Assembly: GCA_947626895.1 (NCBI GenBank)
Contig: CANQTY010000002.1
Coordinates: 6,318 to 70,317, forward strand
Origin: an uncultured Bacilli bacterium
Lineage (GTDB): Bacteria; Bacillota_I; Bacilli_A; RFN20; CAG-449
DNA length: 64,000 nucleotides
Reading direction: 5' to 3'
Shown: one piece after another, positions 1 to 64,000 of the stretch
Layout: every line of letters begins with the position of its first letter
Numbering within the stretch: position 1 is the first letter of the stretch
Notes under the pieces: generated by a model
Seen by the model: only the letters and a program-made list of their open reading frames with translations
Database searches by the model: none
What the model was told of the DNA's origin: nothing
Position numbers and translations under genes: made by a program

Positions 1-1224
1 ACTAGGATCTCCTGTATAGACTTTTCTAAATAATCCATCTACATAATATTTCATGATATGTTCGCCAGTTTTCGTTGTATCAAATTGATAATTTTCATCA
101 ATAACTTTTACTGGTAAAAATCTCCATACACATCCTGAAGCAGATGATTTTGCATTAAGTGCCGTTAAATAAACAGTACAAATTTTCCCATCAAATTCAT
201 CTAACCAATCAAAATCACTACCATTACATTGTGTATAAACATAGCTTCCAGAGGCGTTTTGTAATCCATTAAAATCATCTAAATCATTGATGTAATAATT
301 AATAAAGCCATTTCCAGGAGCCTTTTTAACTAACGCATTTACTTTATAAACTAAAGAAGTAATATCTTTTGTAAAAGCAGTATCCATAATATCTTTTACA
401 GTCGTTTTTTGAATCCAAGTCTTATCAAAATCATTTGTACCTTTATCATTTTCTAATATCTTAGCTTCAGCGATTTGATTACATCCTTTATAACCAAATT
501 TATCTGCGTTTGTCTTTTCATCTGCCAAAATCCAAAAATCTTTTTTACCTACGACAGTGATTTTATTTCCTTCACTTACTTGTGCCGCGACATTACCATC
601 ATATACATAAATAGATGAAGTATTATCTACTAAAATAAAACCACTTGGTACTTTACCATTAGCGTAGGTGATCTTAGAAACAACACCTTCTAAACGAACT
701 AAAGAATCTTTTTCTTTTGTTCTTGCTTCAGCGATAGTCATTTTTACATAATCATTAATATCAATTTCTTTTTGATGAGAAATAAATTCAATCAAACGTC
801 CATTTTTGATTTCAGGAGAATTATTATACATTTGTAAAGTTGCATGTAATACTACTTCATCTCCCACCGCGGGACGTGATTCCATCTGGGGAAAGCTTAA
901 AACTCCATCTTCACTATAGACACCATAGACATCAATTTCTCCTGTTTCATCTTCAATGACCATTTGTCCATAAGTTGGATTTGATATTTCTTTTACCACG
1001 CCATATACATAAAATCTTTCTTTAGATTCTTCTGAATAATTCTTGCACTTTTCACGGATTTCACTAATATCGATGCAATTATATTTTAGTTTTAAAGCTG
1101 CAATTTCATTTTCCGATGAAACTTCACTTATATCTAAGGAAGGATTCGTTACTGTTTCACGATTACAACTTCCCAAGAATAATAGACTTCCTAATAAACA
1201 AAGGTAGCACAGTTTTTTTCTCAT
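1..1224 (-). CDS. Lipoprotein, N-terminal ~408 aa only (C-terminus lies left of the window). It has a signal peptide with lipobox (MRKKLCYLCLLGSLLFLGSC) followed by OB-fold/tRNA_anti-like beta-rich repeats. Possibly a surface nucleic-acid-binding protein or nuclease.
   Basis: The reverse frame is open from the ATG at 1222-1224 to the window edge. My translation gives a lipobox and OB-fold-like segments (…VYGVVKEISNPTYGQMVIEDETGEIDVYG…). The ORF track lists nothing here because the frame never reaches a stop inside the window. Confidence 0.5.
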   Translation of the reverse strand, partial: MRKKLCYLCLLGSLLFLGSCNRETVTNPSLDISEVSSENEIAALKLKYNCIDISEIREKCKNYSEESKERFYVYGVVKEISNPTYGQMVIEDETGEIDVYGVYSEDGVLSFPQMESRPAVGDEVVLHATLQMYNNSPEIKNGRLIEFISHQKEIDINDYVKMTIAEARTKEKDSLVRLEGVVSKITYANGKVPSGFILVDNTSSIYVYDGNVAAQVSEGNKITVVGKKDFWILADEKTNADKFGYKGCNQIAEAKILENDKGTNDFDKTWIQKTTVKDIMDTAFTKDITSLVYKVNALVKKAPGNGFINYYINDLDDFNGLQNASGSYVYTQCNGSDFDWLDEFDGKICTVYLTALNAKSSASGCVWRFLPVKVIDENYQFDTTKTGEHIMKYYVDGLFRKVYTGDPS

Positions 1225-1508
1225 TGTATAATTCTCCTTTCACTATGAGATTTATCCAAACAAAAGGCACCCCATTGAGTCCTTAAAATGCTCTGCAGCT
1301 CGCTGTTAATTATTTAGCTTATATAAGGGGGTGCCAAACTGCATCTACATAAATGTTTAGAAGGGTATTTTTACCCGAACTCATTATTGCATAGTTTTCT
1401 TTTTTTTGCAACCTTAAGACAAGAAGCATCCTCTTTTAAAAACAGAAAAAATCCTAAAAATAGGACTTTTTCTATTGAAAAATATTGGAAATGGAAAACA
1501 AAGTTTTT

Positions 1509-2078
1509 TTATTTTAAAACGATTTCCGATTGGAAAATCAAGACATATTCAACCCATTCTTTTCTTGTCGAAGCATTTTCGAAGAAGAAGACGTTCGCGG
1601 CTTCCCAAATAAATACCCAAGCGACAATTTCAATAATATTTTGGAAAATAAATTGATTTCCTAAAGCAAGAAGAATACCATCAACGATTAAAAAGATCGC
1701 TCCAACTAGTAATAAAACCAAAGCAAGAATCTTATTTTTAAAGGACTGCTTTTTACTTCTTAATACTTCTTGAGCATAATGGGCTTTAAAAGCTTTTTTT
1801 ACTCGCTCTTTTTCTTCACTTGAGATATCTTCACTAAAATGAAATTCAAATTTTACTTTCTTTTTCTTATCAACATAAGATAAAGTTTCTTGTACAGATT
1901 CATAAATATCGGGATTTAATAAAGAGGATTTAGAAAAAGCATCATAAAGATTATCTTTATTAAAATATAGATGAATTGTAGAACTATTTTCATCTTCACT
2001 ATAGTTTAAAAAAGTATCATCTTTTAAATAAGATGAAATTTCATTTTTAATTTTCTCTACATCAATTTTTTGTTTCAT
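1509..2078 (-). CDS. Hypothetical membrane protein: soluble N-terminal domain followed by two C-terminal TM helices.
   Basis: 189-aa ORF. Hydrophobic stretches ILALVLLLVGAIFLIVDGILLAL and IVAWVFIWEAANVFFF. No family recognised. Confidence 0.4.
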   Translation of the reverse strand: MKQKIDVEKIKNEISSYLKDDTFLNYSEDENSSTIHLYFNKDNLYDAFSKSSLLNPDIYESVQETLSYVDKKKKVKFEFHFSEDISSEEKERVKKAFKAHYAQEVLRSKKQSFKNKILALVLLLVGAIFLIVDGILLALGNQFIFQNIIEIVAWVFIWEAANVFFFENASTRKEWVEYVLIFQSEIVLK

Positions 2079-2139
2079 AATTTTTTTCTTCTTTCACATA
2101 AAGTATAAAAAAAGAAAAGAAGAAATTCAATAAGAAAGA

Positions 2140-2913
2140 CTAAGTCTTATGTTTTAAAAGTGTTTTCATCTTCTCTTTTAAAATATAAGTTTCTTCATCA
2201 ATTAAGTTATTCTTTTCAAGTAATAGATTATGAAAGAAATGATAAATATTCTCTTCTTTTGTGGTTTTTTCTTTAAAAGAAGAAACATGACCAATTCTTG
2301 ATTCTAAATACATTCGATATTCTTTTCTAAAGCAGAATAAGGAAGATAAACTACTATATAAAAGAAAGAAGAATAATAATAATTGCTCTTCTTGAATACA
2401 AAGATTTAATAAGAAAATTGATAACATTAAAGTAATTCCTATTCTTATCTTAATCGCTTTTTTTGAAGGAAATATCTTCAGTAAAATCACTTCCATTATT
2501 TTGCCCCCATCTAAAGGATAAAAAGGAATTAAATTAAAAAGCAGTAAAGATAAATTATTTTCTTGAGAAGTTAAATATCCATAATAAGAAAGGATACCAC
2601 TTTTATAAAAAAAATATAAAAGAAGATAAGAAATAAAATAGCTTAATGGACCTGCAAGATAAATGATAATCTGCTTATAACTTTTTTCATAAAGGATATC
2701 CTTTAGTTCTAAAGAAAAACCTAAAGGATGAAAGACCATTTGTCCAATTTTTACATGAAATATTTTGGCCATAATTAAATGAAAACATTCATGAATAAAC
2801 GCTAAAAAATAGAAGATGATTAAATAAGATAGTGCATTAAAATAGATTCCTAAAAAGATAAAAACAAAAGTAGATAAATCAATCTTAAATCTAGGATAAT
2901 AAGACTTCTTCAT
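2140..2913 (-). CDS. spoIVFB: M50 family site-2 metalloprotease, SpoIVFB-like.
   Basis: HExxH motif inside a TM helix (FIHECFHLIMAKIF) and an LDG motif (NLIPFYPLDGGKI). Polytopic membrane protein. Sits immediately downstream of a SpoIVFA-like gene. Confidence 0.65.
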   Translation of the reverse strand: MKKSYYPRFKIDLSTFVFIFLGIYFNALSYLIIFYFLAFIHECFHLIMAKIFHVKIGQMVFHPLGFSLELKDILYEKSYKQIIIYLAGPLSYFISYLLLYFFYKSGILSYYGYLTSQENNLSLLLFNLIPFYPLDGGKIMEVILLKIFPSKKAIKIRIGITLMLSIFLLNLCIQEEQLLLFFFLLYSSLSSLFCFRKEYRMYLESRIGHVSSFKEKTTKEENIYHFFHNLLLEKNNLIDEETYILKEKMKTLLKHKT

Positions 2914-3472
2914 AGTCTAATGAAGTTCCATCTTGAGTGAATAAAACTTTAAAATGTTCATCATAACTCCCTAAAATATCCCCTTTTGAAAGAATATCTC
3001 CCGTCTTTACATAAATATCTTTAATTTCATAATAACAAGCAAGAATCTTTCCTTGATATTTTAAGGTGATATTATAATCATCTTCATTTTCTTCAATTTT
3101 TAAAATTTGACCATCCTTTAACATCGGAATTAAATGATCACTTGTTTGATAATAATTTTTATCTTCTTTTTGATAAGAATAAATAATATCAACCATTTCC
3201 TCTTGATTATTATTGGTATCTTTAAAAATATTAAAATTCGATATCATCTTAGCAAGAGCAAAATCAATATCTTCATTCATTTTCTTAAAAGAAACATCGA
3301 TTTTCAAAAATGAAGAAAATAATTTCCCATCTTCATCATTTCTAGCATAAATTAAAAAGCCTAATAAAAGTGCAATAACAATGAGTAAAAATTCAAAAAA
3401 ACTAAGGATTTTACTTCTTTTTTTCTTTTCTTTTTGCATGAGTCGTCTCCTAATAGCAGTTAATTCTTCCAT
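2891..3472 (-). CDS. SpoIVFA-like membrane protein with a degenerate LytM/M23-like C-terminal domain.
   Basis: One N-terminal TM helix (FFEFLLIVIALLLGFLIY). C-terminal GDILSKGDILGSYDEHFKVLF resembles a degenerate M23 fold. It overlaps the M50 protease gene, matching the spoIVFA-spoIVFB order. Confidence 0.45.
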   Translation of the reverse strand: MEELTAIRRRLMQKEKKKRSKILSFFEFLLIVIALLLGFLIYARNDEDGKLFSSFLKIDVSFKKMNEDIDFALAKMISNFNIFKDTNNNQEEMVDIIYSYQKEDKNYYQTSDHLIPMLKDGQILKIEENEDDYNITLKYQGKILACYYEIKDIYVKTGDILSKGDILGSYDEHFKVLFTQDGTSLDYEEVLLS

Positions 3473-3547
3473 TATTTCACCTAATAAAAATTATTCTCTT
3501 TATAGAAGAATTAGAACTAGTTTGCTATATTATTGATGAGGTGCAAT

Positions 3548-4438
3548 ATGATTACTTTTATTGGAGAAATGGTTTTAGATACGATTCAAGGAGAAACTAC
3601 ATCTTTTTATGCCGGAGGAGCTCCTTATAATGTAGCAAAACGATATGGGCATTTAGGAAATAAATGCTTTTTCTGTTCCATTATTGGCCATGATGAAGAA
3701 GGAGTAAAACTCTTTGATGATATTTATAAACATAAAAATATATTCGCATTTTTAAGTCAAAATGAAAAAGTTCATTCTAGTGTAACTTATGTCACTTTAG
3801 ATGAAAATCATGATCGTCATTTTACATTCGAACTTCATAGAACTTATGAATTATTCCCTAAAATCCCTCGTATTTTATATAAAACATCGGATACTTTTCA
3901 CTTTTCTTCTTTAGCCTTAACGAATAAAAGAAGTGCAAAAAAGATGCTTCATTTAATGAAAAAATTACATAAATTACATAAAAGAATTAGTTTTGATGTC
4001 AATTTAAGACCATCATTATTTAAATCAAATGATGACATGATAAAGATTTATAAAAAGATTTTACCCCATATCGATATTTTAAAAGTAAGTGAAGATGAAG
4101 CCACCTTATTAAATTTAAATGAAGCAGCGTTAAATCAAGATGTATTACTTCTTTTATCAAAAGGAGATAAAGGTGGAGATATTATTTATCACCATAAAAA
4201 GATTTCTTTACCAAGTTATCCTTGTTTATGTCTATCTACTTTAGGTGCAGGTGATGCTTTTCTTGCTGGAGCTTTATTCTATTTAGAATCCATCCATTAT
4301 GAAAATATAGAAAAAGAATTAGAAAATATTTTAAAATACGCGAATGCCTCAGGCGCGTATGCTATATCTCATGATCAAGATCAATATCCATCTAAAGATG
4401 AACTAGATGAATTTATAAAACAATTTGAAGATAATTAA
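3548..4438 (+). CDS. PfkB-family carbohydrate kinase (fructokinase-like).
   Basis: PfkB C-terminal motif GAGDAFLAGALFY. Start placed at MITFIGEM. Confidence 0.7.
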   Translation: MITFIGEMVLDTIQGETTSFYAGGAPYNVAKRYGHLGNKCFFCSIIGHDEEGVKLFDDIYKHKNIFAFLSQNEKVHSSVTYVTLDENHDRHFTFELHRTYELFPKIPRILYKTSDTFHFSSLALTNKRSAKKMLHLMKKLHKLHKRISFDVNLRPSLFKSNDDMIKIYKKILPHIDILKVSEDEATLLNLNEAALNQDVLLLLSKGDKGGDIIYHHKKISLPSYPCLCLSTLGAGDAFLAGALFYLESIHYENIEKELENILKYANASGAYAISHDQDQYPSKDELDEFIKQFEDN

Positions 4439-4445
4439 ATGGTAA

Positions 4446-4484
4446 AAAGCGTATAAAGATTCGTCCTTATACGCTTAATTTTTA
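4446..4484. terminator. Bidirectional rho-independent terminator between convergent genes.
   Basis: Perfect 10-bp stem AAGCGTATAA/TTATACGCTT with a T-run on the plus side and an A-run (T-run for the minus strand) on the other. Confidence 0.7.
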
Positions 4485-4500
4485 CCTATTTTTAGCTATT

Positions 4501-6405
4501 TTAGTCACCTTTAGGAGTAGGAACATTATCTTTCCATTCCCATTGATTCTTCCAATAGACTTTAAATTTATTTCCATTCCAATATTGACTCCAAGCCGTT
4601 GGAGTTTTTACCTCATCACAATAAATTACAGGATTTGTACAATCTGAAAACATACCTCGATCAATCATTTCAACTCCAGCAGGAATGTAAATCCATTCTA
4701 AAGCCTTAGCATATTGGAAGCAATATTCTTCAATCGTTTTTACACCCTTACCGATTTTTACTGATTTTAGACTATTTGTATGTTCTGCATCAGGACCAGA
4801 ATCAGTAAATCCCATGAATGCATTTTTCCCTAGACGGATAACACTATCAGGTATTTCTAAATGTTCTAGTTTTTCAAATGCACAATTGAAGGCACCAGAT
4901 TCAATATATTGAACTTTTCCTAAATCAACTGATTTAATTTTTGTGCAATTATAAAAAGCTCCATCTGCGATGAATCTAACATCTTTACGTACAACAACAT
5001 CTTCAATGTTATCATCTAAAGGTTCATATAGCACCATATAAGGATTCGATTTACTTCCTAAATAATTATAATTTTCATCGGTTGTATATTGTAGTGAATA
5101 CCAATTATTTGCGGCAAAACCTGCACCTAAATAAGTTAGTGAATTAGGTAAATATAAATTCTTTAAATATGTACAATTGTAAAATGCATAATAACTAATA
5201 TGTGTCATTCCTTCATTGCATTCAATTTCTCTAACATAATCATCATTATGAAATGCATATGTACCTACTTTATCTGCATCAGTAATGGTTAAAGAATATG
5301 GATGTCCAATTGAATGACTCTCAAAAATATATTTCATTTTGTTTTTAAGATATTTTGAATCTGAATCTCCATAGGAATCAACAGATACATTAGCATCCCG
5401 ACTTGCTCCAACAAAAGGAAGATAAAATTTTGTAAAAGAGTTCAAATTGCTTTCAAGTTTAAATGCACCATCTCCAATGGTTTGTACACTATTTGGAACA
5501 GAAATGACTTTTGCTTTTGTATAAGATACAAATGCTTTAGAAGGAATTTCTCTTACAGGCTTTTCTTCGATTGTGCTTGGAATACGTAATTCAAAGTTAT
5601 CTAAATTATTGATTGTTCTAGCATCTTCCCCTTCTTTGATGGAAATATATTGATTATTACCTTCGCCTTTAATTTCATAAGCAAATAGCTTTCTTTCGGT
5701 AAATATAGGAGTTAAAGTTACGTCTTCTTTAACTTCATTTAATTTTTCACTATTATTCCAACCCGTAAAGAAGTATTGAGAATAAGCACCATTTGATGCA
5801 CTATCTTCTTTTGAGGGTACCTTACCTTTATATGTAACAGAAGATCCATATTCTACTATTTGAGTATCAAGAGTATTTCCCTTATCATCTTGAAATGTAA
5901 TAGTAAACTTTTTTAATACTTCTTTAAATCTTGCATATAAAGTCGTATTTTCATTAAAAGTTAAAGTACTTAAATCTACTATTTTCCCATCAATAGATAA
6001 ACTCCATCCTTCAAAAGTATATTCTTGTACTCTATTTTCTTCCGTACTTGGTACATTTTTAGTTGGAGTATCTCCTTGATAAGTTACTTTTCCTCCCTTA
6101 TCAATATAAACAAAAGTAAGTTCACTATCATCATCGTTTTTAAATGTAATTTTCACTTTATTAGTTAAATCAATACTTGATGAAGTTTGACTATCTTGTG
6201 ATGAACTATCTTCACTTGAAGTGCTAGTAGTGTCACTATTACTTGAAGATACTTCTTCATCACTAGTTAAAGAACTATCTAAAGAAGTAATTTCACTATT
6301 TTGTGAATAAATGGAGGTATTTTCTTCTTTTTCACAAGATACATTAATTACACTACATAAGCCTATTATGCTTAATAATAAGCCCTTTTTTATACTTTTT
6401 TTCAT
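4501..6405 (-). CDS. Surface lipoprotein with a Ser-rich linker, Listeria-Bacteroides (Flg_new) repeats and a BspA-type leucine-rich-repeat domain.
   Basis: Signal peptide plus lipobox (LCSVINVSC). S/T/D-rich low-complexity region. Repeats EYTFEGWSL and SQYFFTGWNN (Flg_new GW motif). LRR-like NCTYLKNLYLPNSLTYLGAGF segments. Confidence 0.65.
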   Translation of the reverse strand: MKKSIKKGLLLSIIGLCSVINVSCEKEENTSIYSQNSEITSLDSSLTSDEEVSSSNSDTTSTSSEDSSSQDSQTSSSIDLTNKVKITFKNDDDSELTFVYIDKGGKVTYQGDTPTKNVPSTEENRVQEYTFEGWSLSIDGKIVDLSTLTFNENTTLYARFKEVLKKFTITFQDDKGNTLDTQIVEYGSSVTYKGKVPSKEDSASNGAYSQYFFTGWNNSEKLNEVKEDVTLTPIFTERKLFAYEIKGEGNNQYISIKEGEDARTINNLDNFELRIPSTIEEKPVREIPSKAFVSYTKAKVISVPNSVQTIGDGAFKLESNLNSFTKFYLPFVGASRDANVSVDSYGDSDSKYLKNKMKYIFESHSIGHPYSLTITDADKVGTYAFHNDDYVREIECNEGMTHISYYAFYNCTYLKNLYLPNSLTYLGAGFAANNWYSLQYTTDENYNYLGSKSNPYMVLYEPLDDNIEDVVVRKDVRFIADGAFYNCTKIKSVDLGKVQYIESGAFNCAFEKLEHLEIPDSVIRLGKNAFMGFTDSGPDAEHTNSLKSVKIGKGVKTIEEYCFQYAKALEWIYIPAGVEMIDRGMFSDCTNPVIYCDEVKTPTAWSQYWNGNKFKVYWKNQWEWKDNVPTPKGD

Positions 6406-6843
6406 TATTTATCAACCTTTCTACGCCTTTACTTCCGAGTAATATTAGCATGATTTATATTTGAACTCAACAATTATTTTCTTTTTTGTACATTAAAGTT
6501 CACTATGCTTTTTTTGTTTGTTCACAAAAAAGAAAGTCCAATCACTGGACATTCTTACTTATTATTGAGTAAAACTATGAAATATAATTTGTTGCATTAA
6601 TCGAATAAATATATAACTTTCTAATGCTGCATAATTATAAGATTTATTTAATATACTGCGATTTTATATTTGCTTTATGCTTAAAAATTTTAAAGATAAA
6701 CTATTCAAACCAATAGTTACATACAAACCTGATGGATTTCTTATTAGTGAAAAGTATGTTTCAAAATTATCATTAGTTAGTTTTATAGTAATATTACTCT
6801 ATCCTTCACTCTTATTTGCTACTTCATTATAGATAGAATGCAA

Positions 6844-8130
6844 TTAGAGACCTTTTATTTTATTAAATGCTATACAACAAATTCCTAATACCAATCCTAA
6901 AATAAGAGAAACAACACCAAAAATAATATTTCCAGTACCAAAACCCGTGATTGTTCCAGGGACACAAAGTGCAGCTAAAAATCCAAGTAAAACCCGACCA
7001 AAGCTAGGTTTATTGTAACGATATGACATATCATTATAAGAACTCCGTTTAGCACTCCGAATTTGCTTTCGAAATTTAATAAGGTCTTTCTTTAATTGGA
7101 TAAGTTGAGTTTTATCTTCATTCAGTTGCTCAACAATAATTTCAAGTTCAGCAAAAACATGGCTTAAAATCTGTATTAAATAAATTAATGCTTCAATGAA
7201 TGAAATACTATCATTCACCTTTTTTTCAAGTATTTCCAATGCTATTGATTTATTAATTTCTCTTTCAATTGCCAAACAATATTTTGTGTGAAAATCTGCT
7301 TTATTCAAATTATCCATTGTATTTTGCAACATCTTTTGAGAAGCATAACAAAGATCTATAAGCCGATTGCGAAAATCAAATACCAATTTTTTGCTTTTTT
7401 CGTGCTGTCCACCACGGGCTTGTGCGTTTTTTTGTAAGGGTTGAGCGTAGTGGTCCCAATCTTTTAAAACTACTTCCAGTTCTTTAATCTTATCTTGTAA
7501 ATCGGGAGATAATGATTCGCCACTATTGAAATCATCGCAAATGCTTTCAATTTCATTAAAGTATTTATTACATTCATCTTCTTTACTTTGCAAAGTTTCG
7601 CTCATGGTCAATTCATAGTGTGCCATTAACTCATCGATAAAGAAACTTGCAAAATTGCTATTTTTAACGATTTGATTAAAAATGTTTACATGAGTTTCCA
7701 CATCAAAACCATCAAGATATGAATTAGCAGATGAAATACATTCTTGTCTAATCTTCTCCATCATCACAACTATGTCATTTTCACTTTCAATTTGAGAATA
7801 ACCACCTACAAGCCGCGCATCGTTTATTTTATCAAATAATTCGACATTTTCTTTTTCAAACCATAGTCCAATATTAATGAAAATATCTGCTATATTAACA
7901 ATGGTAGGTTTTTGGTTACTATTAACCATTTGTCGAAAATCATGAAAATCGTCCCTACAGAAATATTCAATTTCGTGACGTAATCTTTTTTTGAGATTTG
8001 TTAAATCAGAGTAAGCTTCTTGTACTTCGCTTGTATCGTCAGAAAGTAATTCTTTTTCTTCGAGTAGTTCCTGTAATCGTTCGCTGCTATCAGTCGGAGT
8101 AGCACCGAGAATGGAAAATGCATCAAACAT
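6844..8130 (-). CDS. Coiled-coil protein with a C-terminal TM hairpin. The N-terminus is weakly J-domain-like but has no HPD motif. Candidate membrane-anchored partner of the adjacent Hsp70 paralog.
   Basis: 428 aa. N-terminus MFDAFSILGATPTDSSERLQELLEEK resembles the start of a J domain but no HPD follows. Two C-terminal TM helices (VLLGFLAALCVPG…IIFGVVSLILGLVLGICCIAF). Confidence 0.4.
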   Translation of the reverse strand: MFDAFSILGATPTDSSERLQELLEEKELLSDDTSEVQEAYSDLTNLKKRLRHEIEYFCRDDFHDFRQMVNSNQKPTIVNIADIFINIGLWFEKENVELFDKINDARLVGGYSQIESENDIVVMMEKIRQECISSANSYLDGFDVETHVNIFNQIVKNSNFASFFIDELMAHYELTMSETLQSKEDECNKYFNEIESICDDFNSGESLSPDLQDKIKELEVVLKDWDHYAQPLQKNAQARGGQHEKSKKLVFDFRNRLIDLCYASQKMLQNTMDNLNKADFHTKYCLAIEREINKSIALEILEKKVNDSISFIEALIYLIQILSHVFAELEIIVEQLNEDKTQLIQLKKDLIKFRKQIRSAKRSSYNDMSYRYNKPSFGRVLLGFLAALCVPGTITGFGTGNIIFGVVSLILGLVLGICCIAFNKIKGL

Positions 8131-8260
8131 TTGTTAATATGCTCCTTTCTTTCTTACAATATTTGAAAAATAATTATGTTAAATCAAATAATGTTTGCTT
8201 TAAACTCATTGTTTAAGTTTTTTAAATCAAATTGACTATTTAGTTTAATTGATTTAACTC

Positions 8261-9481
8261 TTATTTTGTTAGACCAGATCCCTTTAGCATCACATCTAAT
8301 TCAGAATCTTCTTTTGGTATTCTAATTTGAAGTAATCTAGAAATAATGTTTTTTAAACTGCTAATATCATTTTGCTGAACATATTGTATTCCTTGAATAA
8401 TAAGTTCATGATAGAGCACGGAATTATTGAAATCTTGGGGATTCTCTGCCATAAAAGAAAAAATAGCTAGGTAAATTTCATCATTGCTAAACATAACTTT
8501 TGCAGTAATTTCACGCATTTGTTCTAATAATTTTTCAGCAGTTGACGAATTCATATCAATTGCTCTTTGCGCACTCTCTTTTAGACTATTGAATTGCTTT
8601 ATCATAGCAGGAGTAGCATTTTCTTCAAATGTAGTAAAATCATGAACAATTGAATCAAGTTCTTGTTGCCAAACCGATGTTCTATTTTCTTGTATAAAGG
8701 CGGCAACAACTCCTTTACTTGTTTGAACTAATTCAAATAAGGTTTGTAATTCTTCTGCACTCAATTCATCACCACGTTCAACATAAGCAATAATTTTTTC
8801 TGCTATATCATCCAATTTTGTATCAAATTGGTTTTCGGTCAACTCGTCAATTTTATCGAGTAGATTTTGTGCTTCATTTAATACCTTTTCGTAATCATTA
8901 TTAAAATCGATTTGTCCACTTAATCTATCATAGCTATCTTTTGCTTCTGTAATTCCTACAGATGGAACAGTGACCTTTGTTTCAATATTTCCACTATCTG
9001 AAAAAGTATATTCGCAGATAATTTCACTTCCGACAGGGATTATCCCGTATTCAAAAGAATTTCCACTAATTGTTATTTCCCCAATAAACCTATTGTAAAC
9101 AATGGGATCAGTAATTTCACCTTCCCAAAGTTTAAAGGAAATTGAATCGGAACTACCTGCATTAATACGCTTCGTCGTTTTGTATTTAACAGTTCCACTC
9201 TTAGGAAGCAAATCATCTTTTTTAATAAGATAATCTAGAATTGGTTTATGAGTTACAGGATCTTCTAATTCTACTCCAACAGAATGAGCACATGGAATTT
9301 TTCCAATATTTATAAGCGTCTTTGTGATGACGATAGTTGAACTTTCTAATTTTATATCAGCACCATTTTCATCTGTACATTGAACGTTAAAATGATTTTC
9401 TCCCAAGTTTGGTAAATCAACGGAAACGATAGAATTACTTGCAAGTTCCATTTTCCACTCATCCAGCCAGTTTCCATACAC
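8261..9481 (-). CDS. C-terminal portion (substrate-binding beta-sandwich plus helical lid) of a non-canonical Hsp70. It is in a different frame from the upstream nucleotide-binding-domain ORF.
   Basis: KLWEGEITDPIVYNRFIGEITISGNSFEYGIIPVGSEIICEYTFSDSGNIETKV parallels the DnaK SBD-beta region (…VLQGER…[31 protein letters not shown]…). A helical region follows. It overlaps the 9352..10728 ORF by 130 nt. Confidence 0.6.
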   Translation of the reverse strand: MYGNWLDEWKMELASNSIVSVDLPNLGENHFNVQCTDENGADIKLESSTIVITKTLINIGKIPCAHSVGVELEDPVTHKPILDYLIKKDDLLPKSGTVKYKTTKRINAGSSDSISFKLWEGEITDPIVYNRFIGEITISGNSFEYGIIPVGSEIICEYTFSDSGNIETKVTVPSVGITEAKDSYDRLSGQIDFNNDYEKVLNEAQNLLDKIDELTENQFDTKLDDIAEKIIAYVERGDELSAEELQTLFELVQTSKGVVAAFIQENRTSVWQQELDSIVHDFTTFEENATPAMIKQFNSLKESAQRAIDMNSSTAEKLLEQMREITAKVMFSNDEIYLAIFSFMAENPQDFNNSVLYHELIIQGIQYVQQNDISSLKNIISRLLQIRIPKEDSELDVMLKGSGLTK

Positions 9482-10728
9482 TTAAACTCAAATTCTAATT
9501 TATTAGCATTTTGAAAAACAACCGCGATTTTAGCCTTATCCGCAGAAGTACGGGCATTATAACGAAATTCCAATCCATACGCGCTAGCCTTGACTATTCC
9601 CTTTTCATTTTTCTGTCCGCCTTTTGTTTTTTCAAAATCAACACTTTCGGCATAGATTGCAGCACCCTCGCTAACCGCTGTCATGGGATTAACATCGTTA
9701 TTCGCAGCAATGCCGAGTTCATGCGACACTTTGTCACGCATAAATTTATATTGTGTTGGTCCCCCTACAAAGACAATACAATTAATGTCTTCGGGTTTTA
9801 ATCCAACGTTTTCAATGACTTGACGCGTTTTTACTATAGTTTCATCAATTTTTGGCTCTATTAATGAATTATATTGAGAACGAGTAACTGGTACTTCTAA
9901 ATATATTTCATTATTATCTTCATCCATGCAATGGATTGCACTTTCATCAAGACGAACAACAGCAGATTCTTGAGCTGATAATTCGATTTTTGCCTGTTCA
10001 GTTGCCCAAATTGCCACACGAATAAGTTTTGCATATTTGTCTTTTATTCTGAAATTTTCTGGAAGATTAAAGTTCTCGTGTAACCATGGTAAAACAACAT
10101 TATCGAAAAGCAAAGTATCAAAGTCACGACCTCCACAAAAAGATATTCCATCATTAGTTAAAAGATTGATTTTGCTACCAACACGCTCTGCAATCGATAC
10201 ATCAAAAGTGCCTCCACCGAAATCATATACTAAAAAGACTCCATTGATATTTTGTTGTTTTGCTATACTCATAATTGCAGCAACAGGTTCTTGTATGAGG
10301 GCAACTTTTTTGATTCCAGCACTAAAAGCAGCTTGTTTTGTTGCATCTTTTTGCATTTGATTAAAAGCCGCTGGAACAGTTATGACAGTTCCTGTTTTTT
10401 CATCGTTACGTACTTCCTCTGGTAAATATCCAAAGAGTGTTCTTAAAACTTCTGCAGAACATTCTTCAGGTGTCATTTCAATATCACCCAATTTAAGCTT
10501 CGTACTTGTTCCCATCAAACGCTTAAAAAGAAGTGTGGCATTATCAGGGTTAAGTGGAGCATTATCATATGCTTTCTTTCCGCAAAACATACCACCACGT
10601 TTTGCTATATAAATCGCACTTGGTGTGACATCATTTTGCTCAGGACTTTTCCAAACACGAGTTGTTTTTCCATCAAAAGACGTAATTGCGCTATTTGTTG
10701 TTCCTAAATCAATACCAATATACATCAT
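9352..10728 (-). CDS. Hsp70-family ATPase, nucleotide-binding domain plus an insert. It terminates out of frame and continues in the 8261..9481 ORF, so this is either a frameshifted gene (pseudogene) or a sequence error.
   Basis: Hsp70 signatures MMYIGIDLGTTNSAI, VYDFGGGTFDVSI and IVFVGGPTQYKFMRDKV. The C-terminal tail CMETGWMSGKWNLQ… looks like an out-of-frame read of VYGNWLDEWKMELAS… from the next ORF. Confidence 0.7.
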   Translation of the reverse strand: MMYIGIDLGTTNSAITSFDGKTTRVWKSPEQNDVTPSAIYIAKRGGMFCGKKAYDNAPLNPDNATLLFKRLMGTSTKLKLGDIEMTPEECSAEVLRTLFGYLPEEVRNDEKTGTVITVPAAFNQMQKDATKQAAFSAGIKKVALIQEPVAAIMSIAKQQNINGVFLVYDFGGGTFDVSIAERVGSKINLLTNDGISFCGGRDFDTLLFDNVVLPWLHENFNLPENFRIKDKYAKLIRVAIWATEQAKIELSAQESAVVRLDESAIHCMDEDNNEIYLEVPVTRSQYNSLIEPKIDETIVKTRQVIENVGLKPEDINCIVFVGGPTQYKFMRDKVSHELGIAANNDVNPMTAVSEGAAIYAESVDFEKTKGGQKNEKGIVKASAYGLEFRYNARTSADKAKIAVVFQNANKLEFEFKCMETGWMSGKWNLQVILSFPLIYQTWEKIILTFNVQMKMVLI

Positions 10729-11138
10729 TCATTATCCTCCAGTTTTTTATTTACTTCATAAATCTCTTTACGAGAAAGGCTCACTGTACCAATTCTAATA
10801 ATATTACCTTCCGACGTTATCACCGTAGGCTCAATTGTCTGTTCCACGATTAACTGATTGGAGACATCAAATTCATCCACATTTAAGGGAGTTACAGGTA
10901 AACCTTCATCGTATTCCCAACCATCAAAAAATCCAAGTTTTAAATCGAATTTTTCCATTAATTCACGAACCTTATTTTCGTGATAGGTATAAGCGGAAAT
11001 ATAACGTTTTGAATCCTCGCCGTAAATTTTTTTTACTGCAGAAGAGAATGTACGCATGAATCTATATTCTTCCACTACAAATTCGGCTATAATACGAAGC
11101 GTTTCCATATCTTTTTTTTCACTATTTTTTATATTCAT
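10725..11138 (-). CDS. Small acidic protein of unknown family whose stop overlaps the Hsp70 start (ATGA). Its C-terminus has a weak, very tentative resemblance to GrpE nucleotide-exchange factors.
   Basis: 137 aa. C-terminal …FDGWEYDEGLPVTPLNVDEFDVSNQLIVEQTIEPTVITSEGNIIRIGTVSLSRKEIY was compared by eye with the GrpE C-terminal beta domain. This is not a confident assignment. Confidence 0.3.
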   Translation of the reverse strand: MNIKNSEKKDMETLRIIAEFVVEEYRFMRTFSSAVKKIYGEDSKRYISAYTYHENKVRELMEKFDLKLGFFDGWEYDEGLPVTPLNVDEFDVSNQLIVEQTIEPTVITSEGNIIRIGTVSLSRKEIYEVNKKLEDNE

Positions 11139-11338
11139 TTTACAGCACTCCTTTGGATATTCCTAAAAATAATGGTACTCCCGTTTATGCAAAGACACCC
11201 ATATAAAGTATCCAACGATTGCTTTATAGCACAAAAAGCGAGATATTGCCAAGTTTATCATTTTTCACCTAAAAAAGCTTAATATAAAGCATAAATTCTA
11301 TATAGAAAGTAGAAGAAAATTTATAATAATATACTTAG

Positions 11339-12670
11339 TTAATTATTCGTTACTTCCCAATAACCTCGGGTATTCCCAACACGCCTAATATAACCCATTT
11401 CTTTTAATTTATTGAGCATTCTTTGTATAGTTCTTGAGGATTTTTCCATTTTATTAGAAAGAACTCCAATAGAGCTTTTAGGTTGATTTTTTAAGAATGA
11501 TAAAATAATCTTCTCTTCTTCTTTAAGAACTTCTTCTCTAGAATTTAATTTATTGCGTCTAAAATAATTATGACGCAAAAAAATGAAAGAAAAGCCTAAA
11601 GAACCCATAATGTAATCTATACCTACATGATTTTTCTTACATTCTGCATAGACATTTTTAAAACCACTTCCAAATGCTTCAACATCCTCGGATAGATATA
11701 AAGTATCTAGAATTAAAGGATTTCTTATTACAGAATGTAAATCTTCTTTCACAAAATCCTCTGGAGTATATCCAATAGGAAAAGTTCCAGGATTATAGAT
11801 ACTAATTTTACTTGGGTAAATTTCTATACAATGTTCAGTTGCAGTATTATATCGTGCATGAGCAAAACTATTACAAATGATTTCTCTTAAAGATTTTAAG
11901 GGAATTTCAGGTGTTTCTACGCGAGACATATCAATGATTTCTGCTTTCCACATGATTTTTTCTTTGATGTAATCTTCTGCTTCATCCATTAGATCAATGA
12001 TATTTCCCTTGATTCTTCTGATATCTAAAAAAGTATATCTTTCGTCTGTAGCGAATACTGCCATTTTTAAAACAATCGGATTTAAAGATGAAAATAAATA
12101 ATAACAAGCATTAGTTAAATAATTATCTTTTATTAATCCTAATCTTTTTAAAACCATTTCAGGATTATTCCCTATATCTTTTAATCTACCACATTTAGTA
12201 GCCTTTCTATAAAACTTATCAAAAGAATCTAATTTAATATCTTTGAATGTATAATTTGTAAGTTTTTTATCCCAACTACTTTCATTATTGTATTCGAAAA
12301 GTTTTCTTAAATCATTATATGGAATTTTTCTATCTTCATCCGCGCTTCGAATATAAAATATTCCATTACAAGAATAAGGTTTTTCTTCACCATTAAATTC
12401 TACTTCAATAACAGCTTTATCATTAAACATTACACGACGTATGATAGGTGTAATCGTCGGAGTAATTGATTCATAAATTTTTCTAGAAATATCTCTTAAA
12501 GTTGATTCAGTTACCCCTTGACCATTAACCTCTCCATTTGGATAAACACCAAAATAAAGCGTTCCTCTTCCATGTTTGTTAAGCATTGCACAAATGGAGA
12601 TTAAAGCTTCTTTTAATTCACCAGTTGATTTTTTAAATTCTAATGTTTCATCTTCCATTCCTAAATTCAT
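11339..12670 (-). CDS. AlbA_2 (Schlafen-like) DNA-binding domain, HATPase_c_4-like domain and C-terminal wHTH: a putative regulator of the RecG-C-terminal-like class.
   Basis: N-terminal EFKKSTGELKEALISICAMLNKHGRGTLYFGV is the AlbA_2 signature. C-terminal LKNQPKSSIGVLSNKMEKSSRTIQRMLNKLKEMGYIRRVG is a winged HTH. Confidence 0.6.
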   Translation of the reverse strand: MNLGMEDETLEFKKSTGELKEALISICAMLNKHGRGTLYFGVYPNGEVNGQGVTESTLRDISRKIYESITPTITPIIRRVMFNDKAVIEVEFNGEEKPYSCNGIFYIRSADEDRKIPYNDLRKLFEYNNESSWDKKLTNYTFKDIKLDSFDKFYRKATKCGRLKDIGNNPEMVLKRLGLIKDNYLTNACYYLFSSLNPIVLKMAVFATDERYTFLDIRRIKGNIIDLMDEAEDYIKEKIMWKAEIIDMSRVETPEIPLKSLREIICNSFAHARYNTATEHCIEIYPSKISIYNPGTFPIGYTPEDFVKEDLHSVIRNPLILDTLYLSEDVEAFGSGFKNVYAECKKNHVGIDYIMGSLGFSFIFLRHNYFRRNKLNSREEVLKEEEKIILSFLKNQPKSSIGVLSNKMEKSSRTIQRMLNKLKEMGYIRRVGNTRGYWEVTNN

Positions 12671-12719
12671 CGAAGTTTCCTCTTTTCTATGTTACGAACT
12701 TATTATATCACATATGAAC

Positions 12720-12960
12720 AATTTATGTCAAAAAAATGTCATAAATAATTTTGTCATAAATTGCCATAAATAAAACGGCTGAATTTAGGGATAATTTTAA
12801 AAATCAATCGATGTTTTGTTTGTTCAAAAAATCGCTTTTATAGGAATAATTATATTTCTTAAGACATGAATTATGACATAAATCAGTGATTTATGACAAA
12901 AAGATGTCACAAATCATTTTTTTGACACAATTCGACAAGATTCGACAAAAGATTACAAAT
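12720..12960. repeat. Cluster of direct and inverted repeats built on TGTCATAAAT/ATGACATAAAT and TTCGACAA, upstream of the AlbA_2 regulator gene.
   Basis: atgtcataaata (12736), ttgtcataaatt (12751), ttgccataaata (12762); ttatgacataaatcagtgatttatgacaaa (12871-12900, imperfect palindrome); atgtcacaaatc; ttgacacaattcgacaagattcgacaa. Confidence 0.55.
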
Positions 12961-12972
12961 TTTTCTTTTATT

Positions 12973-13620
12973 TTAATAGATGATTTGATGAGCTTTAATA
13001 ATTGTTCCTTTTGGAATAATTATATTCCCTAACACCATTGCGTATGCATAAATAACAACATCATCTTCAATTGTAGGATGTCTTTTTATCCCTTTTAATT
13101 TACTTCCTTCTTTTAATGATTTACTGCCTAAAGTGACTCCTTGATAGATTTGTACTCTTTTTTTAATAATCGAGGTTTCCCCGATTACTACACCAAGCCC
13201 ATGATCAATAAAAAATGGAACACCAATCGATACAGCAGGATGAATTTCTATTGCACTTATTTTCTTTCCTTCGTTCATGAAAAAAAGCGCTAAAAGAGTT
13301 TCATGATGAAGATATAGAAGATGATAAAAACGATATAAAACAACTTCTTTGAAAGAAGAATTTGTTAAGATTAATTCTTCTTTTTCATGAATTGAGGGAT
13401 CTTTTTCTAAATAAAAATCCATATCTTCTTTAATATCCCTTTTTAATTGTATTATTTCCTTATTAAATTCATCTTTAGTAAGGGTCTTTAAGTATTTTTT
13501 TAGTTTTTCATAAAGTAAATCCATGGAAATATTTCCTAAAGTATAGTTAGGAAATAAATAGGCCCATAAATAAGTAATGAATTCATCAATAAAAAAAGAA
13601 TGCATCATGAAGTTATTCAT
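12973..13620 (-). CDS. cysE: Serine O-acetyltransferase (CysE-like hexapeptide-repeat acyltransferase).
   Basis: IHPAVSIGVPFFIDHGLGVVIGETSIIKKRVQIYQGVTLG…RHPTIEDDVVIYAYAMVLGNIII is the hexapeptide left-handed beta-helix typical of CysE. Confidence 0.65.
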   Translation of the reverse strand: MNNFMMHSFFIDEFITYLWAYLFPNYTLGNISMDLLYEKLKKYLKTLTKDEFNKEIIQLKRDIKEDMDFYLEKDPSIHEKEELILTNSSFKEVVLYRFYHLLYLHHETLLALFFMNEGKKISAIEIHPAVSIGVPFFIDHGLGVVIGETSIIKKRVQIYQGVTLGSKSLKEGSKLKGIKRHPTIEDDVVIYAYAMVLGNIIIPKGTIIKAHQIIY

Positions 13621-13650
13621 AAACTAATATATGCATTCTTAAATATTTTG

Positions 13651-13995
13651 TTAATCTTCTTTTTTTTGCAAAGACTTTAAGAGTTCATCAATTCGTTCAC
13701 CCTTTTTAAAAGTGTCATCATAATAAAAGCTTAAACTTGGAATTCGATGAATATCTAAAGTTTTCGCTAAATAAGAACGAATCACGCCTTTTAAACGCGT
13801 AAGTTCATCGACTACTTTATCCTTTTTATTTTCATCAAAACAAGTAACATAGACTTTTGCATAAGAAAAATCATCTGAAACATCAACATATGTTACAGTG
13901 ACACTCTTCATTAAAGGATCTTTTAATTCAAAAAGGATAATATCCGAGATATTTTTACGAATTAAAGATTTGATTCTTTCCTTTTTATTTGCCAT
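13651..13995 (-). CDS. rbfA: Ribosome-binding factor A.
   Basis: 114 aa immediately downstream of infB. The KH-like RbfA sequence is recognisable. Confidence 0.75.
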   Translation of the reverse strand: MANKKERIKSLIRKNISDIILFELKDPLMKSVTVTYVDVSDDFSYAKVYVTCFDENKKDKVVDELTRLKGVIRSYLAKTLDIHRIPSLSFYYDDTFKKGERIDELLKSLQKKED

Positions 13996-13996
13996 A

Positions 13997-15874
13997 CTAC
14001 TTCCTTTCTACTTGTTGTATCTCATAAGCTTCAATGATGTCGTTTTCTTTAATATCATTGAAGTTTTCAATGGTTAGACCACATTCAAAACCTTGGTTGA
14101 CTTTTGCTACATCATCTTTACCACGACGAAGTGAGGCTAGTTTTCCTGTATAAATCACAATTCCATCGCGAATTAAACGAATATCACAAGCACGTTTTAA
14201 ATAGCCATTAGTGACCATACATCCTGCGATAGTTCCTACTTTACTTGCTTTAAATAATTGACGAACTTCAGCATTTCCTAAAATGACTTCTTGTTCAATT
14301 GGAGAAAGCATTCCTTTCATCGCTTTTTCAATTTCTTCAGTTAAAGCATAGATAATCGTATGAAGACGGATTTCAACATGCTCCTCGAGAGCTTTTTGTC
14401 TAACTAAAGCATCAGGACGAACATTAAAGCCATAGACAATCGCATGACTTGTCGCTGCAAGTAAAATATCATTTTCAGAAATGGCTCCAGAAGCCGCGCG
14501 AATGATATTGACTTTAATACCTTCGACAGAAAGTTTTTCTAATGAAGATTTTAAAGCTTCTACAGAACCCTGTAAATCTGCGCGTAACACCACATTAATA
14601 TGTTTTTGTTCTGATTCTTTTTGTTGGGCAAAGATTTCATCAAGCGATAAGGTAGATGATGGTCTTAATTCTTCGTTACGTTTTTCGAGTTTTCGCTTCG
14701 CGGCAACTTCTCGAGCAGTCTTTTCATCTTGGAAAACCATAAATCGATCACCAGCGACAGGAACTTCATCAATTCCTGTGACCACGACTGGCGTAGATGG
14801 TCCTGCAGATTTTAACGACTTTTTATATTCATTCACCATTCTTCTAACTTTACAATAAGATGTACCAATGACCATATGATCAGAGACATTGACAGTTCCA
14901 TTTTGCACTAAAATCGTCGCTTTTGGTCCTTCATTTTTATCAAGTGATGCTTCAATCACGGTTCCTAATCCAAGACGTTTTGGATTTGCTTTTAATTCCA
15001 TCGCATCGCTAACTTCTAAGATGGTTTCTAATAATTCATCGATACCAATTTTTTGTTTTGCAGAGATTTCTTTAAAGATATAGCCATTTTGAGGATCCCA
15101 TTCTTCAGGAATAATGCCTTCGTTAGCAAGTTCATTTTTGACTTTTTCAATATTGGCTGTTGGTTTATCAATTTTATTAATACAAACGATAATTTCTACA
15201 CCTGAGGCTTTCGCGTGATCAAGCGCTTCCTTTGTCTGGGGCATTACCCCATCATCCGCGGCGACAACAATTAAGGCGATATCTGTAACAGAAGCGCCAC
15301 GTGCACGCATCGCGGTGAATGCTTCATGACCTGGAGTATCTAAAAATGTGATTTTTTTGCCTCCAATATCTTTTTGATATGCGCCGATTTGTTGGGTAAT
15401 TAAACCAGCTTCGCCTTCTGCGACATGAGAATCACGAATCGTATCAATTAAAGTGGTTTTCCCATGATCTACGTGACCCATAATGACCACGACAGGAGGT
15501 CTTTCTACTAAATCTTTTGGATCATCATGAATTTCAATTTCCTCAAAACGCTCTTTTGCAACCACTTTTTCTTTTTTAAAATCATAGCCATAATTTAAAC
15601 AGATTTCTCCGATGGTATCATCATCTAATTGCGAGTTGATATTGACCATGATTTTCTTTTCCATAAAAAGATATTTAATAATATCGGAAGGATTTAGCCC
15701 TAATTGTTTTGCAAGTTCAGAGACACTTAAAACATCCATATAAATAAATACTCCATTATTCACCTTAGTCATATTTTGCTTATGCTTGTGATTTACATCT
15801 TGCTTTTGGAAATTGCTGATGCGGTTATTATTATTTGATTTCTTTTTTTGCATGTTAATTCTCCTCCTTTGCAC
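13997..15874 (-). CDS. infB: Translation initiation factor IF-2.
   Basis: GTPase G-domain ([28 protein letters not shown]) and C-terminal IF2 domains. Lies in the nusA-infB operon context. Confidence 0.9.
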
Positions 15875-16160
15875 TTTGTAATATGGCTTTTGCTAAGCCT
15901 TGATTTAAAATTCCTATAATTCCAACATTTCCCTTATTGATGATGTTACCTAAGGTATCTTTCGTTTCATAATGTATCCAAGGGACATGATATTCTTCAC
16001 ATTTTGCGATAATCTTTTTTTGACTATTAAGCGATAAATCACTTGCAAGAATCACTAAATATACTTTATTTTTAGCCATTTTATAGATAGTAGATTCACC
16101 TAAAACTATGGATTTACTAGCAAAAGCGAAATAAATATAAGAATTAATTTTTTTTAGCAA
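15855..16160 (-). CDS. ylxQ: L7Ae-family ribosomal-protein-like protein YlxQ.
   Basis: VYLVILASDLSLNSQKKIIAKCEEYHVPW. Conserved position between ylxR and infB. Confidence 0.7.
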   Translation of the reverse strand: MLKKINSYIYFAFASKSIVLGESTIYKMAKNKVYLVILASDLSLNSQKKIIAKCEEYHVPWIHYETKDTLGNIINKGNVGIIGILNQGLAKAILQSAKEEN

Positions 16161-16413
16161 GTTTTAGCATCTCCTCATAAAGTTCATCTTGAATTTCTAT
16201 ATCTAAAGCTCTAGATAGGCACTTTCTTTTTTTGGCTTCTAAAATGACTTTTTCATCTAGTTTAATATAAGCACCTCTTCCATTCGCTTTCGAGGTAAGA
16301 TCAATAAATACTTTTCCGTCTTTAGAACGTACAATTCGTAATAGTTCTTTTTTGGGTAAAGATTCATTAGTAACGACACAACGACGAAGGGGAATCTTTT
16401 TTTGATTCATCAT
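16144..16413 (-). CDS. ylxR: YlxR/RnpM (DUF448) RNA-binding protein.
   Basis: PLRRCVVTNESLPKKELLRIV motif. Located downstream of nusA. Confidence 0.75.
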   Translation of the reverse strand: MMNQKKIPLRRCVVTNESLPKKELLRIVRSKDGKVFIDLTSKANGRGAYIKLDEKVILEAKKRKCLSRALDIEIQDELYEEMLKLAKKN

Positions 16414-18059
16414 TAGTCCTCATAGTATTCATCGTATTCATCATAGTCGATATCTTCATCTTCATCATCTTCATCGTATTCTTCATTTTCTCGTTCTTCT
16501 TCATCGAGTTCTTCAAGTTCTTCATCGGTGTAGATATCTAAATAATTGCTACGATCCACTTTCTTTTCTTCGACTTCTTCCTCTTCTTCAACTTCTTCTT
16601 TTTTCTTACGGAAGTTTTGTTTATTGTTATTCTTCTTCTTTTCTTCTTCAATTTGTCGTTCTAATTCTTCTAGATTAACTCTTTGACCCGTGATAACAGG
16701 ATTATATTCCACGGTTTCTTCGACTTTTGGTTCATTAACTTCAGGAATAACTTCTTCTTTTACTTCTTCTTGAATCACTTCTTCCTCTTGAGAAGTCTTA
16801 TTTTCTTCTTCTTGAGCTTTTGCTTTTAATTGAGCTTCTTCTTTGATTCTCTTAAGGCGTTCTTCTTCTTTCTTCTTGTTTTCTTCCATAATCTTTTGAC
16901 GACGGATTTCATAAATCAAAGCATCTTCTTGTTCTTTCATTCTTTCCATTGTAACAAAAGGAACGTTTTGTTCTCTAGCTATCGATTCTTCAAGAATATC
17001 GATATGGTATTCTGTTAACGCTCCAGCAAGACGGGCGTTAACGCCTTTTTTACCAATAGCGATTTTTAAACCACCATCTTTAACGACGGCAATCGCTTTC
17101 TTTTCTTCTTCAGAAACAATATAAACACCGACAATTTCCGCGGGTTTTAAAGCTTCGGCAATAAATAGGCCTGGACTAACATGATATTGTACAACATCGA
17201 TTTTTTCATGATTGATTTGGTTACAAATCTTTTGAATTTTGGTTCCACCTGGACCAATACATGCCCCTACTGGATCCACATTTGGATCAGTTGATTCTAC
17301 ACTAACTTTAGAACGTTCACCTGCTTCTCTAGCGATATTTCTGATGATGACTGTTCCATCATAAACATCTCTATTTTCTTCTTCAAAAAGACGTTTTAAG
17401 AAGTTAGGATCCGCACGAGATACCACTATTTGGGGACCTTGAGATGAGGAATCAACTTTGGATAAATAAACGCGAATTTGATCACCGACTCTGAAGGTTT
17501 CTCTTCCGATTAATTGACGATTATCCATCGTAATCGTGGTTTTACCTAAATTAATAAAGATAAAACGATCTTCCACTTTTTCTACAGAAACTGTAACGTT
17601 TTCTCCAACTTTATTAGAATAAGCTTCATAGATAATTGCCTTTTCAATTTCACGAATCTTTTGAATAAAAATATTTTGACATTTTTTCGCTTGTGCAGTT
17701 GTAAAATTGTCGATGGAAATTGGTAAATTTAAATTATTTTCTGCATCGATAAAGGCTCCTGGAACCTCGAGTAATTTTGCGGAAGCATCTTCACGAGAAA
17801 TCTCTAAAACATCGTCATTTACAGTATCTACGACATGAAATAAACCAAATATTTCAATTTTTGCTTCCTCTAAAGAGATTTCGGTACGAAACATCGTATC
17901 TTCATATCCTTTAGTTCTTAGGGCACCTTCAATTGCCTCTTTTAATGCCTTTACTGTTTTTTCAGTAGGAATCCCTTTTTTCTCTTCCATTTCTTGAATT
18001 GCAAGAAGAAAAAGTTTTGTATTCATTCCTACCTTTTTATCAGCGACTACTTTTTTTGC
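16413..18059 (-). CDS. nusA: Transcription termination/antitermination factor NusA carrying a ~170-aa Glu/Lys-rich low-complexity C-terminal extension.
   Basis: NusA N-terminal domain, S1 and KH domains (…GPGGTKIQKI…). Start placed at MAKKVVADKK, which has a GGAGG ribosome-binding site 9 nt upstream. The tail (EEEVEEKK…DEDDEDEDIDYDEYDEYYED) is acidic. Confidence 0.85.
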   Translation of the reverse strand, partial: AKKVVADKKVGMNTKLFLLAIQEMEEKKGIPTEKTVKALKEAIEGALRTKGYEDTMFRTEISLEEAKIEIFGLFHVVDTVNDDVLEISREDASAKLLEVPGAFIDAENNLNLPISIDNFTTAQAKKCQNIFIQKIREIEKAIIYEAYSNKVGENVTVSVEKVEDRFIFINLGKTTITMDNRQLIGRETFRVGDQIRVYLSKVDSSSQGPQIVVSRADPNFLKRLFEEENRDVYDGTVIIRNIAREAGERSKVSVESTDPNVDPVGACIGPGGTKIQKICNQINHEKIDVVQYHVSPGLFIAEALKPAEIVGVYIVSEEEKKAIAVVKDGGLKIAIGKKGVNARLAGALTEYHIDILEESIAREQNVPFVTMERMKEQEDALIYEIRRQKIMEENKKKEEERLKRIKEEAQLKAKAQEEENKTSQEEEVIQEEVKEEVIPEVNEPKVEETVEYNPVITGQRVNLEELERQIEEEKKKNNNKQNFRKKKEEVEEEEEVEEKKVDRSNYLDIYTDEELEELDEEERENEEYDEDDEDEDIDYDEYDEYYED

Positions 18060-18078
18060 CATTATTTTTATCCTCCTA

Positions 18079-18543
18079 TTAAACAGCAAGTTTTGCCTTA
18101 GCAATATTTTCTAGATCAATATTTACTTCCATTGATCTTGTTTTGACTTTATAACTTAGGGTCAAATGATTATCATCGATTTCTTTTAAGATTCCTAAAT
18201 AGATATTTTCTCCTTTGATAGGATTATTTAATCTGATTTCCATCTTTCTACCCACTAATTTAGGTAAAATAGATAAATCATGGAGTTCTTTTTCCGCTCC
18301 TGAAGTAGATACATCTAAAATATATTCTTCATCAATTAAATCAATCTCATCTAATTTAGTAGATAAAGCATTCGATAATTTTTCAATCTCATCTAATCGA
18401 ATGGGAGATAGATCTTCTCTTTCAACTTCAATCGTTAAATAATTTTCTTTATCTTTTCTACCATACTGAAGCTTTTCAAGAATAAATCCAAGTTCATTAA
18501 TTAAAGGTAATAAATATTTTTTTAAGTCTTCGATGTTCATCAT
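18079..18543 (-). CDS. rimP: Ribosome maturation factor RimP.
   Basis: 154 aa immediately upstream of nusA with the typical RimP fold sequence. Confidence 0.75.
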   Translation of the reverse strand: MMNIEDLKKYLLPLINELGFILEKLQYGRKDKENYLTIEVEREDLSPIRLDEIEKLSNALSTKLDEIDLIDEEYILDVSTSGAEKELHDLSILPKLVGRKMEIRLNNPIKGENIYLGILKEIDDNHLTLSYKVKTRSMEVNIDLENIAKAKLAV

Positions 18544-18565
18544 CTCACCCCCTTACAAAAGAAAA

Positions 18566-18583
18566 AGTGGGAATTCCCACTTA
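18566..18583. promoter_or_regulatory. Perfect 18-bp palindrome AAGTGGGAATTCCCACTT upstream of rimP. Could be an operator or a minus-strand terminator.
   Basis: Perfect inverted repeat followed on the minus strand by TTTCTTTTG. Confidence 0.4.
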
Positions 18584-18887
18584 AAAATTAAGTTCGTGTA
18601 AGAATCTTTCTTATTACATGAATAATAAAAAAGACCTTTACCACGATTATTGTATGAAATCCAAATGAAATTATCAACTTCTTTTATAAAATTCATGAAT
18701 TTTCTCACTTTTGTCCCATTACACATCTTTATAATCTCTTATAAAACCTTTTAAAATTTTAAAAACTTCTTACAAAAAGAAAAATTATTTTCTATAATTA
18801 CTACATAAATCAAGTCCATTTCAATGTGTTGCTCATGCGTAAGTCCAATTGAAGACTTACGATTTTTTATGAATGGAGATGAATTTA

Positions 18888-20299
18888 TGAAAAACACATT
18901 AGATTTAGAAAAAGATAAAATATCCTTTCTATTAAGAAAGTTTGCTCTTCCTTGCGTTATATCAATGCTTGTAGCAAGTCTATATAATATTGTAGATCAA
19001 ATTTTTATTGGTTGGAGTGAAGCAGGAACAAGTGGAAATGCGGCGACAAATATCGTTTATCCTTTTACCGTTATTGCGCTTGCTTTTGCCTTACTTATTG
19101 GAGATGGTTTTAGTGCTTCTTTTAACTTATTTTTAGGCGCTAAAGAAGAAGATAAGGCAAGTAAAAGTATAGGAAATGGTTTGATTTTATTAATCATTAT
19201 TTCCTTAGTTTTAACTTTGTTTGGTTTTATTTTTCAAGAGCAAATTCTTCTTCTTTTTGGTGCAAATCCTAGTGAAAAAGAATGTTATGAATATGCTAGA
19301 ACTTACTTATTTATCATCTTATGTGGATTACCTTTTTATATGATAGGACAAGGATTAAATGCTTCAATACGTAGTGATGGTAGTCCTTTATATGCGATGA
19401 TTACCACATTTCTTGGCGCTATAATTAATATCATCTTAGATCCTATATTCATCTTTTGCTTTCATTTAAATATTTTAGGAGCAGCTTTAGCGACGATTAT
19501 TTCTCAATTCATTACCTTTATTTTAAGTGTTTTATATTTAAGAAAAGCAAAACATTTTAAAATCGATAAATCCGCGCTTAAATTCAATATCAATATCATT
19601 AAAAAATCCCTATCTTTAGGCTTAGCTTCCTTTATTACTCAAATATCCATTGTGATTATTATTACCGTAGCAAATCAATTAGTAAATCAATATGGTTATC
19701 TAACTTTATCAAGTGATAATACCCCTTATGGAGTGATTACTCCCTTAGCGGTTATTGGTATATCAATGAAAGTATTTGGGATTGTAATTTCTATTGTGAT
19801 TGGTATCTCTTTAGGGGGAATGCCTATTATTGGCTATAATATGGGCGCAAAAAACAAAAAAAGAGTTAAGCAAACAATCAAATATATCTTATTGATTAAT
19901 CTAGTTATTGGAACCGTGTTCTTCCTTCTTTTTGAACTATTCCCAAAAGAAATCATTATGATTTTTGGAAATGTCAATTCTCCTTCTTATCTAGAATATG
20001 CTATTTATTGTATCCGTATCTTTCTAAGGGGAATTATTTTTACCTGTATTACAAAATCATTAGCGATTTTATTACAATCTATGGGTTCAAGTGTAAAATC
20101 CACTTTACTTTCATTTTCGCGAGATGTCGCCTTTTTTGTGCCTTCCATAATCATTATTGCAAGTATTACTTCAAGTGTTATTACAATGCTATATAGTGCT
20201 ATCATTGCAGATCTTTTATCCTTTAGTTTAGGAATGATCCTTTTATTTTTCGAATTAAAAAAGATGAATAAAGAAAATTTAATCCTAAAAAATAGCTAA
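18888..20299 (+). CDS. MATE-family efflux transporter.
   Basis: 12-TM protein. N-terminal LRKFALPCVISMLVASLYNIVDQIFIGW is characteristic of MATE/NorM proteins. Confidence 0.65.
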
Positions 20300-20414
20300 A
20301 TTCACCTTAAATTCTAATAAAAAAAATAATCGACAAGAACGCAAAAAAAAATTGCAATTAACAAAATGAAATGCTATAGTATGAAAGACTCAAGAAGCAA
20401 TGAAGGAGGTAACT

Positions 20415-20615
20415 ATGTCAAGAAAATGTCCATATACTGGAAAACATCCTCGTAGCGGTAACAAGCGTTCCCATTCCTTAATCGCCACAAGAAGAAAATG
20501 GAACGTCAATTTACAACCTTATAAAATGACCACAAGTGATGGTCACGTAAAAAGAATTAAATTATCCGCTCGCGCAATTAAAACATTACGTAAGGCGGAA
20601 AAGAAAGCTGCATAA
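20415..20615 (+). CDS. rpmB: 50S ribosomal protein L28.
   Basis: MSRKCPYTGKHPRSGNKRSHSLIATRRKWNVNLQ matches the L28 consensus. A ribosome-binding site (GGAGG) precedes it. Confidence 0.85.
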   Translation: MSRKCPYTGKHPRSGNKRSHSLIATRRKWNVNLQPYKMTTSDGHVKRIKLSARAIKTLRKAEKKAA

Positions 20616-20616
20616 A

Positions 20617-20640
20617 TTAGGACGTAAGTCCTTTTTTTAT
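20617..20640 (+). terminator. Rho-independent terminator after rpmB.
   Basis: aggacgtaagtcct hairpin followed by a T-run. Confidence 0.5.
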
Positions 20641-20646
20641 TGTCTT

Positions 20647-21300
20647 TTAATGTAGTTCAGAAATGATTCTAAAAACAATAAAACCAATGTCGGTAATAAA
20701 CATCATGCTTAAGAAAAACCATTCTCTTATCGCTAAAACATTATTACCTCGAACATAGCTTATTTTTCCATCGATATTTTTTTCCTCTAATTTTGTCCAA
20801 GTAGATAAATCTTTCATAAATAAGAAGATGAGTTCAATAAGTAAAACTAAAGAAAATAAGATAATTCCTCCGATAAATAAAGTATCGCTACGAACAATAT
20901 AAAATATTCCCCCAAGATTCATTAATAAATGTAAAGAAAGGAAAAAGGAAGTAATCACAATATGTCCTTTTAAGAATGAGGATGGTCGATATATAAATAA
21001 AGGGAAAATTAAAATATCCCCAAGAATACATAAAATTCCAAAGAAATAAGATAAAAAATTAGGCACATGAATACTAGGTTCTAATAAGAAGAAATCGGCA
21101 TGGAAAAAGATTCCTGAAACAATAAATAAAGCAAGCAAAATTCGAAAATATGGAAAAGTTTCTTCTATTTCCATTTCATAAGGAAAATATTTAAAAAAAT
21201 GATATTTTTCTTTTTTATAGGAATGAAAAAATGTGCACCCTAAAATGATGATGAAAATATAAGCTAGTAAATAAATTCCATAAGCGATTAAATAAGACAT
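20647..21300 (-). CDS. Hypothetical polytopic membrane protein.
   Basis: Multiple hydrophobic helices. Start at MSYLIAY lies directly adjacent to the thiN stop. Confidence 0.4.
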   Translation of the reverse strand: MSYLIAYGIYLLAYIFIIILGCTFFHSYKKEKYHFFKYFPYEMEIEETFPYFRILLALFIVSGIFFHADFFLLEPSIHVPNFLSYFFGILCILGDILIFPLFIYRPSSFLKGHIVITSFFLSLHLLMNLGGIFYIVRSDTLFIGGIILFSLVLLIELIFLFMKDLSTWTKLEEKNIDGKISYVRGNNVLAIREWFFLSMMFITDIGFIVFRIISELH

Positions 21301-21301
21301 T

Positions 21302-21928
21302 TTATTCCTCTTGATCTTTGGATAAGACAAGCAATACACTTCCCTTATGGACGATAAATAATGAAGCTTTTGTTTTCATTACATTACTAATCGCTTTTAC
21401 TTCACAAAAATTTAACTTTAATTTATGCACAGGATATTTGGTATTTTCCATAGTAACAACTGCGCTTGGGAAACCAAAAAGTCCAACATACGTATAATCA
21501 TCTTGCATAACGACATGACTACCCTTTTCAAAATATAATAAGCGATTTTGGGCATCTTCTATTTGAAGATGTATTTTATGATATTTTTTTAAAAGTAATA
21601 AAAGCGCGTGTGAGTGATCATATCGACCATGTAAAGAGGCTAAAATCACTACATCATTATAGCCAAAACGATCCAGAGCAAACATCAAAGCCCCTTCCGT
21701 ATCGGATTCATCTTTATCTTGCGATAAAGTGATGATATTTTTTTCATTCATGCGACTTAATAAAAAACGTTTTTGATACGAATCAAAATCTCCGATGGCA
21801 TAAAGAGGGGTAAGTTTTTCATTTAAGATTAAATCCGCGCCTTTTTCTACCCCAATCATTGGGTAAGTAGCATATTGACGAATTAAATTTTTATCCGCGG
21901 AAGGAGTTACAATAATGACTTTAGACAT
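21302..21928 (-). CDS. thiN: Thiamine pyrophosphokinase.
   Basis: LYAIGDFDS motif. Conserved rsgA-rpe-thiN arrangement. Confidence 0.75.
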   Translation of the reverse strand: MSKVIIVTPSADKNLIRQYATYPMIGVEKGADLILNEKLTPLYAIGDFDSYQKRFLLSRMNEKNIITLSQDKDESDTEGALMFALDRFGYNDVVILASLHGRYDHSHALLLLLKKYHKIHLQIEDAQNRLLYFEKGSHVVMQDDYTYVGLFGFPSAVVTMENTKYPVHKLKLNFCEVKAISNVMKTKASLFIVHKGSVLLVLSKDQEE

Positions 21929-22571
21929 GTTTCATCCTTTCTATTTTTCTTTTCATATCTCCTTTAAATAGATAGCTTCCCGAAACGAAAATATCGACTC
22001 CTTTATTTTTTAATTCATCCATATTCGTTTCATCGACTCCCCCATCAACTTCTAGAAGATATGAAAGATGATTTTCTTTTCTATATTGATTTAACATTTC
22101 AATTCTTTGATAAGTAGATTCATAAAATTTTTGTCCTGAAAATCCAGGCATAACAGACATCACTAAGACTACATCACAATATGGTAAATAAGGATATATA
22201 TTCTCTAAAGGGGTGTTAGGTCTAAGTGATAAACCAACTAAAACACGATGACTTTTTAATTTTTCATGATAAGACATAAATTCATTTAATGAGACGACTT
22301 CTTGATGAATCGTTAAAATATCACTACCTGAGAGGATAAATTCATCGACATATTTTAAAGGTTCATCAAGCATCAAATGGACATCTAAAGGAAGAGATGA
22401 TATTGCTTTTATTTGTTTAACAAAACTAGGACCAAAGGCGATATTATCTACAAAATGACCATCCATACAATCAATATGAATATAATCTGCTTTAGCTTTG
22501 GAAAGTAAAGCTAAATCTTTTTGAAGATTTACTAAATTCGCGGATAATATGGAAGGAGATACATAAATCAT
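21921..22571 (-). CDS. rpe: Ribulose-phosphate 3-epimerase.
   Basis: SPSILSANL…DCMDGHFVDNIAFGP…MSVMPGFSGQKF. Confidence 0.85.
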   Translation of the reverse strand: MIYVSPSILSANLVNLQKDLALLSKAKADYIHIDCMDGHFVDNIAFGPSFVKQIKAISSLPLDVHLMLDEPLKYVDEFILSGSDILTIHQEVVSLNEFMSYHEKLKSHRVLVGLSLRPNTPLENIYPYLPYCDVVLVMSVMPGFSGQKFYESTYQRIEMLNQYRKENHLSYLLEVDGGVDETNMDELKNKGVDIFVSGSYLFKGDMKRKIERMKHV

Positions 22572-23419
22572 TTAAAACGATCCTTTCTATAGGGAAGTCC
22601 ATTTAATAATTTTAAATAGATTTCATAATCAATGGGATTAATTTTTCCCTCATTCATTGCTTTTATTATAGCACAATTTTTCTCTTTTCCGTGCAAACAA
22701 TCATGAAAATAACAATCTTGAACATAATTTTTAAAACCAGGATAAAAACGCGCTAAATCCTCTTTAAAATAAGATAATTCGACACTAGAAAAGCCTGGTG
22801 TGTCACATAAAAAGCCGTTTTCAAAAGGAATTAAAATATTTTTTGTGGTCGTATGTTTTCCTCTTCCTAAGGCTTTAGAAATAGAAGAAGTTTCTAATTT
22901 TGCAGAAGGAATCAATTGATTAATAATTGTCGATTTACCTACGCCTGTTTGACCTAAAAAAGCAATGGTACCATTTAATTTTGATAATAATTCTTGATTA
23001 TCTTCATATTTAGAAAATAAATAACAAGGATATCCTAATTTTTTATAGTCATCGATTAATTCAAAAGGTAAATCACTTACTAAATCAACTTTTGTAAAAA
23101 TTAAAGATATTTCTAAATCATAAGGAGCTAAAAAAGATAAGAAAATATTTAATAATTCTCTAGAAAAATCTGGTTCTTTTAATGAAGAAACGACAAAAGC
23201 TTTATCTAAATTCGCCAAAGTAGGTCTTAAAAGATAATTTTTTCTTGGTAAAATTTCTAAAATCACTTTCTTTTCTTCATCAAAAGTGACATCATCTCCG
23301 ACCGCGGGTTTGATACCTATTTTTTTAAAAAGCCCTTTTGGAGTACAAAAGATGCTTTTCTTTTCATAATAGATTTCCCCTAGATCTCCAAGGTAAGATA
23401 TAATTTTTCCTTTAATCAT
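22568..23419 (-). CDS. rsgA: Ribosome small-subunit-dependent GTPase A.
   Basis: AFLGQTGVGKSTIINQL P-loop, circularly permuted GTPase, C-terminal zinc-ribbon cysteines. Confidence 0.85.
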   Translation of the reverse strand: MIKGKIISYLGDLGEIYYEKKSIFCTPKGLFKKIGIKPAVGDDVTFDEEKKVILEILPRKNYLLRPTLANLDKAFVVSSLKEPDFSRELLNIFLSFLAPYDLEISLIFTKVDLVSDLPFELIDDYKKLGYPCYLFSKYEDNQELLSKLNGTIAFLGQTGVGKSTIINQLIPSAKLETSSISKALGRGKHTTTKNILIPFENGFLCDTPGFSSVELSYFKEDLARFYPGFKNYVQDCYFHDCLHGKEKNCAIIKAMNEGKINPIDYEIYLKLLNGLPYRKDRFK

Positions 23420-24309
23420 TATTTTTTCCTAGAAAATAATCTTTCAAAAATCGATCTTTTACGAATTAAAGATGGATCTTGACGGATACGATCTAAATCT
23501 TTACGCATATCAAAAGCCGTCTGATAACGCTTAGATAAATCTCTAGCACAAGCTTTCTGAATAATGCGGTCGATGATTTTAGGGGTTTTTGAATTAAATT
23601 TTTTTGCCGATGGAAATTTATCATTCGCGTGCTTCCAGGCGACTGTATAAGCATTTTCATCATCAAAAGGGACTCTTCCTGTAATCATTTCAAAAAAGGT
23701 TACCCCAAGAGCATAAATATCCGATTGAGGTGTAGCTTGTCCCCCTTTATAAATTTCTGGAGCAAGATAATGAACAGAACCTACGACCACTTCAGAACGG
23801 GTTAATCTTGCCGACGGATTTTGGAAAGTAGCAATACCAAAATCCCCGAGTTTTACGGTTCCATCTGGAGTAATAAACACATTTTGGGGTTTGATATCGC
23901 GATGAATTACACTATGACGATGGGCATCCATCACCGCGGAAGTAAGCCAATACATATCTTCGACAGCCTCTAAAAAGCCAAGTTTTCCCATGGCAGAAAT
24001 TCTTTCTTTTAACGTTTGTCCTACCACAAGTTCATTGACCATATAGGGTCTTCCCTTATGGGTGCCTAAATTGATGACACGGACAATATTTGGGCTAGAT
24101 AAACTAGCCGCGGCTCGAGCCTCACGTTCAAAACGAGTTAAATTTAAGGGATTTTTCATCGTCTCTTCGCGCATGATTTTAATAGCAACATTCTTTTTAT
24201 TAAACATATCATAAGCTTCATAGACGATAGCCATTCCACCTTCACCGATATTTTTTGTAATTCTATAACGATCATCAAAAATATCACCAGGATTAATTTC
24301 GTTACTCAT
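23419..24309 (-). CDS. prkC: Ser/Thr protein kinase, catalytic domain only (no TM segment or PASTA repeats).
   Basis: HRDIKPQNVFI, DFG and APE motifs. 296 aa in total, located in the prpC-prkC operon position. Confidence 0.75.
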   Translation of the reverse strand: MSNEINPGDIFDDRYRITKNIGEGGMAIVYEAYDMFNKKNVAIKIMREETMKNPLNLTRFEREARAAASLSSPNIVRVINLGTHKGRPYMVNELVVGQTLKERISAMGKLGFLEAVEDMYWLTSAVMDAHRHSVIHRDIKPQNVFITPDGTVKLGDFGIATFQNPSARLTRSEVVVGSVHYLAPEIYKGGQATPQSDIYALGVTFFEMITGRVPFDDENAYTVAWKHANDKFPSAKKFNSKTPKIIDRIIQKACARDLSKRYQTAFDMRKDLDRIRQDPSLIRKRSIFERLFSRKK

Positions 24310-25049
24310 TTTTTCACCTCACATAATAAAATTCCAATATTATCTTTTCCCCCATTTTTATTGGCTAAATCAATGCATTCTTGAATCTTTTCCTCTAAGG
24401 GGAGATCTTTTTTTAAGATATTTTCTAATTCTATATCACTTACCATTGTATATAATCCATCAGAACATAAAAGGAGAGCATCATAATCTTCTTTATATAA
24501 TGTTGTCGTGATAGATAATTTAGGATAAACTCCAAGAGCATTTGTTAAAACATTTCTCTTTTCATGATATAAAACTTCTTCTTTTTTAATTTTTCCTACT
24601 TGATATAAAAAATTAGCATATGTTTCATCTTCTGTTACTTGAATGAGTTTTTGATCCTTAAAGACATAACCTCTTGAATCTCCGACATTCATAAATAACG
24701 TCTTATCATTAGAAATTAATACCCCAACACAAGTAGTACCCATTCCCTTCATTGAAGGGGTTTTAGAAGCGATGCTATTGACGTGTTCATTCGCATTTTT
24801 TACGGCATTACTTAACCAATGTTTCATTAAAAAGACATTATTAAATGTCGTATTTCTTTTCATGAATTCCTGTTTTATATATTCTAAAGCAAGTTTACTA
24901 GCAACATCGCCTTTTTGATGACCTCCCATGCCATCTAATAAAAGAAAAAGAAGATCTCCAGCATGATTCATAAATGCTGAGACATTATCTTCATTAATTT
25001 TTCTAATTCTTCCTATATCTACTTTATATGCATATCGATATACTTTCAT
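24306..25049 (-). CDS. prpC: PP2C-family Ser/Thr phosphatase.
   Basis: PP2C motifs (LLDGMGGH, DGLY) and an ATGA overlap with prkC. Confidence 0.8.
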   Translation of the reverse strand: MKVYRYAYKVDIGRIRKINEDNVSAFMNHAGDLLFLLLDGMGGHQKGDVASKLALEYIKQEFMKRNTTFNNVFLMKHWLSNAVKNANEHVNSIASKTPSMKGMGTTCVGVLISNDKTLFMNVGDSRGYVFKDQKLIQVTEDETYANFLYQVGKIKKEEVLYHEKRNVLTNALGVYPKLSITTTLYKEDYDALLLCSDGLYTMVSDIELENILKKDLPLEEKIQECIDLANKNGGKDNIGILLCEVKK

Positions 25050-26092
25050 TGAGGCTTCCCTTCATGTTTTGCTCTTAATTGACCACATGCCGCGTCAATA
25101 TCACTACCAAATTCTTTGCGAATCGTGACATTTACGCCTTTTTTTATGAGTCGATCTTGAAAAGCTTTTACCGTTTCATGACTCGCACGACGATAAGAGT
25201 TTTCTATGACTTCATTATAAGGAATTAAATTGACATATGCAAATGTTGGTGCTATTAAGTTTGCAAGTTCATCTGCACATTCTAAAGAATCATTCACTCC
25301 TTTTAATAAAATATATTCATAAGTGACTCTTCTTCCCGAACTTTCAATATAATCTTTCACCGCGGGAATTAATGTTTCTAAAGGATAAGCCTTATTGATT
25401 TTCATCAGTTTTGATCTTAATTCATTGTTGGGCGCATGAAGGGAAATAGCTAAATTAATTTGTAATCCTTCTTTTCCATATTGACGAATTTTATCAGGAA
25501 TTCCACAGGTAGAAACAGTGATATGACGGGCACCAATGGCTAAAGCTTTTTGATCATTAATGATTCTAACAAAAGAAATGACATTATCATAATTATCAAA
25601 AGGCTCTCCTGTACCCATCACTACGACATGAGTGACTTTTTCACCTTTTCCTTCTTCTTTAAGAAGATTATTCATCACTAAAATTTGCCCAACCATTTCA
25701 TGAGTTTCTAGATTTCTTACCTTTTTTAATAGACCAGAAGCACAAAATGAACATGCCATATTACATCCCACTTGGGAAGTAACACAACAGACATTTCCAT
25801 AGCTATAACGCATTAGGACTGTTTCTACTTTTGCTCCATCTTCCATTTCTAAAAGGAGTTTCATTGTGCCATCAGTAGAATCTTGTCTTAAAAAGACTTT
25901 TGGTAAAGTTAAAGAATATCTTTCTTTTAAGACATCACGAAAAGAAAGCGAAATGTCACTCATTTCCGAGAATGATTTCGCTTCTTTTTCATATATCCAT
26001 TGAAATAGTTGTTTTGCGCGATATGGCTTTTGATTTAACTCAACCATTTCATTTTCTAATTGTGTAAGAGTATAGTTATATAAATTCATCAT
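25046..26092 (-). CDS. rlmN: 23S rRNA/tRNA m2A methyltransferase RlmN (radical SAM).
   Basis: CVTSQVGCNMACSFCASG radical-SAM cysteine cluster in the RlmN arrangement. Confidence 0.85.
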   Translation of the reverse strand: MMNLYNYTLTQLENEMVELNQKPYRAKQLFQWIYEKEAKSFSEMSDISLSFRDVLKERYSLTLPKVFLRQDSTDGTMKLLLEMEDGAKVETVLMRYSYGNVCCVTSQVGCNMACSFCASGLLKKVRNLETHEMVGQILVMNNLLKEEGKGEKVTHVVVMGTGEPFDNYDNVISFVRIINDQKALAIGARHITVSTCGIPDKIRQYGKEGLQINLAISLHAPNNELRSKLMKINKAYPLETLIPAVKDYIESSGRRVTYEYILLKGVNDSLECADELANLIAPTFAYVNLIPYNEVIENSYRRASHETVKAFQDRLIKKGVNVTIRKEFGSDIDAACGQLRAKHEGKPQ

Positions 26093-26093
26093 G

Positions 26094-27380
26094 TTATTTT
26101 ATAGTTCGTTGAAGTTTCGCATAGTAAAATCCATCACATGGTCCTTCAAAGGGGAAATATTGTCTTTGTTCAAGTAAGCTAAAGTCACTATGTTCTTTTA
26201 AGAAATCCGTAATTATCGCTTCGCTTTCTTTCTTATTTAAAGTAAAGACACTATAAATTAAGATTCCTTCATCTTTTACAGTCGCCGCGGCTTCATTTAA
26301 ATACTCTTTTTCACTAGCTAAGATTTCATCTAAATCTTGTCTTCTAAGCGTTAATAAGATATCAGGATGTTTTCTAATTAACCCAATTTTTGAAGAATCT
26401 GGAATTAATAATACCTTATCTTTTGATTTAGGTGCGACATGAGTAATTAATAAATTCGGACGATCAAGAGCAAAGACATCCATCGATTTCACTTGGAAAC
26501 GATGTGCCAAGTTGCGGATTTGTTCGACATTTAAAACATTATTTGTTGCAACACTTACTTTTGCTAAATCATGAACTTTTAAAGTTGCATCTAAAGCACA
26601 AATTCCTTTTGAATCATCAATAAATAGCATTTCTTCACCTTGAGAAGGTTCAAGTTTATCTACAAGGAATTGTAACGCTTCATCTTCCACGAAGATTTTA
26701 TTGGATTTAAAAGTAGGATTTGTAATAATCTTTTCTTTTCCTAAATAGTTATAAGCATAATCTGTAAAAGTCGATTTCGTAAATAAATCAGGATCTAAAG
26801 TTTCATTTTTAAACTTCATGGGGTTAATATTAACTACAATCGGCATACTATGTCTAGAGGATGCACAACTGCGGTACGTATTTTTAACACCAAAATGCTT
26901 AAATAACATCTTGACCATCCATTCAGGATAAGAATATTTCATGGAAATCTTCTTTGATAAAACAGAATCGACTTTTTCAGGCAATTCCATAGGATGATCC
27001 CCAATAGAAGTATATAAATCACGAATTTGATCTAAACTGATTTTTAAAGGCAGATAATTATAATCTTCCTTAAAAAATTCCATGACCATATCTAAATTCA
27101 CATCTTTTACATAATGAATTAAAGCTAAACCAAGGATTAAAACATTTGTTTCTTCTGGTTCAAGTTCCATATCTACAATCCCTTTTCTTACTTCATAACG
27201 TAAAAAGTAATATTTATTGACCGTAGATTTTAACATATCCCTGATCATGGTCACTTCTTCACTTGAATAAGCGTTTGATGCCTTTAATTCTGGTAATGAA
27301 CGATTCATCACCGTGACAAAACTTTCCTCCTTATTCATAATTTTAGTAAAATAAGTATAAGCTTGTTCTAAAATAGCCAT
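26094..27380 (-). CDS. RsmB/Sun-family homolog that appears catalytically inactive (SAM motif and both catalytic cysteines substituted).
   Basis: In the rsmB position upstream of rlmN. The C-terminal GPCDGFYYAKLQR is conserved with RsmB, but CAAPGGK→SKGICALDA, DAPCS→IPDSS and TCS→FTL. Confidence 0.55.
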   Translation of the reverse strand: MAILEQAYTYFTKIMNKEESFVTVMNRSLPELKASNAYSSEEVTMIRDMLKSTVNKYYFLRYEVRKGIVDMELEPEETNVLILGLALIHYVKDVNLDMVMEFFKEDYNYLPLKISLDQIRDLYTSIGDHPMELPEKVDSVLSKKISMKYSYPEWMVKMLFKHFGVKNTYRSCASSRHSMPIVVNINPMKFKNETLDPDLFTKSTFTDYAYNYLGKEKIITNPTFKSNKIFVEDEALQFLVDKLEPSQGEEMLFIDDSKGICALDATLKVHDLAKVSVATNNVLNVEQIRNLAHRFQVKSMDVFALDRPNLLITHVAPKSKDKVLLIPDSSKIGLIRKHPDILLTLRRQDLDEILASEKEYLNEAAATVKDEGILIYSVFTLNKKESEAIITDFLKEHSDFSLLEQRQYFPFEGPCDGFYYAKLQRTIK

Positions 27381-27469
27381 AATATCACCTCACTTTAATG
27401 ATAATCGTATCCTTTAGATTCGGATTTTTCCTTTCTAACTAGCTAATAAGAAATGAAAAGAGAGTTAGA

Positions 27470-28027
27470 TTAAGAATCATGGTGATGATGACATGAACAT
27501 TCTTCATCATGACATTCACATTCTTCATCATGACATTCACATTCTTCGTGATGCTCATGATTTTTATCAAGTTTTGCTTCTTGAGCTTTTACTTGTCGAT
27601 CAAATTCCTCGAAGATATTTCCTGTATAGATATCCTCTTCTTCATCTTCAAAAGATGAATCTTCGACATTAACAAGATTTGATTCATTTAAATATAAGGG
27701 ATAATCTTCATTAATGCGTTCATAAAGATGATTGGATTCAAAATAAAGGAAATAAACACGAACATGAACACTATAGTTTTCTAAATACTTTAGTAAGAAT
27801 TTAGCAACATTCTTTTCTAAAGAACAATATTTATGTTCGGCTTCAACACGAACAAGTAAATGATAAGAGGTTTGCTCTACTCCTCCGTGATAAAGGAAAG
27901 ATTCATGTGCACTAACAATGATTTCATCTTCATCCACTTCATAGAGTTTAGCAAGTTGAGATAGCATGCCTTTTTCAATCTCTGAAGCGAGATAAATATC
28001 TTGACCAATTAATGTAACGTTAATCAT
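27470..28027 (-). CDS. Hypothetical protein with a C-terminal His/Cys-rich tandem repeat (HDEECECHDEECECHDEECSCHHHH). Putative metal-binding protein.
   Basis: 185 aa. Acidic middle region. The terminal 30 aa contain 10 His and 6 Cys arranged in CECHDEE repeats. Confidence 0.5.
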   Translation of the reverse strand: MINVTLIGQDIYLASEIEKGMLSQLAKLYEVDEDEIIVSAHESFLYHGGVEQTSYHLLVRVEAEHKYCSLEKNVAKFLLKYLENYSVHVRVYFLYFESNHLYERINEDYPLYLNESNLVNVEDSSFEDEEEDIYTGNIFEEFDRQVKAQEAKLDKNHEHHEECECHDEECECHDEECSCHHHHDS

Positions 28028-28118
28028 AAAGTTTCTCCCCTATCGAATAAAAGTAGATACATGTAATTATCACACATTTACAAAAAAATTGCAAATATTA
28101 TGATGTTTTTTTGAAGGA

Positions 28119-28142
28119 AAAGACCGTCAAGGGACGGTCTTA
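28119..28142 (-). terminator. Probable terminator downstream of the SDR gene.
   Basis: Perfect 9-bp stem aagaccgtc/gacggtctt with loop aagg. The minus-strand tail is UUCCUUC. Confidence 0.45.
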
Positions 28143-28152
28143 GTTTACGTGA

Positions 28153-28953
28153 TTAATCAGGTTGCTTTCCAATATAAGCAAGGATACCACCATCAACATA
28201 AAGAATATGACCGTTGATGAAGTTCGATGCATCGGACGCTAAGAAGACTGCTGGACCTTGTAAATCTTCAACTTTTCCCCATCTTTCTGCAGGAGTTTTG
28301 GCAACGATGAAGGCATCAAATGGATGTCTAGAACCATCGGCTTGTCTTTCTCTTAATGGTGCCGTCTGAGGTGTTTCAATATAACCAGGACCAATACCAT
28401 TACATTGAATATTGTATTTACCATATTCAGAAGCGATGTTTCTTGTTAACATCTTAAGTCCACCTTTTGCCGCGGCATACGCGGAAACGGTTTCTCTACC
28501 AAGTTCAGACATCATAGAACAAATGTTGATGATTTTACCATGACCTTTTTTAATCATTCCTGGTAAACAAGCCTTTGCCATGATAAATGGACCATTCAAA
28601 TCGATATCGACGACTTGTCTAAAGTCTTTTGCAGACATTTCAAGCATTGGGATTCTTTTGATAATACCAGCGTTATTTACTAAAATATCTACTGTACCAA
28701 CTTCTTTTTCAATCGTAGCAATCAGCTTTGTAACAGCTTCTTCATCGGTAACATCGCAAATATATCCGTGTGCGTCAATTCCTAACTTCTTATATTCTGC
28801 GACACTTTTTTCGATGAGTTCTGGGTTACGATCATTAAAGACAATTTTCGCACCTGCTTCAGCAAGTGCAGTAGCAATTCCAAAGCCAATTCCATAAGAA
28901 CCGCCTGTAACAAGGGCAACTCGCCCATCTAATCGGAAATCATTCATTTTCAT
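28153..28953 (-). CDS. SDR-family oxidoreductase (gluconate 5-dehydrogenase / KduD-like).
   Basis: VALVTGGSYGIGFGIA Rossmann motif, S…YxxxK catalytic residues (YAAAKGG) and PGYIETP. Confidence 0.7.
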   Translation of the reverse strand: MKMNDFRLDGRVALVTGGSYGIGFGIATALAEAGAKIVFNDRNPELIEKSVAEYKKLGIDAHGYICDVTDEEAVTKLIATIEKEVGTVDILVNNAGIIKRIPMLEMSAKDFRQVVDIDLNGPFIMAKACLPGMIKKGHGKIINICSMMSELGRETVSAYAAAKGGLKMLTRNIASEYGKYNIQCNGIGPGYIETPQTAPLRERQADGSRHPFDAFIVAKTPAERWGKVEDLQGPAVFLASDASNFINGHILYVDGGILAYIGKQPD

Positions 28954-29122
28954 AGTTAACTATTTCTCCTTTTCCACAAAATCATTTTAGCATTTTCTTA
29001 AAAAAGTCAATAACTTTTTTGCTTAGCCTATGTAAATTTGTATCCGAGCATAAACAAATCTCATCTTGTATGTTTATCAAAAAGTCGATAAAATAATTTT
29101 AGAAAGAAAGGAAGAAGTCCAA

Positions 29123-29713
29123 ATGCAAGAAGAAAAGCAAGAAAAAATCGCTTTAATTTCAAAAAAAGAACTCTTTTTTACTTTCTTTAAAATTGGCATC
29201 ATCACCTTTGGTGGGGGATATGCGATGATTTCTAATATTCGTGAAGAACTCGTAAGTAAAAAGCAATGGATTAAAGAAGATGAACTCATCAAAATTATTG
29301 CTATTTCGGAATCGACACCTGGACCCATAGCCATTAATATGGCCACCTTTATAGGCTATAAAAAACGTGGAGTTTTAGGCTCTATTTTAGCAACTTTAGG
29401 GGTTGTTTTACCTTCATTAGTTATCCTTTATCTCATCTCGCTTTTCTTTAATCAATTTTTAGAAATAAAACTAATTCAATATGCCTTTAATGGAATTAAA
29501 GTTGGGGTTTCCTTTTTAATTGTCCGTGCAGGTTATCAAATGTTTGTCAAGATGGAAAAAAATCCTTTTAATCTTATTATCTTTTTCTTAGTGATGATTT
29601 TAATGATTTTATTTGATTTTTTATCAATTAATTTTTCTTCAATCTTTTTTATCTTAATCGCTGCACTAATAGGTATTATTTTCTTTTCCCTTAAGAAAGG
29701 AGTAAAGAAATGA
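29123..29713 (+). CDS. chrA: Chromate transporter ChrA, half-size subunit (first of a pair).
   Basis: FGGGYAMI and ESTPGPIAINMATFIGY motifs. Paired with the following paralogous ORF. Confidence 0.7.
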   Translation: MQEEKQEKIALISKKELFFTFFKIGIITFGGGYAMISNIREELVSKKQWIKEDELIKIIAISESTPGPIAINMATFIGYKKRGVLGSILATLGVVLPSLVILYLISLFFNQFLEIKLIQYAFNGIKVGVSFLIVRAGYQMFVKMEKNPFNLIIFFLVMILMILFDFLSINFSSIFFILIAALIGIIFFSLKKGVKK

Positions 29714-30288
29714 TTTATCTCCTTTTGTTTTTAGAATTCTTTAAAATCGGTCTTTTTACTTTTGGAGGTGGCTATGCCATGATTCCTTTAGTCAAAGAGA
29801 CGGTTTTAAGCCATCATTGGCTAGATGAAGCCACATTGCTTGATTTAATTGGTGTATGTGAATCTACCCCAGGACCAATCGCCATCAATATGGCCACCTT
29901 TATTGGTTCTATCAATGGAGGAATTTTAGGAAGTATTATTGCTACTCTTGGAGTAGTTTTACCTTCTTATATCATCATTTTGCTCATCGCTAAATTCCTT
30001 TCTAAATTTTTAGAAAATAATTATGTTAAAAATGCTTTAAATGGCATTAAACCGACAATTATTGCTTTAATTTTATCTACAGGACTATTGATGTTCATCG
30101 AAGTGTTTGATATTCAATTTACTCAAACCATATCGATGAACTATCACGCCTTGATGATCTTTATTTTATTCGTTCTTATCGATCATCTATATAAGAAACA
30201 AACGACGCGGAAGTTATCTGCATTAGAAATCATCTTAATCTCTATGGGTTTAGGTGTATTTATCTACACGATTGTCCCTACGGTTTAA
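29710..30288 (+). CDS. chrA: Chromate transporter ChrA, half-size subunit (second of the pair).
   Basis: FGGGYAMIPL and ESTPGPIAINMATFIGS. ATGA overlap with the preceding half. Confidence 0.7.
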   Translation: MIYLLLFLEFFKIGLFTFGGGYAMIPLVKETVLSHHWLDEATLLDLIGVCESTPGPIAINMATFIGSINGGILGSIIATLGVVLPSYIIILLIAKFLSKFLENNYVKNALNGIKPTIIALILSTGLLMFIEVFDIQFTQTISMNYHALMIFILFVLIDHLYKKQTTRKLSALEIILISMGLGVFIYTIVPTV

Positions 30289-30979
30289 GAATCGTTTGGT
30301 TATGAATTATCTTTTTTTCAAAGATGGAATAACTTTCCTTTTCCCCGATTACAAGGGAGTCTAATAAAGTGATTTCACAGGATTGAAGATAGAAATATAA
30401 GGTATCACTTACTTCAATATCCCGTTTTGAAGCTTTCCCACATCCTGAAGGATGATTATGACAAAGATAAACTTTACTGGCTCCACTTTTAATCACAGCC
30501 TTTAAGATTTCTTTTGGTGTGCAGATTACACGATCTTCACTCCCAATGAAAAGTGTTTCAATCCTTTGAAGTTCACTTTCATCATTTAATAAAATAAGAA
30601 AAACTCTTTCTTGTTCAATCCCTAGACAAAGGGGTAAAAGGACACTTAAAGCATCCTCAAGAGATAAAATCTTCATTTTCTTTTGATGAAATTCACTTTC
30701 AAAACGTCTAAGTAATTCAAAACTTGCGATAATTCTAGACGCGATAGCTTCGTAAATGCCATCGATTTGAAGTAGTTCTTCCATGGGAATTCTTTGTAAA
30801 CCTTTAAGACTTCCGTAGCGGTTTAATAGCTCATAAGCTAAATCTAATGCCGATTTTTTCTTGTTTCCTGAAGAGATTAATATCGCGAGAAGTTCTGCGT
30901 CACTAAGGTGATTTACACCCTTGTGACGCATTTTTTCTCTTGGTCTTTCGCTTTCAGGTATCTCTTGGATTTTAATCAT
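30278..30979 (-). CDS. radC: RadC-like JAB/MPN domain protein (UPF0758).
   Basis: N-terminal HhH region. YLCHNHPSGCGKASKRDIEVS JAMM-like motif. Confidence 0.8.
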   Translation of the reverse strand: MIKIQEIPESERPREKMRHKGVNHLSDAELLAILISSGNKKKSALDLAYELLNRYGSLKGLQRIPMEELLQIDGIYEAIASRIIASFELLRRFESEFHQKKMKILSLEDALSVLLPLCLGIEQERVFLILLNDESELQRIETLFIGSEDRVICTPKEILKAVIKSGASKVYLCHNHPSGCGKASKRDIEVSDTLYFYLQSCEITLLDSLVIGEKESYSIFEKKIIHNQTILKP

Positions 30980-31157
30980 CCCAAGTAAACTTGAATCCGC
31001 CGGGAAGGGATGTGGATCCTTTATTCGAACGGAACATTCGATAGACTACAACCGCGACAATTGCAGTTGCTAAAACTGCCATGACAACTGTAAGAGTTAA
31101 GGCTTCCCCGCCTTTGAGGCTCAGCATTTCTTCCTGAGTAAGATTTCGATATTTCAT
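30972..31157 (-). CDS. Small peptide with a putative double-glycine leader (MKYRNLTQEEMLSLKGG↓). The predicted 44-aa mature product is a hydrophobic helix with a charged tail.
   Basis: The leader matches the LSxxELxxIxGG consensus. An RBS (GGAGG) precedes the ATG, and the stop overlaps the radC start. Confidence 0.4.
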   Translation of the reverse strand: MKYRNLTQEEMLSLKGGEALTLTVVMAVLATAIVAVVVYRMFRSNKGSTSLPGGFKFTWDD

Positions 31158-31189
31158 TTTTTTGACCTCCTATATATAAAATCCACAAC

Positions 31190-31681
31190 TCAGGTCGATT
31201 TTTTGTCAAAAAATTTTAAAAATTTTCTAAAAGTTAAAAAAATGTAGCAACTAAAGCCATATCCAAGGTAGTTTATAAAAAAATCATCTATGCCTGGACC
31301 GCGATATTTCGGGATAAATTGAAGTAATTCACTTCCTAGAGATATAACTAAACCAAAAAATAAAGAGATTAAGGCACAACGATAAAAAGAAATTCTTTTT
31401 AAAACAAGAGTCATAGTAAAACTATAGCCTAATAAAAAGAATAAAAAGAAATGACCGATGAATTTACGAATCATCCGTTCAAAAAGGATTTCTTTTTGAC
31501 TTCTCATGAATAAGTGCAATATAGAATAAGGATGAATCATAAAAAATTGATGAAAAAAATCACTTATTCCCCGAGAATAAGATGAAGACATTCTTCCTGA
31601 CATCAAAGAAAATGCCATAATTAAGCTAAGAAGGAGTAAAGTTAATCCTAAATGAAGATAAAAAAGAAATTTGTTTTTCAT
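31190..31681 (-). CDS. VanZ-like family membrane protein.
   Basis: 4 TM helices. SELLQFIPKYRGPGIDDFFINYLGYGFS resembles the VanZ signature. Confidence 0.5.
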   Translation of the reverse strand: MKNKFLFYLHLGLTLLLLSLIMAFSLMSGRMSSSYSRGISDFFHQFFMIHPYSILHLFMRSQKEILFERMIRKFIGHFFLFFLLGYSFTMTLVLKRISFYRCALISLFFGLVISLGSELLQFIPKYRGPGIDDFFINYLGYGFSCYIFLTFRKFLKFFDKKST

Positions 31682-31752
31682 CTTTATTAGTATTTCTTTT
31701 AAATGTTGATATATTCATGAATAAAATATTGAAAAGTAAAAAAGATTAATTG

Positions 31753-31790
31753 ATATTAAAAATCGCCATTTCCAGGCGATTTTTTAATTA
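31753..31790 (-). terminator. Rho-independent terminator downstream of the thiT-like gene.
   Basis: AAATCGCC…GGCGATTT stem followed by a T-run on the minus strand. Confidence 0.65.
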
Positions 31791-31810
31791 TCATTTTTCT
31801 TCAAATAATC

Positions 31811-32644
31811 TTATTCTTCTTTTGGAGCTCTTCTTAATAAGATATTTTTAATCATAGGAATAAGCGATAAAATGATTAGAATTATAAAAATAACCATCAT
31901 GAGAATCATCACTTCATCTCCTGAAAAACCACCTTCGAAAGTTTCAATAGAAAGACAAAAATTATATAGACTATAGATAAATCCAATAGCGCTTAAAAGT
32001 AAAGTCCAAAAGGAAATATCTAAATAGAAAGGTAAAGCTTTTAAATTCTTTTCCTCGACATATTTTGTTTCTAATAATTTAGGTACTTTATAGATGATTA
32101 AAAACATCACAACCGCGCATAAAATAATGCTTGGAAGCATGTAACTACCATTATATAGAAGAGAATATAAGAAATTACCTAATTTATCATCACTTGGCCA
32201 ATAGATCATTCCAGCAAGAAAATGACATAAAAATTTACCTAAACCTCCAATTAATACGCCTAAAATAATCCATAGATTACGATGAGAATCTTTTTTTTGA
32301 ATCAAAGGAAAGAAAATACCTGATAGACCAACAAGTGTCCAACCTAAAAAATAATCTAATCCTAATTGAAGAAAAACATGAATTGGATTATTTGCAAGTG
32401 GAGAGATATAAATACCACTTAACATCGTTAAAAATCCTGTAATTAAGCCACATAATAATCCCCATAATCCATATCGATAAGAGAATAAAAAGATGGCACA
32501 CATAGCAACACCTACACTTCCTCCATTGGGCCAAAATGGAAGAAAGTCACAGATAAATCCTTGCATAAAGTCAAGGACAAATCCTAAGGCTGCAAAAAGT
32601 GCCATATCGGTCATCAGTTGAATGCTTTTTGAATGTTTTGTCAT
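31811..32644 (-). CDS. thiT: Thiamine transporter ThiT (YuaJ-like ECF S-component).
   Basis: 6-TM protein with a YuaJ-like N-terminus. A TPP riboswitch lies immediately upstream. Confidence 0.65.
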   Translation of the reverse strand: MTKHSKSIQLMTDMALFAALGFVLDFMQGFICDFLPFWPNGGSVGVAMCAIFLFSYRYGLWGLLCGLITGFLTMLSGIYISPLANNPIHVFLQLGLDYFLGWTLVGLSGIFFPLIQKKDSHRNLWIILGVLIGGLGKFLCHFLAGMIYWPSDDKLGNFLYSLLYNGSYMLPSIILCAVVMFLIIYKVPKLLETKYVEEKNLKALPFYLDISFWTLLLSAIGFIYSLYNFCLSIETFEGGFSGDEVMILMMVIFIILIILSLIPMIKNILLRRAPKEE

Positions 32645-32659
32645 AAATTAAGACTCCTT

Positions 32660-32800
32660 TCAAAAAAAACTTTCCCGTGCAAAACGGAAAAGTGAAAAAA
32701 TCAGTTTTTTCCTTCCGCTAGCATTACCTAGATCAAGTTTTGGTCAGTTTCGAAGAAGAAACTATCTCAGCCTACTTATTGGTAAGCCCCCAAAAGAAAT
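32660..32800 (-). promoter_or_regulatory. TPP (THI-box) riboswitch with a terminator expression platform.
   Basis: The minus-strand read contains GGGGC…GCTGAGA…AACTTGATCTAGGTAATGCTAGCGGAAGGAA (consensus ACCTGATCTGGATAATGCCAGCGTAGGGAA). This is followed by a cttttccg/cgggaaag hairpin and T8. Confidence 0.8.
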
Positions 32801-32841
32801 ATAGCACAATCAATTTTTATTTTGAAAGGAAATTTGTTCTT

Positions 32842-34212
32842 TTATAAATTCTTTTTCTTCCTCGCATTTTTGCGAATAAAGACATTTAAAAAACTCTTCG
32901 CATCAAAAGGACAAATAGGATATAAATACGGAATAGAAAAGATTTTAATTGAAACTAAATAGATAAATAATAAAATCGTACCTATGATTAATCCTTCATA
33001 ACCAAATAAACCCGATAAAATGATGAAAATAAAAGAAACTAATTTATTCCCTAGAGCTAATTCATATGATGGAGTGGCAAATGAGCAAATTGATGACACC
33101 GCTACTAATAATAAAATTTCAGGAATAAATAAACCTAAATCCATGCTTATTTGGCCTAAAATTAAAGCTGCAACTAAAGAAATACCTGAGGCTAAAAAAG
33201 AAGGCGTATGAATGGAAGCAATTCGTAATATTTCTAGTAAAATGGTTGCGCATATTGCTTGCGCAAAATAGCTAATATTTCCTTCATTTGATACATGAAT
33301 ATTTAAAAGATGATTATCGATATCATGATCACTAATAAAGCATAAAAAAGTTGGAACTAAATAGATGGATAAAAAGATGGATATTGAGCGAAGTGTTCTA
33401 GTTACACTACCAACTAATGGGGTTTCCCTAAATTCTTCAACATGTTTTAAATGATCAAAAAGTGTAATCGGTGTAATTAAACAAGAAGCAGATGTATCTA
33501 CCATTATTAACGCTTTGCCATTTAATACCTGAATCGAGGCTACATCAGGTCTTTCTGTGTATTTTACTAAAGGAAAAATCATCTTCCCTTGTTTAAATAA
33601 TTTTTCTTCTAATGCCCGATCTGACATGACTAAGGAATGCACTTTAATCGTTTCTAACTTCTTTCTTATTTCTTTTATCACATCAACATCAATTTTCCCT
33701 TTCATATAGCAAAGAACGACACTCATTTTGGAAATATCAGATAATATAAAATGTTCCATACAGAGATTTTGATCTTTAATTCTTCGTCGAATTAAGGCAA
33801 CATTTGTGATGATATTTTCACTAAAACCATCACGAGAGCCACGGACTACTTTTTCAGCATCAGGTTCATCAATACCTCGCGATGGGTAGGCTCTTATATC
33901 ACAATTAATAATTACATTTTCTTCTTTAAAAAAAAGAATTACTGCGCCACTAAAAAGAAAAAAATAGAGATCTTCTTCTTTCGTTAATAACGATATAGAA
34001 GGAAAAGAACTATCGTTTAATAATTCTTCATATGATTTTACTTTTTCTAAAGTATTTAAAAGATAATGAAATTGAAATAAATCCAGTAAACTTGTTAAAT
34101 AATACATAGAACAAGCGATATTTTTACTAGAAAAATCTCTTTTTAATATATCAAAGTTTTTCTTTAAATCTAAGGCTTGATCTAGATGATTTTGAATATC
34201 TTTTACATTCAT
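32842..34212 (-). CDS. spoVAF: Stage V sporulation protein AF (GerA-family).
   Basis: GerAA-like domain followed by C-terminal TM helices. Directly follows spoVAE. Confidence 0.75.
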   Translation of the reverse strand: MNVKDIQNHLDQALDLKKNFDILKRDFSSKNIACSMYYLTSLLDLFQFHYLLNTLEKVKSYEELLNDSSFPSISLLTKEEDLYFFLFSGAVILFFKEENVIINCDIRAYPSRGIDEPDAEKVVRGSRDGFSENIITNVALIRRRIKDQNLCMEHFILSDISKMSVVLCYMKGKIDVDVIKEIRKKLETIKVHSLVMSDRALEEKLFKQGKMIFPLVKYTERPDVASIQVLNGKALIMVDTSASCLITPITLFDHLKHVEEFRETPLVGSVTRTLRSISIFLSIYLVPTFLCFISDHDIDNHLLNIHVSNEGNISYFAQAICATILLEILRIASIHTPSFLASGISLVAALILGQISMDLGLFIPEILLLVAVSSICSFATPSYELALGNKLVSFIFIILSGLFGYEGLIIGTILLFIYLVSIKIFSIPYLYPICPFDAKSFLNVFIRKNARKKKNL

Positions 34213-34559
34213 ACTTTTGGCTTCCTTAATAAGGCAAAAATAAAGCTAATAATCGTCGAAAATGTGATGATTCCTGATGTAGAAGTTAGCATATTGGTAA
34301 ATATATGTAGATAATTTCCTTCATTTATCCCTTCTTTAGCGCTTTGATATAAAAGATGACCAAAATTCATAATTAAAGTCGATGCTCCTCCACCAAAAAG
34401 ATTTAATAAAGGTTCATAAAGATTAAAAAAGGATAAACTTGCACCAATGACAACAAATAAAGAAACAATATGTCCAGGAGTTAATTTTGTATGTTCATAA
34501 AGTTGTTCACCAATTAAACAAATTCCACCTGAAAATAAAAATGCTAAAAAATAATTCAT
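34209..34559 (-). CDS. spoVAE: Stage V sporulation protein AE (SpoVAEB).
   Basis: 116-aa membrane protein between spoVAD and spoVAF. Confidence 0.75.
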   Translation of the reverse strand: MNYFLAFLFSGGICLIGEQLYEHTKLTPGHIVSLFVVIGASLSFFNLYEPLLNLFGGGASTLIMNFGHLLYQSAKEGINEGNYLHIFTNMLTSTSGIITFSTIISFIFALLRKPKV

Positions 34560-35548
34560 GATTCTTCACCCCGTTTTAATTCTATAGCATGAGCAATTAC
34601 AGGAATATTTTTTCCTTGTAAAGCAGATATTTTACTATGTAATGAACCTGTTCCAATAAGTAAAACATGATGATAATGCTTCTTTTCTAAATCATCGATT
34701 ACTTTGCTAAAAGAAGAAATTGCAAGACATGCCGCGCCACTACCACCTGCAAACTTTTTATTATTTTTTGGATCATAAACCCAAGTTCCAGCATCTTCTA
34801 AATGATTTATCTCTTTGCGGTTTAATAAATCTTTTAAAACTTCTAAACCAATTAAGGATAAATCTCCTGTTAAAATGAGGTCATAATCTTCAAAAGTTTG
34901 TTTTCTATTTTCTAGATGAGAAATTAGTGTATCATAAGCCGCTAGAGCCATAATACTTCCTAAATCCGTAACATCTTGTGTTTTAGAATCGATACTTTTT
35001 CCAAATGTAACGCTACTAACTTCAATATTGCTCTTTTTTGAAGTTACTAAAATTGCTCCTGCTCCAGAAACAGTTAATGTGGTAGCCTCTTTCTTTTTAA
35101 TTCCATACGAAGTAGGATAACGAAATTGTCTTTCAGCAGTTCCATAATTTGAAGAAGTATACGCTAAAGCAAGTTTTGCCATTTTTTTTGCTACCATGAT
35201 ACTTGCTAAACCTAAAGAGAGCATCGAAGTAGAACAAGCTCCATACACACCTAAAAAAGGAAACTCATAATGACTTGCCACATAAGAAGATACAAAGATT
35301 TGATTTAATAAATCTCCTCCAAAAGCAATATCAATATCTTTCGGGGATATTTTTGCTTTTTCAAATAAGATTTCTAAGGCGTCTTGACACATTTTGATTT
35401 CGCCATCTTCATAAGTGTTTTCTCCAGCATATAAATCTTCATAGATGCGATCTAAATAAGTGCCAATATTTCCTTTTGTTTCTTCAAAAGTTGCTACCGC
35501 GCAAGACTTTAAAACATAGACATTTTTAAAAGTAAGAGTTATAGCCAT
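34556..35548 (-). CDS. spoVAD: Stage V sporulation protein AD.
   Basis: 330 aa with a thiolase-like fold, in the conserved spoVAC-AD-AE order. Confidence 0.8.
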   Translation of the reverse strand: MAITLTFKNVYVLKSCAVATFEETKGNIGTYLDRIYEDLYAGENTYEDGEIKMCQDALEILFEKAKISPKDIDIAFGGDLLNQIFVSSYVASHYEFPFLGVYGACSTSMLSLGLASIMVAKKMAKLALAYTSSNYGTAERQFRYPTSYGIKKKEATTLTVSGAGAILVTSKKSNIEVSSVTFGKSIDSKTQDVTDLGSIMALAAYDTLISHLENRKQTFEDYDLILTGDLSLIGLEVLKDLLNRKEINHLEDAGTWVYDPKNNKKFAGGSGAACLAISSFSKVIDDLEKKHYHHVLLIGTGSLHSKISALQGKNIPVIAHAIELKRGEES

Positions 35549-35997
35549 AAATTAATCCCCCATAAATTTAAAAGTGCATAAATGGTACCAAAATAAAAGG
35601 CCATAAAAAAACCAACACTAATGACACTGCCCGCCAAAGAAAACATCATACTTCCAATTCCTCCAATGATTCCTTCACTTCTTCCTTCCATTGCCGCGGA
35701 AGTTAAAGAATTAGCAAAACCTGTCGTAGGTAAAAATAAACCTGCTCCACACTTTTGAGAAATATTATTATAAATTCCTAAAAAAGTAAAACTACTGGCT
35801 AAAATAACTAAAATCATCGAAGCAAAAAAAGATGCATCTATAAAAGAAAAATGAAATACATGAAGGGCTAATTCTTTCATTCCTTCACTAAGTAACCCAA
35901 GTATTCCCCCGCTTAAAAAGGCAAAAAAGGCACTTAAAAAGCGATGTTTTTTTACTTGATGCATCTTTTTTACTTCATTAAAGTGAACATAATCCAT
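35539..35997 (-). CDS. spoVAC: Stage V sporulation protein AC.
   Basis: 152-aa 4-TM protein immediately after sigF. Confidence 0.75.
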   Translation of the reverse strand: MDYVHFNEVKKMHQVKKHRFLSAFFAFLSGGILGLLSEGMKELALHVFHFSFIDASFFASMILVILASSFTFLGIYNNISQKCGAGLFLPTTGFANSLTSAAMEGRSEGIIGGIGSMMFSLAGSVISVGFFMAFYFGTIYALLNLWGINLWL

Positions 35998-36009
35998 ATC
36001 TTTTCCTCA

Positions 36010-36717
36010 TTATCTAGTTTTCCTAGGTAAATGAAGAATATACTCTTTTAATGTAGATAAGATCTTTTTTTCAAGTCGTGAGATTGCAACTTGATTCATA
36101 AATAATCTATTAGCTACTTCACTTTGTGATTCTCCTTTAAAATAGCGAAGCTCAATAATTAAACGTTCTTTTTTAGGAAGCATATCAAGAGCTTCATTTA
36201 AATCAAAATAATCATTATCTTGATCTCCAATCATATCAAGTAAAGTAAGTGAAGATTCCTCATCCAGAGGTTCATCTAAAGAAGATACTTTATAATGAGC
36301 CTCTAGGGCTTCTAAAACTTCTTCTTTAGTTAAATTGGTTTTTGAGGCAATCTCGCTTAAAGAGCACGTAGAAATATCTTCATTAAGGCGCATAATGGCA
36401 CGATAATTTTCATCAGTAGATCTTGAAGAAGAAAGCATTTTTTCATCGCGAAAAAAGCGCTTAATTTCCCCAAGAATTAAAGGAACTGCATAAGTAGAAA
36501 AAGCATAACCTAAAGAAACATCAAATCCTTTTATTGCTTTAATAAATCCTATCATTGCAAGCGATTTAACATCTTCTTTATCTTCTTTTTTAAGATGAAA
36601 TCGATAACATAAAGATTCCATTAAAGGGGCATGAATTTTTAATAATTCTTGATAACTATTTTCATCTCCATTTTGGGCATTTTTAATTAATTCTAGGGTG
36701 TTATCCCTAAGAGACAT
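36010..36717 (-). CDS. sigF: Sporulation sigma factor sigma-F.
   Basis: Sigma-70 regions 2-4. Follows spoIIAA-spoIIAB. Confidence 0.85.
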   Translation of the reverse strand: MSLRDNTLELIKNAQNGDENSYQELLKIHAPLMESLCYRFHLKKEDKEDVKSLAMIGFIKAIKGFDVSLGYAFSTYAVPLILGEIKRFFRDEKMLSSSRSTDENYRAIMRLNEDISTCSLSEIASKTNLTKEEVLEALEAHYKVSSLDEPLDEESSLTLLDMIGDQDNDYFDLNEALDMLPKKERLIIELRYFKGESQSEVANRLFMNQVAISRLEKKILSTLKEYILHLPRKTR

Positions 36718-37144
36718 ATTCTCCTTTTAAGGCAATATTTTTTTTAATAATCACTTTAGAACCCATTCCATATACAGAACGAATTTCAAAATCATCTGCA
36801 AGAGTTTCCATAATAGTAAGTCCCATACCTGCTCGTTCAAGATCAGGTCGCGAGGAATAATGGGGTCTTTTAGCTTCTTCTAAATTTTCAATTCCTTTTC
36901 CATAATCAATAACGATGATGGTTAAAGTCCTTTTTTCTAATTCACAACGTAAAATTACATCTCGACTCATATCAAATCCATAGCCGTGAATAATGGCATT
37001 TGAAACCGCTTCTGAAACCATGGTTTTGATTTCACTAATATCCTCTAAAGAGGGATTTAAAGGAGCAATAAAACTAGAAATAGCAATACGAGCAAGCGCT
37101 TCATTTTCTAGAGTTGCAGAAAACTTTAATTCCATTTTATTCAT
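36707..37144 (-). CDS. spoIIAB: Anti-sigma-F factor (Ser kinase) SpoIIAB.
   Basis: HATPase_c motifs (NAIIHGY, DYGKGI, GMGLTIM). Confidence 0.85.
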   Translation of the reverse strand: MNKMELKFSATLENEALARIAISSFIAPLNPSLEDISEIKTMVSEAVSNAIIHGYGFDMSRDVILRCELEKRTLTIIVIDYGKGIENLEEAKRPHYSSRPDLERAGMGLTIMETLADDFEIRSVYGMGSKVIIKKNIALKGEYVS

Positions 37145-37494
37145 AGTTTTACCCCCATATCTTTACGAAAATCCATGAGTGAATCATATTCTTTCATCAC
37201 GGAAAATAAACCTGAAATGCGTATCACTTTTTTTACATAAGGAGATAGATTAATAAATCCACATCCACCTTTTAATTTTTCTACTTCATTAAAACGACCT
37301 AAAATCATTCCGATTCCTGCAGAATCTAAAAACGAGCAATCCTTTAAATCAAAAAGTAAAAAACGTGGTCCATTACTTCTCATTTCTTTATGGATTCGCT
37401 CTTTATAAAGCATGGTTTTTGATGAATCTAGCTCACCAAAAATTTTAATAACAAGTCCGTCTTCAAAGGGTGTGATTCGTATCTTGCTTTCCAT
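37141..37494 (-). CDS. spoIIAA: Anti-sigma-F factor antagonist SpoIIAA (STAS domain).
   Basis: STAS domain with the phospho-serine motif FLDSAGIGMILG. Confidence 0.85.
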   Translation of the reverse strand: MESKIRITPFEDGLVIKIFGELDSSKTMLYKERIHKEMRSNGPRFLLFDLKDCSFLDSAGIGMILGRFNEVEKLKGGCGFINLSPYVKKVIRISGLFSVMKEYDSLMDFRKDMGVKL

Positions 37495-37536
37495 TTTTTT
37501 CCTCCATGAAAAACATTATAGCAAGAAAAAAAACAA

Positions 37537-37570
37537 AAAAAATAGGTTCGACAAAACCTATTAAAATCTC
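37537..37570 (-). terminator. Rho-independent terminator between the 119-aa gene and spoIIAA.
   Basis: aataggtt cgacaa aacctatt perfect 8-bp stem with a long T-run on the minus strand. Confidence 0.65.
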
Positions 37571-37600
37571 TAAATCTTCGCTTTTTTTATAAATTCAATA

Positions 37601-37960
37601 TCAAATAGTTGCTTCTAGATTTTCTGGATTTTTTAAAAGAAGACGATATTCTTTTAATTTCTTTTCAAGCTCTCTACGATAAGAAATTTTGCTTCTTAAT
37701 TTTTCAACTTTTCTTGTTTTAATATACTTTTCTTGTCTTTTACCCCCGACATAGTAACGACGATAATAATAGTACTTATTATTGATCTTTTTTCTTCCAA
37801 TAGAACCTTTAGGTAAGGAATTAATTTCCTTTTGAAGTTTCATAATTTCCTCTCTTAGTTCATAAATGCTCATTTTTGTCACGCCCTTTTCTTCATATTT
37901 AATACTCGATATTATAGCACACTTTTTTAGGGTATAAAGATTTTTTGATTTATTTATCAA
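37601..37960 (-). CDS. Small, highly basic hypothetical protein (Lys/Arg/Tyr-rich, KINNKYYYYRRYYVGGKRQEKYIK).
   Basis: 119-aa ORF with strong positive charge and a predicted coiled-coil N-terminus. Likely nucleic-acid binding. Confidence 0.35.
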   Translation of the reverse strand: MINKSKNLYTLKKCAIISSIKYEEKGVTKMSIYELREEIMKLQKEINSLPKGSIGRKKINNKYYYYRRYYVGGKRQEKYIKTRKVEKLRSKISYRRELEKKLKEYRLLLKNPENLEATI

Positions 37961-38048
37961 TTTGTTTTTTTAATAGGAATACCCTAAAAAAAGAGAGTAC
38001 AACTTATACCCTCTTTTTACATAAAACTTACATTATTTTAAGAAAATA

Positions 38049-40580
38049 TTACTTCATTTTTTTAATGATATAATCGGTATCATCATAGAAATTCGTAGTA
38101 CATTCTACGACATAATCTTTATCGAAGAAAGTTCTTACTAAACCCACTAAAAGATACTTGTTCCAAGGATAATCAAATGAAGGTAATCCGAAATATCCAT
38201 TAAAGGTATTTGTATCGATAGAATCTGCATTCAAGAAGAGTAAATCTAAAAGCTTTTTCACTTCATTAATCTTCTCTTTTTGTCTTGAAAAACGCGACTT
38301 TTTAACCATCGTATCCATATTGACTTGAACATAATCATCACTCATTTCATCCATGAAGGATAAATAGCTATATAATCCACGCATATTTAGTTTAGCACTA
38401 TAATTTTTAATCGTTTTAAAATCAAATTTATCTAACGTCTTCACATAGTTTTTAATGACCGTATGAGCATTTCTATAACCTTGATTTTCTGTGGAAATGA
38501 TTGGTCTACTATAGAAATATTTATCTTTAAAATAATACTTAATTAAGGAGAATAAAGCATATTGATCATAAGCGATTTTTAATCCATCAAGAAGTTCTTT
38601 ATGATCTGTAGCGAGTTTTGCATAAATCTTTCTTGAAGTAATGATTTTTGTATCCATTTCATTCATCAATTCATCAATATAATTTCCCAATTTTTCGACT
38701 GCATCTAAATCAATAGAAACATTTTTAAGATAAATGAAACGATTATAGGCTAAACAAATTAAGCCATTTTGTTCTTCTTTATAGATTAAGGTATAAATCG
38801 TATAATCTTTAATTCCTATAAACTTTTCTTTTAATTCTTCAAGAGTGAAACTACCTTGATAGGATTGCATCGCATGAATGATTGATTCTCCACTTGTAAC
38901 AAAGACATCACCAATAGATATATAATCTCTTTTGGTATTAAATTCGCTTCCTAATAAGGGATCAAGAACGCCCTTTAAGTAATAACGATTGCTAATTCCA
39001 AGCGCGGTTAATGGTTCTTTAAAATGTTCAAAAACCGATAAATAATAGACCATTGGTTTACTTTGCAAGATGTAATTTACAATTTCATCTTTTAATTCTT
39101 CATCAAGCGTTAAACAACTTTCTCTATTTCTATAAGTGCCTTTATCTATTTGACAATAAGATGCTCTTTCTAAATATCCTTGAATTGAATGAGGTGAAGG
39201 AATTTCATTATTCTTTCCATATTTCTTTTCAAATATTTCTTTTAATTTGGCATATTGAGCATTATTTCCTAATTTATACCCATCTGGATATAAAGAATCG
39301 ATTAAATCAAGCATTAAATCTTTAATCGAAGTTCCATTTTTTAAATAGATGCCCTTTTGGTATTCATGATAATGAAATTGAATTAAATTCTTTTTAAAAT
39401 TCGATAATGTAGAAATTTCTTCTTGACCTAAAGAATTTCCTAATTCATGAAGGGTATCTTTTACTAATTCTTCTTCATTTAATTCTTCTTTATTAAAGAT
39501 GATTTGTAATTCAGTATCAAAATGAATATTAAAATCTAAAACTTTCATGACTAATAAAGCACAATAAGCGACATAAATATCTTTAATATAGGAAATAAAA
39601 CTTGCTTCCTCTATAAAGCTTTTATGCTCTACATTTACATAGTTATATAAAGCAGTGACGATTTCTTTTACTTTACTTCCATGCTCATTTAAGATATTTA
39701 AAGCTTTTGCTTCAATTTGACGAATTCTTTCTCTTGATAAATTATTTTGATTACCTAAGGCTTCAAGGGTTAAAGGTTCTACATCACCAAAGCCAAAACG
39801 CGCATAAATTACTTCTCTTTGTAAAGGACTTAATAAATTAAAGAACTCGATGATTTTATTTTTATATGTCGATTTAAAGCTCTCTTGCAAAAGTGCTAAA
39901 TTAGAAATCATATCATCGACATGATTGCCCAAAATCAATAAAAGTGAATCGATAGAACAATTCTTTAAATCTTTAATAAAATTGATTCCGTTTGCAAACA
40001 TGATATCTAAAATTAAACGATTTTCAATAATATAACTCAAAGGAAAATCATTATAATCTAGACTTACTTTATCTAAAGCTTCACTTAACGCGCGGGTCCT
40101 TTCTAGATAATTAAGATACATATCAAAGAACAAGGCATCATAATAATCTAAAGGATAAGAAGCTTCTTCTTTAATTAATGCTAATCTTAAAGAATAATAA
40201 TCCATTAACATAAATGGAGCTTTACCAATGAAAGAAGAAAGCTCTGAAATTAAAGTATTTTTATCTTTTAAAACATCACTTGCTAAACTATCTTGGAATC
40301 TTTTTAAATGCTTAAAACAAGTCCATTGATCATCTTTTAAAGTGACATATAAAGTGGAAACACGTCTTGCTTTAACCGCGAAATGTTCCTCGATAAACTT
40401 TCTTAAATTCTTTTGGTTTACAGAACCATATATTTCATCTAAATATAAGGTTAACTGTTCCAAGGTGGCAACATCATGATTACCAATAAATAAGGCACAT
40501 TTAAAGAATAAATATCGTTCTTCAATATAAAATGATGGATAACTATCAATGCGCCTAGCAAAAAAAACATCATTACTCAT
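38049..40580 (-). CDS. Large (843 aa) hypothetical protein containing a primary-sigma-like region 4.2 HTH but no recognisable sigma regions 2/3.
   Basis: [48 protein letters not shown] aligns with sigma-70 r4.2 (LTAREAKVLRMRFGI…[27 protein letters not shown]). Nothing else in the protein is recognisable. Confidence 0.55.
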   Translation of the reverse strand: [843 protein letters not shown]

Positions 40581-40701
40581 ACAACAACCCTCATATTTAA
40601 TAATACAACAAAATAGAAAATTAAAATAGAAAATAATTGAGATTTTTGTGAAATTTTTTTAAGACTAGTTGAAAATTTATGATATTTTATACAAAAAAAC
40701 A

Positions 40702-41901
40702 TTAATAATCTCCATTTAGAAAGTAAGCAATATCAATGATTTTAATTCCTTCATAAATCATTTCATCATGATGTGTCCTTGCAATAATCATCTTAGGATA
40801 AGCATCTTTAATCGCAAGTAAGGACTTATATTCTCTTTCAAAAGTATGTGGATCATCTAAAAAATCACATACTTGAATATAAAGTTTTTGTGCTTGTTTT
40901 ATGGCGACAAAATCAATTTCTTTATCATAAAGTTTACCAATATAAACATCATATCCCCTTCTTAATAGTTCAATATAAACCATATTTTCATAAGCTCTAC
41001 CATAATCCATATTTACTGTACCCGTTAGAGCATATTTAAAAGCAACATCACATAAATAATATTTAAAGCTACTTTCTAAATATTTTTTCCCTCGAACATC
41101 ATATCGCTTTACTTTATAAAACATAAAGGAATTTTCAAAGAAGGAAATATATTTATCTACAGTTTTTCTTGTAATATCACTTTTATTTTGCGTATTTAAA
41201 CTATTGGCAATGTTATTTGGTGATATTAAATTTCCAATATTTGCCATCATATAGCGGGAAACTAGAAGTAAATCATTTACTTTTTTAATCTTATATTTAT
41301 CAATTAAATCCTTAATTAATATCGTATTATAAACATTTTTAAGATGAGTTAATTTTTCTTCTTCAGAATATAGAAAATTTTCGCTCATTCCCCCGTACAT
41401 CAAATAAGAAAAAAGCATTTCATCAACTTTATCTTCCATATGAAAATACTCTAAATATTCATGATATGAAAAAGGAAACACCTCTATATCCATAACTCTA
41501 CCTGAAAATAAAGTAGCTAAATCTGAAGTCAAAAGGAAAGCATTAGAACCTGTAATATAAATATCAAATAAATTCTTAGAATGCAAACTATTGATAGCTA
41601 ATTCAAATTGAGAACAAAGTTCAACCTCATCAATTAAAACAACATTATGTTTATTCTTTTGATAATGATCCATAACATACTGATGCAAAGCATGATAAGA
41701 AAGTAAAGATGCATTTTCTAATTCTTGAAGATTAATAAAAATTATATTGGCATCTTTTTCATTTTCCTTTAAATAATCTATAAATTGAGATAAAAGAACA
41801 GATTTTCCACATCGTCGAATTCCTGTAATAACCTTAATCGATGGAGTATTACTTAAGCGAATCATTTTGTCTAAATATCTTTTTCGAATAATATATTTCA
41901 T
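40702..41901 (-). CDS. AAA+ ATPase of the AAA_14/DUF4143 family.
   Basis: N-terminal KVITGIRRCGKSVL Walker A, LIDEVE Walker B and a DUF4143-like C-terminus. Confidence 0.6.
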   Translation of the reverse strand: MKYIIRKRYLDKMIRLSNTPSIKVITGIRRCGKSVLLSQFIDYLKENEKDANIIFINLQELENASLLSYHALHQYVMDHYQKNKHNVVLIDEVELCSQFELAINSLHSKNLFDIYITGSNAFLLTSDLATLFSGRVMDIEVFPFSYHEYLEYFHMEDKVDEMLFSYLMYGGMSENFLYSEEEKLTHLKNVYNTILIKDLIDKYKIKKVNDLLLVSRYMMANIGNLISPNNIANSLNTQNKSDITRKTVDKYISFFENSFMFYKVKRYDVRGKKYLESSFKYYLCDVAFKYALTGTVNMDYGRAYENMVYIELLRRGYDVYIGKLYDKEIDFVAIKQAQKLYIQVCDFLDDPHTFEREYKSLLAIKDAYPKMIIARTHHDEMIYEGIKIIDIAYFLNGDY

Positions 41902-42389
41902 CTTTCATTCCCACTTTCTTAATTTTTTTTATTTTTTGGTAATTAAATATTAACATAAGTATTTTTAAATTACTATAATTTATTTTAATTCATATAGAAT
42001 CTCATTATTCAAATATAAGTTAAAATGAAGATATAAAAAGCATTAACCCATTTCAAATGTAATTAATTAATCCCTTGATTTAGGAATTATTAATTGAAAC
42101 AATTTTTAAAATTGTAAATTAAAAGCACTATCTTTAATAATTACATATAAGCACAAACATTAAAAAAATGATTTAACTAGTTCATTATAAATGAATTCCC
42201 ATTTTTTTATTTTTTTTCATATTTTGGGAATAGACTTTTAAAAATTTTTAAAAATGAAATTAAAACTCTATCAATTTAGCAAAGAAAATTGCATAAAAAA
42301 AGCAGTCATCAATTGGTTTGTTAGTGCGTTCCTTAGATTGGTGATTGCTTTTATTATCCGTGAGTAAAAGAACTAAATCTTTTACTTCT

Positions 42390-42647
42390 TTAAATTAAAG
42401 AAAATAAGAAGATATTTTCTTCAAGTTTTTCTCTTTTTCCCTTTTTTGCATAGATAAATCCACTTAAAAAGTCGATGATTCTAAATCGACCAATTTCTTG
42501 CATATTACTTACATTGACTATCACATTATGTCCAGATTCTAAACATTCAATAATTTTCGATAAATCTTTATAAGCATTTGGAAAAAATACACAAGGTGTA
42601 GAATATTCTTTTTCTTGATGAACAATCCTATCTTTATAATTAGACAT
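42390..42647 (-). CDS. sepF: Minimal SepF-like (DUF552) protein consisting of the core domain only.
   Basis: GHNVIVNVSNMQEIGRFRIIDFLSGFIYAKKGKREKLEENIFLFS parallels the SepF C-terminal domain (…VVVNLQ…RIVDFLSGTVYAIGG…IFLCTP). 85 aa. Confidence 0.55.
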   Translation of the reverse strand: MSNYKDRIVHQEKEYSTPCVFFPNAYKDLSKIIECLESGHNVIVNVSNMQEIGRFRIIDFLSGFIYAKKGKREKLEENIFLFSLI

Positions 42648-43419
42648 ATTTTTTTAAAATCTTTAATGCCCCCTTTTCTAAACGTGAGACTTGTGCTTGA
42701 GAAATATGAAGTCTACTTGCGATTTCTATTTGTGATTTTCCTTCAAAATAACGTGAATGAATAATATCTTTTTCAAGAGGAGATAATTTTTCAATACCTT
42801 CATATAAATAACGATACGTAGATTTCTTTTCTTCTTCTAGACTAGCAAGGGTATCTTGAAGTAAAAGTGAATCATCAAAATCATTAAAAATAGGGTCTTC
42901 TAAACTTTGTAAGGGCAAATTGACATCGATTGCCTCGATTACTTTATTTTTGGAAGCATCTACCATTTTTGATAATTCTTCAATACTTGGAAGATAACCA
43001 TATTCATTTAAAGAATCTTCTTTTGCTTTTAAAAGGCGATAAGATAAATCTTTGACTTGTCTAGATACTCTTAAAAAAGAATCATCTCTTAAGTAACGAC
43101 GAATTTCCCCTTCTATCATTGGGACTGCATAGGTCGAAAAAGCAACATCTAGAGATAGATCAAAATGATCGATTGCTTTTAATAATCCAATAAATCCAAC
43201 TTGAAATAAATCATCTAAATTGTCAGTACGTTTGGCAAAGCGATTGACTACACTTAAGACGAGTTTAATGTTTCCATAAGCAACTTCTTCACGAGCATCT
43301 TTATTTCCTTTTTGTACTTCTTTTAATAATTCTAATGTCTTTTTTCCTGATAAAGACTTAATGCGATTTGTATCAATAAAGCTAATATTGACTTTATTTT
43401 TTGCCATATTTTCACCCAA
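42640..43419 (-). CDS. sigG: Sporulation sigma factor sigma-G.
   Basis: MAKNKVNISFIDT…GNIKLVLSVVNRF matches the SigG N-terminus. Located downstream of sigE. Confidence 0.85.
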   Translation of the reverse strand: MGENMAKNKVNISFIDTNRIKSLSGKKTLELLKEVQKGNKDAREEVAYGNIKLVLSVVNRFAKRTDNLDDLFQVGFIGLLKAIDHFDLSLDVAFSTYAVPMIEGEIRRYLRDDSFLRVSRQVKDLSYRLLKAKEDSLNEYGYLPSIEELSKMVDASKNKVIEAIDVNLPLQSLEDPIFNDFDDSLLLQDTLASLEEEKKSTYRYLYEGIEKLSPLEKDIIHSRYFEGKSQIEIASRLHISQAQVSRLEKGALKILKKYV

Positions 43420-43438
43420 AAATTATTTTGGGCAAAAG

Positions 43439-44167
43439 TTATTTTTTTAAACATACCTTTAATTTTTTAATGATTCTTTTTTCTAATCGAGAGATATAAG
43501 ATTGGCTAATTCCTAGCATTTCCGCGGTTTCTTTTTGCGTGTATTCTTTCATTCCATTTAAGCCAAAACGCATGGATAAAATTTGTTTTTCTCTTGGTCT
43601 TAATGTCTCAATTGCGTCATAGAGTTCTTTTTTTTCTTCGTCTTCATTAATTTCATCTAGAACTTTATTTTCCGATTCAGAAAGAATATCCCCAAGAAGT
43701 AATTCATTTCCATCATAATCACATTTCAAGGGTTCATCTAAAGAGACTTCATTTTTTCTTTTCGCCTTCTTTCTTAAATACATTAAGATTTCATTTTCAA
43801 TACATCTTGAAGCATAGGTAGCTAATTTAATATTTTTATCTTGTTTAAAAGTTTGTATCGCTTTAACAAGTCCTAAAGTTCCAATAGAAATTAAATCTTC
43901 AAGATTATATAAATCCGTTTCATACCGTTTTGCTACATAGACGACAAGTCTTAAATTATGCTCAATTAAGCGGTTTCTTGCAGTTAAACTTCCTAAATAA
44001 TATTCTTTTAATGCTTCCTCTTCTTCTTCCTTCTCTAGAGGGGAAGGAAGGGATTCAGAGCCATTAATATAATCGACATCTTGGTCGAGCAAACCAAAAA
44101 AACGCATTATTACATCTTTTAGCATATTTCCCCCTTTATTTAAAAGATATAAGCATTTAATAGACAT
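43439..44167 (-). CDS. sigE: Sporulation sigma factor pro-sigma-E. The true start is probably MLKDVIM at 44125.
   Basis: Pro-sequence …FFGLLDQDVDYINGSESLPSPL matches pro-σE (…YYIGGSEALPPPL). Follows spoIIGA. Confidence 0.85.
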   Translation of the reverse strand: MSIKCLYLLNKGGNMLKDVIMRFFGLLDQDVDYINGSESLPSPLEKEEEEEALKEYYLGSLTARNRLIEHNLRLVVYVAKRYETDLYNLEDLISIGTLGLVKAIQTFKQDKNIKLATYASRCIENEILMYLRKKAKRKNEVSLDEPLKCDYDGNELLLGDILSESENKVLDEINEDEEKKELYDAIETLRPREKQILSMRFGLNGMKEYTQKETAEMLGISQSYISRLEKRIIKKLKVCLKK

Positions 44168-44907
44168 TTACAGCCGTGAAATTCTTCTTGTTTTTGATTA
44201 AAGGCAACATAGACAAAATAACTATCTTTTTTACCTTTGATTGTCAGTAATCCTTTGGTTCCTAAAATAAAACTAGATCCAGTTAAAGTGTTAAAGGGAA
44301 TCTTTTCCTTAAATAAAGAAGAATCCATTTCATTTTTCATATTTCCAATAAAAATCACTGGTGTATTTTTATAACGCAAAGTATTTCCCGTATCAAAATA
44401 AGCATTAAAAACATAACTTTTTTGATTGATTGTTAATTCTACTTCTTGGATATAATTTCTTAAATGAAAATATTTGTCCACGAATAAAGAAGATAGACAC
44501 ATAAAAATGCCCCATATAGGAATCCATAAAGAAAGCAAGATTCCCTTCGGGGAATAAATCATCATAAACGCATGATAAAAGTGGATTCCTTCATTTAAAC
44601 TAGCTAAAAATAAAGAAATTCCAAAATAAAAGAAATAATAAATCATTAAATGAGTGAACACTTTTCTTTTAAAAAGAAGTATTCCAAAAGAAATCGTAAA
44701 AGTAAAATAACATAGATAAGATAGCACCTGATCTATGTAAATAAAAAAGAAAAAAAGTGCATGGAAAAGAACAAATAGGATAGATAATCCTTTAGAAAAT
44801 TCTTGATTTACAAGCACTTTTAATGAAATAAAAGAGGTACATCCTAAAAGTAACGACACTAGAACACTTAAATCTAAATATAGATTCATAAGATCACCTA
44901 GGATCAT
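44140..44907 (-). CDS. spoIIGA: Sigma-E processing aspartic peptidase SpoIIGA. The start is possibly MNLYL at 44889.
   Basis: 5 N-terminal TM helices and the C-terminal FDTGNTL active-site motif. Confidence 0.8.
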   Translation of the reverse strand: MILGDLMNLYLDLSVLVSLLLGCTSFISLKVLVNQEFSKGLSILFVLFHALFFFFIYIDQVLSYLCYFTFTISFGILLFKRKVFTHLMIYYFFYFGISLFLASLNEGIHFYHAFMMIYSPKGILLSLWIPIWGIFMCLSSLFVDKYFHLRNYIQEVELTINQKSYVFNAYFDTGNTLRYKNTPVIFIGNMKNEMDSSLFKEKIPFNTLTGSSFILGTKGLLTIKGKKDSYFVYVAFNQKQEEFHGCKCLLNAYIF

Positions 44908-44962
44908 TATATAAGATGTGAATTTATTATTTTGTCGAAATAAAGTTTACTTAAATTATTTT

Positions 44963-45247
44963 TTATCCGTGTAATCCGCGAGATTGACGATCCATATCTT
45001 CGACGACAATATCATAGATTTCCCCAAGAGAGGAACAATATTCTAAAACTTTCCAGGGTTCATTCGTATGGAAATGAATTTTAATGAGTTCTTCATCGCC
45101 GACTGCAAGTAAGCAATCTCCTTTGAAGTTTTCATTAAAATAATCACTAATTTTATCCTCGTCTAAATTTTTTCCTTCAATTAATAATTGAGTGTCATAA
45201 CGAAATTCCATATAGTTCTCCTTTCTAATCTTCGTCATATTGACCAT
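44963..45247 (-). CDS. Hypothetical 94-aa protein that resembles an internal segment of DAK2/FakA-type proteins. Possible stand-alone domain or gene remnant.
   Basis: GDCLLAVGDEELIKIHFHTNEPWKVLEYCSSLGEIYDIVVEDMDRQ is similar to the …GDSLVVVGDEDLVKVHVHT…GEL…I.NMR.Q region. Its stop overlaps the ftsZ start region. Confidence 0.3.
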   Translation of the reverse strand: MVNMTKIRKENYMEFRYDTQLLIEGKNLDEDKISDYFNENFKGDCLLAVGDEELIKIHFHTNEPWKVLEYCSSLGEIYDIVVEDMDRQSRGLHG

Positions 45248-46316
45248 CTAAAAATGATGGTAAAATGCCTTCATCTTCGTCTTCTTCTGTAATTTCTTCT
45301 TCCTCATCTTTTTTAAAATCATCTTTAGGAAGAATTGGTTGAATTGGTTCATTTGGATTAAAATCATCACTTAATTCTGTCGCGATTACTGAGACATACA
45401 TCTCATCATTTAATTCGGAATTTTGTTGAATTCCCAGGACGATATTAATTGAGCCTCCCGCGGCCTCGGTGATATAATTTACAACTTCTTGAGTTTCATA
45501 CATCGTCACTTCACTACCAAAAGTGATATTAACTATCGCGGATTTTGCACCCGTAATACCTGCCTCAAGTAAGGGCGATGATATTGCAGATGTAACAGCA
45601 TCTACAGCCTTTTTTTCACCTTTCCCTGAGCCAAATCCAATTAGAGCAAGACCTTTATTTTGTAAACCATTACGAATATCATTTAAATCAAGATTAATGA
45701 TTCCTTTCACTAAGATGATATCAGTGATGGTTTTTACCGATTGAGTTAAAATTTTATCTGCTTCAAGAAAAGCATCTTTTAAAGGACGATTTCCATTAAT
45801 CATCATGAGCTTATCATTGCTGACAATTAAAATAGAATCGACAACTTCTTTTAAGTTTTTAATTCCCTCGATTGCTAAAGTTCTTCTTTTTTCTCCTTCA
45901 AAAGCAAAAGGACGAGTGACAATCGCAATGGTAAGGGCACCTGCATCTTTAGCAATTCTAGCGATGACGGGAGACGCACCTGTGCCAGTTCCACCTCCCA
46001 TACCCGCGGCGATAAAGACGATATCTGCACCCTCGACAATGTCTTTAATGTCTTTTTCCGTAGCCTCCGCGGCTTTTTTACCAATTTCAGGATCTCCACC
46101 TGCGCCATGACCATCGGTGATATCTTTCCCAAGTAAAACCTTATGTTCCGCGCACGAAGAAGAAAGTACTTGTTTATCTGTATTAAATACCCAAAAATCG
46201 ATGTCGTGCATATGTTCTTCAATCATACGTTCTACCGCATTATTTCCTGCACCTCCAACACCGATTACAACGATCTTTTTATAAGAATCGAAAGCATCAT
46301 AATTAACTTGATCCAT
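45225..46316 (-). CDS. ftsZ: Cell division protein FtsZ.
   Basis: GVGGAGNNAV and NTDKQ…GAGG tubulin signature (GGGTGTG). Confidence 0.95.
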   Translation of the reverse strand: MDQVNYDAFDSYKKIVVIGVGGAGNNAVERMIEEHMHDIDFWVFNTDKQVLSSSCAEHKVLLGKDITDGHGAGGDPEIGKKAAEATEKDIKDIVEGADIVFIAAGMGGGTGTGASPVIARIAKDAGALTIAIVTRPFAFEGEKRRTLAIEGIKNLKEVVDSILIVSNDKLMMINGNRPLKDAFLEADKILTQSVKTITDIILVKGIINLDLNDIRNGLQNKGLALIGFGSGKGEKKAVDAVTSAISSPLLEAGITGAKSAIVNITFGSEVTMYETQEVVNYITEAAGGSINIVLGIQQNSELNDEMYVSVIATELSDDFNPNEPIQPILPKDDFKKDEEEEITEEDEDEGILPSFLDGQYDED

Positions 46317-47490
46317 TTTTTGCCTCCCTTACTAAGTCAAATTCATTGACTTCCTTTTTTTCCTCTACTTCTTGGCGTAATTTCTTAAGAATTTCATCTT
46401 TTTGTGTCGCATAAGTAATTGCCCCTAAAAGGGAAATATAATTTGCAGAACGTGCTCCAAAACTATATGGAATTGGACGATATACATCAAGTTCTAGAGC
46501 TTTTGAAAAATATTCTTGTACGCCTTTTAAATTAAATCCTCCTCCTATTAAGATAAGAGGGATTTTTCTTTCCTCATTTTTCATATTGAGTTTTACAAAA
46601 GATTTAAATTTTTCAATTAAAGTATCTAAATAATCTTTAATCACTTTAGCATGTTTTGATAAAGTGATGCCTTTTTTAATTTCATAATCAAATTTTGGAT
46701 CTTCATCAAGGCCATATAAACATTTACTTGCTTCTGCTTCTAAAAAATCCATATTACAATTACTTGCAATTTCTTTTGTTAAAAGTGAGCCACTAAAACG
46801 AACAATTTTACTAACTAAAACCTCATAACCTCCATGGACTAAAGAAAAAGTAGTAACATTTTCACCCATATCTATCATGAAGTAAGTTGTAGGTAAATTT
46901 TCACTTGTAGCTAAATATCTTCCTGCACTAAATGGGGATACCATGTAATTCGTCACTTTAATTCCTGCACTATTAAAGATTGCATCATAAAAGTCTTTCA
47001 TCGCTTTATAAATTGCATAATGTCGGACATGAGTTTCAATCGCCTTAGCTTTTTTCCCAATTGGAGGAATTGTATAACGTTCTCCATTATCTAAAATATA
47101 TAAATATGGGACAGAATCAATAATTGTAGAATTAAGAGAAACATCCATGTTTTTTGCATAATCTATAGCGTTTCTTACATCCATAGCATCGATAATTTCT
47201 CCTAAATGAGTTCTTGTACTTCCTTTATTTTGTATCGATTCAAGTTCAAAAGGTGGAATCACCACATTTGCGCCCATAATCTGAATATTTAAAGCCTTTT
47301 GAGCTTCTTCTTTTAAGGATTTAAGGGCATTAGCGCATTCATTAACATCTTTTAAAATTCCATTTTCTGAACTTAAAGCCTTTGATTCTAACGCATGCAA
47401 AACATAAACCTTACCGTTTAACATATAACCGATAAGCATACGGATTTTATTTGATGCCATTTCAAATGCGACGTAACGTTTGCTTTCCAT
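46303..47490 (-). CDS. ftsA: Cell division protein FtsA.
   Basis: Actin-like ATPase with the SHS2 insert, located upstream of ftsZ. Confidence 0.9.
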   Translation of the reverse strand: MESKRYVAFEMASNKIRMLIGYMLNGKVYVLHALESKALSSENGILKDVNECANALKSLKEEAQKALNIQIMGANVVIPPFELESIQNKGSTRTHLGEIIDAMDVRNAIDYAKNMDVSLNSTIIDSVPYLYILDNGERYTIPPIGKKAKAIETHVRHYAIYKAMKDFYDAIFNSAGIKVTNYMVSPFSAGRYLATSENLPTTYFMIDMGENVTTFSLVHGGYEVLVSKIVRFSGSLLTKEIASNCNMDFLEAEASKCLYGLDEDPKFDYEIKKGITLSKHAKVIKDYLDTLIEKFKSFVKLNMKNEERKIPLILIGGGFNLKGVQEYFSKALELDVYRPIPYSFGARSANYISLLGAITYATQKDEILKKLRQEVEEKKEVNEFDLVREAKNGSS

Positions 47491-47501
47491 GATTCTCCTT
47501 T

Positions 47502-48383
47502 TTAGGCTTTAATCGTCAATTGATTTTCTTCATATTTGACATAAAAAATCATGACTTCTTCTTCATTTCCAAGTAAATTTCTCTTTTCTATTTTTGCTTT
47601 AGAAACATCTTGAAATTGAAGTAAATTATCGATTTTTTCAATAAGCTTTAATGTGAGAAAATCAAGACCTTTTTCGATATGGTCTTGACAATATTGTACA
47701 CAACTTGCAGATAAAAGAAAAAGAATTTTTCCCTCTTTTTCAAAGAATTTATCTTTTAATTCTTCACTTATTGGAAAATAAAATTCAAAATTTCCATCTG
47801 GTCCATTTTTATCTTGAGTATAAGAGCAATAACTGACACTTGCTTTTCCTTTTGCAACAAAAGATAAAGAAAGGTGAAACAAAAGATTTCGGATGGCATA
47901 ATTTTGATCAAAAGTTGCTAAAGGAACAAGAATTTTAGGGATTTTTTTGACGATTTCTTTTAATTCATCACCCATTAGTTCATTGTCATATAATTTTTCA
48001 TCTAGCACTGTTCCATCACTTAAAATGACATCCTCTCCATCAATTAAACAAGGTGCTAATTCTTCAATACTTACATCCATAGTAAACGGAGATACATGTA
48101 CTTTGCTTTCTTTAATTAAGGGATATTCATTTAGCAACTCTTCTTTTTCATTTGGTTCAATTCGATATAAAAAAGAATTGCGATTTAAAAACATAATATC
48201 TAAGACCTGTTCTTCACTTAAAAAATAATTTCCATTTAAGGAATAAGATGAAACTTTAGATAGCGGAGTAACAAAGTATAAAAGAACCATTAAAAGAATA
48301 AAAATAACAATTAAAAAACGTACAAAAAAGAACTTTTTTCGCTTGTTATTTTTTTTGAGGACTAAAGTCTTGAATTCTTCCAT
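47502..48383 (-). CDS. divIB: Cell division protein DivIB/FtsQ.
   Basis: N-terminal TM helix followed by a POTRA domain. Located between murB and ftsA. Confidence 0.7.
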   Translation of the reverse strand: MEEFKTLVLKKNNKRKKFFFVRFLIVIFILLMVLLYFVTPLSKVSSYSLNGNYFLSEEQVLDIMFLNRNSFLYRIEPNEKEELLNEYPLIKESKVHVSPFTMDVSIEELAPCLIDGEDVILSDGTVLDEKLYDNELMGDELKEIVKKIPKILVPLATFDQNYAIRNLLFHLSLSFVAKGKASVSYCSYTQDKNGPDGNFEFYFPISEELKDKFFEKEGKILFLLSASCVQYCQDHIEKGLDFLTLKLIEKIDNLLQFQDVSKAKIEKRNLLGNEEEVMIFYVKYEENQLTIKA

Positions 48384-49269
48384 CTTTTCTCCTAAAAATC
48401 ACGATTTCAATAGGAAAAAATATCCCTATCTCCTTATATAATACAATATTTAAATGATTTATTAAAAGAGAAATTTCAGGATAAAAACAAGATTTTTTTA
48501 TCTCGATAAAATTGCTATGAACAAGGGAAATATGTGCATGAGGAAATAGTCCAAATCCCTTAAAATTTAACTCATCTAAAATTTTTGAAACAGAATAATT
48601 CTGAACATTTTGAAATGTTGATCCTAAACTTAAAACATGAAGAGGTTGACTTTTTTCTTTTTGTTTTCTTATAAATTCACTATCTTTTTTTAAAAGCAAG
48701 GGATTACAAGGAACTTTTTTAAATTTTGAGGATAATATCATCCCTTTGATGCCTTTAAAAATACTATCTCGGTAAGAAAATTGACATTCATTTTGTCTTA
48801 ATTCAATAATTTTTTCACCATTAAAATATCGTAACGAAACTAATAAATCTGAAATACATTCATTAAAGCACGAAGCGTTTTGTACTAATGCACCACCAAG
48901 TCTACCAGGAATAAAACGAATTCTAGAAAAGCCTAAATATCCTTTATTTTCAAAATATTGTCCAATGGTTGATAAGGGAGTACCTCCTCCAATTTCAATG
49001 AAATTAGCATATTCTTTAATGTAACTATTTCGGTCGATAATATAAGTTGATTCATCATTAGTAAAAGCAAATAAGATTTTACTTCCGTTTCCAACGATGC
49101 GAAAATCTCTTTTATATAGAGTAGGGATTTCTTCTTCATTTTCTATAATGTATAAATCTTTTACAATTCCCCCGACTTTAATGTAGGAAAAAGGTGCAAT
49201 TGAAATATTATGATAATGTTTCATCAATGACCTTTTTGATCTTTTCACTTGGTGAAGAAATATCTTCAA
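48346..49269 (-). CDS. murB: UDP-N-acetylenolpyruvoylglucosamine reductase. The start may be the internal MKHYH.
   Basis: FAD-binding IEIGGGTPLSTIG…GRLGGALVQNASCF. Confidence 0.8.
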   Translation of the reverse strand: MKIFLHQVKRSKRSLMKHYHNISIAPFSYIKVGGIVKDLYIIENEEEIPTLYKRDFRIVGNGSKILFAFTNDESTYIIDRNSYIKEYANFIEIGGGTPLSTIGQYFENKGYLGFSRIRFIPGRLGGALVQNASCFNECISDLLVSLRYFNGEKIIELRQNECQFSYRDSIFKGIKGMILSSKFKKVPCNPLLLKKDSEFIRKQKEKSQPLHVLSLGSTFQNVQNYSVSKILDELNFKGFGLFPHAHISLVHSNFIEIKKSCFYPEISLLINHLNIVLYKEIGIFFPIEIVIFRRKDGRIQDFSPQKK

Positions 49270-50182
49270 AATAAAGATTTTTTGTTATCATTTCTCTATT
49301 TTGAATTGCTTTTAAAATAGCAGAAATTCCATAATCTTTTTCCTTGATTATAGGAAAATGATATTGCTTTTGAAAATAAGTGGCATTTTTTTCTTGATGA
49401 TGATGTTTAACGTATGGAGAAGGAATTAAAATACTTGGGGTTTGATATTTTAAAATTTCATATAGTGAAGTTGCTCCCGCGCGAGAAAAGACTAATCCAC
49501 TCTTTTGCAAGTAAATATAGGCATCTAAGAAAGGTAAAACTTCAATCGAACTATCTAAGTTGTTATTAACTTTAAATGAAGTAAGTAATAAATAATGATA
49601 ATTTTTATCTAAATATGGTGAGGTTAAATACATTAAAGTTTTATTGAGCAAAGTTTTTGAAGACAATGAACCAAATACAAAAGTGATTAAAGTTTGATCG
49701 CGATTTATTTTTTCTTTATCAAATCGTTCAAAAGAAGGGTTTCCTGTTAGAATGGTTTTATAAAAATATGGATTATGTTTGATCGGTAAGGATGCAAATA
49801 TTTTTTTTGCATGTAGTCCCGCGAAAAGATTTGCATCACCAAGAATACGATTTTGCTCTAATAAAAAAAGGGGTACTTGATGATGAACTTTAGAAAATAT
49901 ATAAGAAATAAAACCTCCTCCTGAGATACATAAATCAAACTCTTTTATTCTATTTTCTAATTCAAATAAAACCTTTTTTAATTGAGACTTACCTTTCAAA
50001 TTCTTTTTAAATGATTTCTGTATGGGTAAAAAAAGGCTATTTTTAGGATATATTTTCTCTTCCATTTCTCCTTTTATTCCTAAAAAAGTACATTCGTAAT
50101 CTTTTTTTAAAATCTTTTTTAAACCCAAAAGAGGATAAATATGCCCTCCAGATGAAGAAGCACCAAGCAATATTTTTTTCAT
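49208..50182 (-). CDS. murG: Undecaprenyl-PP-MurNAc-pentapeptide UDP-GlcNAc transferase.
   Basis: N-terminal ASSSGGHIYPLL G-loop with the GT28 fold. Confidence 0.8.
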   Translation of the reverse strand: MKKILLGASSSGGHIYPLLGLKKILKKDYECTFLGIKGEMEEKIYPKNSLFLPIQKSFKKNLKGKSQLKKVLFELENRIKEFDLCISGGGFISYIFSKVHHQVPLFLLEQNRILGDANLFAGLHAKKIFASLPIKHNPYFYKTILTGNPSFERFDKEKINRDQTLITFVFGSLSSKTLLNKTLMYLTSPYLDKNYHYLLLTSFKVNNNLDSSIEVLPFLDAYIYLQKSGLVFSRAGATSLYEILKYQTPSILIPSPYVKHHHQEKNATYFQKQYHFPIIKEKDYGISAILKAIQNREMITKNLYFEDISSPSEKIKKVIDETLS

Positions 50183-51276
50183 GAATTCTCCTTATGAAGC
50201 ATTAAACCTAAAGAAAATAATAAAACACATAATGAACTTCCCCCATAACTAATTAAAGGTAAAGTTATTCCCGTGACAGGTAAAATGGACACTACTACAC
50301 CTAGATTAATGAGCACTTGTACTAAAAACAAAGACAAAATACCTAAAGAAAAATAAGCATTAAATTCATCTTTTGAATAACGAATAATTTGAAAGCATTC
50401 ATAAAATAACAAAGCATATAAAACTAAGATGATTGTTCCACCTAGAAGGCCAAATTCTTCGACAATGATAGCAAAGATAAAGTCTGTCTGGGGTTCAGGT
50501 AAATAAAAATATTTTTGTATCGATTGATCAATTCCTAAGCCAATAAATCCTCCAGGAGATACAGAAAATAGCGATTGAATCATCTGAAATCCACTTCCTA
50601 AAGGGTCTTTAAATGGATCAATAAAACTCGTAATTCTTTCTGCTCGATAAGGAGCTAAAATAATTAAAATACCAATAAACAAAAGTAAGATAAAAAAGGC
50701 AATCACAAAATAACGGATTTTAAGTCTAGAGGTAAACATCATGATAATAATTGCACTTAATATTACCATCGAAGTTCCAAAATCGGGTTGAAGCATAATC
50801 AAAAATATTCCAAAAATACATAAAAATATAGGTAAAATAAAGCTTTTTATTTTCATTGTGTCTTTATAATGTGTAGATAAAAATTTTGCAAAATATAAGA
50901 TTAAGCTGATTTTAAATAGTTCACTAGGTTGAATACTTATAGGTCCTACACCAAGCCAAGATGAACTTCCTCCACGAATAAGACCTACATGAGGAATTAA
51001 AACCATTCCAAGCATCAAAAAAGAAATAAGTAATAATAAATTGATATGCTTTTTCAAAAAAGAAAGAGATATTTTTTTACCAATAAAAAATAAAATAATT
51101 CCAATAAGAGCAAATATCATTTGCCTTTTTAAGTAATAAAAACGATCCCCATATTTAAATTCACTCCAAATATAAGAGGCATCATAAACCATAAATACTC
51201 CAATAGCTAAAATAATAAATGTAATAATCATCGCATTTTTCTTATATTGATTTATTTTATCCATGTATTCACCCAT
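50179..51276 (-). CDS. ftsW: SEDS-family peptidoglycan glycosyltransferase FtsW/SpoVE.
   Basis: 10-TM SEDS protein located between murD and murG. Confidence 0.8.
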   Translation of the reverse strand: MGEYMDKINQYKKNAMIITFIILAIGVFMVYDASYIWSEFKYGDRFYYLKRQMIFALIGIILFFIGKKISLSFLKKHINLLLLISFLMLGMVLIPHVGLIRGGSSSWLGVGPISIQPSELFKISLILYFAKFLSTHYKDTMKIKSFILPIFLCIFGIFLIMLQPDFGTSMVILSAIIIMMFTSRLKIRYFVIAFFILLLFIGILIILAPYRAERITSFIDPFKDPLGSGFQMIQSLFSVSPGGFIGLGIDQSIQKYFYLPEPQTDFIFAIIVEEFGLLGGTIILVLYALLFYECFQIIRYSKDEFNAYFSLGILSLFLVQVLINLGVVVSILPVTGITLPLISYGGSSLCVLLFSLGLMLHKENS

Positions 51277-52409
51277 TCTTTAAATTCTTTACAACGAGAT
51301 TCATAACCATCATATTGATCAAAAGAAGCACACCCTGGAGAAAATAAAACCGTTCGATTTTCGTCATAAGTAATTAAATTAAGTGCTTCTTTTAATGTAT
51401 TTACTAAAATTCCTGCATGAATTTCTGAAAATATTTTTTCTCTATCTTTTCCATAAATATAAATAATATCATCTTTTTTTAAAGTTAGATGAAAGGGATT
51501 TGATTTATGAATTCCACCTAAAATAAGCGTTCTTTTGTTTTTAATTTGTTCAAAAGCATATTTTGTAGAATCAGATGTCGAGGATTTCCCATCATCAATG
51601 AAAGTCATTTGATTTTTTCTTAAAATTACTTCTCTTCGATGAGGAACATCTGGAATATTGCTAATATAAGGATAAATAACTTTTTCATCTAACTTTAAAT
51701 AATGAATAAGTTTTAAACAAATAATGATGTTTTCTAAATAAGATTCATCAAAATGTTTTAGTTGTTCAAAAGGAAAACTTGGGTAAGCTTTTTTTAGTTC
51801 AACAAGTGCATAATTCTTATATTCCTTTTTTAACTTTTCTCCTTCAATAAAATAAGATGAAAATAGTTTTAGACGCTTTTTGGAATTAAAATAATATTCT
51901 TCATTTAAAACATGATCTAAATGATTTGGTTTTAAATTCTTTATAATCCCTACATCTATAGATGAAGAAAATTCTTCCAATTGGAAAGAAGATGCTTCTA
52001 TTATTAAATATCTAGATTTAGCAATTTCTTCTTCCTTATCTAGTAAAGTAATCCCAATATTTCCCCCTAAAAAAGAAGGTGCGTATTTTGTTAGTAAATA
52101 ATTAATCATCGTTACTAAACTAGTTTTTCCATTGCTACCTGTAACGACAATTTTAATTGGATTAGTAAATATTTTACAAACATAAGATAATTCATTAGTA
52201 AAACATTTTCCTAAAATACGGCTAAATTCAACGAGTTTTGAAGAAGCTTTTATTCCAGGTGAACGAAATACATAATCATAAATTGGCTCAAGTTTATATA
52301 GTTTATCTATTTCATTTTCGTCATGAATAATATCGATATGTGCATGATTTTTGAAATATTTTTCAATTGCTAAAGATGACTTACCATAACCAAGAAGTAA
52401 GATATTCAT
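51252..52409 (-). CDS. murD: UDP-N-acetylmuramoylalanine--D-glutamate ligase.
   Basis: VVTGSNGKTS P-loop. Start placed at MNILLLGYGKS, giving an ATGA overlap with mraY. Confidence 0.8.
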   Translation of the reverse strand: MNILLLGYGKSSLAIEKYFKNHAHIDIIHDENEIDKLYKLEPIYDYVFRSPGIKASSKLVEFSRILGKCFTNELSYVCKIFTNPIKIVVTGSNGKTSLVTMINYLLTKYAPSFLGGNIGITLLDKEEEIAKSRYLIIEASSFQLEEFSSSIDVGIIKNLKPNHLDHVLNEEYYFNSKKRLKLFSSYFIEGEKLKKEYKNYALVELKKAYPSFPFEQLKHFDESYLENIIICLKLIHYLKLDEKVIYPYISNIPDVPHRREVILRKNQMTFIDDGKSSTSDSTKYAFEQIKNKRTLILGGIHKSNPFHLTLKKDDIIYIYGKDREKIFSEIHAGILVNTLKEALNLITYDENRTVLFSPGCASFDQYDGYESRCKEFKEWVNTWIK

Positions 52410-53380
52410 AGGACTAGAAGAATGGAAATAACACTCATAATAAACCCAATTAGAGCAAATACCATCACTACTTTCCATTCTTTCACTCCTTTGAGCTCAA
52501 AGTGATGGTGAATCGGTGTCATTAAAAAGATTCTTTTCTTTTTCAGTTTAAAAAAGAATACCTGTAAAATGACGGAAATTGCTTCAATCATAAATAAAAA
52601 TCCAGCGATAGGAATGATATATTCTAAATGCAGTAAATACGCTACAAAAGCAAAAATAGAACCTAAATATAAAGAGCCAACATCTCCCATAAAGATTTTT
52701 GCAGGATGCATATTAAATCTTAAAAAGGAAAAAATAGAGCCATAAAGCGCTAATAGATATAAAGAAATTCCCCATTCTTTTTTTAGTAAACTAGCAATAA
52801 TAAAAGGCAGTAAAGAAAATAAATATAAAAATCCTAACAACCCATCCATTCCATCAGATAAATTAACTGCATTTATACTTCCTAAGATAATAAATGTACT
52901 TATAAATAGGAAAAATCCACCTAAATATAAAATCGTATTAGGAAAATGAAATACCCATTCACTAGGTAGTTGATAAGAGGAAAAATATAAGAATAAAAAG
53001 ATAATTAATATTTCTAAAATAACACGAGTTAAAGGGGATATTCCGTTTGCATTCTTTTTAATAATCTTAAGTAAATCATCAATTAAACCAATACATAAAA
53101 AGGGGATAGAAAAGAAAAATAATAAGCGAAAATGATCATCTTTAAATAAAAAAGGATCAACAACAAGTAAAGCTAAATTAGTCGCTAAAAATAAAGGGAC
53201 TCCTCCCATTGTTGGGGTTTTTTCTTTGATGGATTTATCTACCATTTCTTCTCGAACAAATTGATGTATTCCCTTTTGATGTTCTAGATAAATCCATAAT
53301 TTTGTTAATAAATAGGAAAATAACATTCCAAAAATTAAAACAAGAATCATTTTGCTTTCAAAATTTAAAAAATAAAACAT
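52406..53380 (-). CDS. mraY: Phospho-N-acetylmuramoyl-pentapeptide transferase.
   Basis: 10-TM protein with the MraY motifs (NAVNLSDGMDGL, HHH). Confidence 0.85.
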   Translation of the reverse strand: MFYFLNFESKMILVLIFGMLFSYLLTKLWIYLEHQKGIHQFVREEMVDKSIKEKTPTMGGVPLFLATNLALLVVDPFLFKDDHFRLLFFFSIPFLCIGLIDDLLKIIKKNANGISPLTRVILEILIIFLFLYFSSYQLPSEWVFHFPNTILYLGGFFLFISTFIILGSINAVNLSDGMDGLLGFLYLFSLLPFIIASLLKKEWGISLYLLALYGSIFSFLRFNMHPAKIFMGDVGSLYLGSIFAFVAYLLHLEYIIPIAGFLFMIEAISVILQVFFFKLKKKRIFLMTPIHHHFELKGVKEWKVVMVFALIGFIMSVISILLVL

Positions 53381-54727
53381 TTATGCACCCGTCCTTTTTA
53401 AATATACTTTTAAATTCTTTAAAATTTCTTTTCGTTCATTATAAGGATATATTTTTCCTTTTTTAATTATGCTTTCTTCATTTCCTTTTCCTAAAAAAAT
53501 CACCCCATCTCCCTTTTTTAATAAACTAAAGGCCTTTTTTATAGCGGATTTTCTTTCTTCAATCACAATAAAAAATGAAGGATCTATTTTGATAATATCA
53601 CTTGCAATATCTTTAAATTCTTCATCTCGAGAATTATCTTCTGTAACAATTCCGAAATCACAATATTCTTTAACAATACGTCCATAAGCAAAGCGTTTTT
53701 GTTTTTCGCGATTTCCTCCCGCGCCAAAAACAGCAATGCTATGCTTTACAAGACTAGAAAAGTAAGAAACAGTAGATAAAAATGCATCTTCGCTATGTGC
53801 ATAATCCATCATCACTAAAGGATCTTCATTCAATATTTCTAATCTTCCTTTTGGATAAAAGATTTTATTAAAAGGAATTTGATCAATTTTATCTTTAAAA
53901 TATGTAAAGATAAAATCAAAAATGGGTGTTTCAATGGGTAAAATATGAGGTAAATCATATTCTTTTTTATCAACTATGACCTTACTTTTTAACCCCATTT
54001 GCACAATTTGATTTTTTTCTACATAGCAAACATTTTTATTTTCAAATGCATAAGGAATATCTTTTCTCATAAAAATCTTTTTTGCTAATTTCATATAAGA
54101 AATTTTTGTTTCATGATATTTTTTAAGCGTTTTATGAAAATCAAGATGATCTTCTTTTAAATTAGTTAAAAAAATCACATTAGGAATAATGCCATTCAAG
54201 CGAAATGTTGCAATTCCAATCGAACTTGCTTCAAAAATCACATAACGTATCTTTTTTCTTTTGGCTCTTTTTAAAGCCAAAGCAAATTCGTTTCCCCAGG
54301 GTGTTGTAAGCTTACTATGATAAATATTTTTTCCTTTGAAAGAAGAGGAAATTAGATATACCTTTTCATCAAGTAAATTAAATATATCAAAAAGAAGTTT
54401 TGCAAGACTAGATTTCATCGATGTTCCCGTAATGGCTATATAAATAAAATCATTATCTTGAATATGATTAAAATATAAGAAAAAAGGTGTGATATATTGT
54501 TTTAAATCTTTACAATAAATTATGCCCTTTTTCTTTATATCACTGATGATTAAAATTTCCCTATTTAAAGCATTTTTTATTAATTCATCTTTATTTTGCT
54601 TTCCTTTTAAAATAAATAATAAATCGGTTTTATTATTTAATGTAAAAGAAGGATATCGAATCTTATGATTTTTTGGTAGATGAAAAGGAAATTTTTTATT
54701 AATTTGATTTGAGTTCATCTTGTTCAC
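53381..54727 (-). CDS. murE: UDP-MurNAc-tripeptide synthetase (Mur ligase family, MurE position).
   Basis: Mur ligase central and C-terminal domains. Positioned between the pbp gene and mraY. The P-loop is somewhat divergent (ITGTSMKSS). Confidence 0.65.
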   Translation of the reverse strand: MNKMNSNQINKKFPFHLPKNHKIRYPSFTLNNKTDLLFILKGKQNKDELIKNALNREILIISDIKKKGIIYCKDLKQYITPFFLYFNHIQDNDFIYIAITGTSMKSSLAKLLFDIFNLLDEKVYLISSSFKGKNIYHSKLTTPWGNEFALALKRAKRKKIRYVIFEASSIGIATFRLNGIIPNVIFLTNLKEDHLDFHKTLKKYHETKISYMKLAKKIFMRKDIPYAFENKNVCYVEKNQIVQMGLKSKVIVDKKEYDLPHILPIETPIFDFIFTYFKDKIDQIPFNKIFYPKGRLEILNEDPLVMMDYAHSEDAFLSTVSYFSSLVKHSIAVFGAGGNREKQKRFAYGRIVKEYCDFGIVTEDNSRDEEFKDIASDIIKIDPSFFIVIEERKSAIKKAFSLLKKGDGVIFLGKGNEESIIKKGKIYPYNERKEILKNLKVYLKRTGA

Positions 54728-56624
54728 CTAACTCAATTAAAATACATGAATTTTCTTCAAGTAGCGTTCCAACACGTGGAATTTGATCAATCACTTTATT
54801 TCCATTTCCTTTAAAAACAAATGTAAAATGGCTTGATTTTATCTCTTTTTTATTTTTTCCAATATAATTTTCAACTGGATATACTTTTTGATCCATCCAA
54901 GTGTAAATACGTTCCACTCCTCCGTCCTGATGAGGAACATTTAAATAACTTAATGAATCGTGAATGATTCTTGAAATAATAGGACCAACAGTTGTTCCTC
55001 CATATTGAACAGTGTGTTTAGCATTTTTAATTGAAACATAACAAACTAAACGTGGATCATTCATTGGAGCACCAGCAATAAAGGACAAAAGATATTTTCC
55101 ATCCACATAATTTCCATCATAAGCAAGTTGAGAGGTTCCTGTTTTTCCTCCTACTCGATAACCCTCAACATATGCTTTTCTTCCTGTTCCTTTAGAAACT
55201 ACACATTCTAATGCATAACGCATTTTATCGGATGTTTCTTTAGAAACGACTCTTCTTATTGCTTCAGGTTTTTTCTCTTCAATAACCTCTTTAAGTCCTG
55301 GAGAAATGAGAGCTTTTACGACATGAGGGCGATATAATATTCCTCCATTAATTAAAGAAGAAAATGCACTTACAAGTTGAATCGCGGTAACACTAATACC
55401 TTGTCCAAAGGCAGTTGTTGCCTGCTCTAATTCATTAAATTTATCATAGCTAAAAAATAGTCCCTTATTTTCTCCAGAAATATCAATTCCTGTCTTATCT
55501 AAAAAGCCAAACTTTTGTACATATTCATAAAGTTTATCTTTTCCAAGTCGACGCGCAATTTCTACAAAACCTGGATTTGATGAGTTTTCCAAAACCTCAA
55601 GAAAAGTTTGTAATCCATGTCCTCCTTTTTTCCAAGAAGAAATCCTTGTTCCAGATACAACTTCATAGCCTTTATCATAATATGTATCGCTAAGCATATC
55701 GATTTTCTTTTCTTCAATAGCCGCGGCAAAGGTCATGGCCTTAAATGTTGAACCAGGTTCAAAAGAATTATTGATTGGAAGTAATTTATTATATATAGAA
55801 GGATCATATTTTTGATATTCATTATTATCATAAGTAGGACGATTGGCAATTGCTAAAATTTCGCCATTTCTAGGATCTATAATAATTCCTGATGTTTCTT
55901 CTGCTTCATAAGTATCATAAGCATATTCAAGTTCTCTTTCTAAAATATTTTGTAAGCCTAAATCGAGTGTTAAAGATAAAGATATACCTTCCATAGGATT
56001 AATAATTTCACTTTCCATTTCTTTAAATAATCCACCCTTCGCGTCAGTATAATAATTTAAATATCCTTTTTTTCCTTTTAAATAGTTTTCGTATTTGCTT
56101 TCTAAACCTGCTAAACCCTGATTATCACTACCTACAAATCCAAGTAAAGGGGCTAAATAGGTTTTATAGGGATATATTCTTTGATAATCAGAGACTAAAT
56201 AAATGCCCTCTAGGTAAAGATGTTCAATTTTCAAAGAAGTTTCATAATCTAATTTCATACCATATGTTGAAAAATGAACCATAGAACTTCTTTGATTTAA
56301 TCGTTCTAAAATAAAATCTTCTTTAACATTTAATATATTTGCTAATAAATTTGCCGTTTTTTCTTTATCTTTTACTTGATAAGGAATTGCATATAGACTT
56401 AAGCAAGGAGAATTTTCCGCTAAAACGGAAAGATTTCGATCGTAAATTAACCCACGCGGGGCTTTTAATGGAAAAGAGCGCATATGTTGATCATCTGCTA
56501 AAGAAAGAATTTCTTGATGTAAAAATAAAGTAGAATAAATAAGTTTTCCTTCTAAAGTAAAAAGCATAATTAAAACGATGATAAAAAGGAAGAGAATTCT
56601 TTTTGCCATCGTCTTTTTAATCAT
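54699..56624 (-). CDS. Class B penicillin-binding protein (PBP2B/SpoVD-type transpeptidase).
   Basis: N-terminal TM anchor, a dimerisation domain, and SxxK (SFEPGSTFK), SxN and KTGT motifs. Confidence 0.85.
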   Translation of the reverse strand: MIKKTMAKRILFLFIIVLIMLFTLEGKLIYSTLFLHQEILSLADDQHMRSFPLKAPRGLIYDRNLSVLAENSPCLSLYAIPYQVKDKEKTANLLANILNVKEDFILERLNQRSSMVHFSTYGMKLDYETSLKIEHLYLEGIYLVSDYQRIYPYKTYLAPLLGFVGSDNQGLAGLESKYENYLKGKKGYLNYYTDAKGGLFKEMESEIINPMEGISLSLTLDLGLQNILERELEYAYDTYEAEETSGIIIDPRNGEILAIANRPTYDNNEYQKYDPSIYNKLLPINNSFEPGSTFKAMTFAAAIEEKKIDMLSDTYYDKGYEVVSGTRISSWKKGGHGLQTFLEVLENSSNPGFVEIARRLGKDKLYEYVQKFGFLDKTGIDISGENKGLFFSYDKFNELEQATTAFGQGISVTAIQLVSAFSSLINGGILYRPHVVKALISPGLKEVIEEKKPEAIRRVVSKETSDKMRYALECVVSKGTGRKAYVEGYRVGGKTGTSQLAYDGNYVDGKYLLSFIAGAPMNDPRLVCYVSIKNAKHTVQYGGTTVGPIISRIIHDSLSYLNVPHQDGGVERIYTWMDQKVYPVENYIGKNKKEIKSSHFTFVFKGNGNKVIDQIPRVGTLLEENSCILIELGEQDELKSN

Positions 56625-56673
56625 ACTATCACCCTTAGGAAATGTATGAATTTACTTTAATTTTTAGAATTAT

Positions 56674-58185
56674 TTAATCTAGAATTTCATTAGCCTGGAA
56701 TAAGATTTTTCCCTTATTATAGGTATCTTTTTTAAGATGACCAAGGAAAAGATTTTCTCTTTTCAATTGGTCTTTTAAATTAAAACCTATTAAACTAGAT
56801 TCCATATTGATATAACTTTTTACATGATTTTTAAAAACAAAACACTTACTCAAAGGAATATTTAAAGCAAATAAAGGTTCTTCAAAATCTTTACCAAAAG
56901 GAGCTAAACTTCTTAAAAATGCATAATTTAGCACCGTCACATCGCTATTTTCGATTAAAATAGGTTGTAAAGTCTTTTCTTGATAAGGGTGTACTTTCAA
57001 AAACTCTTCAAAAGCCAAACAAATTTTTTCTAAATATTCTTCTTTAAAAGATAAAGCACCCGCTAAAGCATGACCTCCTGATGTTAATAAATAAGGAGAA
57101 ACCATCGGGAAAAAGTCAACAATAGATGCCCCTTCTAAAGAGCGAATACTTCCTTTATAAACCCCATCTTTAAAATTTAAAGCCATCGTAGGTTTATGTT
57201 TTAAAGAGATATATTTTGCAGCTAATAAGCCAATTAAACCATCTTGTAAATTAGGATGAATTAAAATGACTCCTAAATTTTCTTTAATAATTACCTCAAC
57301 TTCGGCCTTTTTTAATAATTCTTTTCTTTGTTCATTAAGCATATCTATTTTATGGGCCATATGCTCTTTTTCTTCATAATTTGTATCGATAAATAAGGAG
57401 ATGATTTTAGAATTATTACTCTCTTCATTCATTCTTCCGTAGGCGTTGATTCTTGGGGCAATTTGAAAACCGATAACTTCTTCATCAATTTCCCCTTTAT
57501 ATAATAAATGAAAAGGATGAGTTAAATCTTCATTCATATATTTTAAACCTAAACGCACAATGTTTCGATTAGCCCCTTTTAAAGGCATCATATCAGAAAT
57601 GGTTGCAAGTGCAGCATATGTTAATAAAAGAGGCTCTTCTTTTTTTAATAAGGACAATGATAGCATATAAGCAACAAAAGCACCACATTGTTCCTCTTTT
57701 TGTTCTTTTTCAAAAGGATGAATGAATCCATCGTGTGGAGCAACTTCACTATATTCATGATGATCTGTAATAATCACTTTAACTCCATGCTCTTTTAAAT
57801 AGGTTAAAGCTTCTTTTTGATTCACTCCATTATCCACGGTAATCAATAGATTATAGCCATCTTTAACGATATTTTGAGCATGTTTTAATTGTATCCCATA
57901 TCCATCTATACTTCGAGAAGGAATATAATAGCTTGGAATATTTCCAAGTTTTTTTAGTGTTAGATAAAGAATTGAAGTAGCCATGATTCCATCTGCATCA
58001 TAATCACCAAAAATATAGATTTTTTCATGTTTTTTAATGGAACCCATAATGATATTACTCACTTCGTCCATGCCTTTAAAATCGCTAGGTTTACCATATG
58101 TCAATTCGCTTAAAGGAAGGGTTAAATTCATTAAATCTTCTTCATTAATTTTTAAATAATTCATTACTTTACTTTTAAAATTCAT
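56674..58185 (-). CDS. DHH/DHHA1 phosphoesterase, RecJ-like (short form without the C-terminal OB domain).
   Basis: IFGDYDADGIMATSIL and VIITDHHE motifs, with a GGH-containing DHHA1 region. Confidence 0.65.
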   Translation of the reverse strand: MNFKSKVMNYLKINEEDLMNLTLPLSELTYGKPSDFKGMDEVSNIIMGSIKKHEKIYIFGDYDADGIMATSILYLTLKKLGNIPSYYIPSRSIDGYGIQLKHAQNIVKDGYNLLITVDNGVNQKEALTYLKEHGVKVIITDHHEYSEVAPHDGFIHPFEKEQKEEQCGAFVAYMLSLSLLKKEEPLLLTYAALATISDMMPLKGANRNIVRLGLKYMNEDLTHPFHLLYKGEIDEEVIGFQIAPRINAYGRMNEESNNSKIISLFIDTNYEEKEHMAHKIDMLNEQRKELLKKAEVEVIIKENLGVILIHPNLQDGLIGLLAAKYISLKHKPTMALNFKDGVYKGSIRSLEGASIVDFFPMVSPYLLTSGGHALAGALSFKEEYLEKICLAFEEFLKVHPYQEKTLQPILIENSDVTVLNYAFLRSLAPFGKDFEEPLFALNIPLSKCFVFKNHVKSYINMESSLIGFNLKDQLKRENLFLGHLKKDTYNKGKILFQANEILD

Positions 58186-58228
58186 AATTTACTCCTAAAA
58201 AAGGTCGACTAGCGACCTTTTATAATAT

Positions 58229-60763
58229 TTAATCATTAATACCTGGAACAATATTTTCTTCGGGTTCTGTTGAAATACGTCTAGTTTTTTCTTCTTTTTT
58301 CTTCTTCGATTTATCGGATCGATGAGGAACAAGTTTCTTTAAGAAAGTTAATTTAAGATGTCTTTCTGAGAAGAGATATAAAGGAATAAAGATTCCTAAA
58401 ATCGCACATAATCCAACACTTAAGCACCCCATAGAGATAACATATAATGAATACATTTCTCCTGGAGAGATTAGTAATAAAGCTAAACTAGCAAGTAAGA
58501 TTGCTCCATAAGTAATTAACATTGGAGTAATTGATCTTTTAAGCGCTAGAGTAGCGATTTCTTTTCGATCATCATAAGTAAATACTTTATTTTTTGATTC
58601 TTTAACAATTTGTCCGTAGCGGACTAATGGGATAAATTCAAGTAAGGTGGTAAGAATGACTCCTGCAAGAAGAGCAATACCGACATTACTAGAAACGGGA
58701 ATTCTTGATAAAGCTAAGATTCCTGTCGTAACTAAAACCGTTAAAATTGTCACAACAATTGATGGGATAGTAAATGTATATCGATAACGAATGACAATGT
58801 AAATTACCGCGCAAATAGAGGTTACTAAGATAAGCAATAAAGCATTATTGAAATTAGATTCTGACACTTGAGGAACAACAGTTAAGAAGTAAATTGAATC
58901 ATAAGTTTCATCTTCTGAAGCTGCTGGACTAAATTCTAATTCATAATTTTGGCTTAAATAGTTAATAATTTGATCACGAGTTTCATCATTTTCATCATTT
59001 AAAACAGAATAATTAAATGAAGCATTAACGAAATATAATTGATCTTTTCCATCAAGATCATTTGGATCAGTTTCAATGGAAATCGAAATTTCATTCGGAG
59101 TTAAATTAAATTGTTTATAGAAGTTTTTCACTGCTTCTTCTGTAGCAAAATGTTCTTCTCCGTTGCGGTCAACGATTTGAACTGTTGTATAACTATCAAA
59201 TTCATTCGTATATCTAAATGTTGTAGATACAAATGAGAATAAGACAATCGAAGCAATAGAAACAAGAGCTAAAATTCCACTTATTAAGAAATTACGTTTT
59301 TGATGTTTGGTAGAATCATAATGTTCATGTTCCCCAAAGTAAGTTTGTGATTCTTCTTTATTAACATCAGGAATACGATCAACTTTCACTGCGAATAATT
59401 CTTTCTTTTGTGCAACTTTTGAATTGCAGAACCAATAGAGTAATAAGCGCGTAATAAATAAGCATACGAAGATATTAACTATGGAAGCAATAATTAAATA
59501 TAAGCTAAAGTTAATCATAGAATTACGCGATAATAAGGCAATTACAATTGAAGTTAATAATGTAAATACACTAGCATCCACCGCGGTAGAAACACATCTT
59601 TTAAATCCTTCTTTATTTGCTTTTGTAGGAGTTCTACCTTTATATAATTCATTCTTTAATCTTTCTAGATATGCTGTGATAATTACTACACCAATTGCTA
59701 AAGCAACTACATAACTTACAAGATAGAATGGAGATAATGCTAAACCAAAGAAATTATAAATTGCAGTAATTAAGAATAAGGAAAGCATTAAGGATACTGA
59801 ACCAATAAAGCCTCCAACTCCATATTTAAAGATTAATACGACGGAAGCAACAATAAACGCTACGACCGCAGCAATAGATACTTTAAGTAAAGCATCACTT
59901 CCATATTGAGCAGGAATGGTATCAACATGTAGACGAGTGATGGAGAAATTAACTTTTGGACTATTTAATAAACGTTCTACTGAATGTGCTGATTCGGCAT
60001 ATAACGTACTTGTAGAAACACCACTTGTCACAAAACCTATTTTATCGATTTTTAATTTTGGAGCAGTGCCTTCACTACCACTTGTAAAAGCACTAGATTC
60101 AAGAACACAAAGGATTTTATCTTGCATTTTTTGTTGTTCAAGAGTAATACCTTTACACGCTTCTTCATAAGAATCTACATTATCCACATAATTTGTCCAA
60201 ACGATAAGACGATCGCCTGATTCTTCGCTATTTTCTTCACTTGGAGCAACATACGTATCAAGTTTAGATCCCACATCTTCTTGGAAATCATTCGTGGTTT
60301 CTACTTCAATATAAGCTGCAGAACCATCATAATTAACACTCGCGGTGCCTCTTATAATATCATCGCCTTCTTCTGTACGATCATTATCATGCGTTGTAAT
60401 CCAAATATCTCCATAAGTTTCAACACTTCTTAAGATATTTGTCAAAGAATTTTCCATGCCTGCTAAACGAACTTTGATTTGATAATATGCATCTCCACCC
60501 ATCGTAGGTTCTAATTCTTCTTCTGTATAGACATAATAATCTTTTGCTCCACTAGCTTCGAGTCGTGATGTAAAAATATCAGCGACATCTTGAATGGAAA
60601 AATCGTTTTCTTCATCTTCATTTGGAGTAATTCTATAAGTTACTTCTGTTCCCGTAGAATATTCTAGTCCAGAACGGAATGAATAATATTGACCTTGTAT
60701 ATTAAAAATGACAATTGCAATAAAAGAAAATGCCATAATCAGAAACGCATAAAACCGACGCAT
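58229..60763 (-). CDS. SecDF-like RND-superfamily membrane protein (12 TM helices with two large extracytoplasmic loops).
   Basis: Topology TM1 + ~300-aa loop + 5 TM, then a ~140-aa loop + 5 TM. A GGAGG ribosome-binding site precedes MRRFYAF. Its adjacency to recJ mirrors the Bacillus secDF-recJ arrangement. Confidence 0.5.
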   Translation of the reverse strand: MRRFYAFLIMAFSFIAIVIFNIQGQYYSFRSGLEYSTGTEVTYRITPNEDEENDFSIQDVADIFTSRLEASGAKDYYVYTEEELEPTMGGDAYYQIKVRLAGMENSLTNILRSVETYGDIWITTHDNDRTEEGDDIIRGTASVNYDGSAAYIEVETTNDFQEDVGSKLDTYVAPSEENSEESGDRLIVWTNYVDNVDSYEEACKGITLEQQKMQDKILCVLESSAFTSGSEGTAPKLKIDKIGFVTSGVSTSTLYAESAHSVERLLNSPKVNFSITRLHVDTIPAQYGSDALLKVSIAAVVAFIVASVVLIFKYGVGGFIGSVSLMLSLFLITAIYNFFGLALSPFYLVSYVVALAIGVVIITAYLERLKNELYKGRTPTKANKEGFKRCVSTAVDASVFTLLTSIVIALLSRNSMINFSLYLIIASIVNIFVCLFITRLLLYWFCNSKVAQKKELFAVKVDRIPDVNKEESQTYFGEHEHYDSTKHQKRNFLISGILALVSIASIVLFSFVSTTFRYTNEFDSYTTVQIVDRNGEEHFATEEAVKNFYKQFNLTPNEISISIETDPNDLDGKDQLYFVNASFNYSVLNDENDETRDQIINYLSQNYELEFSPAASEDETYDSIYFLTVVPQVSESNFNNALLLILVTSICAVIYIVIRYRYTFTIPSIVVTILTVLVTTGILALSRIPVSSNVGIALLAGVILTTLLEFIPLVRYGQIVKESKNKVFTYDDRKEIATLALKRSITPMLITYGAILLASLALLLISPGEMYSLYVISMGCLSVGLCAILGIFIPLYLFSERHLKLTFLKKLVPHRSDKSKKKKEEKTRRISTEPEENIVPGIND

Positions 60764-60917
60764 GGATAATCCTCCTAGTTCTACTTTAATTTTCTTCTTT
60801 CTATAATGGAAATGGAAAGAAAAAATCGATTGTTCTTTCTTCTTTATAAAGAAGAAATACAATATGCCTTATCAATATAGCATTTAGCAAGTCTCATTTC
60901 AAGAATGGAGAGAGAAA

Positions 60918-62246
60918 ATGACAAAAAAATATTTATGGAAAACCTTTTTAAGTATTTTACTTGTTTCCCTAATTTCTAAAGGCTTTTCTTTACTATCAAA
61001 AATCGCTTTAACTTCTTCATTATCTTTAGAATCCATGACGTTATTTGGTTTAATTAATCCCTTGATGGTTTTAATTATAACTCTTTCCTCTTTTTCCTTA
61101 CCTAATGTCTTATCATGTTTAATTGCTTCCAATCCAAAAAAAAGCAAAAAATACTTCATTACTGCCTTTATTTTTGTTTCTTTATTCTCACTTATTTTAA
61201 TCCTACTAATTTTATTTTTCGGTGATTTTATTGCTATTACTCTATTTAAAAATGAAAATACCATTTATATCATTGATTCCTTTATGTATTTTATTCCAAT
61301 TATCAGTTATTCTAGTCTCATTAAAGGCTATTTTTTAGGAAATAAAGAAACTTTATTTACGACTTCTAGTCAATTATTCGAGGAAGGTAGTCGTTTGATT
61401 TTTAATCTATTTATTGTCGAATTATTGATGTCTAGTGATACTTCAAAAAACGCCTCTTTATGTGTGTTATCTTTAGCCATTGGAGAAATTTTTCAAATTC
61501 TTTTCTTACTTTTGTTTTCCAATAAGAAATATATAAAACGCTATAAAAAAATATGGATAAAAGACAATTTAGAGCTTAAAAAAACAGGAAAAGAAATGAT
61601 GTCGCTAGCGCTTCCTATGACGTTATCTAGAATTGTTGGGTCTCTGACTTATTGTCTAGAACCAATGATTATAATGTCGATATTAATAGGAAATATCGAT
61701 AGAAACACTTTGACCTTCAATTATGGAATTTTAACTAGCTATGTGATGCCTTTATTACTTCTTCCTGGCTTTTTTTCTCTTGCACTTTCCAATTATTTAT
61801 TACCTCATTTATCTTCTTATTATGAAAATAATGAATTGCAGAAAGCTAAAAGTATCTTAAAAAATATTCTTTTATTATGTAGCATTATCGGTTTATTTTT
61901 TTCACTTTTCTTCTTCTTTTTTGGAGGGAATCTTTTAGAAATTTTTTATCATACAACCTATGGAAAAGATGAAATTAAAATTTTAGCACTTCCTTTTTTT
62001 ATTTACTATTTAGAAACACCAATCAATATTACAATGAACGCTTTAAAATTATCCTCGAATGCCTTTAAAGTGACGATTATATCTAGTATTGTTAGAATTA
62101 TTTTACTCTTTATTTTAACCCCAAGAATAGGTGTTTTTGCAGTTGCACTTGCAACATTATCATCATGTACAATTGATGTAATCATCAATTCGCTATTGAT
62201 TTTTAGAGCCTTCAAAAGGAAGAAAAAAGAAATGATGATCTTTTAA
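60918..62246 (+). CDS. MOP-superfamily flippase (SpoVB/MurJ/Wzx-like polysaccharide or lipid-II exporter).
   Basis: 442 aa with roughly 12-14 TM helices and a SpoVB-like N-terminus. Confidence 0.55.
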   Translation: MTKKYLWKTFLSILLVSLISKGFSLLSKIALTSSLSLESMTLFGLINPLMVLIITLSSFSLPNVLSCLIASNPKKSKKYFITAFIFVSLFSLILILLILFFGDFIAITLFKNENTIYIIDSFMYFIPIISYSSLIKGYFLGNKETLFTTSSQLFEEGSRLIFNLFIVELLMSSDTSKNASLCVLSLAIGEIFQILFLLLFSNKKYIKRYKKIWIKDNLELKKTGKEMMSLALPMTLSRIVGSLTYCLEPMIIMSILIGNIDRNTLTFNYGILTSYVMPLLLLPGFFSLALSNYLLPHLSSYYENNELQKAKSILKNILLLCSIIGLFFSLFFFFFGGNLLEIFYHTTYGKDEIKILALPFFIYYLETPINITMNALKLSSNAFKVTIISSIVRIILLFILTPRIGVFAVALATLSSCTIDVIINSLLIFRAFKRKKKEMMIF

Positions 62247-62855
62247 ATATTCTCCATAATAGATTTCACTTACTTCTTTATAACCGCTTTTTGCAATTTC
62301 TTTATACAATTCTTCTTGACTCATCTTGATGTTTTTTAAAGCTTCAAAATTGATTTTTCCATCTTCAATAATCGGCTCGGGATAGCCAATGATTTGCTGT
62401 TCTTTTTTAATGATGGATAAACTTCCATTTCCTTCTAGAAGAGCAAAAGCAACTTCTTGAATTGATTGGATATCTTTACTTCTTAGTTGCATCATTAAAT
62501 CATCTAGATTATAACGATTCTTTTTTAATTCATCTTGTCTTATTTTCCCATCGATAATAAGATAGGTCGGTTTCCCTTCCATATAGATTCTAATTTTTTT
62601 AAACTTTAAAGATAAAAAGGCCGTAATTAATTGTAAAACCATAATGATGAGAATCGGTAAGATAGAATGCCATAAAGATGATTTTGCATCATTTAGAGAT
62701 AAAGAAAATAATTCTGACATGACTAAAAATACAACCATATCAAAGGTAGATATTTCTCCAACTTCCCTTTTTCCCATAATTTTTAAAACAATAAACAGAA
62801 AAAAATAACAAAAAATTGTTTTACCCCCAATAAAAAGTGCATCTAAAAGTGACAT
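62193..62855 (-). CDS. YetF/DUF421-family membrane protein.
   Basis: N-terminal TM helices (…FLFIVLKIMGKREVGEISTFDMVVFLVMSELFS) and a C-terminal DUF421-like soluble domain. Confidence 0.6.
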   Translation of the reverse strand: MSLLDALFIGGKTIFCYFFLFIVLKIMGKREVGEISTFDMVVFLVMSELFSLSLNDAKSSLWHSILPILIIMVLQLITAFLSLKFKKIRIYMEGKPTYLIIDGKIRQDELKKNRYNLDDLMMQLRSKDIQSIQEVAFALLEGNGSLSIIKKEQQIIGYPEPIIEDGKINFEALKNIKMSQEELYKEIAKSGYKEVSEIYYGEYLKDHHFFFLPFEGSKNQ

Positions 62856-62895
62856 AGTTTTCCTTTCATTTTCATAAATTCATAAGGGTGAATCT

Positions 62896-63261
62896 ATGAA
62901 AAAAACTTTAATCAATTTTAGTATTTCCTTTGGTTTTATTTTCATTCTTTCTTTAATTTTTATTGCTCTAATAAGTGTTTTAACGATGAATCATATCATT
63001 TCATATACACTTGGTGAGCAGATTAATTATTCTTTAAGTGTTCTACTCTTTTTCTTTTTTGCCTTTATCTTTGCGCATAAGCAAAAAAGACACGGATTAC
63101 TACATGGGTTAATTCTTGGAACAATCTATTTTCTTCTTACCATTTTAATTTCCAATACGTTGCACATTGGTACTCCTATTATTTTAGAATTATCAAAAAC
63201 TTTTGCTCTTATATTCGGTAGTGTTCTAGGAGTTAATTTTGTAAAAGAAACTAAAAATTAA
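62896..63261 (+). CDS. Small 4-TM membrane protein, hypothetical.
   Basis: 121-aa ORF with an RBS-like sequence upstream and hydrophobic helices. Confidence 0.4.
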
Positions 63262-64000
63262 ATAAATCTACTTTAAAATGTTTATATGCTTTTTCTGTTG
63301 CCATACGACCCCTAGAAGTCTTATTAATAAAGCCAAGTTTTAAAAGATATGGTTCATAAACTTCTTCTAAATTACGAATTTCTTCTCCAATAGCGCTAGC
63401 AAGCGTTTCAAGACCTACAGGACCACCATTAAAACGTTTCATAAGTGTCATTAAGTATTTCACATCTGTCTCATCTAAGCCAATGGGGTCGATTTTCATT
63501 TGCTTTAAACTTTCTTCACAGATGTTTAAATCGATATGATCATAATCATGATAATTTGCAAAATCACGTACTCTTCGATAAATACGATTAGCAATTCTAG
63601 GCGTAGATCTTGATCGCTCTGCAATGGTTTTTGCAGCATCTAAATCTATGGGTGTAGCAAATACTCTTGAGGTTCTTAAAACGATTTGAGTTAATTCCTC
63701 AATTGAATAATAATCTAAACGAGACACGATGCCAAAACGGTCTCTTAAAGGCGAAGATAAATCACCAGGTTTCGTCGTCGCACCAATTAAAGTAAAGGGA
63801 GGTAAGGCAAGAGAAAAGGTTTTTGCATCTTCATCTCGACCTGTAACAATATTGATGATAAAATCTTCCATCGCTGGATATAAAACTTCTTCAACTACCC
63901 GAGGAATACGATGAATTTCATCAATAAATAAAATATCTCCAGGACCTAGTGTTGATAAAATAGCAGCAAGATCGCCAGGTTTTTCAATAGATGGACCATT
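63251..64000 (-). CDS. ruvB: Holliday junction helicase RuvB, C-terminal part (the N-terminus lies beyond the window edge).
   Basis: …[54 protein letters not shown]… AAA+ sensor region followed by the winged-helix C-terminus. Confidence 0.9.

Follow-up and report, generated by a model that had tools for sequence, protein, structure and literature searches.

A likely remnant of a mobile four-gene Hsp70/AAA ATPase module

The window analysed here is the whole stretch of 64,000 nucleotides. Three ORFs on its minus strand, at the positions given in the preliminary description, had been read as a chaperone module. They encode a small protein (gene 1), an Hsp70 (gene 2) and a membrane protein (gene 4 in the numbering of the intact relatives, where an AAA ATPase gene takes third place). 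As already noted, the TGA stop of gene 1 and the first ATG of the Hsp70 gene overlap as ATGA, and gene 1 is translationally coupled to gene 2. The Hsp70 gene is broken into two ORFs, at 9352–10728 and 8261–9481. The features of the locus are as follows.

11339–12670, minus strand: neighbouring regulator gene with AlbA_2/Schlafen, HATPase_c_4 and wHTH domains (Pfam matches)
10725–11138, minus strand: gene 1, encoding W137, a 137-aa GrpE-like putative nucleotide-exchange factor
9442–10728, minus strand: gene 2, 5' part (frame 1), encoding the Hsp70 nucleotide-binding domain (NBD) and the first half of a family-specific insert
9451–9454, minus strand: frameshift site, a run of four A where intact relatives have five (from a DNA alignment)
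8261–9454, minus strand: gene 2, 3' part (frame 2), encoding the remaining β-rich insert, the β subdomain of the substrate-binding domain (SBDβ) and a C-terminal helical stretch (about 230 aa)
8131–8260, minus strand: deletion scar, an AT-rich spacer of 130 nt in place of the AAA ATPase gene
6844–8130, minus strand: gene 4, truncated, encoding W428 (428 aa)
6664–6843, minus strand: stop-interrupted, pseudogenised remnant of the extracellular domain of gene 4, in the frame of W428
6536–6550, minus strand: terminator-like hairpin and then a T-run, 3' of the gene 4 remnant (consensus match only)

The hairpin is the probable end of the operon. The neighbours also proved to be those described earlier, with Pfam matches identifying the AlbA_2/HATPase_c_4/HTH gene and a BspA-LRR lipoprotein gene. 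A canonical dnaK operon was not found within the 64-kb window.

The gene cluster recurs in other genomes, in more than 20 loci with enough flanking sequence, from Clostridia to Elusimicrobia. The order in every one of them is a small protein, an 821-aa Hsp70, a 447-aa AAA ATPase and a J-like membrane protein of 560–680 aa (four-gene loci of the clade with enough flank: L001–L007, L012–L020 and L025–L035). In the proteobacterial copies from plasmids and metagenomes (plasmids of Shewanella and Aeromonas, and locus L022), all four components recur but are arranged differently: the J-like gene is apart from the AAA gene, being the fifth gene on the plasmids and convergent in L022. A distant actinobacterial relative (L023/L024) has the small protein, Hsp70 and J-like TM protein and no AAA gene. 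The family, which is defined by the C-terminal region of the Hsp70 (361 clusters at 50% identity), ranges over Clostridia, Elusimicrobia, Proteobacteria and Actinobacteria. We found no description of this four-gene family in the literature; it is coherent and widespread, and so far uncharacterised. The module in the window had been called self-contained, a term that does not apply: the conserved unit is four genes, and the copy here has lost the AAA gene and carries two further lesions.

These three lesions were located by comparison with intact relatives. The 5' part of the Hsp70 is 93% identical to residues 1–428 of an intact 821-aa relative (P0001) and the 3' part is 84% identical to residues 425–821. 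The frameshift reported previously is indeed present, and arises from a 1-nt deletion in a run of five A: where the relatives read GGAAAAATGG, the window reads GGAAAATGG, with one A missing at about 9451–9454. The intact run was aligned from L001, L013, L015 and L004, and the four-base run also occurs in the metagenome contigs L008 and L009. Adding one A gives an Hsp70 ORF of 822 codons with no internal stop. The second lesion is the loss of the AAA gene, which lies between the Hsp70 and gene 4 in all other loci of the clade and is 1.34 kb long in close relatives. A tblastn search found no trace of the AAA protein at the locus or elsewhere in the window, and the scar resembles the relatives only in the RBS region, over roughly 30 nt immediately 5' of the gene 4 start. 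Thirdly, gene 4 is truncated after TM2. W428 is 63% identical to residues 1–429 of the 563-aa protein of L001; the 560–680-aa homologues continue with TM3 and an extracellular domain, both missing from W428. In translation, the downstream remnant contains SNITIKLTNDNFETYFSL, which aligns with the "SNFExYF" region of P0127 (E 3e-6, local database) and of P0140 (64% identity over 14 aa).

It is therefore very probable that the module in the window is non-functional, and with the AAA gene lost and two other lesions present we regard it as a decaying remnant rather than a working module. All three lesions are common to contigs from four other samples, which are 97.9–100% identical to the window. 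Downstream of the frameshift dN is 0.082, compared to 0.081 between intact relatives; dS is saturated and therefore uninformative for relaxed constraint. Since the repaired ORF is otherwise intact and there is no excess of dN past the frameshift, the decay is recent. We consider it likely that a conserved four-gene module carried by mobile elements was recently inactivated here, and that the locus is what remains of it. In the annotation of this genome, the three ORFs should be treated as a pseudogenised relic and not counted as a functional chaperone system.

Two other explanations of the broken Hsp70 were weighed. The first supposes that sequencing or assembly introduced the frameshift and that the organism has an unbroken Hsp70. 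The frameshift is a change in homopolymer length, and the supporting metagenome contigs have only about 3x coverage. However, the window and two samples assembled independently all have the four-base allele, runs of four or five bases are not error-prone on short-read platforms, and two larger lesions lie alongside, neither of which can be explained as an artefact. We therefore think an artefact very improbable. The second supposes that the window holds a functional three-gene variant with no AAA gene, in which the Hsp70 is made as two polypeptides or by a low level of −1 slippage on the A-run. L023/L024 have precisely this set of small protein, Hsp70 and J-like TM protein; because L023 is naturally without an AAA gene, the core may be capable of working without one. 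Short forms of gene 4, of 442–467 aa, are also present in other lineages, and the arrangement is kept in strains differing by no more than 2% in DNA. As judged from the sequence, Lys-tRNA could re-pair at −1 on GGA_AAA_T, which would give back precisely the conserved peptide SGKM. Against this, every relative at 63–93% identity has an AAA gene and an unbroken 821-aa Hsp70, the break falls inside the β-rich insert domain, and the gene 4 remnants downstream are in frame and interrupted by stops; three independent lesions in one operon are a signature of decay. Programmed frameshifting is unlikely: a slippery heptamer is missing, and the run of A is four bases long, against five in intact relatives, and too short for transcriptional slippage. 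Some activity might be left in the two fragments of the Hsp70, and infrequent −1 slippage on A_AAA might bring the frame back, but a functional variant is on balance improbable, and an inactivated remnant is the reading that we adopt.

The resemblance of the 137-aa protein to GrpE, which had been suggested very tentatively, was borne out by its fold. W137 consists of a single long N-terminal helix (residues 3–63) and a small β domain (66–123), matching the GrpE fold, in which a compact β domain at the C-terminus comes after a long N-terminal helix. Members of the gene 1 family are 125–160 aa long. By sequence there was no match to GrpE in Pfam or NCBIfam, and GrpE was not found when a W137 profile was searched against PDB sequences. 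The hhalign comparison with E. coli GrpE was non-significant (P 0.064), with the alignment in the expected register (53–123 against 126–194). On the basis of the fold and this weak profile similarity, the gene 1 protein is a presumed nucleotide-exchange factor.

The identity of gene 2 as an Hsp70 is clear, with a match to PF00012 at 5.4e-57 (193.8 bits, cutoff 20.6) and a match of the 5' part to the NCBIfam DnaK model at 6e-66, both covering the NBD only. NBDs of DnaK were also recovered with the family profile, at E 1e-100. In 35 diverse family members K68, E146, D168, T173 and D175 are invariant; mapped by inspection of the alignment, these are equivalent to K70, E171, D194, T199 and D201 of DnaK. 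The NBD is thus predicted to be catalytically intact in the family. The SBDβ was not reached by a Pfam search with a single Hsp70 sequence. Profile positions 493–691 align with DnaK 376–563 (i-E 2.3e-5), a stretch that takes in SBDβ and the beginning of the lid, and hhalign places the SBDβ against residues 358–458 of HscC. The insert between the two domains, proposed earlier from the sequence, is supported by the family profile and by hhalign against the real E. coli HscC: since the NBD and SBDβ both align with HscC and about 115 family-specific columns are left in between, the insert is real. It is approximately 115–125 residues long and β-rich, running from the end of the NBD (about 365) to the start of the SBDβ (about 482–493). 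The family consensus contains no conserved match to a DVLLLD-type linker.

Gene 3 is absent here and was assessed in the relatives only. Its 447-aa product matches PF00004 at 6e-31, and its best PDB matches are VAT, NVL, AFG2 and Cdc48 (E 5e-57 to 1e-50). The alignment contains a Walker A motif (GPPGCGKT), a Walker B motif (IDEME), an arginine-finger segment (RRGRFD) and a pore-loop tyrosine. These features identify it as a putative single-ring AAA ATPase of the classical clade, similar to Cdc48/VAT; its N-terminal domain spans about 200 aa.

The third protein of the window had been described as a membrane-anchored J-like protein with no HPD, and this description is supported by a TM hairpin in the model and a weak J-like profile similarity. 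The AlphaFold2 model of W428 is all-helical (pLDDT 87.5), with a J-like N-terminus (about 1–57), a conserved helical domain (about 77–373) and two hydrophobic helices forming a TM hairpin (377–427). Intact gene 4 proteins have two or three TM helices and a hypervariable extracellular domain, and their J-like N-terminus is cytosolic. When the gene 4 N-terminus was compared by hhalign with a J-domain alignment, P was 8e-6 and the probability 83%; with the real E. coli DnaJ, the values were 2.5e-4 and 43%. In an hmmsearch of the PDB, eight of the 19 matches were J domains, at marginal E values of 0.06–1.4. Fold searches with the whole gene 4 model did not return J domains. No HPD is present in any of 25 + 10 aligned family members, and its loop is deleted relative to DnaJ. 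The similarity to J domains thus appears weak but reproducible, being marginal in each single test.

The preliminary description had compared the locus to E. coli hscC-djlC. The parallel stands for architecture only: in both, an Hsp70 paralogue adjoins a protein with an N-terminal J or J-like domain and a C-terminal TM anchor, and the NBD and SBDβ align with HscC at E 3e-46. It does not extend to homology. The gene 4 profile gives a probability of 1.3% against DjlC, with the match confined to the TM segment, and the J-like N-terminus gives 0.1% against the DjlC N-terminus. Neither the insert of about 115 aa nor the long helical tail is found in HscC, and the hscC locus contains no gene for an AAA or GrpE-like protein. 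Furthermore, DjlC and DjlB carry an HPD, which gene 4 does not. We therefore reject orthology to the HscC-DjlC/DjlB system as extremely unlikely.

The relationship to DnaK-GrpE-DnaJ is more general. The family Hsp70 has a conserved ATPase core and a homologous SBDβ, its GrpE-fold partner is encoded directly upstream and translationally coupled, and the gene 4 N-terminus aligns weakly with J-domain helices I–IV. The Hsp70 differs from DnaK in having the insert of 115–125 aa instead of a DVLLLD-type linker, and a longer helical tail. Unlike GrpE, the small protein has 125–160 aa and is unrecognisable by sequence, and unlike DnaJ, the J-like domain is without the HPD loop and forms part of a membrane protein. 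The operon also includes an AAA ATPase and is borne by mobile elements. A functional analogy can be drawn with the mitochondrial PAM import motor, which consists of mtHsp70, Mge1/GrpE, Pam18 and the HPD-less Pam16: the module likewise combines an Hsp70, a GrpE-type exchange factor and a membrane-associated HPD-less J-like protein. It has an additional AAA ATPase and no identified translocon component, and we propose no evolutionary link. The pairing of an Hsp70 with a Cdc48-type AAA ATPase parallels membrane-protein extraction.

Many of the loci have serine recombinases, tyrosine integrases or Rep genes within about 5 kb, and on the plasmids TnsABCDE is directly upstream of the module. Intact copies are cargo of small integrative elements and of plasmid Tn7-like transposons. 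A phage origin was rejected: relatives of gene 4 were not found in IMG/VR, the Hsp70 C-terminal region had no match in INPHARED, and a PHROG search gave generic matches only. The possibility that the clusters sit in defence islands had also been raised, but the context is mobile-element cargo and not classical defence islands, and PADLOC found no enrichment of known defence genes in the flanks. In PADLOC-DB 2.0, P0001, gene 4 and W137 had no matches. The only similarities were generic AAA similarity to IetA/TRIP13 and a 36-residue NBD match to PDC-M61B (4.6e-4); with no specific model matched, a known anti-phage defence system was rejected.

The most likely role of the intact system is that of an Hsp70/AAA+ machine that is tethered to the membrane and remodels proteins, either in mobile-element conflict or at the envelope. 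The J-like domain would hold the Hsp70 at the membrane, the GrpE-like protein would recycle it, and the AAA unfoldase and Hsp70 would together remodel or extract a membrane protein. The mobile element could benefit in conflict, through defence or exclusion, or through a function at the envelope. Given that the flanks show no enrichment in known defence genes, the sole argument for a conflict role is the status of the module as mobile-element cargo. A more specific proposal, which we put forward tentatively, is that this is an undescribed, horizontally mobile and membrane-tethered conflict system in which the J-like membrane protein, with its hypervariable extracellular domain, acts as sensor, as membrane-active effector or as both, in a chaperone-gated form of abortive infection or exclusion. 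The Hsp70, GrpE-like and Cdc48-like chaperones would restrain this protein, or activate it on infection or invasion, and the cost of the system could be behind its repeated inactivation, in the window and on an Aeromonas plasmid that also carries an inactivated copy.

Two groups of accessory systems also contain Hsp70 components. The GAP1-N2 GTPase-centric systems, which are interpreted as conflict systems, are accessory operons found in Firmicutes and Actinobacteria and combine an HSP70, a GrpE and a DnaJ fusion with β-rich repeats (Kaur et al., 2020, PMC7159879). Compared by description, they share with the module a dedicated Hsp70 and GrpE and a J-fusion protein (PMC7159879); the module has a Cdc48-like AAA ATPase in the place of the GTPase, and a J-like domain with no HPD. 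In type III CoCoNuT McrBC systems, CnuD, a divergent Hsp70 NBD/SBD with HEAT repeats and degenerate ATPase motifs, is associated with HEPN and the McrB GTPase (Bell et al., 2024, PMC11090510). Again by description, the two have in common a divergent Hsp70 NBD/SBD, the helical extension behind it and a place in an NTPase-containing accessory system. Unlike CnuD, the module's Hsp70 has invariant catalytic residues and NEF-like and J-like partners, and no nuclease or McrBC gene.

Alternatively, the intact family may be a transferable proteostasis or stress-tolerance module, in which Hsp70 and AAA+ form a bi-chaperone disaggregase for envelope-proximal proteins and have no role in genetic conflict. 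Its chaperone logic is complete, with an Hsp70, NEF-like and J-like proteins and an AAA+ unfoldase, and the flanks hold few known defence genes. Mobile-element carriage is typical also of the TLPQC/LHR heat-resistance islands, which carry sHsp and ClpG/ClpK disaggregases. However, genes for sHsp, protease and a ClpB/ClpG-type double-ring disaggregase are absent from the module, and its J-like domain has no HPD. The membrane anchor and hypervariable extracellular domain suit sensing or surface interaction better than bulk disaggregation, and the recurrence of inactivated copies suggests a costly or conditionally useful system. We consider this alternative rather unlikely. The family provides a natural test of Hsp70 allostery without the canonical linker and without an HPD, and of whether chaperone machines serve as mobile-element weapons or as envelope devices.

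The AlbA_2/Schlafen-type regulator is a recurrent neighbour of the module and lies outside its core: PF04326 was found in three of 69 flank ORFs from 11 other loci, one example being L035.

The module occupies positions 6844–11138, where all of the ORFs are co-directional and on the minus strand. The module and its two neighbours are as follows:

4501–6405 (−), BspA-type LRR lipoprotein of 634 aa with a Ser/Thr-rich linker (PF13306, 1.4e-35), directly downstream of the relic
6844–8130 (−), ORF of 428 aa, the J-like membrane protein (W428)
8261–9481 and 9352–10728 (−), Hsp70, as two overlapping ORFs in different frames
10725–11138 (−), ORF of 137 aa, the GrpE-like small protein (W137)
11339–12670 (−), AlbA_2/HATPase_c_4/wHTH gene, an AlbA_2/Schlafen-type regulator, upstream of the module

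The TGA stop of W137 and the first ATG of Hsp70 overlap as ATGA. The preliminary description of this patch was accurate as regards the ORFs, the overlap and both neighbours. The region is otherwise surrounded by core genes, on a host chromosome of approximately 30% GC. The lipoprotein gene occupies the same patch in all contigs of the same lineage.

The three genes had been described as self-contained; however, all clade relatives with sufficient flanking sequence contain four genes, in the order small protein, Hsp70, an AAA ATPase of 444–447 residues, and a W428 homologue of 560–680 residues, with intergenic distances of around 10 nt or overlapping. This order was seen in loci L001–L007, L012–L020 and L025–L035, which come from uncultured Clostridia, Christensenellaceae, Elusimicrobiaceae and a bin labelled Parasutterella. 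The third gene encodes a classical-clade AAA ATPase (PF00004, 6e-31). Among proteins of solved structure, its closest matches are VAT, NVL, AFG2 and Cdc48 (E down to 5e-57), and its Walker A and B motifs, arginine fingers and pore-loop tyrosine are intact.

In the window copy, the nucleotide-binding domain (NBD) is the sole part of Hsp70 that Pfam and NCBIfam recognise. Past the NBD, the family profile (35 members, with invariant catalytic Lys, Glu, Asp and Thr) matches the SBD-beta of DnaK together with the beginning of the lid (i-E 2.3e-5), and alignment by hhalign to E. coli HscC pairs both the NBD and SBD-beta, leaving about 115 family-specific, β-rich columns between them. The gene therefore encodes a true Hsp70, in which an inter-domain insert replaces the canonical linker and which ends in a helical tail of approximately 230 residues. 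A search with just the C-terminal 393 residues retrieves 361 clusters at 50% identity; the full-length members among the listed clusters are approximately 815–865 residues long. The family is a distinct Hsp70 subfamily.

Homologues of this Hsp70 are abundant and uniformly a single ORF of about 821 residues. Compared with the closest intact protein (P0001, 821 residues), the window Hsp70 is 93% identical over residues 1–428 in one frame and 84% identical over residues 425–821 in the next. The frameshift is caused by the loss of one A, GGAAAAATGG in the relatives being GGAAAATGG in the window, and falls inside the insert domain. Restoring the A gives an Hsp70 ORF of 822 codons with no other stop. 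The same allele is present in two independently assembled contigs (L008 and L009).

The rest of the module is also degraded. Between the stop of Hsp70 and the start of W428 there are only 130 nt of AT-rich sequence; tblastn detected no trace of the AAA gene in the window, and the spacer resembles the relatives only over the roughly 30 nt before the W428 start codon. W428 ends just past its second transmembrane helix. Read on in the same frame, past two stop codons and with the third transmembrane helix deleted, the sequence reaches ITIKLTNDNFETYFSL, a match to the extracellular “SNFExYF” segment found in intact homologues. A terminator-like hairpin lies about 300 nt further downstream. Contigs from four other samples (97.9–100% identical) share the organisation of the window. 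The window copy is a relic and is very probably not functional.

The decay is recent, because dN past the frameshift (0.082, window against the closest intact locus, L001) equals that between two intact relatives (0.081). The dS of 8261–10728 against L001 is saturated (>2.5), which points to long earlier purifying selection in an AT-rich lineage before inactivation; amino acid identity is still 84–94%. After its transfer, the gene ameliorated to a host of approximately 30% GC while under strong purifying selection, and was inactivated only recently. There is a second broken copy, on the IncP plasmid pKAM471_1 of Aeromonas caviae (L039, 7885–10382), where it is borne by a Tn7-like element and Hsp70 is split into 545 and 200 residues. 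In the almost identical Shewanella copy (L038) the gene is unbroken, and the split in Aeromonas is a second, independent case of its inactivation.

No sequence method (Pfam, NCBIfam or a PDB sequence profile search) linked W137 to anything, and its hhalign comparison with E. coli GrpE was not significant, though the register was the expected one. The resemblance to GrpE, put forward as very tentative, gains support at the level of the fold, from the predicted structure.

The structure model of W428 has high confidence (pLDDT 87.5) and consists of helices alone: five short ones at 4–70, long ones from 77 to 373, and a hydrophobic pair at 377–427; whole-model fold searches returned only generic helical bundles. 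The N-terminal pattern is “F.ILG...(14-residue helix)...AY.DLTNPKKRL”. Using hhalign, the N-terminus matched a small, hand-typed J-domain alignment (83% probability, P 8e-6) and the E. coli DnaJ J-domain itself (P 2.5e-4). Across all PDB sequences, an unbiased hmmsearch gave 19 matches, of which 8 were J domains, all in one register (E 0.06–1.4). The HPD loop is missing from every one of these J-domain alignments, and the family alignments contain no member with HPD. A J-like, HPD-less N-terminus is likely.

Intact homologues run on into a third transmembrane helix and a variable extracellular domain, which in some members includes Listeria–Bacteroides repeats; others have a Cys-rich tail in place of the membrane part. 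In P0124, P0129, P0130, P0142, P0145, P0147 and P0149 of the family alignment, this C-terminus, “GCY[IV]AT.VYGSYDCPEVW.LRRYRD”, replaces both the transmembrane hairpin and the extracellular domain and forms a distinct module. The homologue in L001 (P0122, 11812–13503, 563 residues) has an odd low-complexity tail directly after “KSGYEFMGYY”; its Flg_new repeat looks frameshifted, so that this extracellular domain may be decaying too.

More distant loci vary in composition. On the Shewanella and Aeromonas plasmids, the whole set sits just downstream of a Tn7-like element's TnsABCDE, in the order small protein, Hsp70, AAA, a transmembrane/peptidoglycan-binding protein, a J-like protein of 672 residues and several more genes, two of which Pfam marks as membrane-associated, one from the RDD family and one with a weak T2SS-M-like match. 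This longer proteobacterial operon suggests an envelope-associated assembly. In the Shewanella xiamenensis plasmid (L038, 11828–19143), the protein after the AAA gene carries PG_binding_1 and a transmembrane segment, the J-like protein has an N-terminal zinc-ribbon-like CxxC pair, and four hypothetical proteins (one of them the T2SS-M-like match) and the RDD-family protein follow. In a JGI contig (L022), the J-like gene is convergent. An actinobacterial-type contig (L023) has only the small protein, Hsp70 and J-like transmembrane protein; this AAA-less, high-GC variant (154–4233) lies beside a DUF4011 helicase, which is a helicase-nuclease-type protein of 1359 residues with DUF4011, AAA_11, AAA_12 and MTES_1575, a domain set associated with defence systems.

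Many copies have genes for serine recombinases, tyrosine integrases, Rep and Fic no further than about 5 kb away. Because of these neighbours and the Tn7-like transposons on plasmids, we conclude that the module is mobile-element cargo. No recombinase related to those flanking other copies is left in the whole 64-kb window. The module was not found in phage collections (IMG/VR for the J-like protein, INPHARED for the Hsp70 C-terminus, and PHROG, which gave generic matches only), nor is it represented in PADLOC, and few known defence genes occur in its flanks. AlbA_2-type regulators recur beside it (PF04326 in 3 of 69 flanking ORFs from 11 other loci, for example L035:345–1742 (−)); the AlbA_2/Schlafen, HATPase_c_4 and wHTH gene may be a linked regulator, or just common mobile-element cargo.

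The analysis shows what the parts are and how they fold, and that they strictly co-occur and are translationally coupled; the motifs of both ATPases look intact; membrane anchoring of the J-like protein is predicted from its two or three hydrophobic helices. HPD normally engages the canonical Hsp70 linker. Here the J-like domain would dock Hsp70 at the membrane but would not stimulate it in the classical HPD-dependent way, which fits with that linker having been lost; the GrpE-fold protein would speed nucleotide exchange, and the Cdc48-like ring and Hsp70 could act together at the membrane to unfold a protein or pull it out. A putative role in mobile-element conflict or exclusion is somewhat more likely than transferable stress tolerance. 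The searchable literature yielded no description of this system; the closest published work covers HSP70-GrpE-DnaJ-fusion modules within GTPase-centric conflict systems (PMC7159879), the Hsp70-like CnuD units of CoCoNuT systems (PMC11090510), and the remark in one paper that bacterial DnaK derivatives remain “dark matter” (PMC13580251).

Of the original interpretation, the parts list holds, while self-containment and function at this locus do not; nor is the likeness to the E. coli HscC–DjlC pair, an Hsp70 paralogue with a membrane-anchored J protein, borne out by homology. As a pseudogene, the copy in the window is unremarkable, yet it points to an uncharacterised, widely mobile four-component Hsp70 system. 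Elsewhere in the window, at 38049–41901 (−), an ORF of 843 residues and a P-loop ATPase of 399 residues (“GIRRCGKSVLL”) sit between core genes for sporulation and division, and may represent a further accessory insertion.

What the first reader, a model, noticed from the sequence alone, without database searches (positions are those of the whole stretch)
9340..9500. Frameshift splitting the Hsp70 paralog into nucleotide-binding and substrate-binding ORFs
The 458-aa ORF ends in an implausible tail (…EFEFKCMETGWMSGKWNLQ…). The next ORF, in the -1 frame, begins …(V)YGNWLDEWKMELAS and continues directly into an SBD-beta sandwich. The switch must occur within a few nucleotides around 9478-9484 (gag ttt aag|tg tat gga). 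There is no canonical X XXY YYZ slippery heptamer, so this is more likely a pseudogenising mutation, a homopolymer sequencing error nearby, or low-efficiency slippage.
Basis: seen in the sequence. Interest (0 to 1): 0.55.

Follow-up and report, generated by a model that had tools for sequence, protein, structure and literature searches.

The report
One-base deletion splits Hsp70-like gene
An 821-codon Hsp70-like chaperone gene is cut into two overlapping reading frames because one A was lost from a run of five; an intact copy still exists in the same bacterial lineage, so this is an ordinary, recent inactivating mutation and not a recoding signal or two real genes.

Summary
The two ORFs are real. 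Both lie on the minus strand: 9352-10728 (458 aa) and 8261-9481 (406 aa, in the -1 frame). They are the two halves of one gene, and every relative examined is a single protein of about 821 aa. That covers 120 database proteins and 80 genomes.

The break is not at 9478-9484. It is at the A-run 9451-9454, which reads GGAAAATGG here and GGAAAAATGG in the closest orthologs. Adding one A restores 821 codons with no stop.

The A4 allele appears in three further independent assemblies of the same strain. A fifth assembly (ERZ27249631) carries A5 and an intact protein identical to my restoration. The frameshift is therefore real, recent and still polymorphic.

There is no conserved slippery site, no downstream RNA structure and no usable ribosome-binding site for ORF2. 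This argues against programmed frameshifting and against two genuine genes.

The gene belongs to a conserved four-gene operon: a GrpE-like protein, the Hsp70, an AAA ATPase and a J-like membrane protein. This lineage alone lacks the AAA gene. I found no description of the operon, and it is more interesting than the frameshift.

Verdict: an ordinary pseudogenising indel. Interest is low.

The parts
10725..11138 (-). Gene A of the operon: a 137-aa small protein, possibly GrpE-like. It is intact and its stop overlaps the start of the Hsp70 gene.
   Evidence: Homologs lie directly upstream of the Hsp70 gene in 84 fetched loci. GrpE is the commonest weak Pfam match, in 37 of 75 family members, best E 0.002 and all below threshold. 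hhalign against E. coli GrpE gives only E 0.11.
9352..10728 (-). ORF1, 458 aa. It holds the Hsp70 nucleotide-binding domain, the first half of an extra beta domain (homologous up to ...TGWMSGK) and a 32-codon out-of-frame tail.
   Evidence: Pfam HSP70 E 5e-57. The profile matches DnaK NBD structures over residues 2-360. The alignment to 821-aa orthologs is continuous up to Lys at 9452-9454.
9451..9454 (-). The lesion: an A4 run (T4 on the + strand) where the intact allele and the closest orthologs have A5. It is a 1-nt deletion.
   Evidence: The window and L005-L007 read GGAAAATGG. L001-L004/L008 and the same-lineage contig L095 read GGAAAAATGG. This is the only indel in the 3162-nt alignment of L095 to the window, which contains 90 homopolymer runs of 4 or more.
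9352..9450 (-). Out-of-frame tail of ORF1 (WNLQVILSFPLIYQTWEKIILTFNVQMKMVLI plus stop). It is the -1-frame sequence read in the wrong frame.
   Evidence: Translations. It has no counterpart in any ortholog.
9452..9481 (-). Spurious 10-codon leader of ORF2 (VYGNWLDEWK). It is ORF1 sequence read in the -1 frame, opened by a TAA at 9482-9484.
   Evidence: Translations. Orthologs read KCVETGWTSGK here.
8261..9451 (-). The true 3' part of the gene (396 codons from the ATG at 9449-9451). It holds the second half of the extra beta domain, an Hsp70-type substrate-binding beta domain and a long helical domain.
   Evidence: AlphaFold model, pLDDT 81. Foldseek hits to DnaK, Hsp70-x and HscA SBDs, E 2e-9 to 1e-7. 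pN against the L001 ortholog is 0.078, the same as between two intact orthologs (0.076), with synonymous sites saturated.
8131..8260 (-). A 130-nt AT-rich spacer where every other informative locus carries the AAA ATPase gene (gene C, about 1.35 kb). It keeps a Shine-Dalgarno sequence for gene D.
   Evidence: tblastn of the L001 AAA protein finds nothing in the 64-kb window. Only the flanks align to L001. 65 of 87 loci have the full A-B-C-D order. Most of the others are cut by a contig end (L069 is a single unresolved case). Only the window lineage has B next to D.
6844..8130 (-). Gene D, 428 aa. It has an N-terminal J-like domain without the HPD motif, a coiled-coil region and a C-terminal transmembrane segment. 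It appears intact.
   Evidence: 63% identical to residues 1-429 of the L001 protein. There is no Pfam DnaJ hit.

Best explanation
A single Hsp70-like gene of 821 codons has been inactivated by loss of one A from an A5 run (GGA AAA ATG became GGA AAA TG) at window 9451-9454. This is ordinary replication slippage in a short homopolymer of a 30% G+C genome.

Translation from the normal start now runs 32 codons out of frame and stops at 9352-9354. The product would be a truncated protein: the ATPase domain plus half of a beta domain. The 3' part, which encodes the substrate-binding domain and the helical domain, is left without a usable start.

The mutation is recent and not fixed. The intact A5 allele still circulates in the same lineage.

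It occurred in an operon copy that had already lost its AAA ATPase gene. It is therefore best read as decay, or selected switching-off, of an accessory cassette.

Shown: the lesion, its recurrence in several assemblies, the intact allele, and the absence of recoding signals. Inferred: that the A4 allele is non-functional, and that A5 is the ancestral state.
For: 1. All 120 best database relatives are single proteins of 819-827 aa covering 98-100% of the joined sequence. All 80 genome loci give one in-frame tblastn segment across the junction. Only the window-identical contigs give two.
2. The closest orthologs have A5 where the window has A4. Inserting one A gives 821 codons and no stop.
3. 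The exact 458-aa ORF1 is encoded on three independent ENA assemblies, ERZ27249252, ERZ27249462 and ERZ27249467. They are at least 99.99% identical to the window over 5-7.6 kb.
4. Contig L095 (ERZ27249631) differs from the window by one SNP and this one A over 3162 nt. It encodes the intact 822-aa P0273, which after its first Met is identical to my restoration.
5. There is no excess of amino-acid change downstream of the break. pN is 0.078, against 0.076 between two intact orthologs, with pS saturated at about 0.75. There are no further stops. The lesion is therefore young.
6. The A-run is not conserved. Most orthologs read GGC CGC CTG or similar at this point.
7. The 71 nt downstream fold no better than shuffles (z 0.40).
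8. ORF2 start candidates have poor Shine-Dalgarno pairing (-2.2, -6.2 and +0.6 kcal/mol), against -8 to -11 for real starts nearby.
9. The same gene is broken at other places in other lineages. L093 has an extra TA unit in a (TA)n run. The Aeromonas plasmid pKAM471_1 has a 5-nt indel near residue 540. L094 has several lesions.
10. The AAA partner gene is missing only in this lineage.
Against: - The intact allele rests on one contig at 2.2x coverage, and the other ENA contigs are at about 3x. I could not look at reads.
- Strong purifying selection on the 3' half over the long term, together with an intact allele in the population, is also what a reversible on/off switch would give.
- Loss of function of the A4 allele is inferred, not measured. 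The A_AAA tetramer would let a -1 slip recreate exactly the ancestral protein at some very low rate.
- The loss of gene C cannot be dated. 'Decay of a crippled cassette' is therefore an interpretation.
Confidence: 0.8

Rival explanations
1. Reversible on/off switching, like phase variation. The A4/A5 run acts as a simple-sequence switch that turns the Hsp70-like gene off and on in the population under fluctuating selection, for example cost against benefit of an accessory or defence cassette.
For: Both alleles exist on an otherwise near-identical background, with 1 SNP in 3.2 kb. The indel is the only length difference among 90 homopolymer runs in the compared stretch. The 3' half shows no decay. 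The operon family travels on mobile elements, which is typical of genes under fluctuating selection.
Against: A run of 4-5 A is far shorter than the tracts of classical contingency loci (usually 7 or more; from my own knowledge). The gene has 8 other A5 and 6 A6 runs that do not vary. The run is not conserved even among close orthologs: L009 reads GGT AAA ATG. One intact against four broken assemblies is equally explained by a single recent mutation. There is no within-sample evidence.
Confidence: 0.09
2. Sequencing or assembly error. The true sequence is A5 and the gene is intact in this organism.
For: The lesion is in a homopolymer. The supporting ENA contigs have only 2.6-3.2x coverage. One assembly of the same lineage does show A5.
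Against: A4 was obtained independently four times: the window and three SPAdes assemblies from different samples. Those contigs differ from the window at only one other position in about 18 kb, so their error rate is low. A 5-base run is not error-prone for short-read chemistry (my own knowledge).
Confidence: 0.03
3. Programmed or tolerated -1 ribosomal frameshifting. tRNA-Lys slips back on A_AAA_U (GGA AAA UGG) and restores the full-length protein with the ancestral sequence ...SGKMELAS...
For: The site is a formal Z_ZZN tetramer. A -1 slip there gives perfect re-pairing and exactly the ancestral amino-acid sequence.
Against: - There is no X_XXY_YYZ heptamer.
- There is no stimulatory structure downstream (z 0.40).
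- I saw no clear Shine-Dalgarno-like stimulator upstream when reading the sequence.
- In E. coli, tetramers without a stimulator are at background (0.147% against 0.112%), and A_AAA is the weakest of those that respond to a pseudoknot (PMC4066793).
- The site is not conserved, and all orthologs are in frame.
Confidence: 0.03
4. A genuine split into two genes: a stand-alone ATPase protein and a stand-alone substrate-binding protein that work together.
For: NBD-only Hsp70 proteins exist in other bacterial conflict systems (PMC7159879). L093 also has two ORFs, of 439 and 405 aa, broken 8-9 codons away.
Against: - The break lies inside a predicted beta domain, not at a domain boundary.
- ORF1 ends in 32 junk codons.
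- ORF2 has no convincing ribosome-binding site.
- None of 80 genomes or 120 close proteins is split.
- L093 is broken by a different lesion, an extra TA unit. I found it by selecting short C-terminal hits, so its nearness to the window site is a selection effect.
- The intact allele exists in the same lineage.
Confidence: 0.03

Closest known systems
Canonical Hsp70 chaperones (DnaK, HscA, BiP)
   Same: The ATPase domain has all the Hsp70 phosphate-binding motifs (IGIDLGTTNS, DFGGGTFD, GGPTQ), with Pfam HSP70 E 5e-57. The predicted C-terminal part has an Hsp70-type substrate-binding beta domain followed by helices. The full-length model aligns to full-length DnaK.
   Different: - It is about 200 residues longer.
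- An extra beta-rich domain of about 95 residues lies between the NBD and the SBD; this is where the frameshift falls.
- The helical region is much longer, about 220 residues.
- The C-terminal half has no sequence-level match to any Pfam, NCBIfam or PDB Hsp70 SBD.
- It is encoded in its own operon with a small GrpE-like protein, an AAA ATPase and an HPD-less J-like membrane protein.
Frameshift pseudogenes made by slippage in short homopolymers or dinucleotide repeats
   Same: One base is lost from a mononucleotide run. The two halves remain otherwise intact. An intact allele exists in the same lineage. Other copies of the family are broken elsewhere by other small indels.
   Different: Nothing essential. 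The only unusual point is that the intact and the broken allele were both recovered from the same study population.
Programmed -1 frameshift sites (dnaX A_AAA_AAG; IS1 and IS3 family transposases)
   Same: A run of A read by tRNA-Lys, and a -1 relationship between the two frames.
   Different: There are four A's rather than a heptamer. There is no stimulator and no conservation. Orthologs are in frame.
Phase-variable contingency loci (simple-sequence-repeat on/off switches)
   Same: A length polymorphism in a mononucleotide run toggles the reading frame of an accessory gene.
   Different: The tract is only 4-5 nt. It lies mid-gene and is not conserved. No within-sample heterogeneity was shown.
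Hsp70-like components of other bacterial conflict systems (CoCoNuT CnuD; GTPase-centric systems with Hsp70, GrpE and DnaJ)
   Same: An Hsp70 NBD/SBD unit is encoded in accessory, mobile-element-associated operons, sometimes with GrpE-like and J-domain partners (PMC11090510; PMC7159879).
   Different: There is no McrB/McrC, GTPase, tubulin or HEPN gene here. The partners are an AAA ATPase and a membrane protein. The ATPase motifs are well conserved, whereas CnuD motifs are described as degenerate.

Membership tests
Hsp70 family | Actin-fold nucleotide-binding domain with the Hsp70 phosphate-1, phosphate-2 and adenosine motifs | tested here: met
   Pfam PF00012 E 5e-57 on ORF1. The family profile matches DnaK NBD structures at E 4e-62 over residues 2-359. 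The motifs are invariant in the family alignment.
Hsp70 family | C-terminal substrate-binding beta-sandwich followed by a helical lid | tested here: met
   Met at the fold level only. The ORF2 model (pLDDT 81) hits DnaK, Hsp70-x and HscA SBDs with Foldseek E 2e-9 to 1e-7. There is no sequence-level match.
Hsp70 family | Short conserved hydrophobic linker joining the NBD directly to the SBD | tested here: not met
   The model places an extra beta-rich domain (residues 375-470) and a low-confidence hinge (471-478) between the NBD and the SBD-like domain.
Frameshift pseudogene (recent) | A reading frame disrupted relative to intact orthologs and restored by a minimal indel | tested here: met
   A5 in orthologs and in the same-lineage contig L095, A4 here. 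Adding one A gives 821 codons.
Frameshift pseudogene (recent) | The lesion is real, not an assembly error | tested here: met
   The same allele is in three further independent assemblies. Raw reads were not available.
Frameshift pseudogene (recent) | Relaxed selection or further lesions downstream | tested here: not met
   There are no further stops. pN downstream equals that between intact orthologs. The only hint is one nonsynonymous SNP in L005, K to N at the nearly invariant K494. This fits a very young lesion.
Programmed -1 ribosomal frameshift site | Slippery heptamer X_XXY_YYZ, or an efficient tetramer | tested here: not met
   The sequence is U_GGA_AAA_U. Only the weak tetramer A_AAA is present (PMC4066793).
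Programmed -1 ribosomal frameshift site | A downstream structure or an upstream SD-like stimulator | tested here: not met
   The 71 nt downstream fold at -8.9 kcal/mol, against a shuffle mean of -9.9, z 0.40.
Programmed -1 ribosomal frameshift site | Conservation of the two-frame arrangement and of the slippery site among orthologs | tested here: not met
   All 80 genome orthologs are in frame, and the codons at the site vary freely.
Phase-variable contingency locus | A long hypermutable repeat tract | tested here: not met
   The tract is 4-5 A. The gene has 14 other runs of A5-A6 that are invariant between the compared contigs.
Phase-variable contingency locus | Tract-length heterogeneity within a clonal population | tested here: inconclusive
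   A4 and A5 occur in different samples on a near-identical background. Heterogeneity within a sample needs reads.
J-domain proteins (for gene D) | A four-helix J domain with the HPD tripeptide | tested here: not met
   hhalign to J domains gives prob 82.6% for helices I-III, but the HPD loop is deleted. There is no Pfam DnaJ hit and no PDB hit. The protein is J-like at best.
GrpE nucleotide-exchange factors (for gene A) | Significant similarity to the GrpE helical and beta domains | tested here: inconclusive
   37 of 75 members give sub-threshold GrpE hits, best E 0.002. hhalign to E. coli GrpE residues 117-195 gives E 0.11. No PDB hit. No structure was predicted.

The most novel reading that the evidence does not exclude
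The frameshift sits in an apparently undescribed, widely spread, mobile four-gene 'private chaperone' operon. Its genes are a GrpE-like protein, an Hsp70 with an extra beta domain, a classic-clade AAA ATPase and an HPD-less J-like membrane protein. The operon may be a conflict or defence system. On that reading, the A4/A5 polymorphism in a lineage that has already lost the AAA gene would be a natural on/off experiment, reflecting selection to silence a costly or crippled system.
Probability: 0.2. Interest if true: 0.6.

Novelty: already known. Interest (0 to 1): 0.2.

Why it matters
For annotation, the two ORFs should be recorded as one frameshifted gene (a pseudogene allele). They should not be recorded as an 'NBD-only Hsp70' plus a hypothetical protein. 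The break point needed for that record is 9451-9454.

Biologically the lesion is routine. It does mark a lineage in which a conserved Hsp70/AAA operon is being dismantled: the AAA gene is gone and the Hsp70 gene is now polymorphic for a null allele. Intact and broken alleles occur on near-identical backgrounds, so the rabbit-gut samples offer a natural comparison for anyone who wants to learn what this uncharacterised operon does.

Tried and rejected
Rejected by alignment to orthologs.
- Downstream stimulatory RNA structure. None found.
- Independent start for ORF2. The GTG at 9481, the ATG at 9451 and the TTG at 9406 all have poor Shine-Dalgarno pairing.
- A remnant of the AAA gene in the B-D spacer or elsewhere in the window. 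None found.
- A natural split at this point in other lineages. The search with ORF2 alone against 1.84 billion representatives gave a continuum of N-terminally truncated fragments, not a class. P0125/L093 is a separate (TA)n frameshift. P0127/L094 is a multiply broken contig. P0138 lies 56 nt from a contig end.
- Known defence families. PADLOC has no hit for A, B or D, and only generic IetA/TRIP13-type AAA similarity for C.
- NCBIfam. Only sub-threshold DnaK/HscA hits for the NBD.
- Literature searches for an Hsp70 + AAA operon, or for Tn7 cargo carrying Hsp70. Nothing matched. The CoCoNuT and GTPase-centric Hsp70 systems are different.
- Sequence-profile searches of A and of the D N-terminus against the PDB. 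No significant hit.
- Two scans of JGI metagenome contigs for either allele. No match.
- Phage genomes. Only DnaK-like NBD matches.
Full report
WHAT IS THERE

Both ORFs are on the minus strand. ORF1 (9352-10728, 458 aa) is an Hsp70 nucleotide-binding domain (Pfam PF00012, E 5e-57). ORF2 (8261-9481, 406 aa) has no Pfam family. They overlap by 130 nt, and ORF2 is in the -1 frame relative to ORF1.

A hand-joined sequence retrieved 120 listed relatives. All were single proteins of 819-827 aa, 63-88% identical and covering 98-100% of the query. A scan of one genome per species found 296 relatives. The 80 best, from Clostridia to Pseudomonadota, Bacteroidota, Acidobacteriota and others, each gave one uninterrupted in-frame match. 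The ancestral state is therefore one gene.

WHERE THE BREAK IS

Orthologs read ...EFEFKCVETGWTSGK MALASNSI.... The window's frame 0 reads ...KCMETGWMSGK and then junk (WNLQ...). The -1 frame reads junk (VYGNWLDEWK) and then MELASNSIV... The switch is therefore after Lys-425, not at 9478-9484.

At the DNA level the closest orthologs have GGAAAAATGG and the window has GGAAAATGG. One A of an A5 run has been lost at 9451-9454. Re-inserting it gives 821 codons without a stop.

IS IT REAL?

The exact 458-aa ORF1 is encoded on three other contigs, from ENA assemblies ERZ27249252, ERZ27249462 and ERZ27249467. These are SPAdes assemblies at 2.6-3.2x coverage. They are 99.99-100% identical to the window over 5.1-7.6 kb and carry the same A4. 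Four independent assemblies make a random error very unlikely.

The 90%-identity cluster of ORF1 also contains an intact 822-aa protein, P0273. Its contig (L095, ERZ27249631, 2.2x coverage) aligns to window 10779-7619 with one mismatch and one gap. The gap is the missing A. P0273 without its first Met is identical to my restored protein.

That 3.16-kb stretch contains 90 homopolymer runs of 4 or more, and only this one differs. The lineage therefore carries both alleles. The frameshift is a real, very recent polymorphism.

RECODING, TWO GENES OR DECAY?

- The run is not conserved. L009 has GGT AAA ATG, and most orthologs have GGC CGC CTG or similar.
- There is no heptamer. The only motif is the tetramer A_AAA. 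In E. coli, tetramers without a stimulator are at background, and A_AAA is the weakest of those that respond to a pseudoknot (PMC4066793).
- The 71 nt downstream fold no better than shuffles (z 0.40).
- ORF2's possible starts pair poorly with the anti-Shine-Dalgarno sequence (-2.2, -6.2 and +0.6 kcal/mol). Real starts in the neighbourhood give -8 to -11.
- An AlphaFold model of ortholog P0001 (pLDDT 74.5) shows the NBD at 1-362, an extra beta-rich domain at 375-470, a hinge, a second beta domain at 482-599 and helices from 601 to the end.
- The break at residue 425/426 cuts the extra beta domain in half, so it is not a natural domain boundary.
- The ORF2 model (pLDDT 81) matches Hsp70 substrate-binding domains (Foldseek E about 1e-9). 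The whole model aligns with full-length DnaK.

HOW OLD IS IT?

Between the window and its 89%-identical ortholog L001, synonymous sites are saturated (pS about 0.75). pN is 0.036 upstream and 0.078 downstream of the break. Two intact orthologs compared with each other give 0.035 and 0.076. The downstream half therefore shows no detectable relaxation.

Together with the surviving A5 allele, this dates the lesion as very young. The only hint of drift is a K-to-N change at the nearly invariant K494 in contig L005. At 2.6x coverage that could be an error.

CONTEXT

The gene is the second of a conserved four-gene operon.
- A is about 125 aa. It gives weak GrpE-like signals in 37 of 75 members, but hhalign gives only E 0.11.
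- B is this Hsp70.
- C is a classic-clade AAA ATPase of 450-490 aa.
- D is 430-780 aa. Its N-terminus aligns to J domains at hhalign probability 83% but lacks the HPD loop. It is followed by a coiled coil and a transmembrane segment.

65 of 87 loci have all four genes. Most of the others are cut by contig ends (L069 is an unresolved exception, with a 1.4-kb B-D gap and no AAA hit). The closest intact orthologs all have C.

Only the window lineage, including its intact-B contig L095, has B followed directly by D across a 130-nt AT-rich spacer. No trace of C remains there or elsewhere in the window. Loss of C therefore came before the frameshift. The cassette here is already incomplete, which fits decay.

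Other copies of B are broken elsewhere:
- an extra TA unit in a (TA)n run in L093;
- a 5-nt indel near residue 540 on Aeromonas plasmid pKAM471_1;
- several lesions in L094.

The nearness of the L093 lesion (8-9 codons away) is a selection effect. I found it by looking for short C-terminal proteins.

THE OPERON ITSELF

It is cargo of Tn7-like transposons on Shewanella and Aeromonas plasmids. In gut Clostridia it lies beside a serine recombinase or a tyrosine integrase. In the window it sits in the chromosome between a Schlafen/AlbA_2-HTH gene and a BspA-type LRR gene, next to nusA-infB-rbfA.

PADLOC, NCBIfam and Pfam have no specific model for A, D or the C-terminal half of B. Five literature searches found no description. 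The Hsp70-containing CoCoNuT and GTPase-centric systems have different partners. I could not establish a function.

VERDICT

Sequencing error, programmed slippage and a genuine two-gene arrangement are each unlikely. A reversible on/off polymorphism cannot be excluded without reads.

The phenomenon is ordinary and scores low. The surrounding operon is the more interesting object.

Noticed in passing
window 6844-11138 (-); loci L001-L092: A conserved four-gene operon, apparently undescribed: a small GrpE-like protein, an Hsp70 of about 821 aa with an extra beta domain, a classic-clade AAA ATPase, and an HPD-less J-like coiled-coil membrane protein. It is complete in 65 of 87 fetched loci across many phyla. 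PADLOC, NCBIfam and Pfam have no family for A, D or the C-terminal half of B.
   Followed up: partly
window 8131-8260: The AAA ATPase gene that follows the Hsp70 gene in nearly every other informative locus is absent in this lineage. A 130-nt AT-rich spacer with its own Shine-Dalgarno sequence for gene D takes its place. The intact-allele contig L095 has the same gap, so the loss predates the frameshift.
   Followed up: yes
L095 (ENA ERZ27249631, NODE_7788) against window 7619-10779: A contig of the same lineage carries the intact A5 allele (822-aa P0273). It differs from the window by one further base (window 7666, in gene D). This gives a natural pair of intact and broken alleles in the same study.
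   Followed up: yes
L093:2510-2560 (JGI 3300042590): An independent split of the homologous gene into ORFs of 439 and 405 aa, also in the -1 frame. It is caused by an extra TA unit ((TA)6 where (TA)5 would keep the frame), 8-9 codons downstream of the window's site. The rest of that operon looks intact.
   Followed up: partly
L091:5995-8492 (Aeromonas caviae plasmid pKAM471_1, NZ_AP026371.1): The homologous Hsp70 gene is annotated as two CDSs. Compared with the 98.8%-identical intact copy on a Shewanella xiamenensis plasmid, it has a 5-nt indel near residue 540. Both copies are cargo of a Tn7-like element (TnsD/TnsE genes adjacent).
   Followed up: partly
window 9221 (contig L005): Contig L005 (A4 allele, 2.6x coverage) has a single nonsynonymous difference downstream of the frameshift, K to N at the nearly invariant Lys-494. 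It may be early drift of the dead 3' half, or a low-coverage error.
   Followed up: no
window 11339-12670 (-): Directly upstream of the operon lies a 443-aa protein with Schlafen/AlbA_2, HATPase_c_4 and winged-helix HTH domains. It gives weak PADLOC hits to pAgo-associated and CRISPR-associated regulator models. It may be a regulator or part of a defence-type neighbourhood.
   Followed up: no
window 10725-10730 (-): ORF1 begins with two ATG codons (MMY...), whereas orthologs begin MY or MF. The Shine-Dalgarno sequence GGAGGA is compatible with either start, so the true start is probably the second ATG (10725).
   Followed up: no
model of P0001, residues 375-470 (window about 9316-9603): The extra beta-rich domain between the ATPase and substrate-binding domains has no counterpart in DnaK. 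It carries the conserved motif TGW(T/S)SG(K/R). Its fold was not searched separately.
   Followed up: no

Follow-up and report, generated by a model that had tools for sequence, protein, structure and literature searches.

A gene block with defence-linked relatives at a lineage-specific junction of two sporulation clusters in an uncultured Bacilli bacterium

The window analysed here, a 64-kb stretch of DNA, carries three co-directional ORFs between a SepF-like gene and spoIIAA. The initial annotation had reported these genes; all three lie on the minus strand: the gene of a 399-aa ATPase (40702-41901), a gene encoding an 843-aa protein (38049-40580), and a small ORF (37601-37960). A 488-bp AT-rich non-coding gap (41902-42389, assigned to neither strand) separates the ATPase gene from the SepF-like gene. 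This gap, correctly described at first as a stretch of ~490 bp, has a GC content of 0.20, is left empty by gene callers on sister contigs, and contains no ORF of at least 60 aa, no tRNA, and no Rfam family at or near threshold.

The block appears to hold two transcription units. The first would comprise the ATPase and 843-aa genes, whose 121-bp spacer (40581-40701, minus strand) has neither a terminator nor a stable fold (z = +1.19). An intrinsic terminator with a 14-bp stem and a U7 tract (37985-38018, minus strand; centroid fold -13.8 kcal/mol, z = -2.2) follows the 843-aa gene and is predicted to close the unit. The ATG of the 843-aa gene is preceded, at 8 nt, by a GAGGG ribosome-binding site. 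On sister contigs a 41-aa ORF (40577-40702) is called in the spacer; it has no Pfam match and no similarity to the 73-aa partner of the canonical cassette described below, and is probably spurious. The promoter region of the unit is presumed to be the 41902-42389 gap, where a promoter scan finds sigma-70-like sites that are all weak (e.g., TTGAAA-17-TATCTT at 42056-42028); no -35-like TTGACA site occurs in the block's own regulatory DNA.

The second unit would consist of the last gene of the block, which encodes a basic protein (pI 10.1) under its own sigma-A-type promoter. The length of 119 aa first given to this protein does not hold. The TTG start of the longer ORF falls within an extended -10 promoter, TTTATA-16-TGcTATAAT (37911-37938, minus strand), identified by promoter scan with a TG element and 10 of 12 matches. 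An ATG at 37873, provided with a ribosome-binding site, yields a 90-aa protein (37601-37873, minus strand). This version is called on all sister contigs, and the ATG is most likely the true start. The 90-aa protein resembles Pfam DUF6788 below threshold (E=0.01, 16.5 bits against a cutoff of 27.2) and has no match in NCBIfam, PADLOC, PHROGs or plasmids; neither the nearest species (L019) nor any cassette locus has its gene.

The downstream limit of the block had been set at a strong terminator (37537-37570, minus strand). The hairpin, which is followed by a T-run, is real (-14.4 kcal/mol), but a conserved copy precedes spoIIAA in L019, where the block is missing, and the hairpin therefore belongs to an ancestral spoIIA leader rather than to the block edge. 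In an alignment of the window with L019 and a further related locus (L020), homology to L019 starts at ~37580; on sequence grounds, the left-hand breakpoint of the block is placed at ~37580-37600, just upstream of the leader hairpin. The right-hand edge corresponds approximately to the 41902-42389 stretch.

The initial assignment of the ATPase as an AAA protein with a DUF4143 domain is borne out by Pfam (AAA_14, 1.7e-31; DUF4143, 1.2e-18). Furthermore, PADLOC model PDLC04787 (PDC-S01) covers residues 1-396 (2.2e-139). The Walker A (G27-K33) and Walker B (D91-E92) motifs are conserved with five homologues, as are E328, D330, Q343, R356 and E357, so that all invariant residues are kept. The gene (dN/dS 0.23) is thus predicted to be a complete PDC-S01-type candidate defence gene, full-length and motif-complete, combining AAA_14/DUF4143 with a PD-(D/E)xK-like domain. 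PDC-S01 is an abundant, unvalidated single-gene candidate composed of an ATPase plus a PD-(D/E)xK domain (PMC12988326); together with PDC-M33, it was proposed as a defence candidate through guilt by embedding (bioRxiv 10.1101/2024.01.29.577857). Plasmid-borne homologues of the ATPase occur as a stand-alone gene on 226 plasmids, and the window copy differs from PDC-S01 only in its place upstream of, and co-transcribed with, the 843-aa gene. As a self-sufficient module elsewhere, the ATPase may be an anti-phage effector. Of note, a distant locus (L096) carries a homologue (34%) ~7 kb downstream of spoIIAB.

The 843-aa protein is predicted to be composed of a helical N-terminal part, a sigma-70 region 4 helix-turn-helix (HTH), and a long winged-helix array. 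The region 4.2 HTH recognised from the outset corresponds to Pfam Sigma70_r4 (PF04545, residues 250-295, E=5.6e-12; 39696-39833, minus strand), the sole Pfam domain of the protein. Its 13-residue recognition helix has the same sequence as in group-1 sigma factors, and its best PDB match, in line with an alignment to RpoD/SigA region 4, is region 4 of RpoD (1tty, 2e-9). Across 52 family members of 15-20% overall identity, R283 and Q288 are invariant, and E284, R285, R287 and E290 nearly so. Fold searches return no sigma region 2 or 3, as had been stated. In the structural model (pLDDT 90), DSSP reveals repeated helix-helix-helix-strand-strand units along residues 302-843 (38052-39677, minus strand), which we interpret as a tandem array of six or more winged-helix domains; structural matches of this array include UFL1, the SelB C-terminus, MarR/PadR, RPA32C and PCI winged helices. 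None of the folds suggested earlier as possible neighbours of the HTH (nuclease, helicase, methylase) flanks it, and structural searches with the model return sigma-4 and winged-helix matches only, with no enzyme fold. The protein would therefore be non-enzymatic and of DNA-binding type, a long nucleic-acid-binding scaffold in which a housekeeping-sigma-like HTH precedes a chain of winged helices. Its gene is under purifying selection, with dN/dS of 0.06-0.25 in three pairwise comparisons, like sigF (0.21).

A profile search assigns the protein to an unnamed family with 2,006 cluster representatives, and a profile of residues 302-843 alone recovers the whole family, making this the family-defining part. 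Outside the species, all relatives found are leaders of one of two gene sets, a type 4 BREX operon or a candidate-defence cassette of PDC-M33 type. Long forms (950-1200 aa; e.g., P0002 and P0004) stand at the head of BREX-4 operons in the order brxP-brxC-pglZ-brxL, with partners identified by PADLOC as BrxP (6e-232), BrxC (2e-105) and PglZ (2e-50). They share with the window protein the sigma-4 HTH and winged-helix array (20-25% identity over ~570 residues); in contrast, they possess an RNAP alpha-CTD (rpoA models, 5.8e-13) that is not found in the window protein, and their partners differ from the window setting. Short forms occur in the order 73aa-leader-PDC-M33A/B/C in all nine other independent contexts, often with a Dam-like methylase. 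The window protein matches short-subfamily leaders such as P0303 and P0278 in size (828-861 aa) and in architecture from end to end, with 31-52% full-length identity, the nearest relative coming from the same sample series. Unlike them, it has no 73-aa gene translationally coupled to it from upstream, no PDC-M33A-B-C (DUF6339) genes and no methylase nearby, and is preceded by a PDC-S01 ATPase. No remnant of the 73aa, M33A, M33B, M33C or methylase genes is detected within the 64-kb window. Within this window, the 843-aa copy is an orphan short-subfamily leader; canonical partners could exist elsewhere in the genome, in which case it would not be a true orphan.

Other defence proteins offer partial parallels. 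MzaA of the anti-phage MZA system (mzaABCDE) is likewise large and shows no recognisable module apart from a primary-sigma-like HTH of region 4; it gives the best named NCBIfam match (1.3e-14) of the 843-aa protein and its only match in PADLOC (2.5e-10). The match, however, is confined to the ~60-residue HTH (54 bits against a cutoff of 800 bits), which is C-terminal in MzaA (model 643-704 of 726) and followed here by 540 winged-helix residues; moreover, no MzaB-E genes lie beside the 843-aa gene. BrxR/CapW-type WYL regulators also bind DNA, are encoded by the first gene of their defence operons, and can be separated from the enzymatic core. BrxR, which heads BREX and other defence islands, is a small (~300 aa) wHTH-WYL-WCX dimer (PMC9122589, PMC9122601), whereas members of the 843-aa family are 3-4 times its size, contain no WYL domain, and combine a sigma-4 HTH with many winged helices. 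A regulatory role is but one possibility for the family. Both subfamilies share the position of first large gene in DNA-modification-based cassettes, BREX-4 for the long forms and 73aa/PDC-M33ABC/Dam-like methylase for the short ones, and there the leader may be the subunit that reads the DNA or exerts regulation, positioning or licensing its enzymatic partners.

The loss of all usual partners from the window, four or five in number, might suggest that the 843-aa gene is a functionless, not yet decayed relic of a PDC-M33-type cassette and the block debris at a rearrangement scar, as would its location at a rearrangement junction (see below). In a population variant (L010) the gene is frameshifted by a 29-nt deletion, which argues that it is dispensable; with only 3x coverage of that contig, the deletion may be an assembly error. 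The full-length ORF is otherwise intact, aligns end to end with cassette-borne relatives, retains the family-invariant residues, and evolves under the same constraint as sigF and the ATPase gene, making decay in progress improbable. Somewhat less unlikely, while still doubtful, is a new defence system of two or perhaps three genes, in which the 843-aa protein would be the sensor or DNA-targeting subunit of the ATPase-nuclease, which would replace the M33 or BREX partners, with the 90-aa protein as a potential third component. The two larger genes share a predicted transcript, are intact under similar purifying selection, and keep their arrangement throughout the species, and a leader family serving two unrelated effector sets, BREX-4 and M33, is modular. 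Yet the pairing is seen nowhere else: an AAA_14 gene accompanies none of the nine short-form relatives, all of which have M33ABC, plasmid homologues of the ATPase lack such a neighbour, and PDC-S01 is defined as a single-gene module. Moreover, the leader comes first in canonical cassettes and second here, and the L010 variant keeps the ATPase while losing the 843-aa ORF.

The genomic setting of the block is also distinctive. The initial annotation assumed that the sporulation loci on either side are normally adjacent; in this clade they are not, since ftsZ, spoIIGA, sigE, sigG or sepF are found within ~10 kb upstream of spoIIAA in none of 80 related loci. None of these loci has any of the three block genes upstream of spoIIAA either. 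In L019, synteny runs from spoIIAA to ~29,200 of the window and ends just upstream of spoIIAA, where a DacF-like gene, pdp and other genes are found instead. The block thus lies at the exact synteny break, absent from the nearest species and all others examined, which, with spoIIA never beside spoIIGA-sigE-sigG in relatives, places it at a lineage-specific rearrangement junction. Judged by synteny, the junction of the ftsAZ-spoIIGA-sigE-sigG-sepF and spoIIA-spoVA clusters is specific to one Erysipelotrichales species. The same arrangement is present on every contig of the host species, from at least eight samples; the species is fixed for the block, which its relatives lack. Against an accessory origin, a search for marks of recent mobility (integrase, flanking repeats, tRNA, compositional skew) found none.

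The location between sigG and spoIIA would be explained if the 843-aa protein were a sigma mimic or an anti-sigma-like regulator of sporulation sigma factors or promoters, as first suggested. Its near-perfect group-1 region 4.2 helix fits this idea, and the sigG-sepF unit, which has a weak hairpin with no T-run, could supply read-through. The helix, however, matches the housekeeping sigma factor rather than region 4 of SigF, SigG, SigE or SigK (SigK models, E ~1e-3), and the ten residues that follow it do not keep the basic patch which, from E. coli sigma-70, we take to be an activator contact. Elsewhere the family is partnered by defence genes and in no case by sporulation genes; neither the nearest spore-former (L019) nor any of the 80 related spoIIA loci has the 843-aa gene; and the adjacency of the two sporulation loci, unique to this species, looks like a lineage-specific accident. 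A tie to sporulation is accordingly the least credible of the readings considered here, and highly improbable.

We consider it reasonably likely that the block (~37,580 to 42,389) consists of accessory DNA that derives from defence genes, lies at a rearrangement junction specific to this lineage, and is unrelated to sporulation control. Overall, the initial annotation stands for the presence of the genes, not for the start of the small gene, the role of the terminator, or the adjacency premise. Among its proposals, the hitch-hiking of a selfish or defence module is supported by the position at a synteny break, the absence from relatives, the PDC-S01 match and the BREX/M33 partners of the family. 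The window copy would have lost its usual partners while remaining under selection, and may persist on its own as a DNA-binding regulator or sensor, perhaps in the service of the ATPase with which it is co-transcribed. The evidence on their origin supports regarding the genes of the block as phage-defence-type accessory genes, which may contribute to anti-phage defence in this species, and not as sporulation regulators.

All genes between 32.8 and 47.5 kb lie on the minus strand, according to the ORF map. In the direction of transcription they run ftsA, ftsZ, a 94-residue ORF, spoIIGA, sigE, sigG, an 85-residue SepF-like ORF, an AT-rich gap of 488 bp (41902-42389, GC 0.20, without any ORF of at least 60 residues), a 399-residue ATPase, an 843-residue ORF, a small ORF, and then spoIIAA, spoIIAB, sigF, and spoVAC/D/E/F. 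The ATPase, 843-residue, and small genes form the "block", and their ORFs had been placed correctly in the initial annotation. Two short ORFs are found on its sigG side. The SepF-like gene (42390-42647) spans only 85 residues, contains a SepF domain (6.4e-15), overlaps the sigG stop by 8 nt, and is possibly a SepF paralogue in truncated or minimal form. The 94-residue ORF (44963-45247), between ftsZ and spoIIGA, consists of the FakA/DAK2-family middle domain alone (PF21645, 5.6e-20), and is called shorter on sister contigs, with 82 or 44 residues.

A SpoIIAB scan with one genome per species yielded 80 loci, onto which all window genes were mapped. The nearest loci belong to uncultured Erysipelotrichales/"Bacilli" MAGs from rabbit gut (the closest species, L019, genome CANRDP01, displays 81% identity), followed by Massilimicrobiota, Longibaculum, Stoquefichus, Coprobacillus, and Thomasclavelia. 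None of the 80 carries ftsZ, spoIIGA, sigE, sigG, or the SepF-like gene within ~10 kb upstream of spoIIAA. The 843-residue and small genes are found in none of them, and an unrelated homologue of the ATPase occurs at a single distant locus. Gene-by-gene synteny between the window and L019 extends from spoIIAA to about position 29,200 and ends exactly upstream of spoIIAA. There, L019 harbors a papain/lectin surface protein, LemA, a DacF-type D-Ala-D-Ala carboxypeptidase, a MarR regulator, and a pyrimidine-nucleoside phosphorylase, an arrangement that resembles the dacF-spoIIA neighborhood of Bacillus. The block had been viewed as an insert between normally adjacent sporulation loci. Since the adjacency is found in none of the 80 loci and synteny breaks at spoIIAA, this premise is wrong: the adjacency is peculiar to the window species, with the block located where the two loci join. 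The expectation that relatives would lack the block genes at this position, with a break in synteny, was borne out, as these genes are not upstream of spoIIAA in the 80 related loci and L019 synteny stops there.

The left edge of the block can be narrowed by alignment. A hairpin followed by a T-run (37537-37570, -14.4 kcal/mol) lies directly 5' of the spoIIAA promoter and ribosome-binding site. It had been described as a strong terminator bounding the block; the hairpin is real, but it aligns nearly base for base with the spoIIAA upstream region of L019, a different species devoid of the block, and is therefore not part of the latter. Homology with L019 starts at about position 37580, so that the left breakpoint falls somewhere from this point to the small gene's stop codon (37601). 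The gene upstream of the hairpin is divergent in L019, and the conserved hairpin thus looks like an insulator or terminator of the spoIIA leader.

The arrangement is fixed in the species: every contig with an identical SpoIIAA or ATPase displays it where its length suffices, these contigs coming from eight samples or more, and the window is 100% identical to a same-species contig (L009) across 7.5 kb. Contig ERZ27249462 NODE_2170, part of a MAG, matches the block at 100% identity. An integrated mobile element (prophage, ICE, or transposon) was considered and rejected. Pfam searches of the block genes reveal no integrase or transposase, the only repeats flanking the block are AT-rich and at chance level, no tRNA is present in the 64-kb window, and no Rfam element was found for the block. 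Furthermore, the GC3 of the block genes (0.155-0.205) falls inside the range of the flanks (0.145-0.255).

Within the block, a spacer of 121 bp separates the ATPase stop from the start of the 843-residue gene, with a GAGGG ribosome-binding site before the ATG and no stable RNA structure (fold z = +1.19). An intrinsic terminator follows the 843-residue gene (37985-38018, 14-bp stem, -13.8 kcal/mol, U7). The small gene then possesses its own extended -10 promoter (37938-37911, TTTATA-16-TGcTATAAT). The small ORF and its basic character (pI 10.1) stand as initially annotated, but not the TTG start yielding 119 residues, which the promoter overlaps; the ATG at 37873, preceded by a ribosome-binding site and chosen by gene callers on every sister contig, gives a protein of 90 residues. 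Its match to DUF6788 (PF20586) reaches 16.5 bits (E = 0.01) in the 90-residue form and 15.6 bits in the 119-residue form, for a gathering threshold of 27.2 bits; the precomputed table of the collection assigns PF20586 to the identical 90-residue product.

The ATPase harbors the Pfam domains AAA_14 (1.7e-31) and DUF4143 (1.2e-18), and matches the PADLOC model PDLC04787 (PDC-S01, a phage-defence candidate) over its full length (residues 1-396, 2.2e-139). PDC-S01, a single-gene candidate joining an ATPase to a PD-(D/E)xK-superfamily domain, came out of the guilt-by-embedding screen by Payne and colleagues (bioRxiv 10.1101/2024.01.29.577857; PMC12988326). Among the candidate defences of prokaryotes it ranks fourth in frequency, and its anti-phage validation is pending (PMC12988326). 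The window protein retains all residues that do not vary across six homologues, both in Walker A and B (G27, G32-K33, and D91-E92) and in the conserved C-terminal acidic motif (E328, D330, Q343, R356, and E357). A degenerate PD-(D/E)xK site, as might be read from the "IQVC" stretch, was rejected, Q343 followed by a variable residue being the family norm. Homologues occur on 226 plasmids, stand-alone and in varied contexts. No solved structure was found for this ATPase.

The sole Pfam domain of the 843-residue protein is Sigma70_r4 (PF04545, residues 250-295, 5.6e-12), with a 13-residue recognition helix identical to that of RpoD/SigA. The initial reading of a region 4.2 HTH without other sigma regions holds for region 4, and also for region 2 (core binding, -10 recognition), which was not found. 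No RNA polymerase alpha-CTD (PF03118) is matched N-terminal to the HTH, the alpha-CTD segment being an alignment gap in the short subfamily (see below), without pairwise similarity; a cryptic alpha-CTD at residues 183-216 was rejected. The AlphaFold2 model, built from an alignment of 52 sequences, displays a mean pLDDT of 90.1, with no segment below 50, and a pTM of 0.61. Past the HTH, it shows repeating helix-helix-helix-strand-strand units. Nuclease, helicase, or methylase folds had been suggested around the HTH; the predicted structure shows instead a non-enzymatic chain of DNA-binding-type domains. The best NCBIfam and PADLOC match of the protein is MzaA (NF041931), the sigma-4-HTH protein of the MZA anti-phage system. 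This match, however, involves the HTH only (54 bits for a cutoff of 800, model positions 643-704), and the partners MzaB-E are not beside the gene, whose neighbors are the PDC-S01 ATPase, the 90-residue protein, and sporulation genes.

A word-index search with the single 843-residue sequence returned one 97% copy and three distant relatives only. Full-length profile searches were dominated by RpoD-type sigma factors through region 4, and were rerun without it; the near-identical P0001 then scored 813 bits. The exhaustive profile search with the C-terminal 540 residues, HTH excluded, yielded 2,006 cluster representatives with E<=1e-3, of which 819 reach E<=1e-30, so the apparent rarity was a false impression. 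Viral contigs, the BFVD fold library, and plasmids contain no true relatives of the 843- or 90-residue proteins. Where sources name members of this "leader" family at all, it is as "hypothetical protein", and curated libraries model it only at its 50-residue sigma-4 HTH. Overall identity is only 15-20%, and the most conserved element is the housekeeping-sigma recognition helix, in which R283 and Q288 are invariant and E284, R285, R287, and E290 nearly so.

The family splits into long and short subfamilies. Long forms (about 950-1200 residues, 20-25% identity) possess an additional RNA polymerase alpha-CTD (rpoA models, 5.8e-13), and constitute the first gene of brxP-brxC-pglZ-brxL operons in loci L002, L007 (L007:522-3776), L102, L104, L110, L112, and L113-L117. 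PADLOC recognizes BrxP (6e-232), BrxC (2e-105), and PglZ (2e-50) in these operons, which correspond to type 4 BREX, the phosphorothioate-based type (PMC12914056). The long-form leader gene is not mentioned in PMC12914056, nor in section 34 of the survey PMC12839542. Unlike these operons, the window block encodes no protein with a PADLOC match to the four downstream families. A variant type 4 BREX (L006:6274-12483) has BrxP directly before a 1249-residue protein matching BrxL_ATPase, after which come a cysteine desulfurase (Aminotran_5) and a NADAR protein.

The window protein belongs to the short forms (828-861 residues, 31-52% full-length identity). It shares 31-39% identity over residues 1-842, in the same domain order, with ten representatives, and 52% with that of L119. 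Outside the window species, short forms reside in the same cassette of overlapping genes in all nine independent contexts (L099, L100, L119, L121, L124, L125, L131, L133, and L135; e.g., L121:7780-14153). The cassette comprises, in order, a conserved and translationally coupled protein of 72-75 residues, the leader, PDC-M33A (~635 residues, 5e-138), M33B (~300 residues, 3e-55), and M33C, a DUF6339 protein (~255 residues, 4e-38). In six contexts out of nine, a D12 Dam-like methyltransferase lies next to the cassette or is coupled to it. Genes nearby encode Cas9, type I and type III restriction-modification, ThsB-TIR, kinases, or an integrase. The PADLOC candidate PDC-M33 (A, B, C) seems to cover just a portion of a more extensive conserved cassette. 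MANTIS, considered as an identity for the M33 and methylase cassette, proved unrelated. In one PDC-M33A (L121:10579-12477), HATPase_c_3 (GHKL ATPase) is faintly suggested at residues 38-58 (E = 0.085). MzaB, from the MZA system with its sigma-4 protein, has been described as MutL/GHKL-like, and the MZA and PDC-M33 systems might have features in common beyond the sigma-4 module.

The window copy lacks this company. No match to any of six 73-residue partner proteins was obtained by tblastn against the whole window, and no significant match to M33A, M33B, or M33C (DUF6339) remnants was found within the 64 kb. A 41-residue ORF occupies the position of the 73-residue gene, without similarity to its product or to any family. 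Within the 64 kb, the 843-residue copy is thus an orphan without its usual partners. The gene is nevertheless full length and keeps the family-invariant residues, and its dN/dS against three population variants (0.25, 0.06, and 0.15) is comparable to those of the ATPase (0.23) and sigF (0.21). In one variant (L010:5279-7781, against window 38049-40580), a 29-nt deletion splits the ORF into 749 and 86 residues, possibly an assembly error as the contig coverage is only about 3x. Against another same-species contig (L001), 50 of the 63 nucleotide differences fall in codons 181-376 (39453-40040). This cluster, which takes in the sigma-4 HTH together with the first winged helix, suggests a recombination tract or a locally diversifying region.

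Functionally, the relatives of the 843-residue protein are an integral part of defence cassettes based on DNA modification, where they come first and would act as a DNA-reading or regulatory subunit. The window protein could be a lone DNA-binding regulator or sensor, or could have been co-opted by the co-transcribed ATPase. Autoregulation through -35-like sites finds no echo in the sequence, TTGACA being absent from the regulatory DNA of the block. Rather than enriched there, this motif is depleted window-wide, with 18 copies on both strands for 36 +/- 5.8 expected from dinucleotide-preserving shuffles, all 100 of which had at least 18. The leader family, with about 2,000 representatives, may derive from copies of the two RNA polymerase modules that read promoters (sigma region 4, joined in long forms by the alpha-CTD), fused to a winged-helix chain. 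A bolder proposal, which we consider improbable, holds that leaders are mimics of the RNA polymerase surface, serving as decoys or promoter-docking subunits. As integrated decoys, they would sense phage take-over factors that target sigma-4 or alpha-CTD, such as AsiA-like anti-sigmas or ADP-ribosyltransferases; as docking subunits, they would direct immunity based on phosphorothioation or methylation toward foreign DNA that is transcriptionally active. Under this proposal, the window orphan and the co-transcribed PDC-S01 ATPase-nuclease would form a minimal sensor-effector pair resulting from module shuffling.

The initial description largely holds, save for three points: the start of the small gene, the terminator, and the premise of adjacency. 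Two roles had been put forward for the block, a sporulation sigma mimic and an accessory or defence module. The first is not supported, since the relatives of the 843-residue protein lead DNA-modification-based defence cassettes; these same relatives, the PDC-S01 ATPase, and the absence of the block from related genomes support the second. For the window genome, the result is deflationary: the block is ordinary accessory DNA, a cargo of defence type sitting at the scar of a rearrangement, and does not represent a concealed level of control over sporulation sigma factors. The interest lies in a large unnamed leader family that heads both type 4 BREX and the PDC-M33 candidate cassette, and in a partner-less copy showing that the leader can persist without its usual associates. 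Recognizing this family would give type 4 BREX a sixth or leader component, and would enlarge PDC-M33 to a five- or six-gene system including a Dam-like methylase. It would also raise the testable question of why the helix with which housekeeping sigma factors read the -35 element has been copied into defences based on DNA modification.
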